From assembly GCA_026994915.1 (NCBI GenBank), contig JALWPY010000169.1, positions 1 to 41,228 of the forward strand: DNA of 41,228 nucleotides. The letters are read 5' to 3'. Shown here one piece after another: positions 1 to 41,228 of the stretch (position 1 is its first letter; each line of letters starts with the position of its first letter). The notes beneath the pieces are model-generated. The model did no database searches and was not told where the DNA came from. It saw only the letters and a program-made list of their open reading frames with translations. Made by a program: the position numbers and the translations under genes. Origin of the DNA: Campylobacterales bacterium. Lineage in GTDB: Bacteria > Campylobacterota > Campylobacteria > Campylobacterales > QNZT01.

Positions 1-513
1 ATCGAGCCGCTCCGCCGCCGCGCTCATGTTCTGGCCCCAGGAGGTGACCTTCTTGACCCCCTCCTCGTTATAGTACCAGATGGTGACCCAGTCCTGGTCG
101 TTCAGGTTGCCGAGGAACTCCTTATACCCCCGCTTGGAGGCCTCTAGCACATTGGGAGAGCCGGACTCCTTGTCCACGTAGGCGTACGCCTGATGCGCCG
201 CCACCAGGATAGCGATCGACACCGGCTCGTCCGCCTCGCGCACGGTCTCGAGCGACCACTTCCCCTTGATCTCCTTGTCGTCGACGAAGACCTTCACATC
301 CCGGATGCCGTCCTTCGGCACGACCCCGAAGTTGTCATCGAGGACGTCGACGAAGAAGCGGACGTCTCCACCGCGGTCCTTGTCGACGAAGTTCTCGGTG
401 TCGAGGTAGTCGAAGAGCACCTTGGCGGCCAGCGACGGCGTGCTGAGACCGACGATCAGCCCAAGTAATCCCAGGGCAACCAGAAAGCTAAAGAGATATT
501 TTAAAAATTTCAA
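1..513 (-). CDS. Partial ORF (runs off the left edge): N-terminal signal/anchor followed by a degenerate vWA-like region; possibly chimeric
   Basis: My translation from TTG at 513, which overlaps the upstream TGA as TTGA, is open to position 1: MKFLKYLFSFLVALGLLGLIVGLSTPSLAAKVLFDYLDTENFVDKDRGGDVRFFVDVLDDNFGVVPKDGIRDVKVFVDDKEIKGKWSLETVREADEPVSIAILVAAHQAYAYVDKESGSPNVLEASKRGYKEFLGNLNDQDWVTIWYYNEEGVKKVTSWGQNMSAAAERLD. It is absent from the ORF track, presumably because it has no stop in the window. Confidence 0.65.
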   Translation of the reverse strand, partial: MKFLKYLFSFLVALGLLGLIVGLSTPSLAAKVLFDYLDTENFVDKDRGGDVRFFVDVLDDNFGVVPKDGIRDVKVFVDDKEIKGKWSLETVREADEPVSIAILVAAHQAYAYVDKESGSPNVLEASKRGYKEFLGNLNDQDWVTIWYYNEEGVKKVTSWGQNMSAAAERLD

Positions 514-1202
514 CTGCGTTTTCCTCTGTATTTGAAATTGGATGCGATCAGCTTTTTCGCATACTCTGTCTGCGGATGTGTCAGCACCTGAGACACACTC
601 CCCTCTTCGACAATTCTACCTGCTTTTAGAATTGCGATTTCATCACAAAGCATTTTGGTGGAGTCGATATCATGCGTCACATAGAGCAACCGGTATCCAA
701 CCTGCTCCTGCAGCTTTTTGATCAGTTTCAGAATACTCTCTTTGGTGCTGCTGTCGAGTGCAGTAGTCGGCTCATCCAGAAGCAGCAGTTTCGGCTCGCT
801 CGAGAGCACCATCGCGATGATGACACGCTGCAACTGTCCGCCGCTCAATTCTGAAGGATAGCGAAAAAGGAGATTTTTATCAAGTTCGACATGTTTGAGA
901 AATCGCTCCGCGACTGCAACAGGCTTGAAGAACTGATCCATGATGCGTGTCAGCGGAGAGAGTGCGGTAAAAGGATTTTGCGGTACGATCGAAACCGTCT
1001 TCCCCTGCTGCAGGGTGAAATCGCTCTCGATCTCCATCTCGGCACCCAGCTCCGCGGGCAGCATACCAAGCAGCGCTTTGAGCGTCAGGCTCTTGCCACT
1101 GCCGCTCTGCCCCACCAGCGCGAAGGATCTCTCAATCGTAAAAGCGATATCCACCAAAGTCGTACCCGACGCTTCGATGCGAAGCTTTTTGACCCTAAAC
1201 AT
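510..1202 (-). CDS. ABC transporter ATP-binding protein (peptide/nickel DppD/NikD-like)
   Basis: Walker A GQSGSGKS, Q-loop PQNPFTALSP, signature YPSELSGGQLQR, Walker B LLLLDEPTTALD, H-loop VTHD. Confidence 0.9.
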   Translation of the reverse strand: MFRVKKLRIEASGTTLVDIAFTIERSFALVGQSGSGKSLTLKALLGMLPAELGAEMEIESDFTLQQGKTVSIVPQNPFTALSPLTRIMDQFFKPVAVAERFLKHVELDKNLLFRYPSELSGGQLQRVIIAMVLSSEPKLLLLDEPTTALDSSTKESILKLIKKLQEQVGYRLLYVTHDIDSTKMLCDEIAILKAGRIVEEGSVSQVLTHPQTEYAKKLIASNFKYRGKRS

Positions 1203-2289
1203 CGTGCTCCTTCAAAAGAGTAAAGAGCGCTTCGATCTCTGCCAGAGGCACATTTGCACGTAGGATGATCCGCAGCATCGGGGAGTCGACGGTGGGCGGG
1301 CGGATCGCACCGATCAGAAACCCCGCCTCTTCGGCAATCCGCTTCAACTCCAGCGCCCGTACCGAACTCTCGACCGGGATCTTCAGAATGGGCGATGACA
1401 CATCCGTACCAAAAAAGTCCCGGGCAAGCACCATCCTGCGATCGAGTGCGTCGCGCAGTGGCGCCGCGCTTTCCTGTGTACGCATGAGGGCGGCATGGGC
1501 GAGCGCCGTATCGAAGAGCGACGGTGCGGTGGCGTAGATGATCGCTTTGGCCCGGTTTTGCAAAAAGGTGACGATCTCGGCGTCGGCCAGTATGTAGGCG
1601 CCGTAACTGCCCATCGCCTTGCCCAGTGTTCCCATCTTGATGTGGCGGGGACCGGGGGTGATGCCGTAGTGTTCGAAGACACCCAGCAGCTTCTCCCCGA
1701 CCACACCGCTGCTGTGCGCTTCGTCAACGATCAGCAGTGCACCGTATCTCTCGGCGACGTCAAAGATCTCCGGATGGAGCAGATCCCCCTCCATCGAGTA
1801 GATCCCCTCCACAGCCACGATCGCACGCCGGTACCCGCCTGCTTTCAGAATCTCCTCCAGTGCGGCAGGATCGTTGTGTGCGAAGGTACGTACGTCGGCA
1901 TCGACCAGTTTCGAGGCGAGCACACCGCTGGCATGATACTGTGCGTCGAGTATGAGCAGATCTCTTTTACGCGGCAGCGCTTCGATCAGCGAAAGGTTGG
2001 CCAGAAAGCCGCTCCCGACCACGATCCCCGCCTCGAAACCGTTCAGATCGAAGAGCGCTTTTTCAAACTCGGCATGCAGCGGATGGTAGCCGTTGACCAG
2101 CTGGGAGGCGCGGGGTGCATGATAGCGGTACTGTTCGACCGCCTGCACTGCCGTATCGAAGAGTGTTTTATCCTCAGCAAACCCGAGGTAGTCGTTGGAA
2201 GCGAGATCGGTCAGCGCTTCGTCGAAAAGCGGCCGCTCACGAAACCGGTTCGCTTTGCGCAACGCCTCCAGCTCCTGTACGTACATCAT
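1195..2289 (-). CDS. bioF: 8-amino-7-oxononanoate synthase-like PLP enzyme
   Basis: ASNDYLG, SGFLAN, HAS, FAHND, EGIYSMEGD, VDEAH, GTLGKA (PLP Lys), IRPPTV. Start trimmed to the ATG overlapping the maf stop. Confidence 0.85.
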   Translation of the reverse strand: MMYVQELEALRKANRFRERPLFDEALTDLASNDYLGFAEDKTLFDTAVQAVEQYRYHAPRASQLVNGYHPLHAEFEKALFDLNGFEAGIVVGSGFLANLSLIEALPRKRDLLILDAQYHASGVLASKLVDADVRTFAHNDPAALEEILKAGGYRRAIVAVEGIYSMEGDLLHPEIFDVAERYGALLIVDEAHSSGVVGEKLLGVFEHYGITPGPRHIKMGTLGKAMGSYGAYILADAEIVTFLQNRAKAIIYATAPSLFDTALAHAALMRTQESAAPLRDALDRRMVLARDFFGTDVSSPILKIPVESSVRALELKRIAEEAGFLIGAIRPPTVDSPMLRIILRANVPLAEIEALFTLLKEHDV

Positions 2290-2834
2290 CACCCCAGAAA
2301 CGGTAGCAGCTTCTCCACACAAAGCCCCATCGCCGTACTCTCATGCCCGTAGACACGGTCGATATACTTTCGGCAAAAGCCCTCGACCATGCAAGCGCCC
2401 GCCTTGCCTTCCCATTCGCCGCTCTCCAGATAGGCTTCCAGATCGTCGGGATCGAACGGTTTGAAAAAGTAGTCGGTCGCGGAGATGTCGAGCAGGGTCA
2501 GTTTGTGGGAGACATACTTCATGCAGGTAACGATCGAAACCTTCTCCCCGCTCTGCGTGAGCAAAATCTCTCGTGCATCCTCTTTGTCCCGCGCCTTGCG
2601 CAGAATCTTCCCTTTTGCCGTGACGACGGTGTCGGCCACGAGTATCGGAATATTGAGACCGAACTCCTTCTCACACACCTCATATTTGCCCAAAACCGCC
2701 TGATAAACGAAGTTTTTGGGTGAAGTCGCTTCGATCCGCTCCTCGTCGAAATCGCACCCTTTCTGGATGAAGGCGATTCCGTACTTCTCCAGCAGTGCCG
2801 CACGTGTCATCGAATTTGAAGCAAGCAGTATCAT
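2289..2834 (-). CDS. maf: Maf-family nucleoside triphosphate pyrophosphatase
   Basis: ILLASNS..R, FDE, VADTVV, KAGA, MGL motifs; lies downstream of alaS as in Campylobacterota. Confidence 0.92.
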
Positions 2835-3208
2835 GATCTCTTCCCTCCTAGTGTCGGTAAACCGAGTTGTCCGCGCTGGACAATCTGATATGTGGCGTTT
2901 TGCGTTCTGAAATGCTCCTTCAGATAGTCAAACGCCACCATCGGGTCGACATCGTCGCCGCATGTGAAGATATCGACCGCCGCATAGGCGTATTCGGGCC
3001 AGGAGTGAATCGCCAGATGGCTCTCGCTGATCACCACCACACCGCTGACGCCGTAGGGTTCGAAGAGATGGAAAGAGCTGCCGATCACCGTCGCTCCCGC
3101 CTCCTTCGCCGAACGCAGCAGTGTCTCTTCCACCAGACGGACGTCATTGATCGCGTCGGTGTCACACTCGTAAAACTCCGCCAGTATATGTCTGCCCAAA
3201 GCCTCCAA
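2831..3208 (-). CDS. speD: Pyruvoyl-dependent S-adenosylmethionine decarboxylase proenzyme (short class 1B type)
   Basis: [38 protein letters not shown] (E-S cleavage site), VDIFTCG; AGGAG SD before a TTG start. Confidence 0.88.
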
Positions 3209-3697
3209 CTATACACTCCTTAAAATATATCCGAAATAGACCGCACAAAATCCCAGCAGCGACGCGATCCCGAAGATGTAGTGGGCGATCAGTTTCACAT
3301 TGTCTCTGGCATGCTCGCTGTCACTGGCCAGACAGCGTGCCCTGGCCTCTTTGATCTTGTACCATGCATAGAGCCACAGAAGCACCATAAAGAGCCAGAT
3401 CAGCTCTTTGGAGGTGACCACGACAGACATGACCGGATCCTGATGGGCGTAATCCTTCCCGCCCGCCATCACAAAACCGCTGATCCCCGACATCAGCGCC
3501 ACGGGCACGAGCAGTTTGAAAAAGCGGTTGAGCGTCCTGAGCGACGTGCGCACCGCCATCTTTTCGTTGGGTATCTGCATGACGGAGGGGTAGACGGTGA
3601 GCGAAAACGCGACCATCCCCCCGATCCAGATGATTGCACTGAAAATATGCACGGCAAAGATCAGCGGCAGATAATCGACGTAAAACGCTCCCAACAT
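3209..3697 (-). CDS. Four-TM membrane protein (CopD/DUF4149-like)
   Basis: VHIFSAIIWIGGM motif and four hydrophobic segments; ATG at 3697 overlaps the alaS stop (TGATG). Confidence 0.7.
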   Translation of the reverse strand: MLGAFYVDYLPLIFAVHIFSAIIWIGGMVAFSLTVYPSVMQIPNEKMAVRTSLRTLNRFFKLLVPVALMSGISGFVMAGGKDYAHQDPVMSVVVTSKELIWLFMVLLWLYAWYKIKEARARCLASDSEHARDNVKLIAHYIFGIASLLGFCAVYFGYILRSV

Positions 3698-6249
3698 CAG
3701 CCCTGAAGCGCCTCTTTGACCCACGCTCCGGCCGCTTCGATCGCCTCGCTTAGTTTCGATGCGTCCTTGCCGCCCGCCTGCGCGAAGTCGTCACGGCCAC
3801 CGCCACCACCGCCAAGGATCGGTGCGATCGCTTTGATCCATTCACCCGCTTTGACAGGGGCGTTTTTGACACCGGCCGCCAGTAGCACTTTGTCTCCCTT
3901 TTTCTGAAAGAGCATGACTGCGACGGAGGGTTTCTGGTTCTTGATCTCATCGATCATCTGTTTGATATCGCCCGCTTCGACTATCTCGACCGCGACTTCG
4001 GTGTCGCCGATCTTTTCGAAACGGAGCTCTTTTTTCTGTCCCTGTGCGAGGGATTTGAGCTCGTTTTTGAGTGTCGCGATCTCCTCTTTGAGCCGTTTGA
4101 TCCCCAGCAGCGGATCTCTGTTTTTGACCGCTTCGCTGACGGCCGCTACCGTAGCGCGATACGCTTTGGCCAGTTCGATCGCACTGCGACCCGCCACCGC
4201 CTCGATCCGCCGCACCCCCGCACTCACACCGCTCTCACGGGTGATGAAAAAGGCGCCGATATTGGCCGCATTGTCGACATGGGTACCGCCGCAGAGCTCC
4301 ATGCTCACCTCCCCCATCGAGACGACACGCACCTCATCGCCGTACTTTTCACCGAAGAGCGCCATCGCCCCCCGCTGCTTCGCTTCGTCGATCGCCATCA
4401 CCTCGGTCTGCACCGGCACCCCTCTGGCGATCACTTCGTTGACATAGTTTTCTATCTTTTCGATCTCCTCTTTCGTCAGCGCTTTGGGATGCGAGAAGTC
4501 GAAGCGCAGCCGGTTCGCTTCGACGAGACTTCCCGCCTGGTTGACATGCTCTCCGAGGATCTTTTTGAGCGCACTGTGCAGCAGGTGTGTCGCGGAGTGG
4601 TGCTTGGCAATCTCGAAACGGCTCTCGTCCACTTTCGCATGTACCTTGTCTCCGATATGCAGCGGAGCTTTGGTTTTGATGCGAGAAAGGTTCAGATCGA
4701 AAAACTTCTTCGTATCGAGCACTTCCGCAATCCCTTCGAGTTCGCCGACATCGCCGCACTGTCCTCCGCTTTCGGCATAAAACGGCGTACGATCGAGCAG
4801 CACCCACCCCTCGGCACCTGCCGGCAGTCTCTCGACACGCTTGAAAGAGGCATCGAGCAGTGCCAGTACGTTTGCATCGCATTCGGTCGTTTCGTAGCCA
4901 ACAAAGGTGTTGGTCCCGAATGTTTCCAGCAGCGCTTTGAAATCGCCCTCGACCGCGGCGTCACCACTCCCTTTCCAGGCTGCTTTGGCACGCTCGCGCT
5001 GTGCTTTCATAAGCTTCTCGAATCCTTCGATGTCGACCGAGATCCCCTTCTCGCGCAGCATATCCTGCGTCAGGTCGAGCGGGAAGCCGTAGGTGTCGTA
5101 GAGTTTGAAGGCGACTTCGCCGCTGAAGGTTTTACCCGTCTTTGCCAGCTCCTTCTCGAAGAGCTCCAGCCCCGAAGCGATCGTTCTGAAGAAGCGCTCC
5201 TCCTCCATGCGGATCTGCTCTTTGACAGTGTCGGCCTTTTCGACGATGTAGGGATACTGTTCACCCATGATCTCGCCCAGTGTATCGACCAGGCGATACA
5301 TGAAGGGTTCACGAATACCCAGCAGATAGCCGTGGCGCACCGCACGCCGGAGGATACGGCGCAGGACATAGCCCCGTCCCTCTTTGTCGAAATTGACCCC
5401 CTGAGCGAGCAGAAAGGTGACCGCGCGGATATGATCGGCGATGACGCGAAAGCTCGCCCCCTCTTCGTAGATATAGGGTTTGCCCGAAATCTCGGAGACC
5501 TTTTCGATCAGCGGCATGAAGAGCGAAGTATCGTAGTTGCTGAATTTCCCCTCTTTGATCGCCGTGACACGCTCGAGCCCCATACCGGTGTCGATAGATG
5601 GTTTGGGGAGCGGCGTCAGGTTTCCTTCGCTGTCACGCTCGTACTGCATAAAGACGAGGTTCCAGATCTCCAGAAAGCGGTCCCCTTCGCCGCCCATTTT
5701 ATCTTCGGGAGAGTGGAAATGCTCCGCACCCTGATCGTAGAAGATCTCCGAACAGGGGCCGCAGGGACCGGTATCGCCCATCTGCCAGAAGTTGTCTTTG
5801 TCACCGAAACGCATAATACGGTCTGCGGCGATATGTTTCTTCCAGATCTCCTCCGCTTCGTCGTCACTCTCATGTACGGTGACCCAGAGCTTTTCGACCG
5901 GCAGCTCCAGCACTTCGGTCACAAACTCCCATGCATAGGCGATCGCCTCTTTTTTGAAGTAGTCGCCGAAAGAGAAGTTGCCCAGCATCTCGAAAAAGGT
6001 GTGGTGGCGGTTGGTGTAGCCGACGTTTTCGAGGTCGTTGTGCTTGCCGCCCGCGCGAATACATGTCTGCGAACTCGCCGCACGCGGCGGATTGGGTACG
6101 GGGATCTCTCCGGTAAAGATGCTTTTGAAGGGCACCATCCCGGCATTGGTAAAGAGGAGAGTCGGGTCGTCGGGTACCAGCGGAGCGCTCGGGTAGATCT
6201 TGTGTCCCTTGCTTGCGAAATAGTCCAAAAATGCTTTACGAATATCCAT
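3697..6249 (-). CDS. alaS: Alanine--tRNA ligase
   Basis: [38 protein letters not shown], editing motifs HSATHLLH and ELCGGTH, C-terminal GGGGGR..AQAGG. Confidence 0.99.
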
Positions 6250-6305
6250 ATCAACAATTCCTTTATAAACTGGAGATATTTTATCTGAAAATATTTAAAA
6301 AGGCG

Positions 6306-6579
6306 TTATCACCGCACCAATAAACATACATAATTTTTGAGAGTACGGGAAGGAGTGAGATGTGTGTCAAAAAAACTGAAGGACTAGCCGTAGCTAATTC
6401 GAAGTTTTTTTGGCATACAGATCGCTTCTTCCCGTGCTCCCCGAAGGGTGCAGTGCTTTTGTCCATACTCTGCATTAGATTTTCTTGCATTAGCTACGGC
6501 TAGTCCTACGAAAATCTGCCTTGATTATGAACAAAATCACTGCATCAAAATTTACGTATGTTTATTGGTGCGGTGATAA
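6306..6579. mobile_element. 274-bp MITE-like element with 35-bp terminal inverted repeats and internal hairpins
   Basis: TIRs 6306-6340 and 6545-6579 match at 33/35. Internal perfect 19-bp inverted repeat at 6380-6398 / 6489-6507. No transposase is encoded. Mobility is inferred. Confidence 0.7.
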
Positions 6580-6591
6580 GTTTAAAGCGGC

Positions 6592-6616
6592 CCGGAGCCC
6601 GAAACTGCGGCTCCGG
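6592..6616 (-). terminator. GC-rich hairpin directly after the murG stop, possible terminator
   Basis: ccggagcc (6592-6599) pairs with ggctccgg (6609-6616); the U-tract is weak. Confidence 0.45.
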
Positions 6617-7633
6617 TCAATAACCGAGGTAGTCGACGATTCTGGCGGCACCGTCGGGGGCGATGGTACCCCGGAGCCCCTCACTCATGCGGGCGATATC
6701 CGCATCCAGCACCATCTCCAGATGTTCGGGTGTCAGGGCATCCTGCCGCACGACGAAAGAGAGCCCTTTGTCGGCGAGATATTTGGCGTTGTAGTACTGG
6801 TGATCGCCCGCTGCGTAGGGATAGGGCACGTAGAGTGCGGGCAGCTGCGATGCCGCCAGCTCCCAGAGCGTGCCCGCGCCCGCACGGCAGATCGCGAAAT
6901 CGGCCTCCGCGATCTTTCGGTAGAGTTTTTTGTCGAAGGCGAAGAGATCGGCATCGATACCCTCTTCGTCGTAGAATTTTCGCAGCGCTTCCAGATCGCG
7001 GTTGCCGCTCTGGTGGATGATTTTGATCCCTCTCTCATGCAGGGTGCGTGCGACACTTTTGGCGAACTCGTTGATGGCGGTGGCGCCCTGTGAACCGCCC
7101 AGGAAGATGATCGTTTTGATCTCCTTACGCACCCGTGCGTTGCGAAAAAAGACTTCGCTGACGAGATAGTCTTTGACGGGAGAGTCTTGCATGTAGGCGG
7201 AGAAGATCGCGTTGGCACGGCGGGCGAAGAGTGCGTTGAGGCGTCCCATGACGGCGTTTTGCTCATGAATGTAGAAAACTTTTCTCTGCCAGATCGCGGC
7301 GAGTGTCGCGGGTGCTGCGGCATATCCTCCGACCGAAAAGATCGTTTCGACCCCCTCCTCTTTGAAGATTCTTCCCGCTTCGCGCGCCGCTGTGATGATC
7401 TTCGCCATACTTTTGAGTTTGCCGACGGCCCCTTTGTCGACCACGCTTTCGATCTCGAAAAAGTGTCGGGAAGCGAACCCCTCGTCCTCTCCGAACCACA
7501 TCCTGTCCTGCCCCGTCGCCGAGCCCAGAAAGATCGGTTTGATACCGCGCCTGTTGAGCTCTTCGCGAATCGCCCGCGCGATACTCAGATGCCCGCCGGT
7601 GCCTCCGCCCGTAATCGCTATCTGCTTTTTCAA
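6617..7633 (-). CDS. murG: Lipid II GlcNAc transferase
   Basis: TGGGTGGH, VGGY, HEQN, GGSQGA, RAGAGT, PYPYAAGDHQYYNA. Confidence 0.98.
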   Translation of the reverse strand: MKKQIAITGGGTGGHLSIARAIREELNRRGIKPIFLGSATGQDRMWFGEDEGFASRHFFEIESVVDKGAVGKLKSMAKIITAAREAGRIFKEEGVETIFSVGGYAAAPATLAAIWQRKVFYIHEQNAVMGRLNALFARRANAIFSAYMQDSPVKDYLVSEVFFRNARVRKEIKTIIFLGGSQGATAINEFAKSVARTLHERGIKIIHQSGNRDLEALRKFYDEEGIDADLFAFDKKLYRKIAEADFAICRAGAGTLWELAASQLPALYVPYPYAAGDHQYYNAKYLADKGLSFVVRQDALTPEHLEMVLDADIARMSEGLRGTIAPDGAARIVDYLGY

Positions 7634-8790
7634 TACTTCACCTTTTTGCTGATCATCAATACCATACCGATCGCCACGGCATGCGCCATCAGAGAGCTGC
7701 CTCCGTAGCTGAGAAACGGCACCGCCAGCCCCTTCACCGGTGTAATCCCCGTCACACCGAAACTGTTGATAAAGAAGGTCGTCGCGAACATGATCGCGAT
7801 ACCGAGCGCAAAGAGTGAATAGACCCTGTTTTCACTCCTGTTTGCGATGCGGAGCATGCGGTAGATCAGGATGAAAAAGAGCAATACCACCGCCAGTACA
7901 CCCACCATCCCCAGTTCCTCCGCAATTCCCGCCAGGATAAAGTCGGTATGCACTTCGGAGAGGAACCCCAGCTTCAGCGTACCGTTGCCCAGCCCCACTC
8001 CGAAGAGGCCGCCATGCTGGATCGCATCGTAGGCATTGGAGACCTGGTAGGGTTCGTAGGCATCCGAAACCCGCAGTTTGGCCGCGACGGAGTCGGGGAG
8101 AAAGGAGAGGACCACATTCTGGATATTGCTCCACCATGACTTGACCCGAAGAACCCGGTGTTCGGACCCGACGATGGCAAAGACCACAACCGCGATGATC
8201 CCCAGCATGGTCCATGCAAAGAAGCGGGTACTCGTCCCCGCCATCGAGCCCATCACCACCAGTGCCAGTGCAAGCACGATCACCTGCCCGATATCGTTTT
8301 GCATGATGGCGATCAGATAGGTGACGACACCAAACACCAGCAGATAGGGCCAGAAGACCCTGAACTCCTCCTTGAGGGTTTTGGGTGTTTCGTCAAGTTT
8401 GCGCGAAAAACTCCACGCCAGAAAGACGATGAAGCCTACCTTGAAAAACTCAACCGGTGCCAGAGAGAGAAACCCGAGCCTGATCCAGCGCTTGGCCCCA
8501 CCGATCTCGGTGACGATCGACGTGGGCAGGAAGGGCATTACCGTCATGAGAAAGAGGAAGATGAAAAAGAGCCCGAATCCAAGCGGCAGAAACCATCGGT
8601 CGGGATCGAGCTGCGATATCGCCCAGATCAGAAAGATCGAAAAGATCCCCACCCCGAACTGCCGTATGAAGAAGTGAAACTCGTTGCCGTAGGTGTTGAG
8701 GCTGACAAAGGTGGTGAGTGAGAGTGAAAAGATGATGCCCAGCGCAATTAATATGACACTGACATAGAAGATCGTTTTATCTGCCTGCAA
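7630..8790 (-). CDS. ftsW: SEDS-family peptidoglycan polymerase FtsW
   Basis: GAKRWI, PVEFFK, GLGNG..K..FLSEVHTDF, PVKGLAVPFLSYGGSS; adjacent to murG; TTG start. Confidence 0.92.
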   Translation of the reverse strand: MQADKTIFYVSVILIALGIIFSLSLTTFVSLNTYGNEFHFFIRQFGVGIFSIFLIWAISQLDPDRWFLPLGFGLFFIFLFLMTVMPFLPTSIVTEIGGAKRWIRLGFLSLAPVEFFKVGFIVFLAWSFSRKLDETPKTLKEEFRVFWPYLLVFGVVTYLIAIMQNDIGQVIVLALALVVMGSMAGTSTRFFAWTMLGIIAVVVFAIVGSEHRVLRVKSWWSNIQNVVLSFLPDSVAAKLRVSDAYEPYQVSNAYDAIQHGGLFGVGLGNGTLKLGFLSEVHTDFILAGIAEELGMVGVLAVVLLFFILIYRMLRIANRSENRVYSLFALGIAIMFATTFFINSFGVTGITPVKGLAVPFLSYGGSSLMAHAVAIGMVLMISKKVKY

Positions 8791-8820
8791 CCATCAAACC
8801 TTAGACTGAAAGATATTTCG

Positions 8821-8826
8821 ATTCTA
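8821..8826 (-). promoter_or_regulatory. Putative sigma70 -10 box (TAGAAT) for ftsW-murG
   Basis: Minus strand reads ttttgTAGAAT about 30 nt upstream of the ftsW start, in an AT-rich spacer. Confidence 0.45.
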
Positions 8827-8907
8827 CAAAAATTTTGGTTAATGGATATTTATGTTATAATTATTTAAATAATTTTAATTTTTTACTCTAAGATGAAATT
8901 ATTGATT

Positions 8908-8924
8908 TTGGTATAGCTTTTGCT
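8908..8924 (+). promoter_or_regulatory. Sigma54 (-24/-12) promoter of flgB
   Basis: ttGGtatagcttttGCt gives an exact GG-N10-GC (GG 8910-8911, GC 8922-8923). flgB is RpoN-dependent in Campylobacter and Helicobacter. Confidence 0.85.
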
Positions 8925-8956
8925 GCTTCCAAATCGATCAAGACAAGCAAGGAGTC

Positions 8957-9388
8957 ATGTTGGGTCTGCATATCAGCAAATCACTGCCGCTGGCGATCGA
9001 AGCGCTCGACTTCCGTGCGATGCGTCAGAAGGTGATCTCGGGCAATATCGCCAATGTCGACACGCCCTACTACCGGGCGCGGGATATCCGTTTCGAAGAT
9101 CTGCTCGCCAAAGAGGCGCAGACGCTTCGCAGTGAAGGTCCCGTTCTCGAGATGGCACTTACAAACCCCATGCATCTGGACCCGATCGATGCGCGGGAGA
9201 GCGGACGGGCGAAGCTCTTTTTCAGGGGCACACACCCGACGCGAAACGACGGCAACAATGTCGACATCGACATCGAGTCGACCGAGATGAGCAAGAACGC
9301 CATTATGTTCGAGGCGCTCACCAACGGGATCAAGAAGCAGGCGATGATCTTCAAAAGTGTCATCGATGCTTCCGGTAAGGTGCAGTAA
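8957..9388 (+). CDS. flgB: Flagellar basal-body rod protein FlgB
   Basis: RQKVISGNIANVDTPYYRARD, RNDGNNVDID; AAGGAG SD. Confidence 0.97.
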   Translation: MLGLHISKSLPLAIEALDFRAMRQKVISGNIANVDTPYYRARDIRFEDLLAKEAQTLRSEGPVLEMALTNPMHLDPIDARESGRAKLFFRGTHPTRNDGNNVDIDIESTEMSKNAIMFEALTNGIKKQAMIFKSVIDASGKVQ

Positions 9389-9431
9389 CGCACTGTAAAT
9401 AACTATCAACAAACAGAGACGGAAGTGATAA

Positions 9432-9669
9432 GGTATGTTTGTCAATTAAAAAAGAGGCTCAGACCAACGGGAGGATTTGCCCTCTTTTTTAATTGACAAA
9501 CATACCAACCAAGTCAACCACGGTTTATAAAATCAAAGTCGGAACTTAGTCCGGCAGCTCTTTTTTTGCGGCTTCAAAAAGAGGACAAAAGTAGCGAATA
9601 GCGGTTGCGAAGCAAACTTTCCGCGAAATCCTCCCTTCGATCTGAGCCTCTTTTTGAAGCCGCAAAAAA
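9432..9669. repeat. Twin-hairpin element between flgB and flgC
   Basis: Perfect 26-bp stem 9432-9457 / 9481-9506; perfect 23-bp stem 9562-9584 / 9647-9669; cross-complementarity 9449-9478 / 9626-9655 at 27/30. Confidence 0.85.
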
Positions 9670-9719
9670 GGAACATACAATGTTCAATCTGAGCGACTGC
9701 TGAGTAAGAGAGCGGGCGG

Positions 9720-10211
9720 ATGCCATGTCTGAACGGTTTCGATATCCGCGGCTACGGCCTCTCGGCGCAGCGCTTTCGTATCAACCTCATCAGCTCCAAC
9801 ATCGCAAACGCCAACACCACCCGAACCGACGAAGGGGGCCCCTACCGCAGACGGGAAGTGATCTTCAAAGCGGTCGACTTCTCCGACCTCCTCTCACAGA
9901 AGATGAAAGAGGCCGGCTACCTCAAAGACGAGAACCCTATCGACGACCCCGCAGCGACCCCCTTCCCCGAACCGCCGCTGATGAGCGTGCGTGTGGACAA
10001 AGTGATCCGGGACGACTCGCCCTTTAAATTACGTTTCGACCCAACCAATCCCGATGCGGATGAAAATGGCTATGTCGCCCTCCCAAACGTTAATCCCGTC
10101 ATCGAAATGGCCGATTTAATAGAAGCGACACGGGCCTATCAGGCAAACGTCGCAGCATACCAAAGTACGAAAACGATGGCACAAAGTTCCATCGATCTGT
10201 TGAAAGGATAA
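9720..10211 (+). CDS. flgC: Flagellar basal-body rod protein FlgC
   Basis: GLSAQRFRINLISSNIANANTTRT.EGGPYRR, DP.NPDA..GYV..PNVN..EMADLIEATRAYQAN. Confidence 0.97.
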   Translation: MPCLNGFDIRGYGLSAQRFRINLISSNIANANTTRTDEGGPYRRREVIFKAVDFSDLLSQKMKEAGYLKDENPIDDPAATPFPEPPLMSVRVDKVIRDDSPFKLRFDPTNPDADENGYVALPNVNPVIEMADLIEATRAYQANVAAYQSTKTMAQSSIDLLKG

Positions 10212-10215
10212 CTGA

Positions 10216-10524
10216 ATGGCACAGGCATTACAATCTATATCTCCACTCTCCATCGCCGGTGTCAACAACAAGACACCCCAAACCTCCGATGAAAACCGGC
10301 AGGGAGGCGACTTTCTGAGTATCCTCAAAGCCTCGCTGGGGGAAGTGAACGACATGCAGATCAAAGGCGACGAAGCACTCAGAGATATCGCGACCGGTCA
10401 GGTCAAAGACCTCCATCAGGCGGCGATCGCCATCGACAAGGCGGAGATCAGTATGAAACTGATGCTCGAAATCCGCAACAAAGCCCTCAGCGCTTACAAA
10501 GAGATTCTCCGAACCCAAATATAA
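10216..10524 (+). CDS. fliE: Flagellar hook-basal body complex protein FliE
   Basis: DLHQAAIAIDKAE...EIRNKALSAYKEILRTQI; follows flgC. Confidence 0.96.
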   Translation: MAQALQSISPLSIAGVNNKTPQTSDENRQGGDFLSILKASLGEVNDMQIKGDEALRDIATGQVKDLHQAAIAIDKAEISMKLMLEIRNKALSAYKEILRTQI

Positions 10525-10640
10525 TCCTCTGAAAAATGCCGCTTCACTCAAACGGCTTCACGGTGGGGCCCCAAAATCTCTGTGAGATTTTGACCCTTCC
10601 GCTGCAGATGTTATTCGTGAATCACATTTTTCAAAGGACT
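10523..10640. repeat. About 118-bp MITE-like element with short imperfect terminal inverted repeats
   Basis: aatcctctgaaaaatg (10523-10538) versus the reverse complement of catttttcaaaggact (10625-10640) matches at 14/16; internal hairpin caaaatctc-tgt-gagattttg (10572-10592). Confidence 0.55.
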
Positions 10641-10649
10641 CAAGTTATG

Positions 10650-10680
10650 AAATCATCTGCATGAAAGTGCGGATGATTTT
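10650..10680 (+). terminator. Probable intrinsic terminator of the flgBC-fliE transcript
   Basis: aaatcatctgcat-GAAA-gtgcggatgattt: a 13-bp stem with two G-U pairs on the + strand and a GNRA loop, ending in TTTT. Confidence 0.6.
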
Positions 10681-10703
10681 CGTCCTCTTAACCATTCATT
10701 GAT

Positions 10704-10709
10704 TATAAT
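10704..10709 (+). promoter_or_regulatory. Sigma70 -10 box (TATAAT) 6 nt before the PBP start codon; leaderless-type arrangement
   Basis: TATAAT-ggatgc-ATG(10716); no clear SD. Confidence 0.6.
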
Positions 10710-10715
10710 GGATGC

Positions 10716-12482
10716 ATGAATCCATCCGAAAACAGACAGATCAAAATCGCCATCATCTTTTCGATCATGCTTATCTTCTTCGCGATTTTGATCGGGGCCC
10801 TCTTCAGGATTCTCTCCCACAAAGATGACGAACAGCGGCTCTATGCCCATGAACGTGACCGGGCGATACGCGGCGAGATACTGAGCAAAAACCGCTTCAC
10901 CATCGCCACCAGTCGCAAACTCTACACCGCGCAGGTCGACACACGCTGCATCGATCCTGACAAATTCGACCTCTTCGTCAAACTCTTCGCGATCTTCAGC
11001 AATCTCGACCCCTACTACATCAAGGAAAAGCTTCGGTCCAACTTCGGGTTTGTCAACATCTCTACCCGGCTCGACTCCAAATCGGCACGCTATCTCAAAC
11101 AGCTGCGTTACAACCTGAACCGTTACCATGTCTTTCGCAAATATACCGACGAACACGGCCGCACGCTCGACCACGGACTCAGCATCTTCGAAACGGGTGA
11201 ATACCGGGACTATCCGCTGGGAAACACCTTCTCCCCCTATATCGGGTTTATCCGCAGGTCCCTGCAGAACAACTACCAGACCGTCCGGGGCATCTACGGA
11301 CTGGAGAAGTACTACAACGAACAGCTGGAGGGGATACAGAACACCCTGATCGAGGGACGCAGGGACGTGCGGGGGAACATCATCCTGGATGAGCACAGCG
11401 AAGTGAAAACGCGTATCGACGGTTATGACGTTATCACGAGCATCGACCTCAAGTTGCAGAAAGCGGTCGAGGAGATACTGGACCGCTACCGGGAGTCGCT
11501 GGGTGCCAAAGAGATCATCGCCGCAGTGATGGAGAGCAAAAGCGGCAACATCCTCAGCGTGGCAAGTTCACGCCGCTACAATCCGGGACACATCACGAGT
11601 GAGGATGTCCCCAAAACTAACATCTCCGCCATCCGCTACGTCTTCGAACCGGGATCGGTTATGAAGGCGATCACCTTCTCGCTGCTGCTGCAGGAGGGGG
11701 GCGTCAGGCCGCATGATATCATCAATGTCGAGAACGGCCGCTACCGGCTCGGCAACCGGATCATCACCGACGAACACCGCTACGACTATCTGAGTGCCGA
11801 AAATATCATCGTCCACTCCAGCAATATCGGTATGGCGAAACTCTCCGCCCTGCTCGATACGATCTCCTTCTTCAAAGGGTTGCGCGACTTCGGCTTCTCC
11901 CGTCCCAGCGGTATCGATCTGAGCGACGAACTGAGCGGCTCCATCCCCAACATCCATCAGTTCGAAAACAGCGTCTTCAAAGCAACCGCCTCCTACGGGT
12001 ACGGCATGCGGGTCAACTTCTTTCAGCTACTCAAAGCCTACAACGCCTTCAACAACGGCGGCATCATACTCCGACCCACGATCGGAGAGTTTTACGACCC
12101 GCACACGCTCCCCATCCGAAAGATCTACCGTAAACGTGCCAAGCGGGTACTCGATCCTCAGGTCGCCGAGACGATGCGCAGCATCCTCGTAAAAACGGTC
12201 AACGAAGGTACCGGCAAGGCCGCCATCACACCGGGTATCGAGGTGGGCGGCAAAACGGGTACCGCGCAGATCGCCGTCAGGGGTGTTTATGAGAACATCT
12301 ACAACAGCTCCTTTTTCGGCTTCGCAAACGATACGGAACACCGCTACACGATCGGCGTGACGGTGATCGAACCCGATCCCACCCGCAAACGCTACTTCGC
12401 TTCACAAAGCGCCGTACCCGTATTTAAGGCGATTGTCAACATCATGATCGAAAACGGCCAGCTAACACCGTCGCAGAATTGA
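10716..12482 (+). CDS. ftsI: Class B penicillin-binding protein (PBP3/FtsI type)
   Basis: N-terminal TM, RGEI, GLEKYYN, EPGSVMK (SxxK), SSN, GKTGT; same position after fliE as Campylobacter pbpB. Confidence 0.85.
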   Translation: MNPSENRQIKIAIIFSIMLIFFAILIGALFRILSHKDDEQRLYAHERDRAIRGEILSKNRFTIATSRKLYTAQVDTRCIDPDKFDLFVKLFAIFSNLDPYYIKEKLRSNFGFVNISTRLDSKSARYLKQLRYNLNRYHVFRKYTDEHGRTLDHGLSIFETGEYRDYPLGNTFSPYIGFIRRSLQNNYQTVRGIYGLEKYYNEQLEGIQNTLIEGRRDVRGNIILDEHSEVKTRIDGYDVITSIDLKLQKAVEEILDRYRESLGAKEIIAAVMESKSGNILSVASSRRYNPGHITSEDVPKTNISAIRYVFEPGSVMKAITFSLLLQEGGVRPHDIINVENGRYRLGNRIITDEHRYDYLSAENIIVHSSNIGMAKLSALLDTISFFKGLRDFGFSRPSGIDLSDELSGSIPNIHQFENSVFKATASYGYGMRVNFFQLLKAYNAFNNGGIILRPTIGEFYDPHTLPIRKIYRKRAKRVLDPQVAETMRSILVKTVNEGTGKAAITPGIEVGGKTGTAQIAVRGVYENIYNSSFFGFANDTEHRYTIGVTVIEPDPTRKRYFASQSAVPVFKAIVNIMIENGQLTPSQN

Positions 12483-12516
12483 ACTCTCTGCATCTTTGGT
12501 CTTAAATATTACTTAA

Positions 12517-12545
12517 TTTAAGTGAATTATAAGCTTTTATATACT
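12517..12545 (+). promoter_or_regulatory. Putative sigma70 promoter of rplM-rpsI
   Basis: TTTAAGT (12517-12523) and TATACT (12540-12545), the Campylobacterota housekeeping pattern. Confidence 0.55.
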
Positions 12546-12581
12546 ACACTCCCCTCTCATAAAAATTGAAAAGGTACGATT

Positions 12582-13016
12582 GTGAAAACAACAAGAATGA
12601 TAAAAGCCGATGAGGTAGAGAGAGACTGGATCGTCATCGATGCAAGCGGTAAGAAGTTCGGTCGTGTTTTGACCGAGATCGCCACGCTTCTGAGAGGGAA
12701 ACATAAGCCATACTATACACCAAACGTTGACTGCGGTGATTATGTCGTCGTCATCAATGCAGACAAAGTGGAAGTATCCGGCACCAAGATGGATACCAAG
12801 ATGTATCACAGACACACCGGTTACTTTGGCGGTGTCAAAAGCGAGAAGTTCGGTGAGTTGCTCCAGAACAATCCTGCCAAACTCTTCAAGCTCGGTACCA
12901 GAGGTATGCTGCCAAAAACCAACCTCGGTAAAGAGATGCTCAAAAAACTCAAAGTCTATGCAGGGAGCGAACACCCTCACACAGCCCAAGTAAGTAAATC
13001 AAAAGGTACGAAATAA
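12582..13016 (+). CDS. rplM: 50S ribosomal protein L13
   Basis: [41 protein letters not shown]; GTG start. Confidence 0.99.
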
Positions 13017-13405
13017 TGTCTAAAATCTACGCTACAGGAAAAAGAAAAACGGCAATTGCAAAAGTATGGCTCAAGCCAGGAAGCGGTAAAATGGCCATCA
13101 ACGGTCAGAGCCTCGACGAGTGGCTCGGCGGTCTCGATCTGCTGAAAAAGCGTGTCATGCAACCGCTGAACCTCACGAAGCAGGAGCAGTCTGTCGATAT
13201 TATCGCTACGACACAAGGTGGCGGTGTTTCTGCACAGGCAGACGCAGTACGTCACGGTATCTCCAAAGCACTGGTCGCTTACGATGCGGAGTTCCGCGCA
13301 ATCCTCAAGCCACAGGGTATGCTGACCAGAGATGCTAGGGTCGTCGAAAGAAAGAAATACGGAAAAAGAAAAGCGAGAAGAAGTCCACAGTTCTCAAAAA
13401 GATAA
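13016..13405 (+). CDS. rpsI: 30S ribosomal protein S9
   Basis: [47 protein letters not shown]. Confidence 0.99.
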
Positions 13406-13419
13406 TCACTTCTTCCCTC

Positions 13420-13448
13420 TGCCCGGCCGCGATCGCGCGGCTGTGGCA
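13420..13448 (+). terminator. GC-rich hairpin after rpsI, no U-tract
   Basis: tgcc-cggccgcg-atcg-cgcggctg-t-ggca. Confidence 0.35.
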
Positions 13449-13468
13449 TACTCTCCAAAGGCTCACCC

Positions 13469-14287
13469 ATGAGTTCCTCACTGAAATATATCCTTCTGTT
13501 ATTAGTCATCTCAACACTCATATTTATCGCTTATAAAACGTACGATACGGAGAGAGACTCTGTCCTGTTAACCCAACAGATATCTGCCGAAAGCGATACC
13601 AGCAAAACAGTACAGAAAAAAATCGATAAAATTTTGGAAGATCTGACAATCGGTCTCTATGCCAACTATTCCAAAAATGAGGCAAAGATAGAGGCATTGG
13701 AGAACAAAGCAGCACTTTTGCACCGTAAAAGTATCAGCTATCTTTACTATTTTTTCGCCACATTCACACTCTTTGCGCTCCTCTTTTATCTGCTCGATTT
13801 TGAGCTCTTTGTCATCTTTATCGGTATTACCGCGTTAATCAGCCTGATAAGCGCACTATTTACACCACTGGTGGTGATGACCGTCTACAAAATTTTTCCG
13901 ATATTGGGCGAAGTGACGCTCTCCTATGAGAGTAAGACACTTTTGGGGACCATCACCAAACTCTTTGCGCAATCCAACTATCTAATCGGTATACTGGTAC
14001 TGCTCTTCAGCGTTTTGATACCGCTCTTCAAATCACTGTTGATCATCATGTACGGATTTTTCAAAGAGACGGGATTTGGCAGAGGGAGTGTCAAAGTGAT
14101 CGAAAAGATCGGAAAGTGGTCGATGGCTGATGTTTTTATCGTGGCGCTACTCGTAGTGCTCTTTTCTACCAAACAGGATATACATACCAGTCTCAGGGTC
14201 GAAACGGGACTCTATTTCTTTATCGGATATGTCCTGCTATCGATGCTGGGATCGTCACTGTTGCCCGTCAGTCGAAAGTGTTCCTGA
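13469..14287 (+). CDS. Paraquat-inducible protein A (PqiA) family membrane protein
   Basis: LFSVLIPLFK and IGKWSMADVFIVAL motifs, GLYFF; multiple TM helices. Confidence 0.8.
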   Translation: MSSSLKYILLLLVISTLIFIAYKTYDTERDSVLLTQQISAESDTSKTVQKKIDKILEDLTIGLYANYSKNEAKIEALENKAALLHRKSISYLYYFFATFTLFALLFYLLDFELFVIFIGITALISLISALFTPLVVMTVYKIFPILGEVTLSYESKTLLGTITKLFAQSNYLIGILVLLFSVLIPLFKSLLIIMYGFFKETGFGRGSVKVIEKIGKWSMADVFIVALLVVLFSTKQDIHTSLRVETGLYFFIGYVLLSMLGSSLLPVSRKCS

Positions 14288-14308
14288 CAGCAGCATAGAC
14301 GCTTGCCC

Positions 14309-15439
14309 TCAAAGGCTTCGGGCAAACTCTTCAAAGATATATTTGCTGTCATGCGGCCCCGGACTCGCTTCAGGATGGTGCTGCACCGAAAAGATCGGTT
14401 CGTCATTGTAACGCACCCCTTCGATCGTCTGATCAAAAAGGTTGATATGCGTTACCGTCGCGATGTCGCAGATAGAATCGGGGACATTGTAGTTATGATT
14501 CTGCGCCGTAATTTCTACTCTTTTTGTGCTCTGGTTCGCTACAGGGTGATTGCCGCCATGCTGACCAAACTTGAGTTTATAAGTTTTGTGTCCATGAGCG
14601 ATGGAAAGAAGCTGATGTCCCAGGCAAATGGCAAACATCGGCACTCTGGCATCGATCAGTTCTTTGATCTTGGCAGCCTCTTCGGTGAGGATCAACGGAT
14701 CGCCCGGACCGTTGGAGAGAAAGACACCTGCGATCTCACGCTTTTGATAGCGTTCGATCAGGTGCTGTACGTCGAAATCATGCGGTATCACTTCGACAGT
14801 AAGGCCGGTCTGCCGTAATTCGTTGAGGATATTTCGCTTGACGCCAAAATCGATAACAACAATCTTCTTTCCCAGAGAGATCGGGTCACTATAACACTGA
14901 TTAAGAGGATCCCAGCTGCCACTCTCATGCTGATAGACCTTTTTCGTACTGACCTCTTTGATATAATTGACTTCTTCGATACGAGGCGCATCGGCCAGCA
15001 TCTCTTGAAGCCTCTCTTTGTCAGAGATCTCAGTCGAGGCGATCATCATCTGCGGCCCTTTGCTACGAATCAGTTTCGTCAAAAAACGGGTATCGATGTC
15101 GCAGATACCAAGACTCTGATGTGCTTTCAGAAAATCGCCCAGTGACTCTTCGCCGCGAAAATTCGAGAAGCGTTCCTGATAGTTTCTGACGATGGCACCG
15201 CTGCTGTAGACTTCTCTGCTCTCCATATCATCAAGGTTGCAACCGACATTGCCGATTTCAGGCATCGTAAAGACGACGAACTGTCCGGCGTAACTGGGAT
15301 CACTCATGATCTCCTGATAGCCGCTCATCGAAGTATTGAAGACGATCTCACCGGTTTTGGTCCCTTCAAAACCGAAACTCTTCGCTTCGATATAGGTACC
15401 ATCCTCCAGACAGAGCCATATTTTGGAAAGTTTTTTCAT
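14309..15439 (-). CDS. carA: Carbamoyl-phosphate synthase small subunit
   Basis: GEIVFNTSMSGYQE, LSNGPGDP, ICLGHQL, FGQHGGNHPV, AQNHNY, QHHPEASPGPHD. Confidence 0.99.
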   Translation of the reverse strand: MKKLSKIWLCLEDGTYIEAKSFGFEGTKTGEIVFNTSMSGYQEIMSDPSYAGQFVVFTMPEIGNVGCNLDDMESREVYSSGAIVRNYQERFSNFRGEESLGDFLKAHQSLGICDIDTRFLTKLIRSKGPQMMIASTEISDKERLQEMLADAPRIEEVNYIKEVSTKKVYQHESGSWDPLNQCYSDPISLGKKIVVIDFGVKRNILNELRQTGLTVEVIPHDFDVQHLIERYQKREIAGVFLSNGPGDPLILTEEAAKIKELIDARVPMFAICLGHQLLSIAHGHKTYKLKFGQHGGNHPVANQSTKRVEITAQNHNYNVPDSICDIATVTHINLFDQTIEGVRYNDEPIFSVQHHPEASPGPHDSKYIFEEFARSL

Positions 15440-15990
15440 TACATCATCCCTCGCTTGCGCAGCTCTTCACGGTAGAGTCGCTCAAATACGACATTGTACT
15501 CGTCGGTTCCGGGAATCAGCTTACGCTGCATTTTGTCGATTTTTTCGATAACATTGTCTTCGATCTCCTCGAAACTCTGAATATAATTCTCGATAGCGGT
15601 ATAGATGACGTTTTTGACGACATTTTCACTGACACTGTAGTTGATCAGGTCTTCATCGTAGAGTTTGTCGAGGATCTCATGTGCCACTTTGTTGAAGCGA
15701 TCTTCATAAGAGAGGATCACATCATACTCTCTGGCCATCTTCTTTTTGACGAGCCAGAACATATTGCGCCTGTCTACACGCATGAACTCCATCTCATCTT
15801 CGTTCTCTTCAAGTATCTCATTGACACGCTCTTCGAGTGCCAGCTCTTTTTTCAGATCTTCTGTCAATACCTCTTCGGCTTTCTGTGCCACGATATCGAC
15901 GCCTTCGGTAAATGTGACATACCCGGAGTTGAGCAGATCGATAGCGATTTTTCGGGCGATATAAGGCGCATGCGGTAATCTTATCTTCAT
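15439..15990 (-). CDS. DUF507 family protein
   Basis: MKIRLPHAPYIARKIAIDL...LIPGTDEY; conserved position upstream of carA in Campylobacterota; start trimmed to ATG 15990. Confidence 0.8.
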   Translation of the reverse strand: MKIRLPHAPYIARKIAIDLLNSGYVTFTEGVDIVAQKAEEVLTEDLKKELALEERVNEILEENEDEMEFMRVDRRNMFWLVKKKMAREYDVILSYEDRFNKVAHEILDKLYDEDLINYSVSENVVKNVIYTAIENYIQSFEEIEDNVIEKIDKMQRKLIPGTDEYNVVFERLYREELRKRGMM

Positions 15991-16115
15991 CAGAGTGCCT
16001 TCGTGTAGTAATATTTTGGATGCAATCCGCTGCATCGTTTGTTTCTCGAACAAATTCCGCAAAGGTTTCGATTGCTATAATTTTCTAGTGTAGCAAATTT
16101 TTAGTAAAGAGTGAA

Positions 16116-16646
16116 TTATTTGGTCAGGTTCTGATCGAACGGCGGTCCCTTGGTCAAAAGGGCAGTTACTTCAGATGCAATATCGGGATCCATCTTGGCC
16201 ATAACTTTCGCGATCTTTTTGGGAGTGAGGTTGAAAAGAATACGGGCTGCTTCCGTGCGGGGCATCGCATCTAAAATGGCTGCAGCTTTGGAATCTTTCA
16301 TCTTCAGATAGGAGGCGGTGATCTTGTCGTCTTTGGCTTTTTTGATCTCTTCGAGCAGCTTTTTGTTCTTTTCGTAGAGCTCCAGGATCTCCTTTTTTGT
16401 TGCAGTCACCTTCTGCAGCGTGGCGTTGACTTCGGCCAGTTTCTGCGCTAGTTTCTTCTCCTTTTTGGCGATCAGATCGAGCTGTGCCTCTTTGTAGATC
16501 TCGAATGCCTGCTGCTCCTCATCGAGTCGGTCGAGCTCTCTGAGTATCTCCCCTTTGCGCTGTTCAAATACAGCATTGCAGTCGACCAGATCTTTCGCAT
16601 AAGTCATACCTGTCAGCAGTGTAATGATAACTATAACTGACTTCAA
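16116..16646 (-). CDS. MotE/MgtE_N-like periplasmic flagellar motor-associated protein
   Basis: Signal peptide, coiled coil, YLKMKDSKAAAIL...KVMAKMDP repeat; follows the fliJ-like gene. Confidence 0.75.
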   Translation of the reverse strand: MKSVIVIITLLTGMTYAKDLVDCNAVFEQRKGEILRELDRLDEEQQAFEIYKEAQLDLIAKKEKKLAQKLAEVNATLQKVTATKKEILELYEKNKKLLEEIKKAKDDKITASYLKMKDSKAAAILDAMPRTEAARILFNLTPKKIAKVMAKMDPDIASEVTALLTKGPPFDQNLTK

Positions 16647-17071
16647 ACGGTTCCTTTCTGTTTACGCAAAAAGAGCTGTCCTGCAATCTCATCGAGCCGT
16701 TTGGCTTCCTCTCTTTTTTGTGCTTCCAATATCTTCTCTCTCTCCAGAGCATTCAGATGTTTGATCTTCTCATACTCAAGTGAGACTTCTTTGTAAAGAA
16801 TATTTATATTATTGATCTCTTGATCATAATATTTTAACATATTTTCTTTTTGGGGTTTATCGCGATAAAGATAATCTTTTTGTGCAAATGCCATACGCAT
16901 GGCATTGAAATCACCGCTTTCGGGTATCTTGAAGTGTTGAATCTGCGAGTCTATCTCTGCTATTTCCGTTAGTGTCTGCGCTTTCTGAGCCCGAATCGAT
17001 GCCAGTTTACGCTCAATCTCGGAGACTTTTTGTTTTCTGACTTTCAAAAGTTCCGAGAATTTTGTCTTCAT
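16643..17071 (-). CDS. fliJ: Flagellar export protein FliJ-like
   Basis: 142-aa coiled coil, MKTKFSELLKVRK...YEKIKHL...EAKRLDE; position downstream of purA. Confidence 0.7.
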   Translation of the reverse strand: MKTKFSELLKVRKQKVSEIERKLASIRAQKAQTLTEIAEIDSQIQHFKIPESGDFNAMRMAFAQKDYLYRDKPQKENMLKYYDQEINNINILYKEVSLEYEKIKHLNALEREKILEAQKREEAKRLDEIAGQLFLRKQKGTV

Positions 17072-17077
17072 AAGCTC

Positions 17078-19179
<2,102 letters not shown>

Positions 19180-19206
19180 TCTCTGTCCTCATATAAATAA
19201 CTGTTA

Positions 19207-19219
19207 CTCAGTATAACAA
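19207..19219 (-). promoter_or_regulatory. Putative extended -10 (TGtTATACT) for hisZ-purA
   Basis: TATACT at 19210-19215 on the minus strand, about 30 nt upstream of the start. Confidence 0.5.
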
Positions 19220-19247
19220 ATGTTTTGTAAAAGCGGGGAAAGTGGAC

Positions 19248-20378
19248 TCAGAGCCATCCCATTTTGATCGCAATCACCCAAACGATCAGGAGTATCAGAA
19301 CCGGAAAAATTATATATTTATTGAGGTGTTTCTTAATAAACGTCACACCTGCTTTACGTATTTTCGTAATGATGGTACGTTCTCTTGCTACTGCACGCTC
19401 GTCCAGAAAAGCGAAGGCGAGAATCAAAATGATCGCGAAAATAAAAAATACGATATTGTCCGGTTGACGTCTCAGTGCCAGCCCCATAATCGAAAAGACC
19501 AGCTGAATGAGAACAATGATTACAACGGCATTGTCTACACCACCTTTCCAGCGTAATACTTTATGGTGGAGATGCGTTTTGTCAGGATTGAAGGGGGAAA
19601 GCCCACGCTGAATACGGCGTATCATCACAGTCAGTGTATCGATAATCGGGATTGCCGTCAGAAAGAGTACGGAGGTGATACTGATATACGCTATCGACTT
19701 GATCGCCACGACAGAAATCGTAAAACCCAGTACCAGTGAGCCACTGTCTCCCATAAATATCTTTGCCGGATGCCAGTTGAAAAAGAGAAAAGCGACAATC
19801 GCCGGAATCATCAGCAAAGAAACCGTCATGATAAAAGCATCATGATACACCAGTCCGATATAGTAAAATGCTCCGAAGATGACGATCGATACACTGCCGG
19901 AGAGGCCATCCAGGCCATCGATGAGATTGAGTGCATTGGTAAAGCCGACAACGGCGATGATGGTCACGATCAGGGAGAAAAACAATGGTAACGTCACTTC
20001 ATGTCCAAACCAGACTCCAAGTGTATCGATTCTCAAACCATCGATAAAAAAAATCAGCAGTGTCGCAATGGTGATGCCGATAAATTTTGCTTTCGGTTCC
20101 ACGCCCCGATTGTCGTCATAGACACCGATCACGAAAATAATCAGTGATGCGAGTATAAAACCTTTATATTGCATGGCCAGGGAGGTGTAGCAGCAGAGCA
20201 AGACTAAAAAATAGGCGAGAAATATCGCGACACCGGCCCCCCTGGGAATGGGATTGAGGTGCGCGCTGCGTTCGTTGGGGACATCGATCATCCCCATCTT
20301 CGCTGAAAGTTTTGTGATACTGTATGTAAAAAAGAGTGAGACCAGGAAAGTTAACAGAACATCTATATTTTCAACCAC
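19248..20378 (-). CDS. wecA: MraY/WecA-family undecaprenyl-phosphate HexNAc-1-phosphate transferase
   Basis: DVPNERSAH..PIPRGAG, GVYDD, NALNLIDGLDG, IFMGDSGS, PDKTHLHH. Confidence 0.85.
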   Translation of the reverse strand: MVENIDVLLTFLVSLFFTYSITKLSAKMGMIDVPNERSAHLNPIPRGAGVAIFLAYFLVLLCCYTSLAMQYKGFILASLIIFVIGVYDDNRGVEPKAKFIGITIATLLIFFIDGLRIDTLGVWFGHEVTLPLFFSLIVTIIAVVGFTNALNLIDGLDGLSGSVSIVIFGAFYYIGLVYHDAFIMTVSLLMIPAIVAFLFFNWHPAKIFMGDSGSLVLGFTISVVAIKSIAYISITSVLFLTAIPIIDTLTVMIRRIQRGLSPFNPDKTHLHHKVLRWKGGVDNAVVIIVLIQLVFSIMGLALRRQPDNIVFFIFAIILILAFAFLDERAVARERTIITKIRKAGVTFIKKHLNKYIIFPVLILLIVWVIAIKMGWL

Positions 20379-20406
20379 CTGACTCTCCCCTTTTTAGATT
20401 TGTCTC

Positions 20407-22749
20407 TTATTTATAGGTATAACTGTACTTGAAAAAGCTCTGAGACATATTCTTAGGCTTTACTGCATTGAGTACGATACCAACATTTTTAATCTGATAT
20501 GATTTTACCATATCTTCGAGTGATTTCAGATACTCTTTCTCAGAATATTCGGATCTGAAAACGATCAGCGAAATATCCGCCAGCTTCATCAGCAGCAATG
20601 CATCAGTGACCATACCCATCGGCGGTGCATCGATGATGATATAGTCATACTCTTTACGCAGCTCTTCGATGATCTTGTCCACTTTGCCCGACTGCATCAG
20701 TTCGGAAGGATTTGGCGGAATCGGTCCCGATGTGATGATATCAAGATTTTTGATCTTTTTATGCTCCCAGATTACCTCTTTGAGAGTGTTATTTTTGGAA
20801 AGTACAGTACTCATACCAATCTTGTTGGTCAGACCAAATACCCTGTGCAGCATCGGGCGTCTCATATCGAGAGAGAGGACGATCGTCTTCTTGTCACTCA
20901 TACCGAATACCGCTGCCAGGTTGGTCGCAATCGTCGTTTTACCTTCACCCGGCACGGTCGAGGTGACGACGATCACTTTACTCTTGTTCTCGGTCGGAAT
21001 GAACTCCAGGTTGGTACGGATCAGCCTGAGCGCTTCACTCGCTACCGATTGCTGATCTTCGATCGTAAACATCTTGTCCGCAGCCTTGACCTGTGGAACC
21101 ACACCATAGAATGGAATTCTCGTATTGCTGACAATATCTTCTCTTGTTTTAATCTTGTCATCGAGCAACTCTCTCAGGTAGGCTACGATCATCGCCGTCA
21201 GGAAACCAAGCAACAGACTCGTCAATAAAATCATCGGAACATTCGGCTTGACTGGTTTAGTCGGTAATACTGCACGATCGAGCACTCTGTTTCCGGAGAC
21301 GGTCGAAGCCTTGTTGATCGACATCTCTGCCTGTTTCTGGAGCAGGAACTCATAAGTCTGCTCGAGGACTTTATATTTACGCTCCAGGGCTGCAAGCTCA
21401 CGCTCTTTCTCAGGGAACTTCAGCAGCGTCGTTTCACTGTTGTAGAGTGTGTCTTCGAGTGATCTGCGCTTCTCACTGAGCGAGTCGCTGATACTTTCGA
21501 TAGCACTCTCTAACGCCATACGAATATCATCGATCTCTTCGTCAACTTTTTGCACATCGGGATGCTCTTCTGTAAATTTGGACAACATCGCAATTTTTTT
21601 GGACTTTGCTTTCTGCAGGTCATCCAGCAAAGAAGCGAGTACCGGATAATCTTTGGCCAGGGAAGAGACAGCACCATAGTTACCGGTTTTGAACTCGTTG
21701 TAGAGTGCATTGAACGCACTCTCCTGGACTTTGACTTTCTCCAGTTCTCTTTTGACCTGGCTGCGATTTGTCAAAATCACCTGAGACTCTGTCTTGATGT
21801 CTACAAGATTGTTCTCTTCTTTAAAGTTCTCCAGTTTGATCGCCGCTTCCTGAAGTTTTTTACTCACTTCGAGCAGCTGTTTGTTAACGAAACCAAGCGC
21901 AGTCGAGGCCTTGGAAGTCTTTTTCTGGACACTCTGTTCGAGGTATTTGTCTACCAGATGATCGAGAAAGTCTTTGGCCCGCTGTGCCACACTGTCCTGA
22001 TAGATCAGCTTGATCACTGAACCATTTTTTGATACAGGAAAGACACTCAGATTTTTGGCTACTTCATCTACAGCACGATCTTTATTGAGTATGACAAAAG
22101 CATATTTTGCATTCGCCAGCTCTCCTTTTTTCTGAATAACCATAGAGAAATAACTGTTGTCGATCTTTTCGTTATATGTGAACTCTCCTGAAAACTGTAA
22201 CTCATGAGACTGTTTCCCAAGAAGCGAAGAGAGGGATTTCTTGACTGAACTCAAAATACCACCATGATCGACGTAGAGTTTGAACTTATCTCCGCCCATC
22301 GGTTCGACGACAAATTTCGTACCATATACAAGCGGATTTTTAACTTTCAACTCTGTGATTTTGATTGGTGTATCTTTGTAGAGCTCAATCTGTTTATAGT
22401 TATTGAAGGTGAAGTATCGGATCTGAAACCCTACATCTTCCAGCGCTTTCTCAATCAGTGATCTCGATTTGAGTATTTCAACTTCGGTATCGATCAGTGT
22501 CGCTTCGTTGTTGACGTTACCGCCACGTACGACATTATCAAGGCTGAGGTCCAGATTGTCGTTGCTGACCTCTATTGTCGCATAGGTTTCATATACCGGC
22601 GGCGTGAAGTAGGCATAAAAGAGCCCGCCAATAAAGAAAAGCGAGACGATAAAGAGGCTAAGTGCCTTGTTCTTACTGAATATTGCAAGTACTTTCTTGA
22701 TGTCTGCTGCATCTTCGAGTTTAGACAATGTCTTTTTTCTGTTTTCCAT
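20407..22749 (-). CDS. wzc: Polysaccharide co-polymerase / BY tyrosine autokinase
   Basis: Two TM helices flanking a coiled coil, EALRLIRTNL, Walker A PGEGKTT, DMRRP, PPNPSEL, IIIDAPP, C-terminal YSYTY. Confidence 0.93.
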   Translation of the reverse strand: MENRKKTLSKLEDAADIKKVLAIFSKNKALSLFIVSLFFIGGLFYAYFTPPVYETYATIEVSNDNLDLSLDNVVRGGNVNNEATLIDTEVEILKSRSLIEKALEDVGFQIRYFTFNNYKQIELYKDTPIKITELKVKNPLVYGTKFVVEPMGGDKFKLYVDHGGILSSVKKSLSSLLGKQSHELQFSGEFTYNEKIDNSYFSMVIQKKGELANAKYAFVILNKDRAVDEVAKNLSVFPVSKNGSVIKLIYQDSVAQRAKDFLDHLVDKYLEQSVQKKTSKASTALGFVNKQLLEVSKKLQEAAIKLENFKEENNLVDIKTESQVILTNRSQVKRELEKVKVQESAFNALYNEFKTGNYGAVSSLAKDYPVLASLLDDLQKAKSKKIAMLSKFTEEHPDVQKVDEEIDDIRMALESAIESISDSLSEKRRSLEDTLYNSETTLLKFPEKERELAALERKYKVLEQTYEFLLQKQAEMSINKASTVSGNRVLDRAVLPTKPVKPNVPMILLTSLLLGFLTAMIVAYLRELLDDKIKTREDIVSNTRIPFYGVVPQVKAADKMFTIEDQQSVASEALRLIRTNLEFIPTENKSKVIVVTSTVPGEGKTTIATNLAAVFGMSDKKTIVLSLDMRRPMLHRVFGLTNKIGMSTVLSKNNTLKEVIWEHKKIKNLDIITSGPIPPNPSELMQSGKVDKIIEELRKEYDYIIIDAPPMGMVTDALLLMKLADISLIVFRSEYSEKEYLKSLEDMVKSYQIKNVGIVLNAVKPKNMSQSFFKYSYTYK

Positions 22750-22766
22750 CGTTAGTTCCCTTTCCC

Positions 22767-23603
22767 TTATTGTGCCGGCACATATGGTGCTGCATTTGCA
22801 TCGGCCGCATTATTAACATTGAACAGATGTGTATTTGTCAGGTATTTGCCTGTATAGAGCACACCCAGAATTTTCGCTGCCAGATCGATACCCGGCATCG
22901 CCTGATTGATCGACATATTTCTCTGTCTCTCTTCGTTAGGCATAACATAGATCACATCATTTGGATAGAGTCTCAACCCACCGCTTGTCAGAGCAGTGAC
23001 CGAAGTAAGATCAATTGTATTGACAACAGGTTTTTGTGCGGTACCACGGATAATCAAAATCTTGTCGCGCTTGGCGTAGTCGGTAAGTCCTCCACTTCTG
23101 CCCAGTGCTTCCAGTACATTGGTCGTATCTTCAATAATGTCGACTTTTCCGGGTTGTTTCACCTCACCAAGGACAATCACACGCTTGTTGAGTACTTCAA
23201 CGGTGACATGCGCGTTTTTCAGATATCTGGCATATTCACGTGTCAACAGATCGGCACACTCACGCTCAGTTAGCCCCGCAACACGCACTACACCGATCAA
23301 CGGCAAGCTGATCGTACCATCACCGGCCACCAGTGCACCACGCTCATCGGCAGGTGCCACTTGTGCACGAACATCTCTTGTACTGAGTTCAGGATGATTG
23401 AAAATCAAAATTGAGAGCCTGTTGTTCGGCATGATTTTGTATTCGTAATGTGCGTTCGTCAGATTATTGTTCAAATCCGTTGTGCAGTTTGCAAGTTTCT
23501 GATTGTCATTGAACAAAACATACTGTTTGGACTTACCGCTACAACCACTCATCAATACCGTGACCATTACCAGTGATGCTGCTGTCAGATGTTTAGATCT
23601 CAT
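22767..23603 (-). CDS. wza: Polysaccharide export outer-membrane lipoprotein
   Basis: Lipobox LMSGC, DGTISLPLIG.V.VAGLT, VLGEVKQPG, SLBB-type ALGRSGGLT, LYPNDVIYV. Confidence 0.9.
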   Translation of the reverse strand: MRSKHLTAASLVMVTVLMSGCSGKSKQYVLFNDNQKLANCTTDLNNNLTNAHYEYKIMPNNRLSILIFNHPELSTRDVRAQVAPADERGALVAGDGTISLPLIGVVRVAGLTERECADLLTREYARYLKNAHVTVEVLNKRVIVLGEVKQPGKVDIIEDTTNVLEALGRSGGLTDYAKRDKILIIRGTAQKPVVNTIDLTSVTALTSGGLRLYPNDVIYVMPNEERQRNMSINQAMPGIDLAAKILGVLYTGKYLTNTHLFNVNNAADANAAPYVPAQ

Positions 23604-23637
23604 GATTTAATACCTTTGATATTTTTTTATTAATTTT

Positions 23638-23643
23638 ATTATA
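23638..23643 (-). promoter_or_regulatory. Putative sigma70 -10 (TATAAT) for wza-wzc-wecA
   Basis: cttgTATAAT on the minus strand about 35 nt upstream of wza, in a very AT-rich 214-bp spacer. Confidence 0.45.
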
Positions 23644-23817
23644 CAAGACAAATATTATTTTAAAATTAAAAGGTAAATATTTATTTAACTTTTAACACAA
23701 TTTACTTGCAACATTACACATACGAAAGCGATATAATTTAAATAAAGCTTACGTAATTATTGTATAATTAAATATATTAACATTTACTTTATAAAAATTA
23801 AAAATATAATTTTTATT

Positions 23818-25434
23818 TTATACTGCCAATTCAATTAAAGTCTCCAGCTCCTTTTCAAAGCTGAGCCTGACTCCTTTGGATTTCACCAGATGGTTATACC
23901 CTTTTGCAATATGAATATCGACAATTTTTAAACTTTTTAAACCCTCAAAAGTCAAATATGCATATTTTGTGATGATTTGATTCTTTTCATTGAGAGTAAT
24001 CTCCACTTCCGGTGCAAAATGCAAAAATGCCACCGCTTCATGAGACTGTGCATTAGATGATTCTACAATATCCTTGATTTTTATGTTTCTGTCACTCATC
24101 TCAAATTGTCTTGTATGCAGCACACCGATTCGGGCATATCCATCATGCGTAGCACGGATACTCTTTTCAAGCTCCTGTAACTGAACAATCCGTGCCCTTC
24201 TGGCGACACGAAAACTCGACCATACTTCTGACTGATCCAACCCGTCGATCATCACTGTGTTATGGGCCCTGGTAGAGCGTTCGAGTTTTCTTCTCGCATT
24301 GTTTTCATACGTACTGATGCCCGTATCGACGATAAAAGGCTGCGCTGCGACAGAGAGTTCAAAGTTGAACGTATCACTGTGTGCATGTCCGGGAATGTAA
24401 TCAGGACCGATATTTCCTACATCTACGACCAGCTCGTAACGATCCGTGACATATTTTCGATAACCACTCTCCCGCAAAGGCCGCTTTTCTATCGGGATAT
24501 CCAATCTTTTGGCATAAGCAAGGAGTTGTGAAGTCGTCGGGGCGATACCGTCGGCAGAATCGTTCAGATGTGGAATCGAACCGTTTTGACATGTGATATT
24601 CTCCAGCCAGCCCAGCATTAAAGAGGCTTTCACTCTGAGAAGCTGCATCAGGTCCGGTTCTGAGAACTGTTGATTGTTTTGCATGAGATTGTAACAGTCC
24701 AGCACCCTGTAGAGCATGATCTGATGGTACATCGGTGAGAGTTCAAAGTGTGCACCGTCCGGTAAAATCTGCTCCTGAAGTTCCTCTGTCAGGATCTCTT
24801 TCGCTTTTGCAAACAATCCGCTATCGGCAAAATAGTACCCTCCAAACAGCAGGGCAAAACCGTTTTCCAGCAGATGGTTGCCCAGGAGATGGTACTCCAG
24901 ATTGTCCATCAGAATATCGTACTGGGCACGGAGTGAACTCTCTGTTGTAGGATGTTGTATAGCATGATCACTTAAAAATTTGATCCAGTTGATAGCACGG
25001 AGTGCGATAGGAAAAGGCTCGAGACCATCTTTGCTTTTTTCGATTTTTGCAATAAAGTCTTCAATCAAAGCCATACCCGTCTTGCTCTCCATACCAGGTT
25101 GATTCAAAAAATCGAAATAGTTGAGATTATATGTCCAGAGTTTACCGTGACCGGAAAAGTTCCAGTCGATGGTATCGATACTCGCAAATGTGTGGGGCAG
25201 ATTGAGGAAAGTAAACCGGTATCCCTCATTTGAAACCTTTTTCAAACTCTCTTCCGCAGGTATAGACGCTTGCATTTGCACCGATACACCTTCTGCTTTC
25301 CTGAATAAAGGGGGCCGGTAGTGTCTCATTTTTCTGATGCGATTGCGCAAGACGTAGTAAAGCCTGTATCGTATCTGCTTGCTTTTCATATACCGCAGTG
25401 TATGAAAATAGACGCCAAGTTGTTTCAGTTTCAT
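23818..25434 (-). CDS. Heparinase II/III family protein (polysaccharide-locus type)
   Basis: KLWTYNLNYF, LEYHLLGNHLLEN, DGAHFELSPMYH, PGHAHSD, VDTGISTY, RSTRAHNTV. Confidence 0.88.
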   Translation of the reverse strand: MKLKQLGVYFHTLRYMKSKQIRYRLYYVLRNRIRKMRHYRPPLFRKAEGVSVQMQASIPAEESLKKVSNEGYRFTFLNLPHTFASIDTIDWNFSGHGKLWTYNLNYFDFLNQPGMESKTGMALIEDFIAKIEKSKDGLEPFPIALRAINWIKFLSDHAIQHPTTESSLRAQYDILMDNLEYHLLGNHLLENGFALLFGGYYFADSGLFAKAKEILTEELQEQILPDGAHFELSPMYHQIMLYRVLDCYNLMQNNQQFSEPDLMQLLRVKASLMLGWLENITCQNGSIPHLNDSADGIAPTTSQLLAYAKRLDIPIEKRPLRESGYRKYVTDRYELVVDVGNIGPDYIPGHAHSDTFNFELSVAAQPFIVDTGISTYENNARRKLERSTRAHNTVMIDGLDQSEVWSSFRVARRARIVQLQELEKSIRATHDGYARIGVLHTRQFEMSDRNIKIKDIVESSNAQSHEAVAFLHFAPEVEITLNEKNQIITKYAYLTFEGLKSLKIVDIHIAKGYNHLVKSKGVRLSFEKELETLIELAV

Positions 25435-26537
25435 CGGTCTTGAAGTTTCTGTTTGTAGAGATCGTAATATCTTTGTGCCGTAATTTCAATAGAATAATTT
25501 TTGTCAAATGTATCAATAATATGCTTTTTATCCAGACTTTCGGACGAGAGAAAACGTTGCATCGCTTTCAGATAGCTGTCGGGAGTGAGATCGTTGGCCA
25601 GAAAACCGTTTTTTCCCTCTTCGATGATATCCGGAATACCGCCGACCGGAGTCGCGATAGTGGGCAACCCGATCGACATCGCTTCGAGTATCGTCATAGG
25701 CATCCCTTCATGACTGGATGATAGACAAAAAGCATCGGCATTTAGCAAGTAGTCGGAAACATTGCTCTTTTCGTCCAAAAAGTGAATATTTTCGGGATGG
25801 CGCACCATCGCTTCACACTCTCTGGCATATTCGGGAACAATTTTCCGGGAACCGATAATCAAAAGATGTGCATCAACACCCTCATCTAAAAGAGAGTCAA
25901 ACGCTTCAATAAGCAATTTTTGATTTTTGACCGGATAGACACGTCCGATATTGACAAAGATTTTTGAGTCGTTCGCTTTTTTCAAAGCTGCAATCTCCTG
26001 TTTTGTCTCCTCGATCAAAGATGTTGCCTCGAGTCTCTGGACGCCATTGTCTATCTGGATGTTATACACTTCTCCGTACTCTTTCTGCACAGACTTCAAA
26101 ACTTCTGTACTGATCGAGACCGGCGTAAAATTGAAATATCGATATAACAATGCATAAAATTTACGTTTACCTGCAGTAGTCTCTTTATAGGCGAGGCTAT
26201 GTACTGTGTGAATATTGGGTATTTGATTGGCGATGAGGCCAAACGCGGCATAGACCTGCGCGCGCAGATGGGTATGGGTAATATCCGGCCGGATCTCTTT
26301 GAGCATCTTATAAATGTCAAACATCAATGTTGGATGTTTTCCTACCTTGTTCATCGATAAAAAATGGACTTTTTTGTCGATCTTTTTGTACATGATCTGC
26401 TGTCTCTCATTCAACTTTTCCAATGAGCAGAGGTAGACTTCATTTTCGGGATTTTTAGAGAGCTCGTTACAGATATCGATACAAAATTTTTCAGCCCCAC
26501 CGGTATAAAGGCTAGGCAGGATATGCATGATCTTCAT
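25431..26537 (-). CDS. Glycosyltransferase family 4
   Basis: GGAEK, IGRVYPVKNQ, SSSHEGMPMTILEAM (EX7E); start trimmed to ATG 26537 after an AAGGAG SD. Confidence 0.9.
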   Translation of the reverse strand: MKIMHILPSLYTGGAEKFCIDICNELSKNPENEVYLCSLEKLNERQQIMYKKIDKKVHFLSMNKVGKHPTLMFDIYKMLKEIRPDITHTHLRAQVYAAFGLIANQIPNIHTVHSLAYKETTAGKRKFYALLYRYFNFTPVSISTEVLKSVQKEYGEVYNIQIDNGVQRLEATSLIEETKQEIAALKKANDSKIFVNIGRVYPVKNQKLLIEAFDSLLDEGVDAHLLIIGSRKIVPEYARECEAMVRHPENIHFLDEKSNVSDYLLNADAFCLSSSHEGMPMTILEAMSIGLPTIATPVGGIPDIIEEGKNGFLANDLTPDSYLKAMQRFLSSESLDKKHIIDTFDKNYSIEITAQRYYDLYKQKLQDR

Positions 26538-27702
26538 CACTCTCTCCTTCCTCTTCAGACCATACAACCAGAGTCACATGCGACAAGAGCCCCAAAAAGA
26601 GCCAAAAATACTTCTCGTATGTCATCGACAGTGTCAGGCCCATCAAAATCGTTGAAAGTGCAGCTATGTAGATCCAGAAATAATCGCTGTACAATATCGT
26701 TTTGATTTTATATGTAAAAAGTACAAACAAAAAGGCTAACAGTGCCAAAAATGGGAAAATACCGTTCTCTCCAAGCATTTTGATCAAAAAATTGTGTGGC
26801 GCGAAAGAGCCTTCGGCAATAAAATCCGTCGCATATTCACGCGCATGTTTTTCATACTGTTCTGCACCGACACCGGTAAAAAAGTTATCACGTGCCATGC
26901 GTATACCCGCGTTCCAGGAAACGAATCTTGTTTTCGCCGTTCCACTGGACTGTGCTCTCTCTTCCAGTCCCTGTACGGCAGTCGATTGTGTAATATCGAG
27001 CATATAGAGACCAAAGCCGATTACTAAAATCGCTACGATTGCCTTCAAAGAGAATAGTTGTCGGAGCAAAAATCTAAACTTGACGAGGATGGAAAATGTA
27101 ACCAAGAAAGCCAGTGTCAAAAAAGCGGATTTTGACCCTGCATATAACAACGCATAGGAAAAAAGCCCCAAAGAAGGCCACAGGAAAAAATGATTGCGGT
27201 TTTTATAAAAGAGATAGACGGTAATTGCCATCGCCACCAGGATATGGCTCGAAAACTCATTTGGATCGCCTGTACCACCGGTACGCCTGAATGTCCATTG
27301 GCTGATAGGCTCACTGAATACGAGTATGATGGAAGAGACAACGACACTTGCCCAGACAAAATAAAGAAGCTTCTCGAAGGAGTCATAGTAGCTGACAAAA
27401 ACGAATATAGTCAGCATCGGGATCATAACAAAGAGGGCCTGAGTCAGTGTGATCACTTCAAACAAGACATTTAGTAACGAAACAGCACCAAAAACAAACA
27501 CCAAAAGATAAAAAAACTTCATAACGCTATTTTTAGGACTCAGCATCGCGACTATAATATCTTTGGCATAAACTACCAGGAAAAAGCCCAGAATAATTTT
27601 GAGTGCATTTTCTCCGGCCACTTTATCGACCACGAAGTCATCATTGATGATACCAAAGACCAGTAAAAAGAGTGCCAGATCTCTGATGAACCTAAAAAGC
27701 AT
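26512..27702 (-). CDS. O-antigen ligase / Wzy-family polymerase
   Basis: Polytopic membrane protein with GDPNEF, GSKS, R..SW, FTGVG, PHN (Wzy_C-type). Confidence 0.8.
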   Translation of the reverse strand: MLFRFIRDLALFLLVFGIINDDFVVDKVAGENALKIILGFFLVVYAKDIIVAMLSPKNSVMKFFYLLVFVFGAVSLLNVLFEVITLTQALFVMIPMLTIFVFVSYYDSFEKLLYFVWASVVVSSIILVFSEPISQWTFRRTGGTGDPNEFSSHILVAMAITVYLFYKNRNHFFLWPSLGLFSYALLYAGSKSAFLTLAFLVTFSILVKFRFLLRQLFSLKAIVAILVIGFGLYMLDITQSTAVQGLEERAQSSGTAKTRFVSWNAGIRMARDNFFTGVGAEQYEKHAREYATDFIAEGSFAPHNFLIKMLGENGIFPFLALLAFLFVLFTYKIKTILYSDYFWIYIAALSTILMGLTLSMTYEKYFWLFLGLLSHVTLVVWSEEEGESDEDHAYPA

Positions 27703-27729
27703 ATCTATCCTTCAGTGTTTTCAACAAAA

Positions 27730-28953
27730 TTACGCAACTGGAACTTTTTGCTTCACATCGAGCTTACAAAATGTCAATATCTTTTTATCCGCATCAATTT
27801 CAAGATCTTTAAACTCTTTATGGCTGACTAAAAATGCGATGATATCTGCCTCTTCAATCGCTTTGCGATAATCCACTATCGGAAATTCATCAAAAGTTTG
27901 GATATTTGGCTCTACTGCCAAAACATCGATATTGTCCGCTACCAGTCTTCTTGTGATATAGAGTGCCGGAGACTCTCTCAAATCGTCGATATCGGGCTTG
28001 AACGCCAGTCCCATACATGCAACTTTGGGTTTGCGGCCCTTCTCTTTTTCAAATGTCAGGGCGACATTCTTCACTTTTTCAACCACCCACTCCGATTTAT
28101 AGTCATTGACTTCTCGTGCCGTTTTGATCAGTCTGGCGTCTCCTTTGGCCGCATCGACGATAAACCATGGATCGACTGCGATACAGTGTCCGCCGACACC
28201 ACAACCAGGCTGGAGAATATTTACACGCGGATGTCGGTTTGCCAGTTCGATCAACTCCCAGACATCGATACCGAATTTGTCACAGAGAATGGAGAGCTCA
28301 TTGGCGAAAGCGATATTGACATCTCTGAAACTGTTCTCAGTCAATTTGGCCATCTCGGCAGTTCGCGCGTCTGTCTGCAGGACTTCACCCTTGACAAATG
28401 ACTTGTAGAAATCAGCGGTCACACGTGTCGCTTCCGGTGTCGTACCCCCAACAATTCTGTCATTGTGTACCAGTTCATGCATGATTTTGCCGGGCAGGAC
28501 CCTCTCAGGACAGTGTGCAAAATGGATTTTCGAAGTATCCACACCCTCTTCTCTGAGCGTCTTTTCCATCAAATCGGTCGTACCTACAGGTGAAGTAGAC
28601 TCCAGGATCACGATATTACCCTCTCTCACATACGGAGCGATACTCTTCGTAGCAGCGACGATATAATCGACATTGGGTACATGATTGGCTTTGAAGGGCG
28701 TCGGTACCGCAATGATGAAGATATCCGCCTCTGTCGGTTTCGTATCTGCTACAAGATTTCCAGAATTGACAGCAGATTGTACAAAAGTATCCAGATCAGG
28801 CTCGACGATATGAATTTTACCTTGGTTGATAATATCTACAGTCTCCTGCACAACATCTACGCCATGCACCTGATATCCTCTGTTTGCCAGAAGTGAAGCA
28901 GTGGGTAATCCAATATACCCCAGTCCCATAACACAAATCTTTTGCTTACTCAT
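27730..28953 (-). CDS. wecC: UDP-N-acetyl-D-mannosamine dehydrogenase
   Basis: GLGYIGLPTA, ESTSPVGTT, CPERVLPG, KLTENSFRDVNIAFANE, GVGGHCIAVDP, FKPDIDDLRESP; adjacent to wecB. Confidence 0.93.
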   Translation of the reverse strand: MSKQKICVMGLGYIGLPTASLLANRGYQVHGVDVVQETVDIINQGKIHIVEPDLDTFVQSAVNSGNLVADTKPTEADIFIIAVPTPFKANHVPNVDYIVAATKSIAPYVREGNIVILESTSPVGTTDLMEKTLREEGVDTSKIHFAHCPERVLPGKIMHELVHNDRIVGGTTPEATRVTADFYKSFVKGEVLQTDARTAEMAKLTENSFRDVNIAFANELSILCDKFGIDVWELIELANRHPRVNILQPGCGVGGHCIAVDPWFIVDAAKGDARLIKTAREVNDYKSEWVVEKVKNVALTFEKEKGRKPKVACMGLAFKPDIDDLRESPALYITRRLVADNIDVLAVEPNIQTFDEFPIVDYRKAIEEADIIAFLVSHKEFKDLEIDADKKILTFCKLDVKQKVPVA

Positions 28954-30087
28954 CTATTTTTCCTTTAAAAACGCTACGATTCGCGCACATGCTTTCCCAT
29001 CCCCGTAAGGATTGTGTGATTTCGACATCGCTTCGTAAGCTACTGCATCATTGAAAAGTCTGTTGCAAGCTTCAATAATGCGCTCTTTATCCGTTCCAAC
29101 GAGTTCGACAGTTCCCGCTTCAAGTGCTTCAGGACGCTCTGTCGTATCACGCATGACCAGTACAGGTTTTCCAAGGCTCGGTGCCTCCTCCTGTATCCCA
29201 CCGCTGTCAGTGAGGATAAAATGGGCATGATCCATCAGATAGACAAAGGGCTCATAATCGAGCGGATCAATCAGATAGACATTATCTACATCCGAAAGGA
29301 TCTCTTTAACCGGTTTTTGCACATTTGGATTCAAATGCACCGGATAGACGATATCCGCTTCCGGGTGTGCTTTGGCCACCTCTTTGAGTGCTTCACATAT
29401 GTTCAGAAAACCCTGTCCGAAATTTTCTCTGCGATGCCCTGTAACAAGCACGAGTTTTCTCTCTTTATCTACCCGATACCCTTTTTGAGCAATAATATCT
29501 TTTAGTTTCTCTTCTAAAGATTGATCATCTTTGATTTTTGAACCTACACTTACGAGCGCATCGATCACGGTATTGCCTGTGACGATGACATTTTCTATAT
29601 CGACATTTTCTTTCAAAAGATTAGCGCGGCTCTCCTGCGTTGGTGCGAAATGGTAGGTTGCCAGTCGACCTGTGACCTGACGGTTTCCCTCTTCCGGCCA
29701 GGGAGAGTAGACATTTCCTGTACGAAGCCCTGCTTCCACATGTCCTACCGCTATCTGTTGGTAAAAGGCTGCCAGAGAAGTCGCAAGTGTCGTCGTCGTA
29801 TCTCCATGCACCAGAACAACATCAGGTTTCGCCTCTTCCAGTACCTCTTTGAGCCCCAGCAGAATATTGCTGGTCACTTCATAAAGATTTTGTCCCGGTT
29901 TCATGACATTGAGGTCGTAATCCGGCTCTATCTCGAAAAGGTCGAGTACCTGATCGAGCATCTCACGGTGCTGTGCCGTGACACAGACGATCGTTTCAAA
30001 ATCTTTATCCGCTTCAAATGCCTTGACAAGAGGTGCCATTTTGATCGCTTCAGGTCGTGTTCCGAAGACCAGCATCACTTTTTTCAT
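28954..30087 (-). CDS. wecB: UDP-N-acetylglucosamine 2-epimerase (non-hydrolysing)
   Basis: [50 protein letters not shown]; start trimmed to the ATGA overlap with galE. Confidence 0.96.
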
Positions 30088-31064
30088 ATCTTTTTTTCCC
30101 ACTCCAGTCCGGTTTTGCAGATCAGTTCGAGATCGTCATATTGTGGTGTCCATCCCATCTCTTCTCTGATTTTGGTATTGTCGGAAATCAGAATTGCAGG
30201 ATCACCCGGACGTCGCTCTTTGATTTCAACCGGAAAATCAACTCCGCTTACTTTTTTCATCGTCTCCAGAACCTCTTTGACACTGAATCCATGCCCATAA
30301 CCACAGTTGAAAACACCACTTTTCTCTTTTTCCTGCAGATAGTCAAGTGCTTTGATATGTGCTGCCGCCAGATCTTCCACATGAATATAATCTCTGATAC
30401 ATGTCCCATCAGGAGTTGGATAGTCATCACCAAAAATATACATTTTTTCACGTTTGCCCAGTGCTGCTTCTGCCGCAACCTTGATCAGAAGTGTCGCATC
30501 TTTGGTAGACTGACCGATTTTTCCGTCAACACTGGCACCTGCAACATTGAAATAACGCAAAGCGATATAGTTGAAATCTTCATACGCAAACGCCGTATCT
30601 TTGAGTACTGTTTCACTCATCAACTTGCTGCTCCCATAGGGATTGATCGGAGCAGTTCGACTCTCTTCTGTCACAGGAACTTCATCAGGAGCAGGTTCAC
30701 CATACGTTGCGGCAGTCGAGGAGAAGATAAAATTTTTGACACCGTTTTCGACACATTGTTTAATCAGATTGGCAGTATTTGCCGTATTGTTAAGATAGTA
30801 TTTCAATGGATTTGAGACACTCTCCGGAACCACCAGGCTGGCAGCAAAATGAATGACCGCATCGTATTTGCCCTCTCTCATAATTTTTGCAATCTGATCA
30901 AAATCACTCAAATCGGCTTCAATAAAATCGCCATATAATACCGCTTCCCTGAAACCTGTCACCAGATTGTCCAGTACTGTGATATTGTGCGATGTCTGTT
31001 CTCCAAGCTGCTTGACGACATGACTGCCTATATAACCGGCACCACCGGTGACCAATATATTCAT
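30084..31064 (-). CDS. galE: UDP-glucose/GlcNAc 4-epimerase
   Basis: [49 protein letters not shown]. Confidence 0.95.
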
Positions 31065-32210
31065 TTATTTCTCCTGTAATAGTCTCTCTACAATATCGAC
31101 CATTTTCTGACTTTGTTTCTCTCTGATAAAGTTATTTGATACAAAATCTCTGTTTTTTTGTGAAATTTGTAATGGTGCCTCTTTATATTTGCGTATCGCT
31201 TTTTCCAGAGCATCAACATCACCGGGGTCTATGACAGTACAATTTTCCAGCTTTTCGACAAAATTTCTCGCCACCCCCAGACCGGCATAGATAATAGGAA
31301 GTCCGGTTGATGTATACTCATACAGCTTGGAGGGCATCGCCGCTTTGAACTTCTCATCGAGCTGTGCAAAAAGTACCGAACTGTTCTGGTAAAAATCGAT
31401 AATCTTGTCCCTGTGCACTTTACCAAAAAAGGTGATATTGTTGATCCTGTGCTGTCTCGCATACTCTTTGAGTTCTTTGTATTTATTTCCCTCACCGATA
31501 ATGTTGATCTGAATATCGGGTATTCTTTTAGCAATGTCGACCAATACTTTGATATTCTGGGCAATACCTACATTGCCTATGTATGTCAGGGTAAAGGGTT
31601 TGATCTCCCTTCTCTCAATGGCATTAAGCTCTTCAAATTTGAACCATTCGATACCATTGGTGATTTTTTCTATCTTTTTGCCCGCACCTCTGACATGTTT
31701 TGAGACCCATTCGTATTCATGATTGTTCGTCACCGTGATAAACTGGAACCTTGCTATTGCGTACTGCATTAGCTTGGTAATAGAAAATTTAACTACTTTG
31801 GTATAGAGAGATCTGGCATCGATATATTCCCAGACCAGATCTCTGATATCGATGATTTTTTTACCCCTGGCAAAGAGTCCCGCAGCAGGGATGATAAACA
31901 TCTGCGGAGATGTCGCTATCACGATATCCGAAGGAAATTTATTCGATTTAAATGCCAGTTGTACCGCATAGAAGAGTTCATGCACCGCTCTGGTATAGAA
32001 TTTTTCACTATCATACTCTTTTTGATAGATATAATATACTTTAATATTTTCACTAAATGCAAAATCATTTGGTTTTTTACCTTTTTCACTGATGCAAATT
32101 ACATTAATTTTATATTTTTTCTCAAGCTCTTTGACCAATGCGAGGATGCGATTGGTCCCTGCACAATTTTCAGGGATAAAATTCCCTGTCAAAAAATTAA
32201 TTGTTTTCAT
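31065..32210 (-). CDS. Glycosyltransferase family 4 (WbuB-like)
   Basis: FIPE, ATSP, DIRDLVWE, YIGNVGIAQN, AMPSKLYEY...GLPI. Confidence 0.85.
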   Translation of the reverse strand: MKTINFLTGNFIPENCAGTNRILALVKELEKKYKINVICISEKGKKPNDFAFSENIKVYYIYQKEYDSEKFYTRAVHELFYAVQLAFKSNKFPSDIVIATSPQMFIIPAAGLFARGKKIIDIRDLVWEYIDARSLYTKVVKFSITKLMQYAIARFQFITVTNNHEYEWVSKHVRGAGKKIEKITNGIEWFKFEELNAIERREIKPFTLTYIGNVGIAQNIKVLVDIAKRIPDIQINIIGEGNKYKELKEYARQHRINNITFFGKVHRDKIIDFYQNSSVLFAQLDEKFKAAMPSKLYEYTSTGLPIIYAGLGVARNFVEKLENCTVIDPGDVDALEKAIRKYKEAPLQISQKNRDFVSNNFIREKQSQKMVDIVERLLQEK

Positions 32211-32389
32211 CAGTACTTCGTTATCCTTATCTAGACAAGCTGAACTTTCATATTTAAAAGTTAATTAAAATATATTATTAAAAAGTTTCTTTATTTATGT
32301 TTAGAAATTGAAATTTCATCAATAGATTGACATTTTATTTTTTTATTACACAAGGTGGATGATTTTTTTGACTTAGAATAGTCTGGAGA

Positions 32390-32425
32390 GAAAAATAACC
32401 GAAACGGAATCTTTCGTTTCGGTTA
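32390..32425 (-). terminator. Intrinsic terminator after tkt
   Basis: Perfect 11-bp stem taaccgaaacg / cgtttcggtta (32396-32425) followed by TTTTT on the minus strand. Confidence 0.8.
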
Positions 32426-32433
32426 AATGTCAA

Positions 32434-34416
32434 TTAGATGTTACATTCCGATGCACTACTTCCCGGATACACCTTGCCCAGTAATTGGTAAACTGCTTTT
32501 TGGACACCTTCGATACTAAATCCGAAATGTTTGAATAGCTCATTTGCATCTCCGCTCGCACCAAAGCTTTGCATACCAAGCACCGCATCTGCATAGCGGT
32601 ACCATTCTGCACCGCTCGCAGCCTCTACAGCCAATACTTTCGTATTTGGATCGATCACATGTTGACGATACGTTTCATCCTGTGCATTGAAGATCTCCAT
32701 ACACGGTACACTCACAATATTTGCCATAATGCCGGCATTTTCCAAGTGACATCCTGCCTGCAAAGAGAGCATCACTTCACTGCCTGACGCAAGAATCGTT
32801 ACAGTAGCATTCTCTCTTTTTTTGATCAGATATCCGCCATTTTCCGCAGATCCATAATCTGCTCCCTTTTTCAGCGTTTTCAACTTCTGTCGGCTCAGGA
32901 CAAAAGCACTCGGACCGTCATAGGCAAGTGCAGCTTGCCAGCAAGCTACATTTTCTGAGGCATCTGCCGGTCTGAATACCATCAGGTTTGGCAATGCACG
33001 GAACTGACTCAGGTGCTCGACAGGCTGATGCGTCGGACCATCTTCTCCTACGCCGATACTGTCATGGGTCCAGACGAAAAAGGTCCTGAGCTTCATCAGT
33101 GCCGCCAGTCTTACCGCCGGTTTCATATAGTCACTGAAAACGAAAAATGTTGCACTGAAAGGGATAAAAAGTCCATAAAGACTGATTGCATTACATATCG
33201 CTCCCATTGCATGTTCGCGAATGCCAAAATGGAAGTTTTTACCGTTTGGAAAATCGCCCATGTTTTCCAGATAGGTTTTGTTTGATGGAGCAAGGTCTGC
33301 ACTCCCGCCCACAAAGCCGGGAATCGCCCTGGCGATAGCATTGAGAACTTTATGGTTACTGTCACGTGTGGCGACCATACTACCCTCTTCAAATGCAGGC
33401 CACTGAATTTTTGCAAAATCGGGATTTTCCAAAGCTTCAAGTGCCGCATTTTGCTCCGCCAGTGGTGCTTCTGTCAGGAGTTTCTTCCACTCTCTCTCGT
33501 ATAGTTCACCCTTCTCGACTGCACAACGAAAACGAAGCAATACATCCTCAGGAATAATAAAGTGTTCGTTTGGATCGAATCCTGCCTTCTCTTTGGATTT
33601 TTTGATCTCCTCTTCCCCCAGTGGTGCACCATGTGTATGAGGATCTCCTTCCATCGTGGCTGATCCTTTGGCGATGATCGTACTCGCGATCACCAGACAA
33701 GGCTTCGTCTGTTCTGTTTTGATCTCGCTCAGGACAAGATCGATCTCATTGAAATCATGCCCGTTGATTCTGTATACCTTCCATCCCTGAGCTTCAAAAC
33801 GCTGTTTGATATTTTCGCTCAATGCAATCTCTGTATCACCTTCGATCGTAATCTCATTGGAGTCATAAATGAGTACCAGATTGTCCAGTGCATGGTGTCC
33901 GGCAAGTGAACAGGCTTCGTAACTGATTCCCTCTTCCAGATCTCCGTCACCACAAAGGCAGTAGACTTTATGATCGATGATCTTCGCTGTTTCACTGTTC
34001 AACAGCTTCGCTCCATATCTGGATGCCATCGCAAAACCTACCGCATTGGCCACACCCTGTCCCAATGGACCTGTTGTGATCTCGATACCCGGAACTTCCG
34101 GATATTCTGGATGTCCGGGTGTTTTGGAACCAAACTGTCTGAAGTTCTTGAGGTCCTCCAGGGAGATATCATATCCCCACAGATGCAGTAATGAATAGAT
34201 CATGGTACTGACATGCCCCCCGCTAAATACCAGCCTGTCACGGTTGAGCCACTTGGGATTTTTGGGGTTGTGTTTCAGGTGCAATCCCAGAACTGTTGCA
34301 ATATCTGCCAACCCCATCGCAGCACCCGGATGGCCACTGTTTGCCCGCTGTACCATATCTGCAGCCAAAAATCTAATCGTATTGGCCATTTTTGTCAACA
34401 TCTGTTTATCTTCCAA
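32434..34416 (-). CDS. tkt: Transketolase
   Basis: SGHPG, RDRLVFSGGH, TPGHPE, TTGPLGQG, GDGDLEEG, FGIREHAM, THDSIGVGEDGPTHQP. Confidence 0.99.
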   Translation of the reverse strand: MEDKQMLTKMANTIRFLAADMVQRANSGHPGAAMGLADIATVLGLHLKHNPKNPKWLNRDRLVFSGGHVSTMIYSLLHLWGYDISLEDLKNFRQFGSKTPGHPEYPEVPGIEITTGPLGQGVANAVGFAMASRYGAKLLNSETAKIIDHKVYCLCGDGDLEEGISYEACSLAGHHALDNLVLIYDSNEITIEGDTEIALSENIKQRFEAQGWKVYRINGHDFNEIDLVLSEIKTEQTKPCLVIASTIIAKGSATMEGDPHTHGAPLGEEEIKKSKEKAGFDPNEHFIIPEDVLLRFRCAVEKGELYEREWKKLLTEAPLAEQNAALEALENPDFAKIQWPAFEEGSMVATRDSNHKVLNAIARAIPGFVGGSADLAPSNKTYLENMGDFPNGKNFHFGIREHAMGAICNAISLYGLFIPFSATFFVFSDYMKPAVRLAALMKLRTFFVWTHDSIGVGEDGPTHQPVEHLSQFRALPNLMVFRPADASENVACWQAALAYDGPSAFVLSRQKLKTLKKGADYGSAENGGYLIKKRENATVTILASGSEVMLSLQAGCHLENAGIMANIVSVPCMEIFNAQDETYRQHVIDPNTKVLAVEAASGAEWYRYADAVLGMQSFGASGDANELFKHFGFSIEGVQKAVYQLLGKVYPGSSASECNI

Positions 34417-34425
34417 AATCTATCC

Positions 34426-35289
34426 TTATTTTAAATAGTATGCAATCATAGAGTCGAGTCGCCTTTTAAGAAGAGGATCGACTTCTCCCAGCATCGTCTC
34501 TATCTCCGAGATCAGCTTCTCTTTCTCAACCCGTGCTCCTTCAACACCAAGAAGGTTGGTAAAAGAGTTTTTGACGGTGTCATTTTGTGTCGGTTTGCCG
34601 GCCTCTTCGCTGCTCAATGTCGCATCGATAATATCATCTTGTATCTGAAACAAAAGGCCTATCTTCAGTCCAATCTCATAGAGCAGATTTTGAATTTCAG
34701 GTTCCAGATCGGAGATGATCCCTCCCATCTTCAGACTCGCGGCGATCAGTTTTGCTGTTTTATTGAGATGCAGAAATGAGAGTTCATCGAGACTCAGTTT
34801 GCGCTCCTCAAAAAAACAATCTATCGCCTGGCCCAGTACCATCCCCTCTGCACCGCCATTGGTTGCCAGCTCTTTAATCAGTGCGATTTTGATATCACTA
34901 GCCAGAGGGGCATCCGCGATCATATAAAAACTGTGCGAGTTAAGTGCATCTCCAACCAGTGTCGCTGTTACTTGATCATATGTCACATGCAGTGTCGGAT
35001 GACCTCTTCTGAGATCAGCATCATCAAAAGTTGGCAGATCATCATGAATCAGTGAATAAGTATGTAACATTTCGATGCCAGCTGCAACATGATTAGCTGC
35101 AGGTACAAGCAGGGGTGTATAAGTATCAACGACTTCCAGCAGCAACTGAGGTCTGAAACGTTTCCCGCCTGCGTGAAACATCTCTGTTAAAGCGTTTTGG
35201 TAATGAGGATGAAAACTCTCTGTCTGAGGTAGATTGTTTTGTAAAAAATTCTCAAAATCTTCAAGCAGTTTTTTGCTTCTGTTTTGCAA
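34426..35289 (-). CDS. ispA: Geranyltranstransferase / polyprenyl diphosphate synthase
   Basis: GGKRFRP, HTYSLIHDDLP..DDADLRRG, GQAID, KTAKL, FQIQDDIID. Confidence 0.92.
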   Translation of the reverse strand: MQNRSKKLLEDFENFLQNNLPQTESFHPHYQNALTEMFHAGGKRFRPQLLLEVVDTYTPLLVPAANHVAAGIEMLHTYSLIHDDLPTFDDADLRRGHPTLHVTYDQVTATLVGDALNSHSFYMIADAPLASDIKIALIKELATNGGAEGMVLGQAIDCFFEERKLSLDELSFLHLNKTAKLIAASLKMGGIISDLEPEIQNLLYEIGLKIGLLFQIQDDIIDATLSSEEAGKPTQNDTVKNSFTNLLGVEGARVEKEKLISEIETMLGEVDPLLKRRLDSMIAYYLK

Positions 35290-35312
35290 AAAGGTTTCCT
35301 AATGTGAAAGTA

Positions 35313-35630
35313 TTAAAATTTTCCGGTAAATCCGCCAAGTCCACCCAACATCTGAGTGGCTGCATGTTTTTTATCTTCTTCAATCATCTGTAAAACATCA
35401 TTGATGGCACTGATAAGCAAGATCTGCAAAGCGTCTTTATCCTCCATCAGAGAATCATCAATCTCTATATCGATAATTTCACCTTTGCCGTTGCCAGTCA
35501 CTTTGAGAAGGCCCCCACCGCTTTTGGCTGTAAACTCTTTCTTTGCACTCTCTTCCTGCATCTTCCTGGCTTCTTCCTGGGCTTTTTGTAACATTTCACC
35601 CATTTTGCTGAAGTCCATATTCTCAAACAT
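35313..35630 (-). CDS. YbaB/EbfC family nucleoid-associated protein
   Basis: [24 protein letters not shown]; start trimmed to MFENMDF. Confidence 0.9.
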
Positions 35631-35988
35631 AGTCTCTGATCTCATCTATATTGTTTTCGCTGTCTAAAAGTACAACATGCGGTTTAAAATGGTCCGCCTC
35701 TTCAAAACTCATCGACGCATAAGCGATGATGATAATCACATCACCGATCTCCGCTTTACGCGCCGCTGCACCATTGAGGCAGATATCACGTTTGCCTTTT
35801 TCGCCTTCAATCACATAAGTCGAGAAACGCTCACCATTGTTGATATTGACGATATCGACCTTTTGACCGATCCTCAACTGCGCGGCATCCATCAGTTCAC
35901 GATCGATCGTGATAGAACCGACATAGTTAAGGTTGGCATCTGTTACAGTAGCACGGTGCAGCTTGCTATATAACATCGTGATGTTCAT
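35623..35988 (-). CDS. panD: Aspartate 1-decarboxylase proenzyme
   Basis: [22 protein letters not shown] (G-S cleavage), [16 protein letters not shown]. Confidence 0.98.
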
Positions 35989-35992
35989 AAGG

Positions 35993-36367
35993 TTATCTTC
36001 CTGCCATCTTCATCGCTTCCATCGGTGAAAGCGCTTCATCCCAGAACTCTTCGGGTATCAGATACTCTTCTACCACTTTGCCACCTATGATATGTTCATC
36101 GATAATTCTTGTGATCTTCTCTTTTGTCAACCCCACATACATATGGTGTCCTGGTTCAACAAGCATAACCGGTCCCTGCTGGCAACGGTTGAGGCATGAT
36201 GTTCTTACAGGCTGTACGGTTGCGATGAGTCCTTTTTGCATCAAGGTCTGTCCAAGATGCTGGAACAGGTCTCTCGTCTCGTCATTTACACAGCTCGGTT
36301 TTGGCATACCCGGAGGTGATGATTGCTCACATTTGAAGATGTAAAATGCTGGTTGTGGTATTCCCAT
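35993..36367 (-). CDS. Thioredoxin-like [2Fe-2S] ferredoxin
   Basis: Four Cys in FKC-x12-C...CLNRC..GP pattern, then IIDEHIIGG. Confidence 0.88.
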
Positions 36368-36409
36368 AAATTTCCCCTATATCATTGAATTGGTAGTCAT
36401 TTTATTCTA

Positions 36410-37714
36410 TTATCTATTAAATTTTTCTTTGATAACAGATCTAACTACTTCCCTGTCATCAAAGGGTATCTTTTCACTGCCTATTTCCATATACGTTTCA
36501 TCCCCCTTGCCCAAAACCAGCAGAATCTCTTCCTCTTCAAGTTCATCGATCGCTGTTTTAATCGCCGTGTAGCGATCTGGAATGATCCTAACGTTCTCTT
36601 TTTTCTCGATACCGGCATAGATATCTTCAATAATCTGTATCGGTACTTCGTCTCTTGGATTGTCATTGGTGAGATAAATCTTTTTACCGTAGCGATTGGC
36701 CACTCTGCCCATATGTACACGCTTCGAACGGTCACGATTACCACCCGCACCAAAAACCACAGAGAGCTTCTTCTCTTTCAGAGAATCGAGAACCTTATCC
36801 ATACCATCCGGGGTATGGGCAAAATCGACAATGACCAACGGTCTCTCACTGACCACTTCCATCCTGCCACTCACACCACCAAACGATTCCACAGCCTGAG
36901 CAATCTCTTTCAGGCTGTGATCTGTCAGGAGTTTCACAGCACCCATTGCCGCTGTAATATTGTATAGATTGAAAAAGCCGTAAAGTGGTGAAAAGAACTC
37001 TTCCTGTGTCTCAAAGTGTTTGATCGCTGCTGTCAAACCGTCATTGAGAGAATAAGCGACTATATTAAACGATGCCGGTACATCGAGTGCATATGTATAG
37101 GCGTTTTTAGTATTGAAATCTATCTTTTTGGCGTCTTTGTTTATCAACTTGAGAGTATCATCACTGAAAAAACTGCTTTTAACCCGCCAATACTCTTCGA
37201 AACTGCCATGATAATCCAGATGATCCTGTGTGATATTGGTAAAGAGCTTTAGCGCAAACTTCAGACTTTCAATACGTTTTTGTGCAATCGCATGCGAACT
37301 GACTTCCATCACGAAGTATTTTGCCCCTGCTCTTTTTGCCAGTGCCATATTGTATAGTGTCTTTAAAATCGGAGGGGTTGTATGTGTTTTCCCCTCAATG
37401 CGTTCATCGTTAATCAGCAAGCCACGCGTTCCCTGAAAAGCCGCTTTTTCTTCCAGATCAAGCAGTATCGAATAGATAGCAGCTGCAGTCGTTGTTTTGC
37501 CATTTGTACCTGTCACCCCGACAATTTTCAGATCTCTGACACCATAAATATCTTGTAAAATTGCAGGGGATATGATCGCTGCAGCACCACGTGACTTCGC
37601 ATCTTCCAGATAGTTCTTGTTCTGCTCGGTAAGTAAAAATGCACACTTTGCATCACACTCTGCTGAGTTATCGGTAATAAACGGTATATTTTTGTAATTG
37701 AGGGTATATTTCAA
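36410..37714 (-). CDS. murE: UDP-MurNAc-dipeptide--meso-DAP ligase
   Basis: GVTGTNGKTT, MEVSSHA, QDHLDYH, GRME, DFAHTPD, DNPR (DAP specificity), GKG. Confidence 0.97.
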   Translation of the reverse strand: MKYTLNYKNIPFITDNSAECDAKCAFLLTEQNKNYLEDAKSRGAAAIISPAILQDIYGVRDLKIVGVTGTNGKTTTAAAIYSILLDLEEKAAFQGTRGLLINDERIEGKTHTTPPILKTLYNMALAKRAGAKYFVMEVSSHAIAQKRIESLKFALKLFTNITQDHLDYHGSFEEYWRVKSSFFSDDTLKLINKDAKKIDFNTKNAYTYALDVPASFNIVAYSLNDGLTAAIKHFETQEEFFSPLYGFFNLYNITAAMGAVKLLTDHSLKEIAQAVESFGGVSGRMEVVSERPLVIVDFAHTPDGMDKVLDSLKEKKLSVVFGAGGNRDRSKRVHMGRVANRYGKKIYLTNDNPRDEVPIQIIEDIYAGIEKKENVRIIPDRYTAIKTAIDELEEEEILLVLGKGDETYMEIGSEKIPFDDREVVRSVIKEKFNR

Positions 37715-37717
37715 ATT

Positions 37718-38287
37718 TCAGATACTTTCCAGTCTTTTGAGCAGTTCGTAAAAGTAAGCGTCATCAGGATAGAGCATGAGGGCATTTTCAATATAGTTAT
37801 ATGCCATCTGTTCAAATCCATTTTCCATCAGAAGGCCGATCAATTCAACAAAATCTTCCTTCCGGGAGATAATAATCTTACTGCTGAAAATAAGATCTTC
37901 AATCGCTTCTCTTGCATTTTCCCGACTTGTGATATGAGCTATGAATTCATGAAAGAGAATTCCCTCTTCTATGTTATTCAGTCGGTTTTCGATCAGATCC
38001 ATAAATTGATCGATGCTGTTGCTCTCCTGATCGACATTTTCGATCAGTTTCTCTATCGTCTCTTCCGCATCCTCGGTACCGACAGCTTTAGTGACTTCAT
38101 AATATTCAAAAAGTGCGATCGCTTCATCCTCTTTTTCAAAAGCAAGGTCCGCAAGTAAAGCACCTATTTTAGCCTCTTTGTCATCTGGTACTTCTTTAAG
38201 CGCAAGGGAGTAGTTCAACAGTGCACTCTTGAAGTCTCTTTGAAAAAAACTGTTATTTCCTAACTCTTTATATCTGTTCATATTCAA
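37718..38287 (-). CDS. Conserved TPR-like helical protein
   Basis: TPR-like N-terminus (KELGNNSFFQRDFKSALLNYSLAL...P); lies between nifU and murE. Confidence 0.7.
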   Translation of the reverse strand: MNMNRYKELGNNSFFQRDFKSALLNYSLALKEVPDDKEAKIGALLADLAFEKEDEAIALFEYYEVTKAVGTEDAEETIEKLIENVDQESNSIDQFMDLIENRLNNIEEGILFHEFIAHITSRENAREAIEDLIFSSKIIISRKEDFVELIGLLMENGFEQMAYNYIENALMLYPDDAYFYELLKRLESI

Positions 38288-38568
38288 CTTTTTGCGATCT
38301 CTTCCATCATGTGTTCCATCCCCTCTGCAAGATTGATTACTTCCAATTCAGGATGGATATCCATTCGCAATTGTCTCTCAATACCATACTTTAATGTCTG
38401 GTTACTGGCAGAACACCCTACACAGGCACCCTGCAGTTGCACAAAGACTTTGCCATTTTTTACACCAAGCAATTTCATACCGCCACCATCCAGTGCAAGC
38501 ATAGGTTTAACTTTTTCGATTGATTGCTCGACAGCAGGTAACAGCTCTTCGTCTGTAAACGGTATCAT
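38284..38568 (-). CDS. NifU C-terminal / NfuA-like Fe-S carrier
   Basis: VKPMLALDGGG, LQGACVGC (CxxC), TLKYGIE. Confidence 0.92.
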   Translation of the reverse strand: MIPFTDEELLPAVEQSIEKVKPMLALDGGGMKLLGVKNGKVFVQLQGACVGCSASNQTLKYGIERQLRMDIHPELEVINLAEGMEHMMEEIAKS

Positions 38569-38628
38569 CTATATTCCTTAAAGATATCTGTTTATGTACA
38601 TACTTCATATGCACATCAGTTAATATAA

Positions 38629-38637
38629 ATTGTAGCA
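38629..38637 (-). promoter_or_regulatory. Putative extended -10 (TGcTACAAT) for the nifU-murE operon
   Basis: Minus-strand ttttTGCTACAAT about 60 nt upstream of nifU. Confidence 0.5.
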
Positions 38638-38714
38638 AAAATTGTTTAATAGAAGAGTAACAGGTGGATTTTTATTGGAGAAAGAGAGAGGCGCGTAACG
38701 CCATCTCCCAACTT

Positions 38715-39065
38715 TTATACGAGTTCGATAAATGCCATTTCAGCAGCATCTCCGCGTCTGATTCTGGTACGGATGATTCTGGTATAACCACCCTTTCTCT
38801 CTTTATATTTCGGTGCAATTTCATTGACAAGCTTTTTGGTGCTCTCTTTGTCTTGCAGTGCAGCAAATACTGCTCTGTGAGCATTGAAATCACCAACGCG
38901 AGCTTTAGTAATCAGCTTTTCAAAATAACTTCGTAACTCTTTTGCTTTTGGCAATGTGGTTTCGATTTTACCACTGTTAATCAAAGCGATAGAGAGATTT
39001 TTCAAAAGCGCTTTTCTATGGCTTGAAGTTCTCCCCAGTTTTCTATATCCATGTTTATGTCTCAT
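38715..39065 (-). CDS. rplQ: 50S ribosomal protein L17
   Basis: [41 protein letters not shown]. Confidence 0.99.
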
Positions 39066-39066
39066 G

Positions 39067-40080
39067 TTACACTTCCCCAGTTTCTGTTTTTAATTCTTCT
39101 AATTTTTTCTTCAATACCGACAGGAATTCATCATCAAACTTATATCCTACCGGGAAACCTATAGACTCCAGTTTACTGGTAATCTCTTCAAAGGATTTCT
39201 TCCCAAGATTCTTCAGCCCTTTCAATTCTGCTTCACTCATCATAGAGAGTTCTGCAACGTGTTTGATATTCGCACGATCCAGGCAGTTGAAACTTCTGGC
39301 ACTGAGTCCCAGATCTTCTACATTTTGCAGAAGTTTCTTCATCTCTGCCGAATTGGCATAGTCATCCTGCGGAATTGAAACATCTATATCGATCGCTTTA
39401 GAGAAGATAGAGATCTGTTCATTCAAAGCTTCGATCGCTTCTTTAAATGCCTGTACAGGAGGAATTTGCCCATCTGTCTCGATGTCGAATACGATCTTTT
39501 CAAAAGTAGGATCATCTTCCACAAGCATGTTTTCGATGTTGTAAACTGCTTTTCTGACCGGCGTAAAGAAGGCATCGATACCGATATACTCTTCAGCAAT
39601 ATTTTCTCTCAACTCTTCACTTGGAACGTAACCTATACCTTTTTCAATGACGATTGAGAAACTCACTTCCGCATCTTCATTGATTGTCGCAAGATGAACG
39701 TCAGGCGTTACAACTTCGACCAGATCACTTTCAAGATCACTGCATTTGATCTCTTTGTATCCTGTAAAATGATAATTCACTTCTGCTTTGTTGGATTCAT
39801 CCTTGATTTTAAAACGAACATTTTTTAGATTCAGGATAAACAACGAAACATCTTCGAGCATACCTCTTACAGAGTCAAACTCATGTTTCACGCCCTCGAT
39901 CTTGAGTGCGGTAACTGCATATCCAGCTGAAGAGCCGAGCAGCAGACGACGCAGCGGGTGCGCAACTGTCACTGCAAACCCGCTTTGAAAAGGATAAGTA
40001 TAGATCTTTACCCTGTTTTCGTCCACTTTTTCGATCTCGATCTCATGTGGCATATACAAAGATGTAGTAATCTTTTTCAT
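39067..40080 (-). CDS. rpoA: RNA polymerase alpha subunit
   Basis: [46 protein letters not shown]. Confidence 0.99.
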
Positions 40081-40095
40081 CTTTTTCCCTTATGC

Positions 40096-40722
40096 TTATT
40101 TAGAGTAAAGCTCTACGATGAGTCTCTCTTCTACTGGTATGACGACTTCTTCTCTTTCTGGCAATCTTGTAAAGATACCGAATTTCTTCTCAACATCAAC
40201 ATCCACCCATGGTACGATTCCAGTCTGAGCTGTCAATTCACCCGCTCTGACAATCTGAGGATTGTTTTTGGATTTTTCTTTGACTTCAATCTTCTGTCCA
40301 GGCTTGACACGATAAGATGGAATATCCACTTTTTTGCCATCTACCAGGATGTGACCATGCGTCACCAGTTGTCTTGCAAAACTTCTTGTCGTAGCAAAGC
40401 CCATTCTGTAGACAGCATTGTCAAGACGTCTCTCAAGCAGCGTAATCAGGTTTGCACCTGTGTTGCCTTCCATTCTGTTAGCGTCGGAGAAGAGTCTTCT
40501 AAACTGTTTTTCACTGACACCGTACATGAACTTCGCTTTCTGTTTTTCACGCAGCTGTGTACCGTACTCACTCACTTTTGTTCTTCTTTGACCATGTTGT
40601 CCTGGAGGGTAAGGTCGCTTGTCGAGTGCACTTTTACCTGCCAGTCTTCTCTCACCTTTCAGTGCGAGTGAAACGCCGAGTCTTCTTTCAATTTTTTCTA
40701 CTGGTCCTCTATATCTTGCCAT
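40096..40722 (-). CDS. rpsD: 30S ribosomal protein S4
   Basis: [41 protein letters not shown]. Confidence 0.99.
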
Positions 40723-40731
40723 CTCTTACCC

Positions 40732-41124
40732 CTACACTCTTCTTCTTTTTGGAGGTCTGCAACCATTGTGAGGCAATGGTGTAACATCCTTCAAAAACAG
40801 TACTTTGATGCCTTCGATCGCACCGACACTTTTCACCGCTGTTTCACGACCGGATCCCGGTCCCTGTACTTTGATACCAACCTCTTTGATCCCATGTTCC
40901 ATCGCTTTGGCCATAGCATCTTCAACAGCTTGCTGTGCAGCATAAGGAGTAGATTTTTTACTTCCTTTGAAGCCCAGTCCACCAGCACTGCTCCATGCAA
41001 TCGCATTGCCCATTTCATCTGTGATTGTGATCATCGTGTTGTTAAATGTAGCAGCGATATGTACGATACCTCTTGCTATATTTTTCTTAACTACTTTTTT
41101 TCTTGTAACTTTTCTTTTTGCCAT
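40732..41124 (-). CDS. rpsK: 30S ribosomal protein S11
   Basis: [44 protein letters not shown]. Confidence 0.99.
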
Positions 41125-41136
41125 CATCTCGCTCCG

Positions 41137-41228
41137 TTACTTAGCTGCTGAACCGACAGTCTTTTTACGACCTTTTCTGGTTCTTGCATTTGTTTTTGTT
41201 TTTTGACCACGTACAGGAAGTCCACGTC
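41137..41228 (-). CDS. rpsM: 30S ribosomal protein S13, C-terminal fragment (partial at the window edge)
   Basis: My translation: RGLPVRGQKTKTNARTRKGRKKTVGSAAK*. Confidence 0.97.
   Translation of the reverse strand, partial: RGLPVRGQKTKTNARTRKGRKKTVGSAAK

Follow-up and report, generated by a model that had tools for sequence, protein, structure and literature searches.

A mobile, multi-copy MITE with a predicted four-way-junction fold at the alaS–murG locus of a Campylobacterales bacterium

Locus, parts and predicted fold

The window, the whole 41,228-nt stretch of Campylobacterales DNA analysed here, contains an AT-rich island at positions 6306–6579 between alaS (3697–6249, minus strand) and murG (6617–7633, minus strand). 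A sequence-only reading had delimited this island as a 274-bp folded element; its structure holds, and the mobile unit is trimmed to 6309–6576 (plus strand), a non-coding stretch of 268 bp with the ends TCACC...GGTGA, situated between the left (6307–6308) and the right (6577–6578) copies of a target dinucleotide TA. These limits follow from the empty alaS–murG site of a congener (G010) and from read contigs that join 6306 directly to 6577, and the unit recurs as 101 distinct full-length copies. Its strand is assigned by strand tests, the plus strand of the element being defined as the strand on which arm 1 pairs by G-U instead of A-C.

The outermost part is the closing stem, which is simply a pair of ~35-bp terminal inverted repeats (TIRs). 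Its 5' half, the left TIR (6306–6340, plus strand), and its 3' half, the right TIR (6545–6579, plus strand), are complementary at 94% of 35 nt (33/35) and covary across the copies. The outer ~14 nt of the left TIR (TATYACCSCRYCAA) are conserved, and the variable inner part covaries with the right end, such that 28 of the 32 closing-stem pairs show double changes. The terminal motif is found at the copy ends, and a reversed control motif gives zero matches. Inside the closing stem, arm 1 (6341–6439, plus strand) forms a long hairpin by the pairing of 6341–6377 with 6403–6439, in which 81% of the 37 nt form Watson-Crick pairs and the rest is made up of G-U pairs and a purine-rich GA/GA 2x2 internal loop. 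A mini-hairpin, CCC-GAA-GGG, occupies 6440–6448 (plus strand) at the junction. Arm 2 (6449–6544, plus strand), defined by the fold and the alignment, is an imperfect hairpin paired between 6449–6470 and 6523–6544 and by further imperfect pairing beyond; it contains the nearly invariant blocks ACTCTGCGTTAGAT and AAATCTGCCTTGATTATGAAC and two invariant U-G pairs. The mini-hairpin and arm 2 together constitute a conserved 110-nt core (6437–6546, plus strand), common to elements with other termini and recognised by a covariance model (R1). The tips of the arms are occupied by an AGGACT-[mini stem-loop]-AAT module in arm 1 (6380–6398, plus strand) and by its inverted counterpart, an ATT-[mini stem-loop]-AGTCCT module in arm 2 (6489–6507, plus strand); these two partners of a proposed kissing interaction are complementary at 19 of 19 positions in the window copy. 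An IHF-like site is seen, by eye only, near the junction of arm 2 and the closing stem.

The minimum-energy RNA fold of the window copy is a four-way junction with zero unpaired junction bases. Its predicted free energy of −144.1 kcal/mol compares with −61.9 ± 5.0 kcal/mol in 200 dinucleotide shuffles (z = −16.3), and 0/200 shuffles fold as well. All pairings that had been drawn by hand are present at their assigned positions. Two 25-nt loops had also been described, and the 19-nt complement within them is confirmed, but the predicted fold does not leave the loops open and closes both into small hairpins. A comparison of positions 5800–7100 with Rfam release 15 yields five matches up to E = 10, none near threshold, the best being MIR6024 with 25.4 bits against a gathering score of 72, which agrees with the earlier decision to assign no named family. 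A promoter and terminator scan gives one promoter-like and one terminator-like site, without excess over shuffles; the promoter-like site of the window falls in a stretch that is variable between copies, and no promoter conserved across the copies was seen by eye. Among the sequencing runs recorded as containing this stretch, none is listed as RNA.

Mobility, copies and target sites

The element is mobile and multi-copy. In the congener G010, alaS and murG lie ~53 bp apart with a single TA at the position of the element; the empty site reads GCGT-TA-AGC and the filled site GCGT-TA-[TCACC...GGTGA]-TA-AGT. Empty alleles are also found in reads, where position 6306 is followed directly by 6577 in one contig from each of three runs (X2, X3 and X4, belonging to two studies). 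At this joint 270 bp are missing and the two sides overlap by the 2 nt TA; the joint is absent from the run in which the window is best represented. A second copy with 75% identity is located on another contig of the source genome, between thyX and a rhodanese gene, in the arrangement CTCC-TGA-[TTACC...GGTAA]-TGA-ACCCCATCGA. The corresponding empty sites of two congeners read CACCCC-TGA-ATCCCATCGA and CCCC-TAA-ACCCCATCGA, and judged against these two sites the duplication of the second copy is TGA, 3 bp, which is the thyX stop codon.

The flanks of the family were measured from the conserved core ends, which are recognisable in 97 of 100 copies. Among these 97, TA stands on both sides in 67, a 3-bp T-N-A duplication in nine and a 4-bp T-NN-A duplication in two, so that 78 copies have identical 2–4-bp flanks, and 19 show no flank identity. 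In the reconstructed target, T precedes the TA in 64/100 copies and A follows it in 62/100. Insertion duplicates a short T...A target, which is TA at the alaS–murG site. A strict TA-only enzyme does not fit, since 3- and 4-bp duplications occur. The TA-flanked ends had been taken as typical of IS630/Tc1-type targets; the TA flank and its duplication at the site bear this out, and a strict IS630/Tc1 assignment is not sustained, given the 3- and 4-bp duplications and a search that returned no matching transposase.

Matches to the element exist in 30 of 61 related genomes, with up to 22 in one 2.1-Mb genome and none in three congeners. An exact 20-mer of arm 2 occurs in at least 119 stretches of public genomes labelled Sulfurovum, Nitratifractor, Sulfurimonas, 'Sulfurospirillum' and Campylobacterales, one complete Sulfurovum chromosome included; the complete Sulfurovum genome holds four copies. 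Among the matches listed, which come from Sulfurovum/Nitratifractor-like genomes, 122 full-length hits reduce to 101 distinct copies. Genome copy number and empty sites in relatives had been proposed as checks, and the proposal of a non-autonomous mobile element is backed by precise empty alleles, an empty congener site and 101 dispersed copies. The element has the attributes of a MITE, namely TIRs, a short target duplication relative to the empty site, a small non-coding body and numerous dispersed copies whose presence or absence differs between relatives; in the searched genomes, most of which are fragmented bins, no autonomous partner bearing matching ends was found.

Each of the 60 copies that could be scored lies in an intergenic region. 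In 17 the element runs in the same direction as both neighbouring genes and in 15 opposite to both, and the neighbours are divergent in 19 cases and convergent in nine; these counts are approximate because they are based on crude longest-ORF calls for 60 of the 101 copies, with the upstream neighbour of the window copy mis-called (alaS is cut by the slice). Among these 60 copies there is no orientation preference relative to host genes. In 17 of the scored copies an outward-pointing gene start is no more than 40 nt away from the right end, and in nine it is no more than 40 nt away from the left. Decayed forms accompany the full-length copies. Solo TIRs of 25–30 nt, one of them in the source genome, are often situated directly 5' of a Shine-Dalgarno (SD) sequence and ATG; in addition, there are 44-nt TIR–TIR minis, end fragments, a 150-bp deletion form that has lost arm 2 through GGTGC microhomology, and one locus in which the same TIRs enclose another interior. 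With up to ~20 matches in a 2-Mb genome, the preference for positions near gene starts and the solo ends and deletion forms, the family shapes intergenic regions and fragments metagenome assemblies. Carriage by viruses was considered and rejected: 0/3 hits in a viral collection contain the element, and each consists of the bare shared 20-mer, taken as a chance match, one inside a P22-type portal ORF, one inside an oxidoreductase ORF and the third in a stretch without a Pfam match.

The search for a transposase or HUH gene with the same termini, another check that had been proposed, came back empty in genomes that are mostly fragmented bins, where IS copies often fail to assemble. The IS630-type domain PF13358 occurs in 0/5 copy-rich genomes and in 3/32 host-family genomes. 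NF033545 scores over its cut-off in one of the 32 (G016), a genome in which the full-length element has no DNA match; the G016 IS630 has ends, TA-AGTAATCA, unlike those of the element. Y1/HUH genes (PF01797) are present in 23/32 host-family genomes and do not track the copies: G008, G013 and G018 have copies without a Y1 hit, and G016 has 16 Y1 hits and no full-length match to the element. IS4/IS5-type genes (PF01609) are found in 17/32 genomes; among ten such IS loci none matches the element profile, and four are bounded by inverted repeats of at least 14 nt, none resembling the ends of the element. Widely spaced pairs of the TIR motif gave no transposase partner, reading through 18 orphan TIRs did not lead to a transposase ORF in any case, and no transposase with matching ends was found in the complete Sulfurovum genome. 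Two kinds of candidate were set aside. A solo TIR in Sulfurovum, at a distance of 1.27 kb from a copy, turned out to sit at the end of a gene for a cation-antiporter-like membrane protein; of three hits to the left half only, two end at contig ends and one is the 150-bp deletion form.

Pairing across the family and strand asymmetry

The family alignment comprises 96 distinct copies, the five of 101 with 20–45-nt insertions being left out. The RNAalifold consensus contains 104 pairs, and 68 of them are changed on both sides with the pair kept in at least one copy, compared with 42.0 ± 2.2 in shuffles (0/500 reach this number) and with 25–31 when the partners are slid by 1–3 columns. Simultaneously, 98.2% of the cells are paired, against 86.3 ± 0.2% in shuffles (0/500) and 40–46% with slid partners, although such cell counts overstate independent events because the copies are related, the consensus being derived from the same alignment that is counted and the shuffle control ignoring relatedness. 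As judged from this alignment, pairing in all helices is kept through many double substitutions, and conservation of the predicted fold exceeds that seen in the controls.

The imperfections of the helices are distributed unequally between the two strands. In arm 1, 488 G-U cells stand against 17 A-C cells, and G-U and A-C occur in two or more copies at 17 and 4 of 36 pairs, respectively. The earlier remark that the deviations in arm 1 are G-U on the plus strand only thus extends to the whole family. In the closing stem, the counts are 37 G-U and 27 A-C (in at least two copies at 7 and 6 of 32 pairs). In arm 2, they are 212 G-U and 25 A-C (7 and 6 of 34 pairs), and 191 of the 212 G-U cells originate from the two invariant U-G pairs, which are held in 96/96 and 95/96 copies, leaving 21 against 25 otherwise. 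A strong excess of G-U over A-C is therefore seen in arm 1 only, with the closing stem and arm 2 behaving symmetrically. The plus strand is predicted to fold better than the minus strand in 92/96 copies with RNA parameters (mean difference 11.2 kcal/mol) and in 79/96 with DNA parameters (mean 3.0 kcal/mol), and both strands are very stable, with mean fold energies of −129.9 and −118.7 kcal/mol. The asymmetry arises from the element itself, since copies lie in either orientation and read-through transcription sets no preferred strand; its source would be a transcript of the element's own or a strand-specific step of transposition. A purely RNA-level constraint would not predict the missing strand preference in the closing stem and arm 2.

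The two arm tips had been read as a kissing-loop switch, a proposal that the family does not bear out. The 19/19 complementarity is found in one of 96 copies, that of the window, with a median of 13/19 in the window's register. The flanks of the loops (AGGACT/AGTCCT and AAT/ATT) are complementary in 89–96 copies and the central positions in 8–50 of 96, and the 96 copies show no covariation between the two loops. The variable tip bases pair within their own tip, as TAGC/GCTA in the window; the corresponding pairings of the second copy are TACCT/AGGTA (arm 1) and TCGC/GCGA (arm 2). A covariance model built on the mini-hairpin and arm 2 matches arm 1 on the minus strand, with E-values of 8.4e-4 for the window and 2.5e-6 for the second copy, which shows arms 1 and 2 to be diverged inverted copies of one module. 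The complementarity of the tips follows directly from this origin, the tips being inverted copies of one subterminal hairpin module, and the apparent loop–loop kissing is, on this comparison of copies, a by-product of inverted duplication and not a switch.

Smaller motifs vary to different degrees. In DNA, a GAA triloop with a closing C-G pair is very stable, and the mini-hairpin had been regarded as noteworthy for this; however, the triloop is GAA in 70/96 copies, AAA in 11 and of nine other forms in the remaining 15, which does not support selection for C-GAA-G as such. The mini-hairpin 9-mer CCCGAAGGG is intact in 64/96 copies, and one copy bears a compensatory CTC..GAG. The 2x2 loop of arm 1 is GA/GA in 50 of 96 copies, GA/GG in 28 and GA/GC in eight. 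In the 5' half of arm 1, an SD-like GGAG/GAGG stands 4–9 nt before an ATG in 71/96 copies, and a small-protein gene was considered here and rejected, there being no conserved ORF: the frame after the ATG measures one codon in 38 copies and 2–64 codons otherwise, and this variable and often minimal length argues that the motif is not a gene. Speculatively, it might be a relic of the translation start of a parent element.

Related systems and competing explanations

In kind, the element is an ordinary bacterial MITE, and it behaves most like bcr1 and the Correia/NEMIS elements. Correia elements characteristically duplicate TA and undergo RNase III cleavage, and the likeness extends to the want of a firmly known cognate transposase and to a hairpin-forming transcript, a Correia feature that the element would share. 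Going by excerpts of one account (PMC3184786), the Correia/NEMIS elements of Neisseria measure 104–157 bp, have 26-bp TIRs, often lie 5' of genes and carry promoters; they resemble the present element as MITEs with TIRs frequently placed just 5' of genes, and differ in that their TIRs form a single hairpin, whereas the element has two long internal arms, a 110-nt core found between different termini and a strand-specific arm. In excerpts of the same source (PMC3184786), bcr1 of the Bacillus cereus group is a repeat of ~155 bp with 5-bp direct repeats, cruciform-like with two stem-loops, transcribed, its RNA fold kept by compensatory changes. By description only, bcr1 and the element share a small, dispersed non-coding repeat, short direct-repeat flanks, a predicted cruciform-like fold and compensatory changes; however, bcr1 is a ~155-bp repeat of Firmicutes (PMC3184786), and the element, at 268 bp, has TIRs of 35 bp, duplications that are mostly TA and, as a third hairpin, the mini-hairpin at the junction.

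Two transposon classes offer partial parallels. The MITEs of IS630/Tc1-mariner transposons share with the element the TIRs and the duplicated TA, seen at most copies (67/97). The defining feature of that class is duplication of TA only, whereas the element also has 3- and 4-bp duplications and lacks a matching transposase in the genomes searched. IS200/IS605 elements and the PATEs derived from them lack TIRs and target duplications and are marked by subterminal hairpins that are strand-specific, together with a host-encoded Y1 transposase. The subterminal hairpins, the strand-specific structural constraint and the presence of Y1 genes in the same genomes are parallels; in contrast, the element has long TIRs and flank duplications, and Y1 genes do not co-occur with its copies. 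An assignment to the IS200/IS605 type or to PATEs was rejected, as the strand-specific hairpin is the only feature of that class found and TIRs and duplications are present.

No description of the family was found in the full-text literature searched, a coverage that excludes subscription journals. In a term search of a 2024 review of prokaryotic MITEs (PMC10969869), Campylobacter, Helicobacter and Epsilonproteobacteria do not occur, and the one paper found to name both miniature inverted-repeat and Sulfurovum (PMC3733652) concerns REP-type repeats. The element is thus a recently mobile, well-defined MITE of an apparently undescribed but widespread family in sulfur-oxidising vent bacteria. It goes beyond a routine MITE in its strand-specific arm, its core placed between different termini across the order, its 2–4-bp T...A duplications and its missing transposase. 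Vent and sediment Campylobacterota are key chemolithoautotrophs, and the literature searched yielded no account of the small mobile DNA in these bacteria; the family is worth masking and annotating, lest it be mistaken for a regulatory RNA. With a strand-specific arm beside strand-blind stems and a shared core, it is also a natural system in which to study what maintains MITE hairpins, be it RNA function, an ssDNA stage or replication-linked correction.

The best explanation as a whole, and probably the right one, is a MITE moved in trans, whose fold is maintained and for which a single-stranded form of the plus strand is relevant. The element would be mobilised by a transposase not encoded nearby that makes 2–4-nt staggered cuts at T(N0–2)A, where movement in trans is proposed by analogy because no transposase with matching ends was found. 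The fold would matter in a single-stranded form of the plus strand, to which arm 1 points by tolerating G-U and not A-C whatever the orientation of the copy to the host genes. This form may well be RNA, the best guess, as reported for bcr1 and Correia elements; a plus-strand transcript, borne by the element or arising by read-through, would collapse into a compact four-way junction. The main alternative to RNA is an ssDNA stage. A somewhat unlikely account retains the same MITE and has its pairing kept by DNA-level processes only, with quasi-palindrome template switching in replication and a requirement that the two ends bound by the transposase match as candidates, without any functional single-stranded fold. 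Template switching corrects quasi-palindromes in bacteria, and many of the double changes are transversion swaps (GC↔CG, UA↔AU) with few intermediates, a pattern that copy correction would yield. Together with the missing strand preference in the closing stem (37 versus 27) and in arm 2 (21 versus 25 outside the two fixed U-G pairs), these swaps fit a DNA-level constraint equally well, and the high stability of both strands (−129.9 and −118.7 kcal/mol) is in line with it. However, strand-blind correction would remove G-T as readily as A-C, and arm 1 retains 488 G-U against 17 A-C over 17/36 pairs; the two U-G pairs of arm 2 are never 'corrected' (96/96 and 95/96), the purine-rich 2x2 internal loop stays unpaired, and 13 families have retained the same core although its termini differ.

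If single-strandedness instead belonged to transposition, the plus strand would be excised as ssDNA, the four-way junction would join its ends, and an HUH-type or other structure-specific enzyme would act on it. Selection at the level of transposition would explain naturally why the strand asymmetry is family-wide whatever the gene orientation; DNA hairpins tolerate G-T, a GAA triloop on a closing C-G pair is very stable as DNA, the plus strand is the more stable with DNA parameters in 79/96 copies, and Y1 genes are common (23/32 host-family genomes). Such a route is nevertheless quite improbable: long TIRs and 2–4-bp flank duplications are not known as features of IS200/IS605-type elements, the Y1 genes do not track the element (G008, G013, G018 and G016), the closing stem, which ssDNA would require to pair, has no G-T tolerance, the strand difference with DNA parameters is small (3.0 kcal/mol), and the copies show no gene-direction bias (17 versus 15), a weak proxy for replication direction. 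A resident structured ncRNA gene or riboregulator of alaS–murG with a kissing-loop switch is hardly credible. A congener and contigs from three runs have the site without the element, its copies sit between unrelated genes in either orientation, and there is no match to an Rfam family; the very stable fold and the helix covariation would suit it, and so would the 19/19 loop complementarity of the window copy, but that complementarity is complete in 1/96 copies, its centre is without covariation, and the loops are predicted to close on themselves.

In more distant genomes, the same architecture and conserved blocks are found with different termini. The element of G034 has the ends TA-GACTTCTTGCAAAAC, a predicted minimum free energy of −134.8 kcal/mol (z = −15.3) and the same core with a different TIR; G039 has a shorter single-hairpin form, and both elements are TA-flanked. 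The model of the 110-nt core, R1, was built from 44 sequences drawn from 86 distinct ones plus the G034 element, and its E-values are rough. Of 151 genomes that sample the order, 45 contain a match, and these represent 13 of its 26 families; the per-genome matches overstate the number of elements ~2–3-fold because both strands and both arms score. In a bolder and rather doubtful reading, neither the 110-nt core nor the strand-specific arm would be a transposon end; both would belong to a functional single-stranded module, either a structured RNA or a four-way-junction ssDNA intermediate, riding between interchangeable termini throughout Campylobacterales. If true, this would be an undescribed kind of structured mobile RNA or ssDNA element, with a junction fold recognised by the mobilising or host machinery. 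In the read contigs, the depth over arm 2 reaches thousands, compared with ~10 for the flanks; contig depth is not copy number, and this high depth fits arm 2 as the most widely shared part of the element.

Surroundings and internal motifs of the element

In the window, the 268-bp element is flanked by a G+C-rich hairpin (GCGGCCCGGAGCC...GGCTCCGG; 6588-6618), situated between the murG stop codon and the element, and by the -10 region of alaS. The hairpin may act as the murG terminator, and a 10-nt direct repeat, CCCGGAGCCC, located at 6591-6600 and 6670-6679, extends into murG. Within arm 1, the long hairpin of the element, an SD-like site followed by ATG-TGA, a start codon and an immediate stop, occupies window positions 6350-6362 and the equivalent place in other copies. 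The ATG-TGA follows the SD-like site in 38 of the 96 aligned copies, and in the folded model it would be sequestered inside the arm-1 stem.

Variant copies, remnants and an adjoining second repeat

Five full-length copies (L124, L148, L110, L100, and L096) carry insertions of 20-45 nt, giving element lengths of 294-317 nt, and are omitted from the 96-copy alignment. In the window's own genome, a solo terminal inverted repeat (TIR), TATCACCGCACCAATAAATATC (G000:C94:1049-1075; L231), lies immediately 5' of AGGAG and then ATG; it is the leftover of a third element copy in this genome, situated in a gene leader.

Several orphan TIRs adjoin a second small repeat with ends resembling GAA(C/T)CCTCTGAAAAA, as in the orphan-TIR loci L215, L216, and L229 of genomes G005 and G008; in L229, this repeat is flanked on both sides by TIRs of the 268-bp element. 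These same ends bound DDE_Tnp_1 (IS5-like) genes of approximately 340 aa in L263 (G019:C120) and L265 (G021:C24). Given these shared ends, the second repeat appears to be an IS5-derived MITE family of its own, whose partner is present.

Y1_Tnp-domain ORFs and outlying matches

In many host-family genomes there is one Y1_Tnp-domain ORF, which is 230-280 aa long and matches the domain weakly (E 1e-13 to 1e-17), for example, at G019:C52:6182-6514, G014:C38:15767-16087, and G004:C95:4245-4565. Such an ORF differs from the IS200-type TnpA of approximately 140 aa and may represent a RAYT-like domesticated gene. One Y1_Tnp-domain ORF, G005:C186:1489-1791, is separated from an element copy by a distance of 1.5 kb.

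The exact 20-mer AAATCTGCCTTGATTATGAA is present in three otherwise unrelated IMG/VR viral contigs (L193, L194, and L195), preceded by G in each, and in two of them it falls within ORFs, for a P22-type portal and an FAD-oxidoreductase. These occurrences are treated as chance, although three matches slightly exceed expectation. Among the matches listed, one full-length copy resides on a 2.7-kb contig, JANTGP010000305.1 (L118), from a bin labelled Bacteroidetes, a label that is probably a binning error; the remaining carriers all belong to Campylobacterota.
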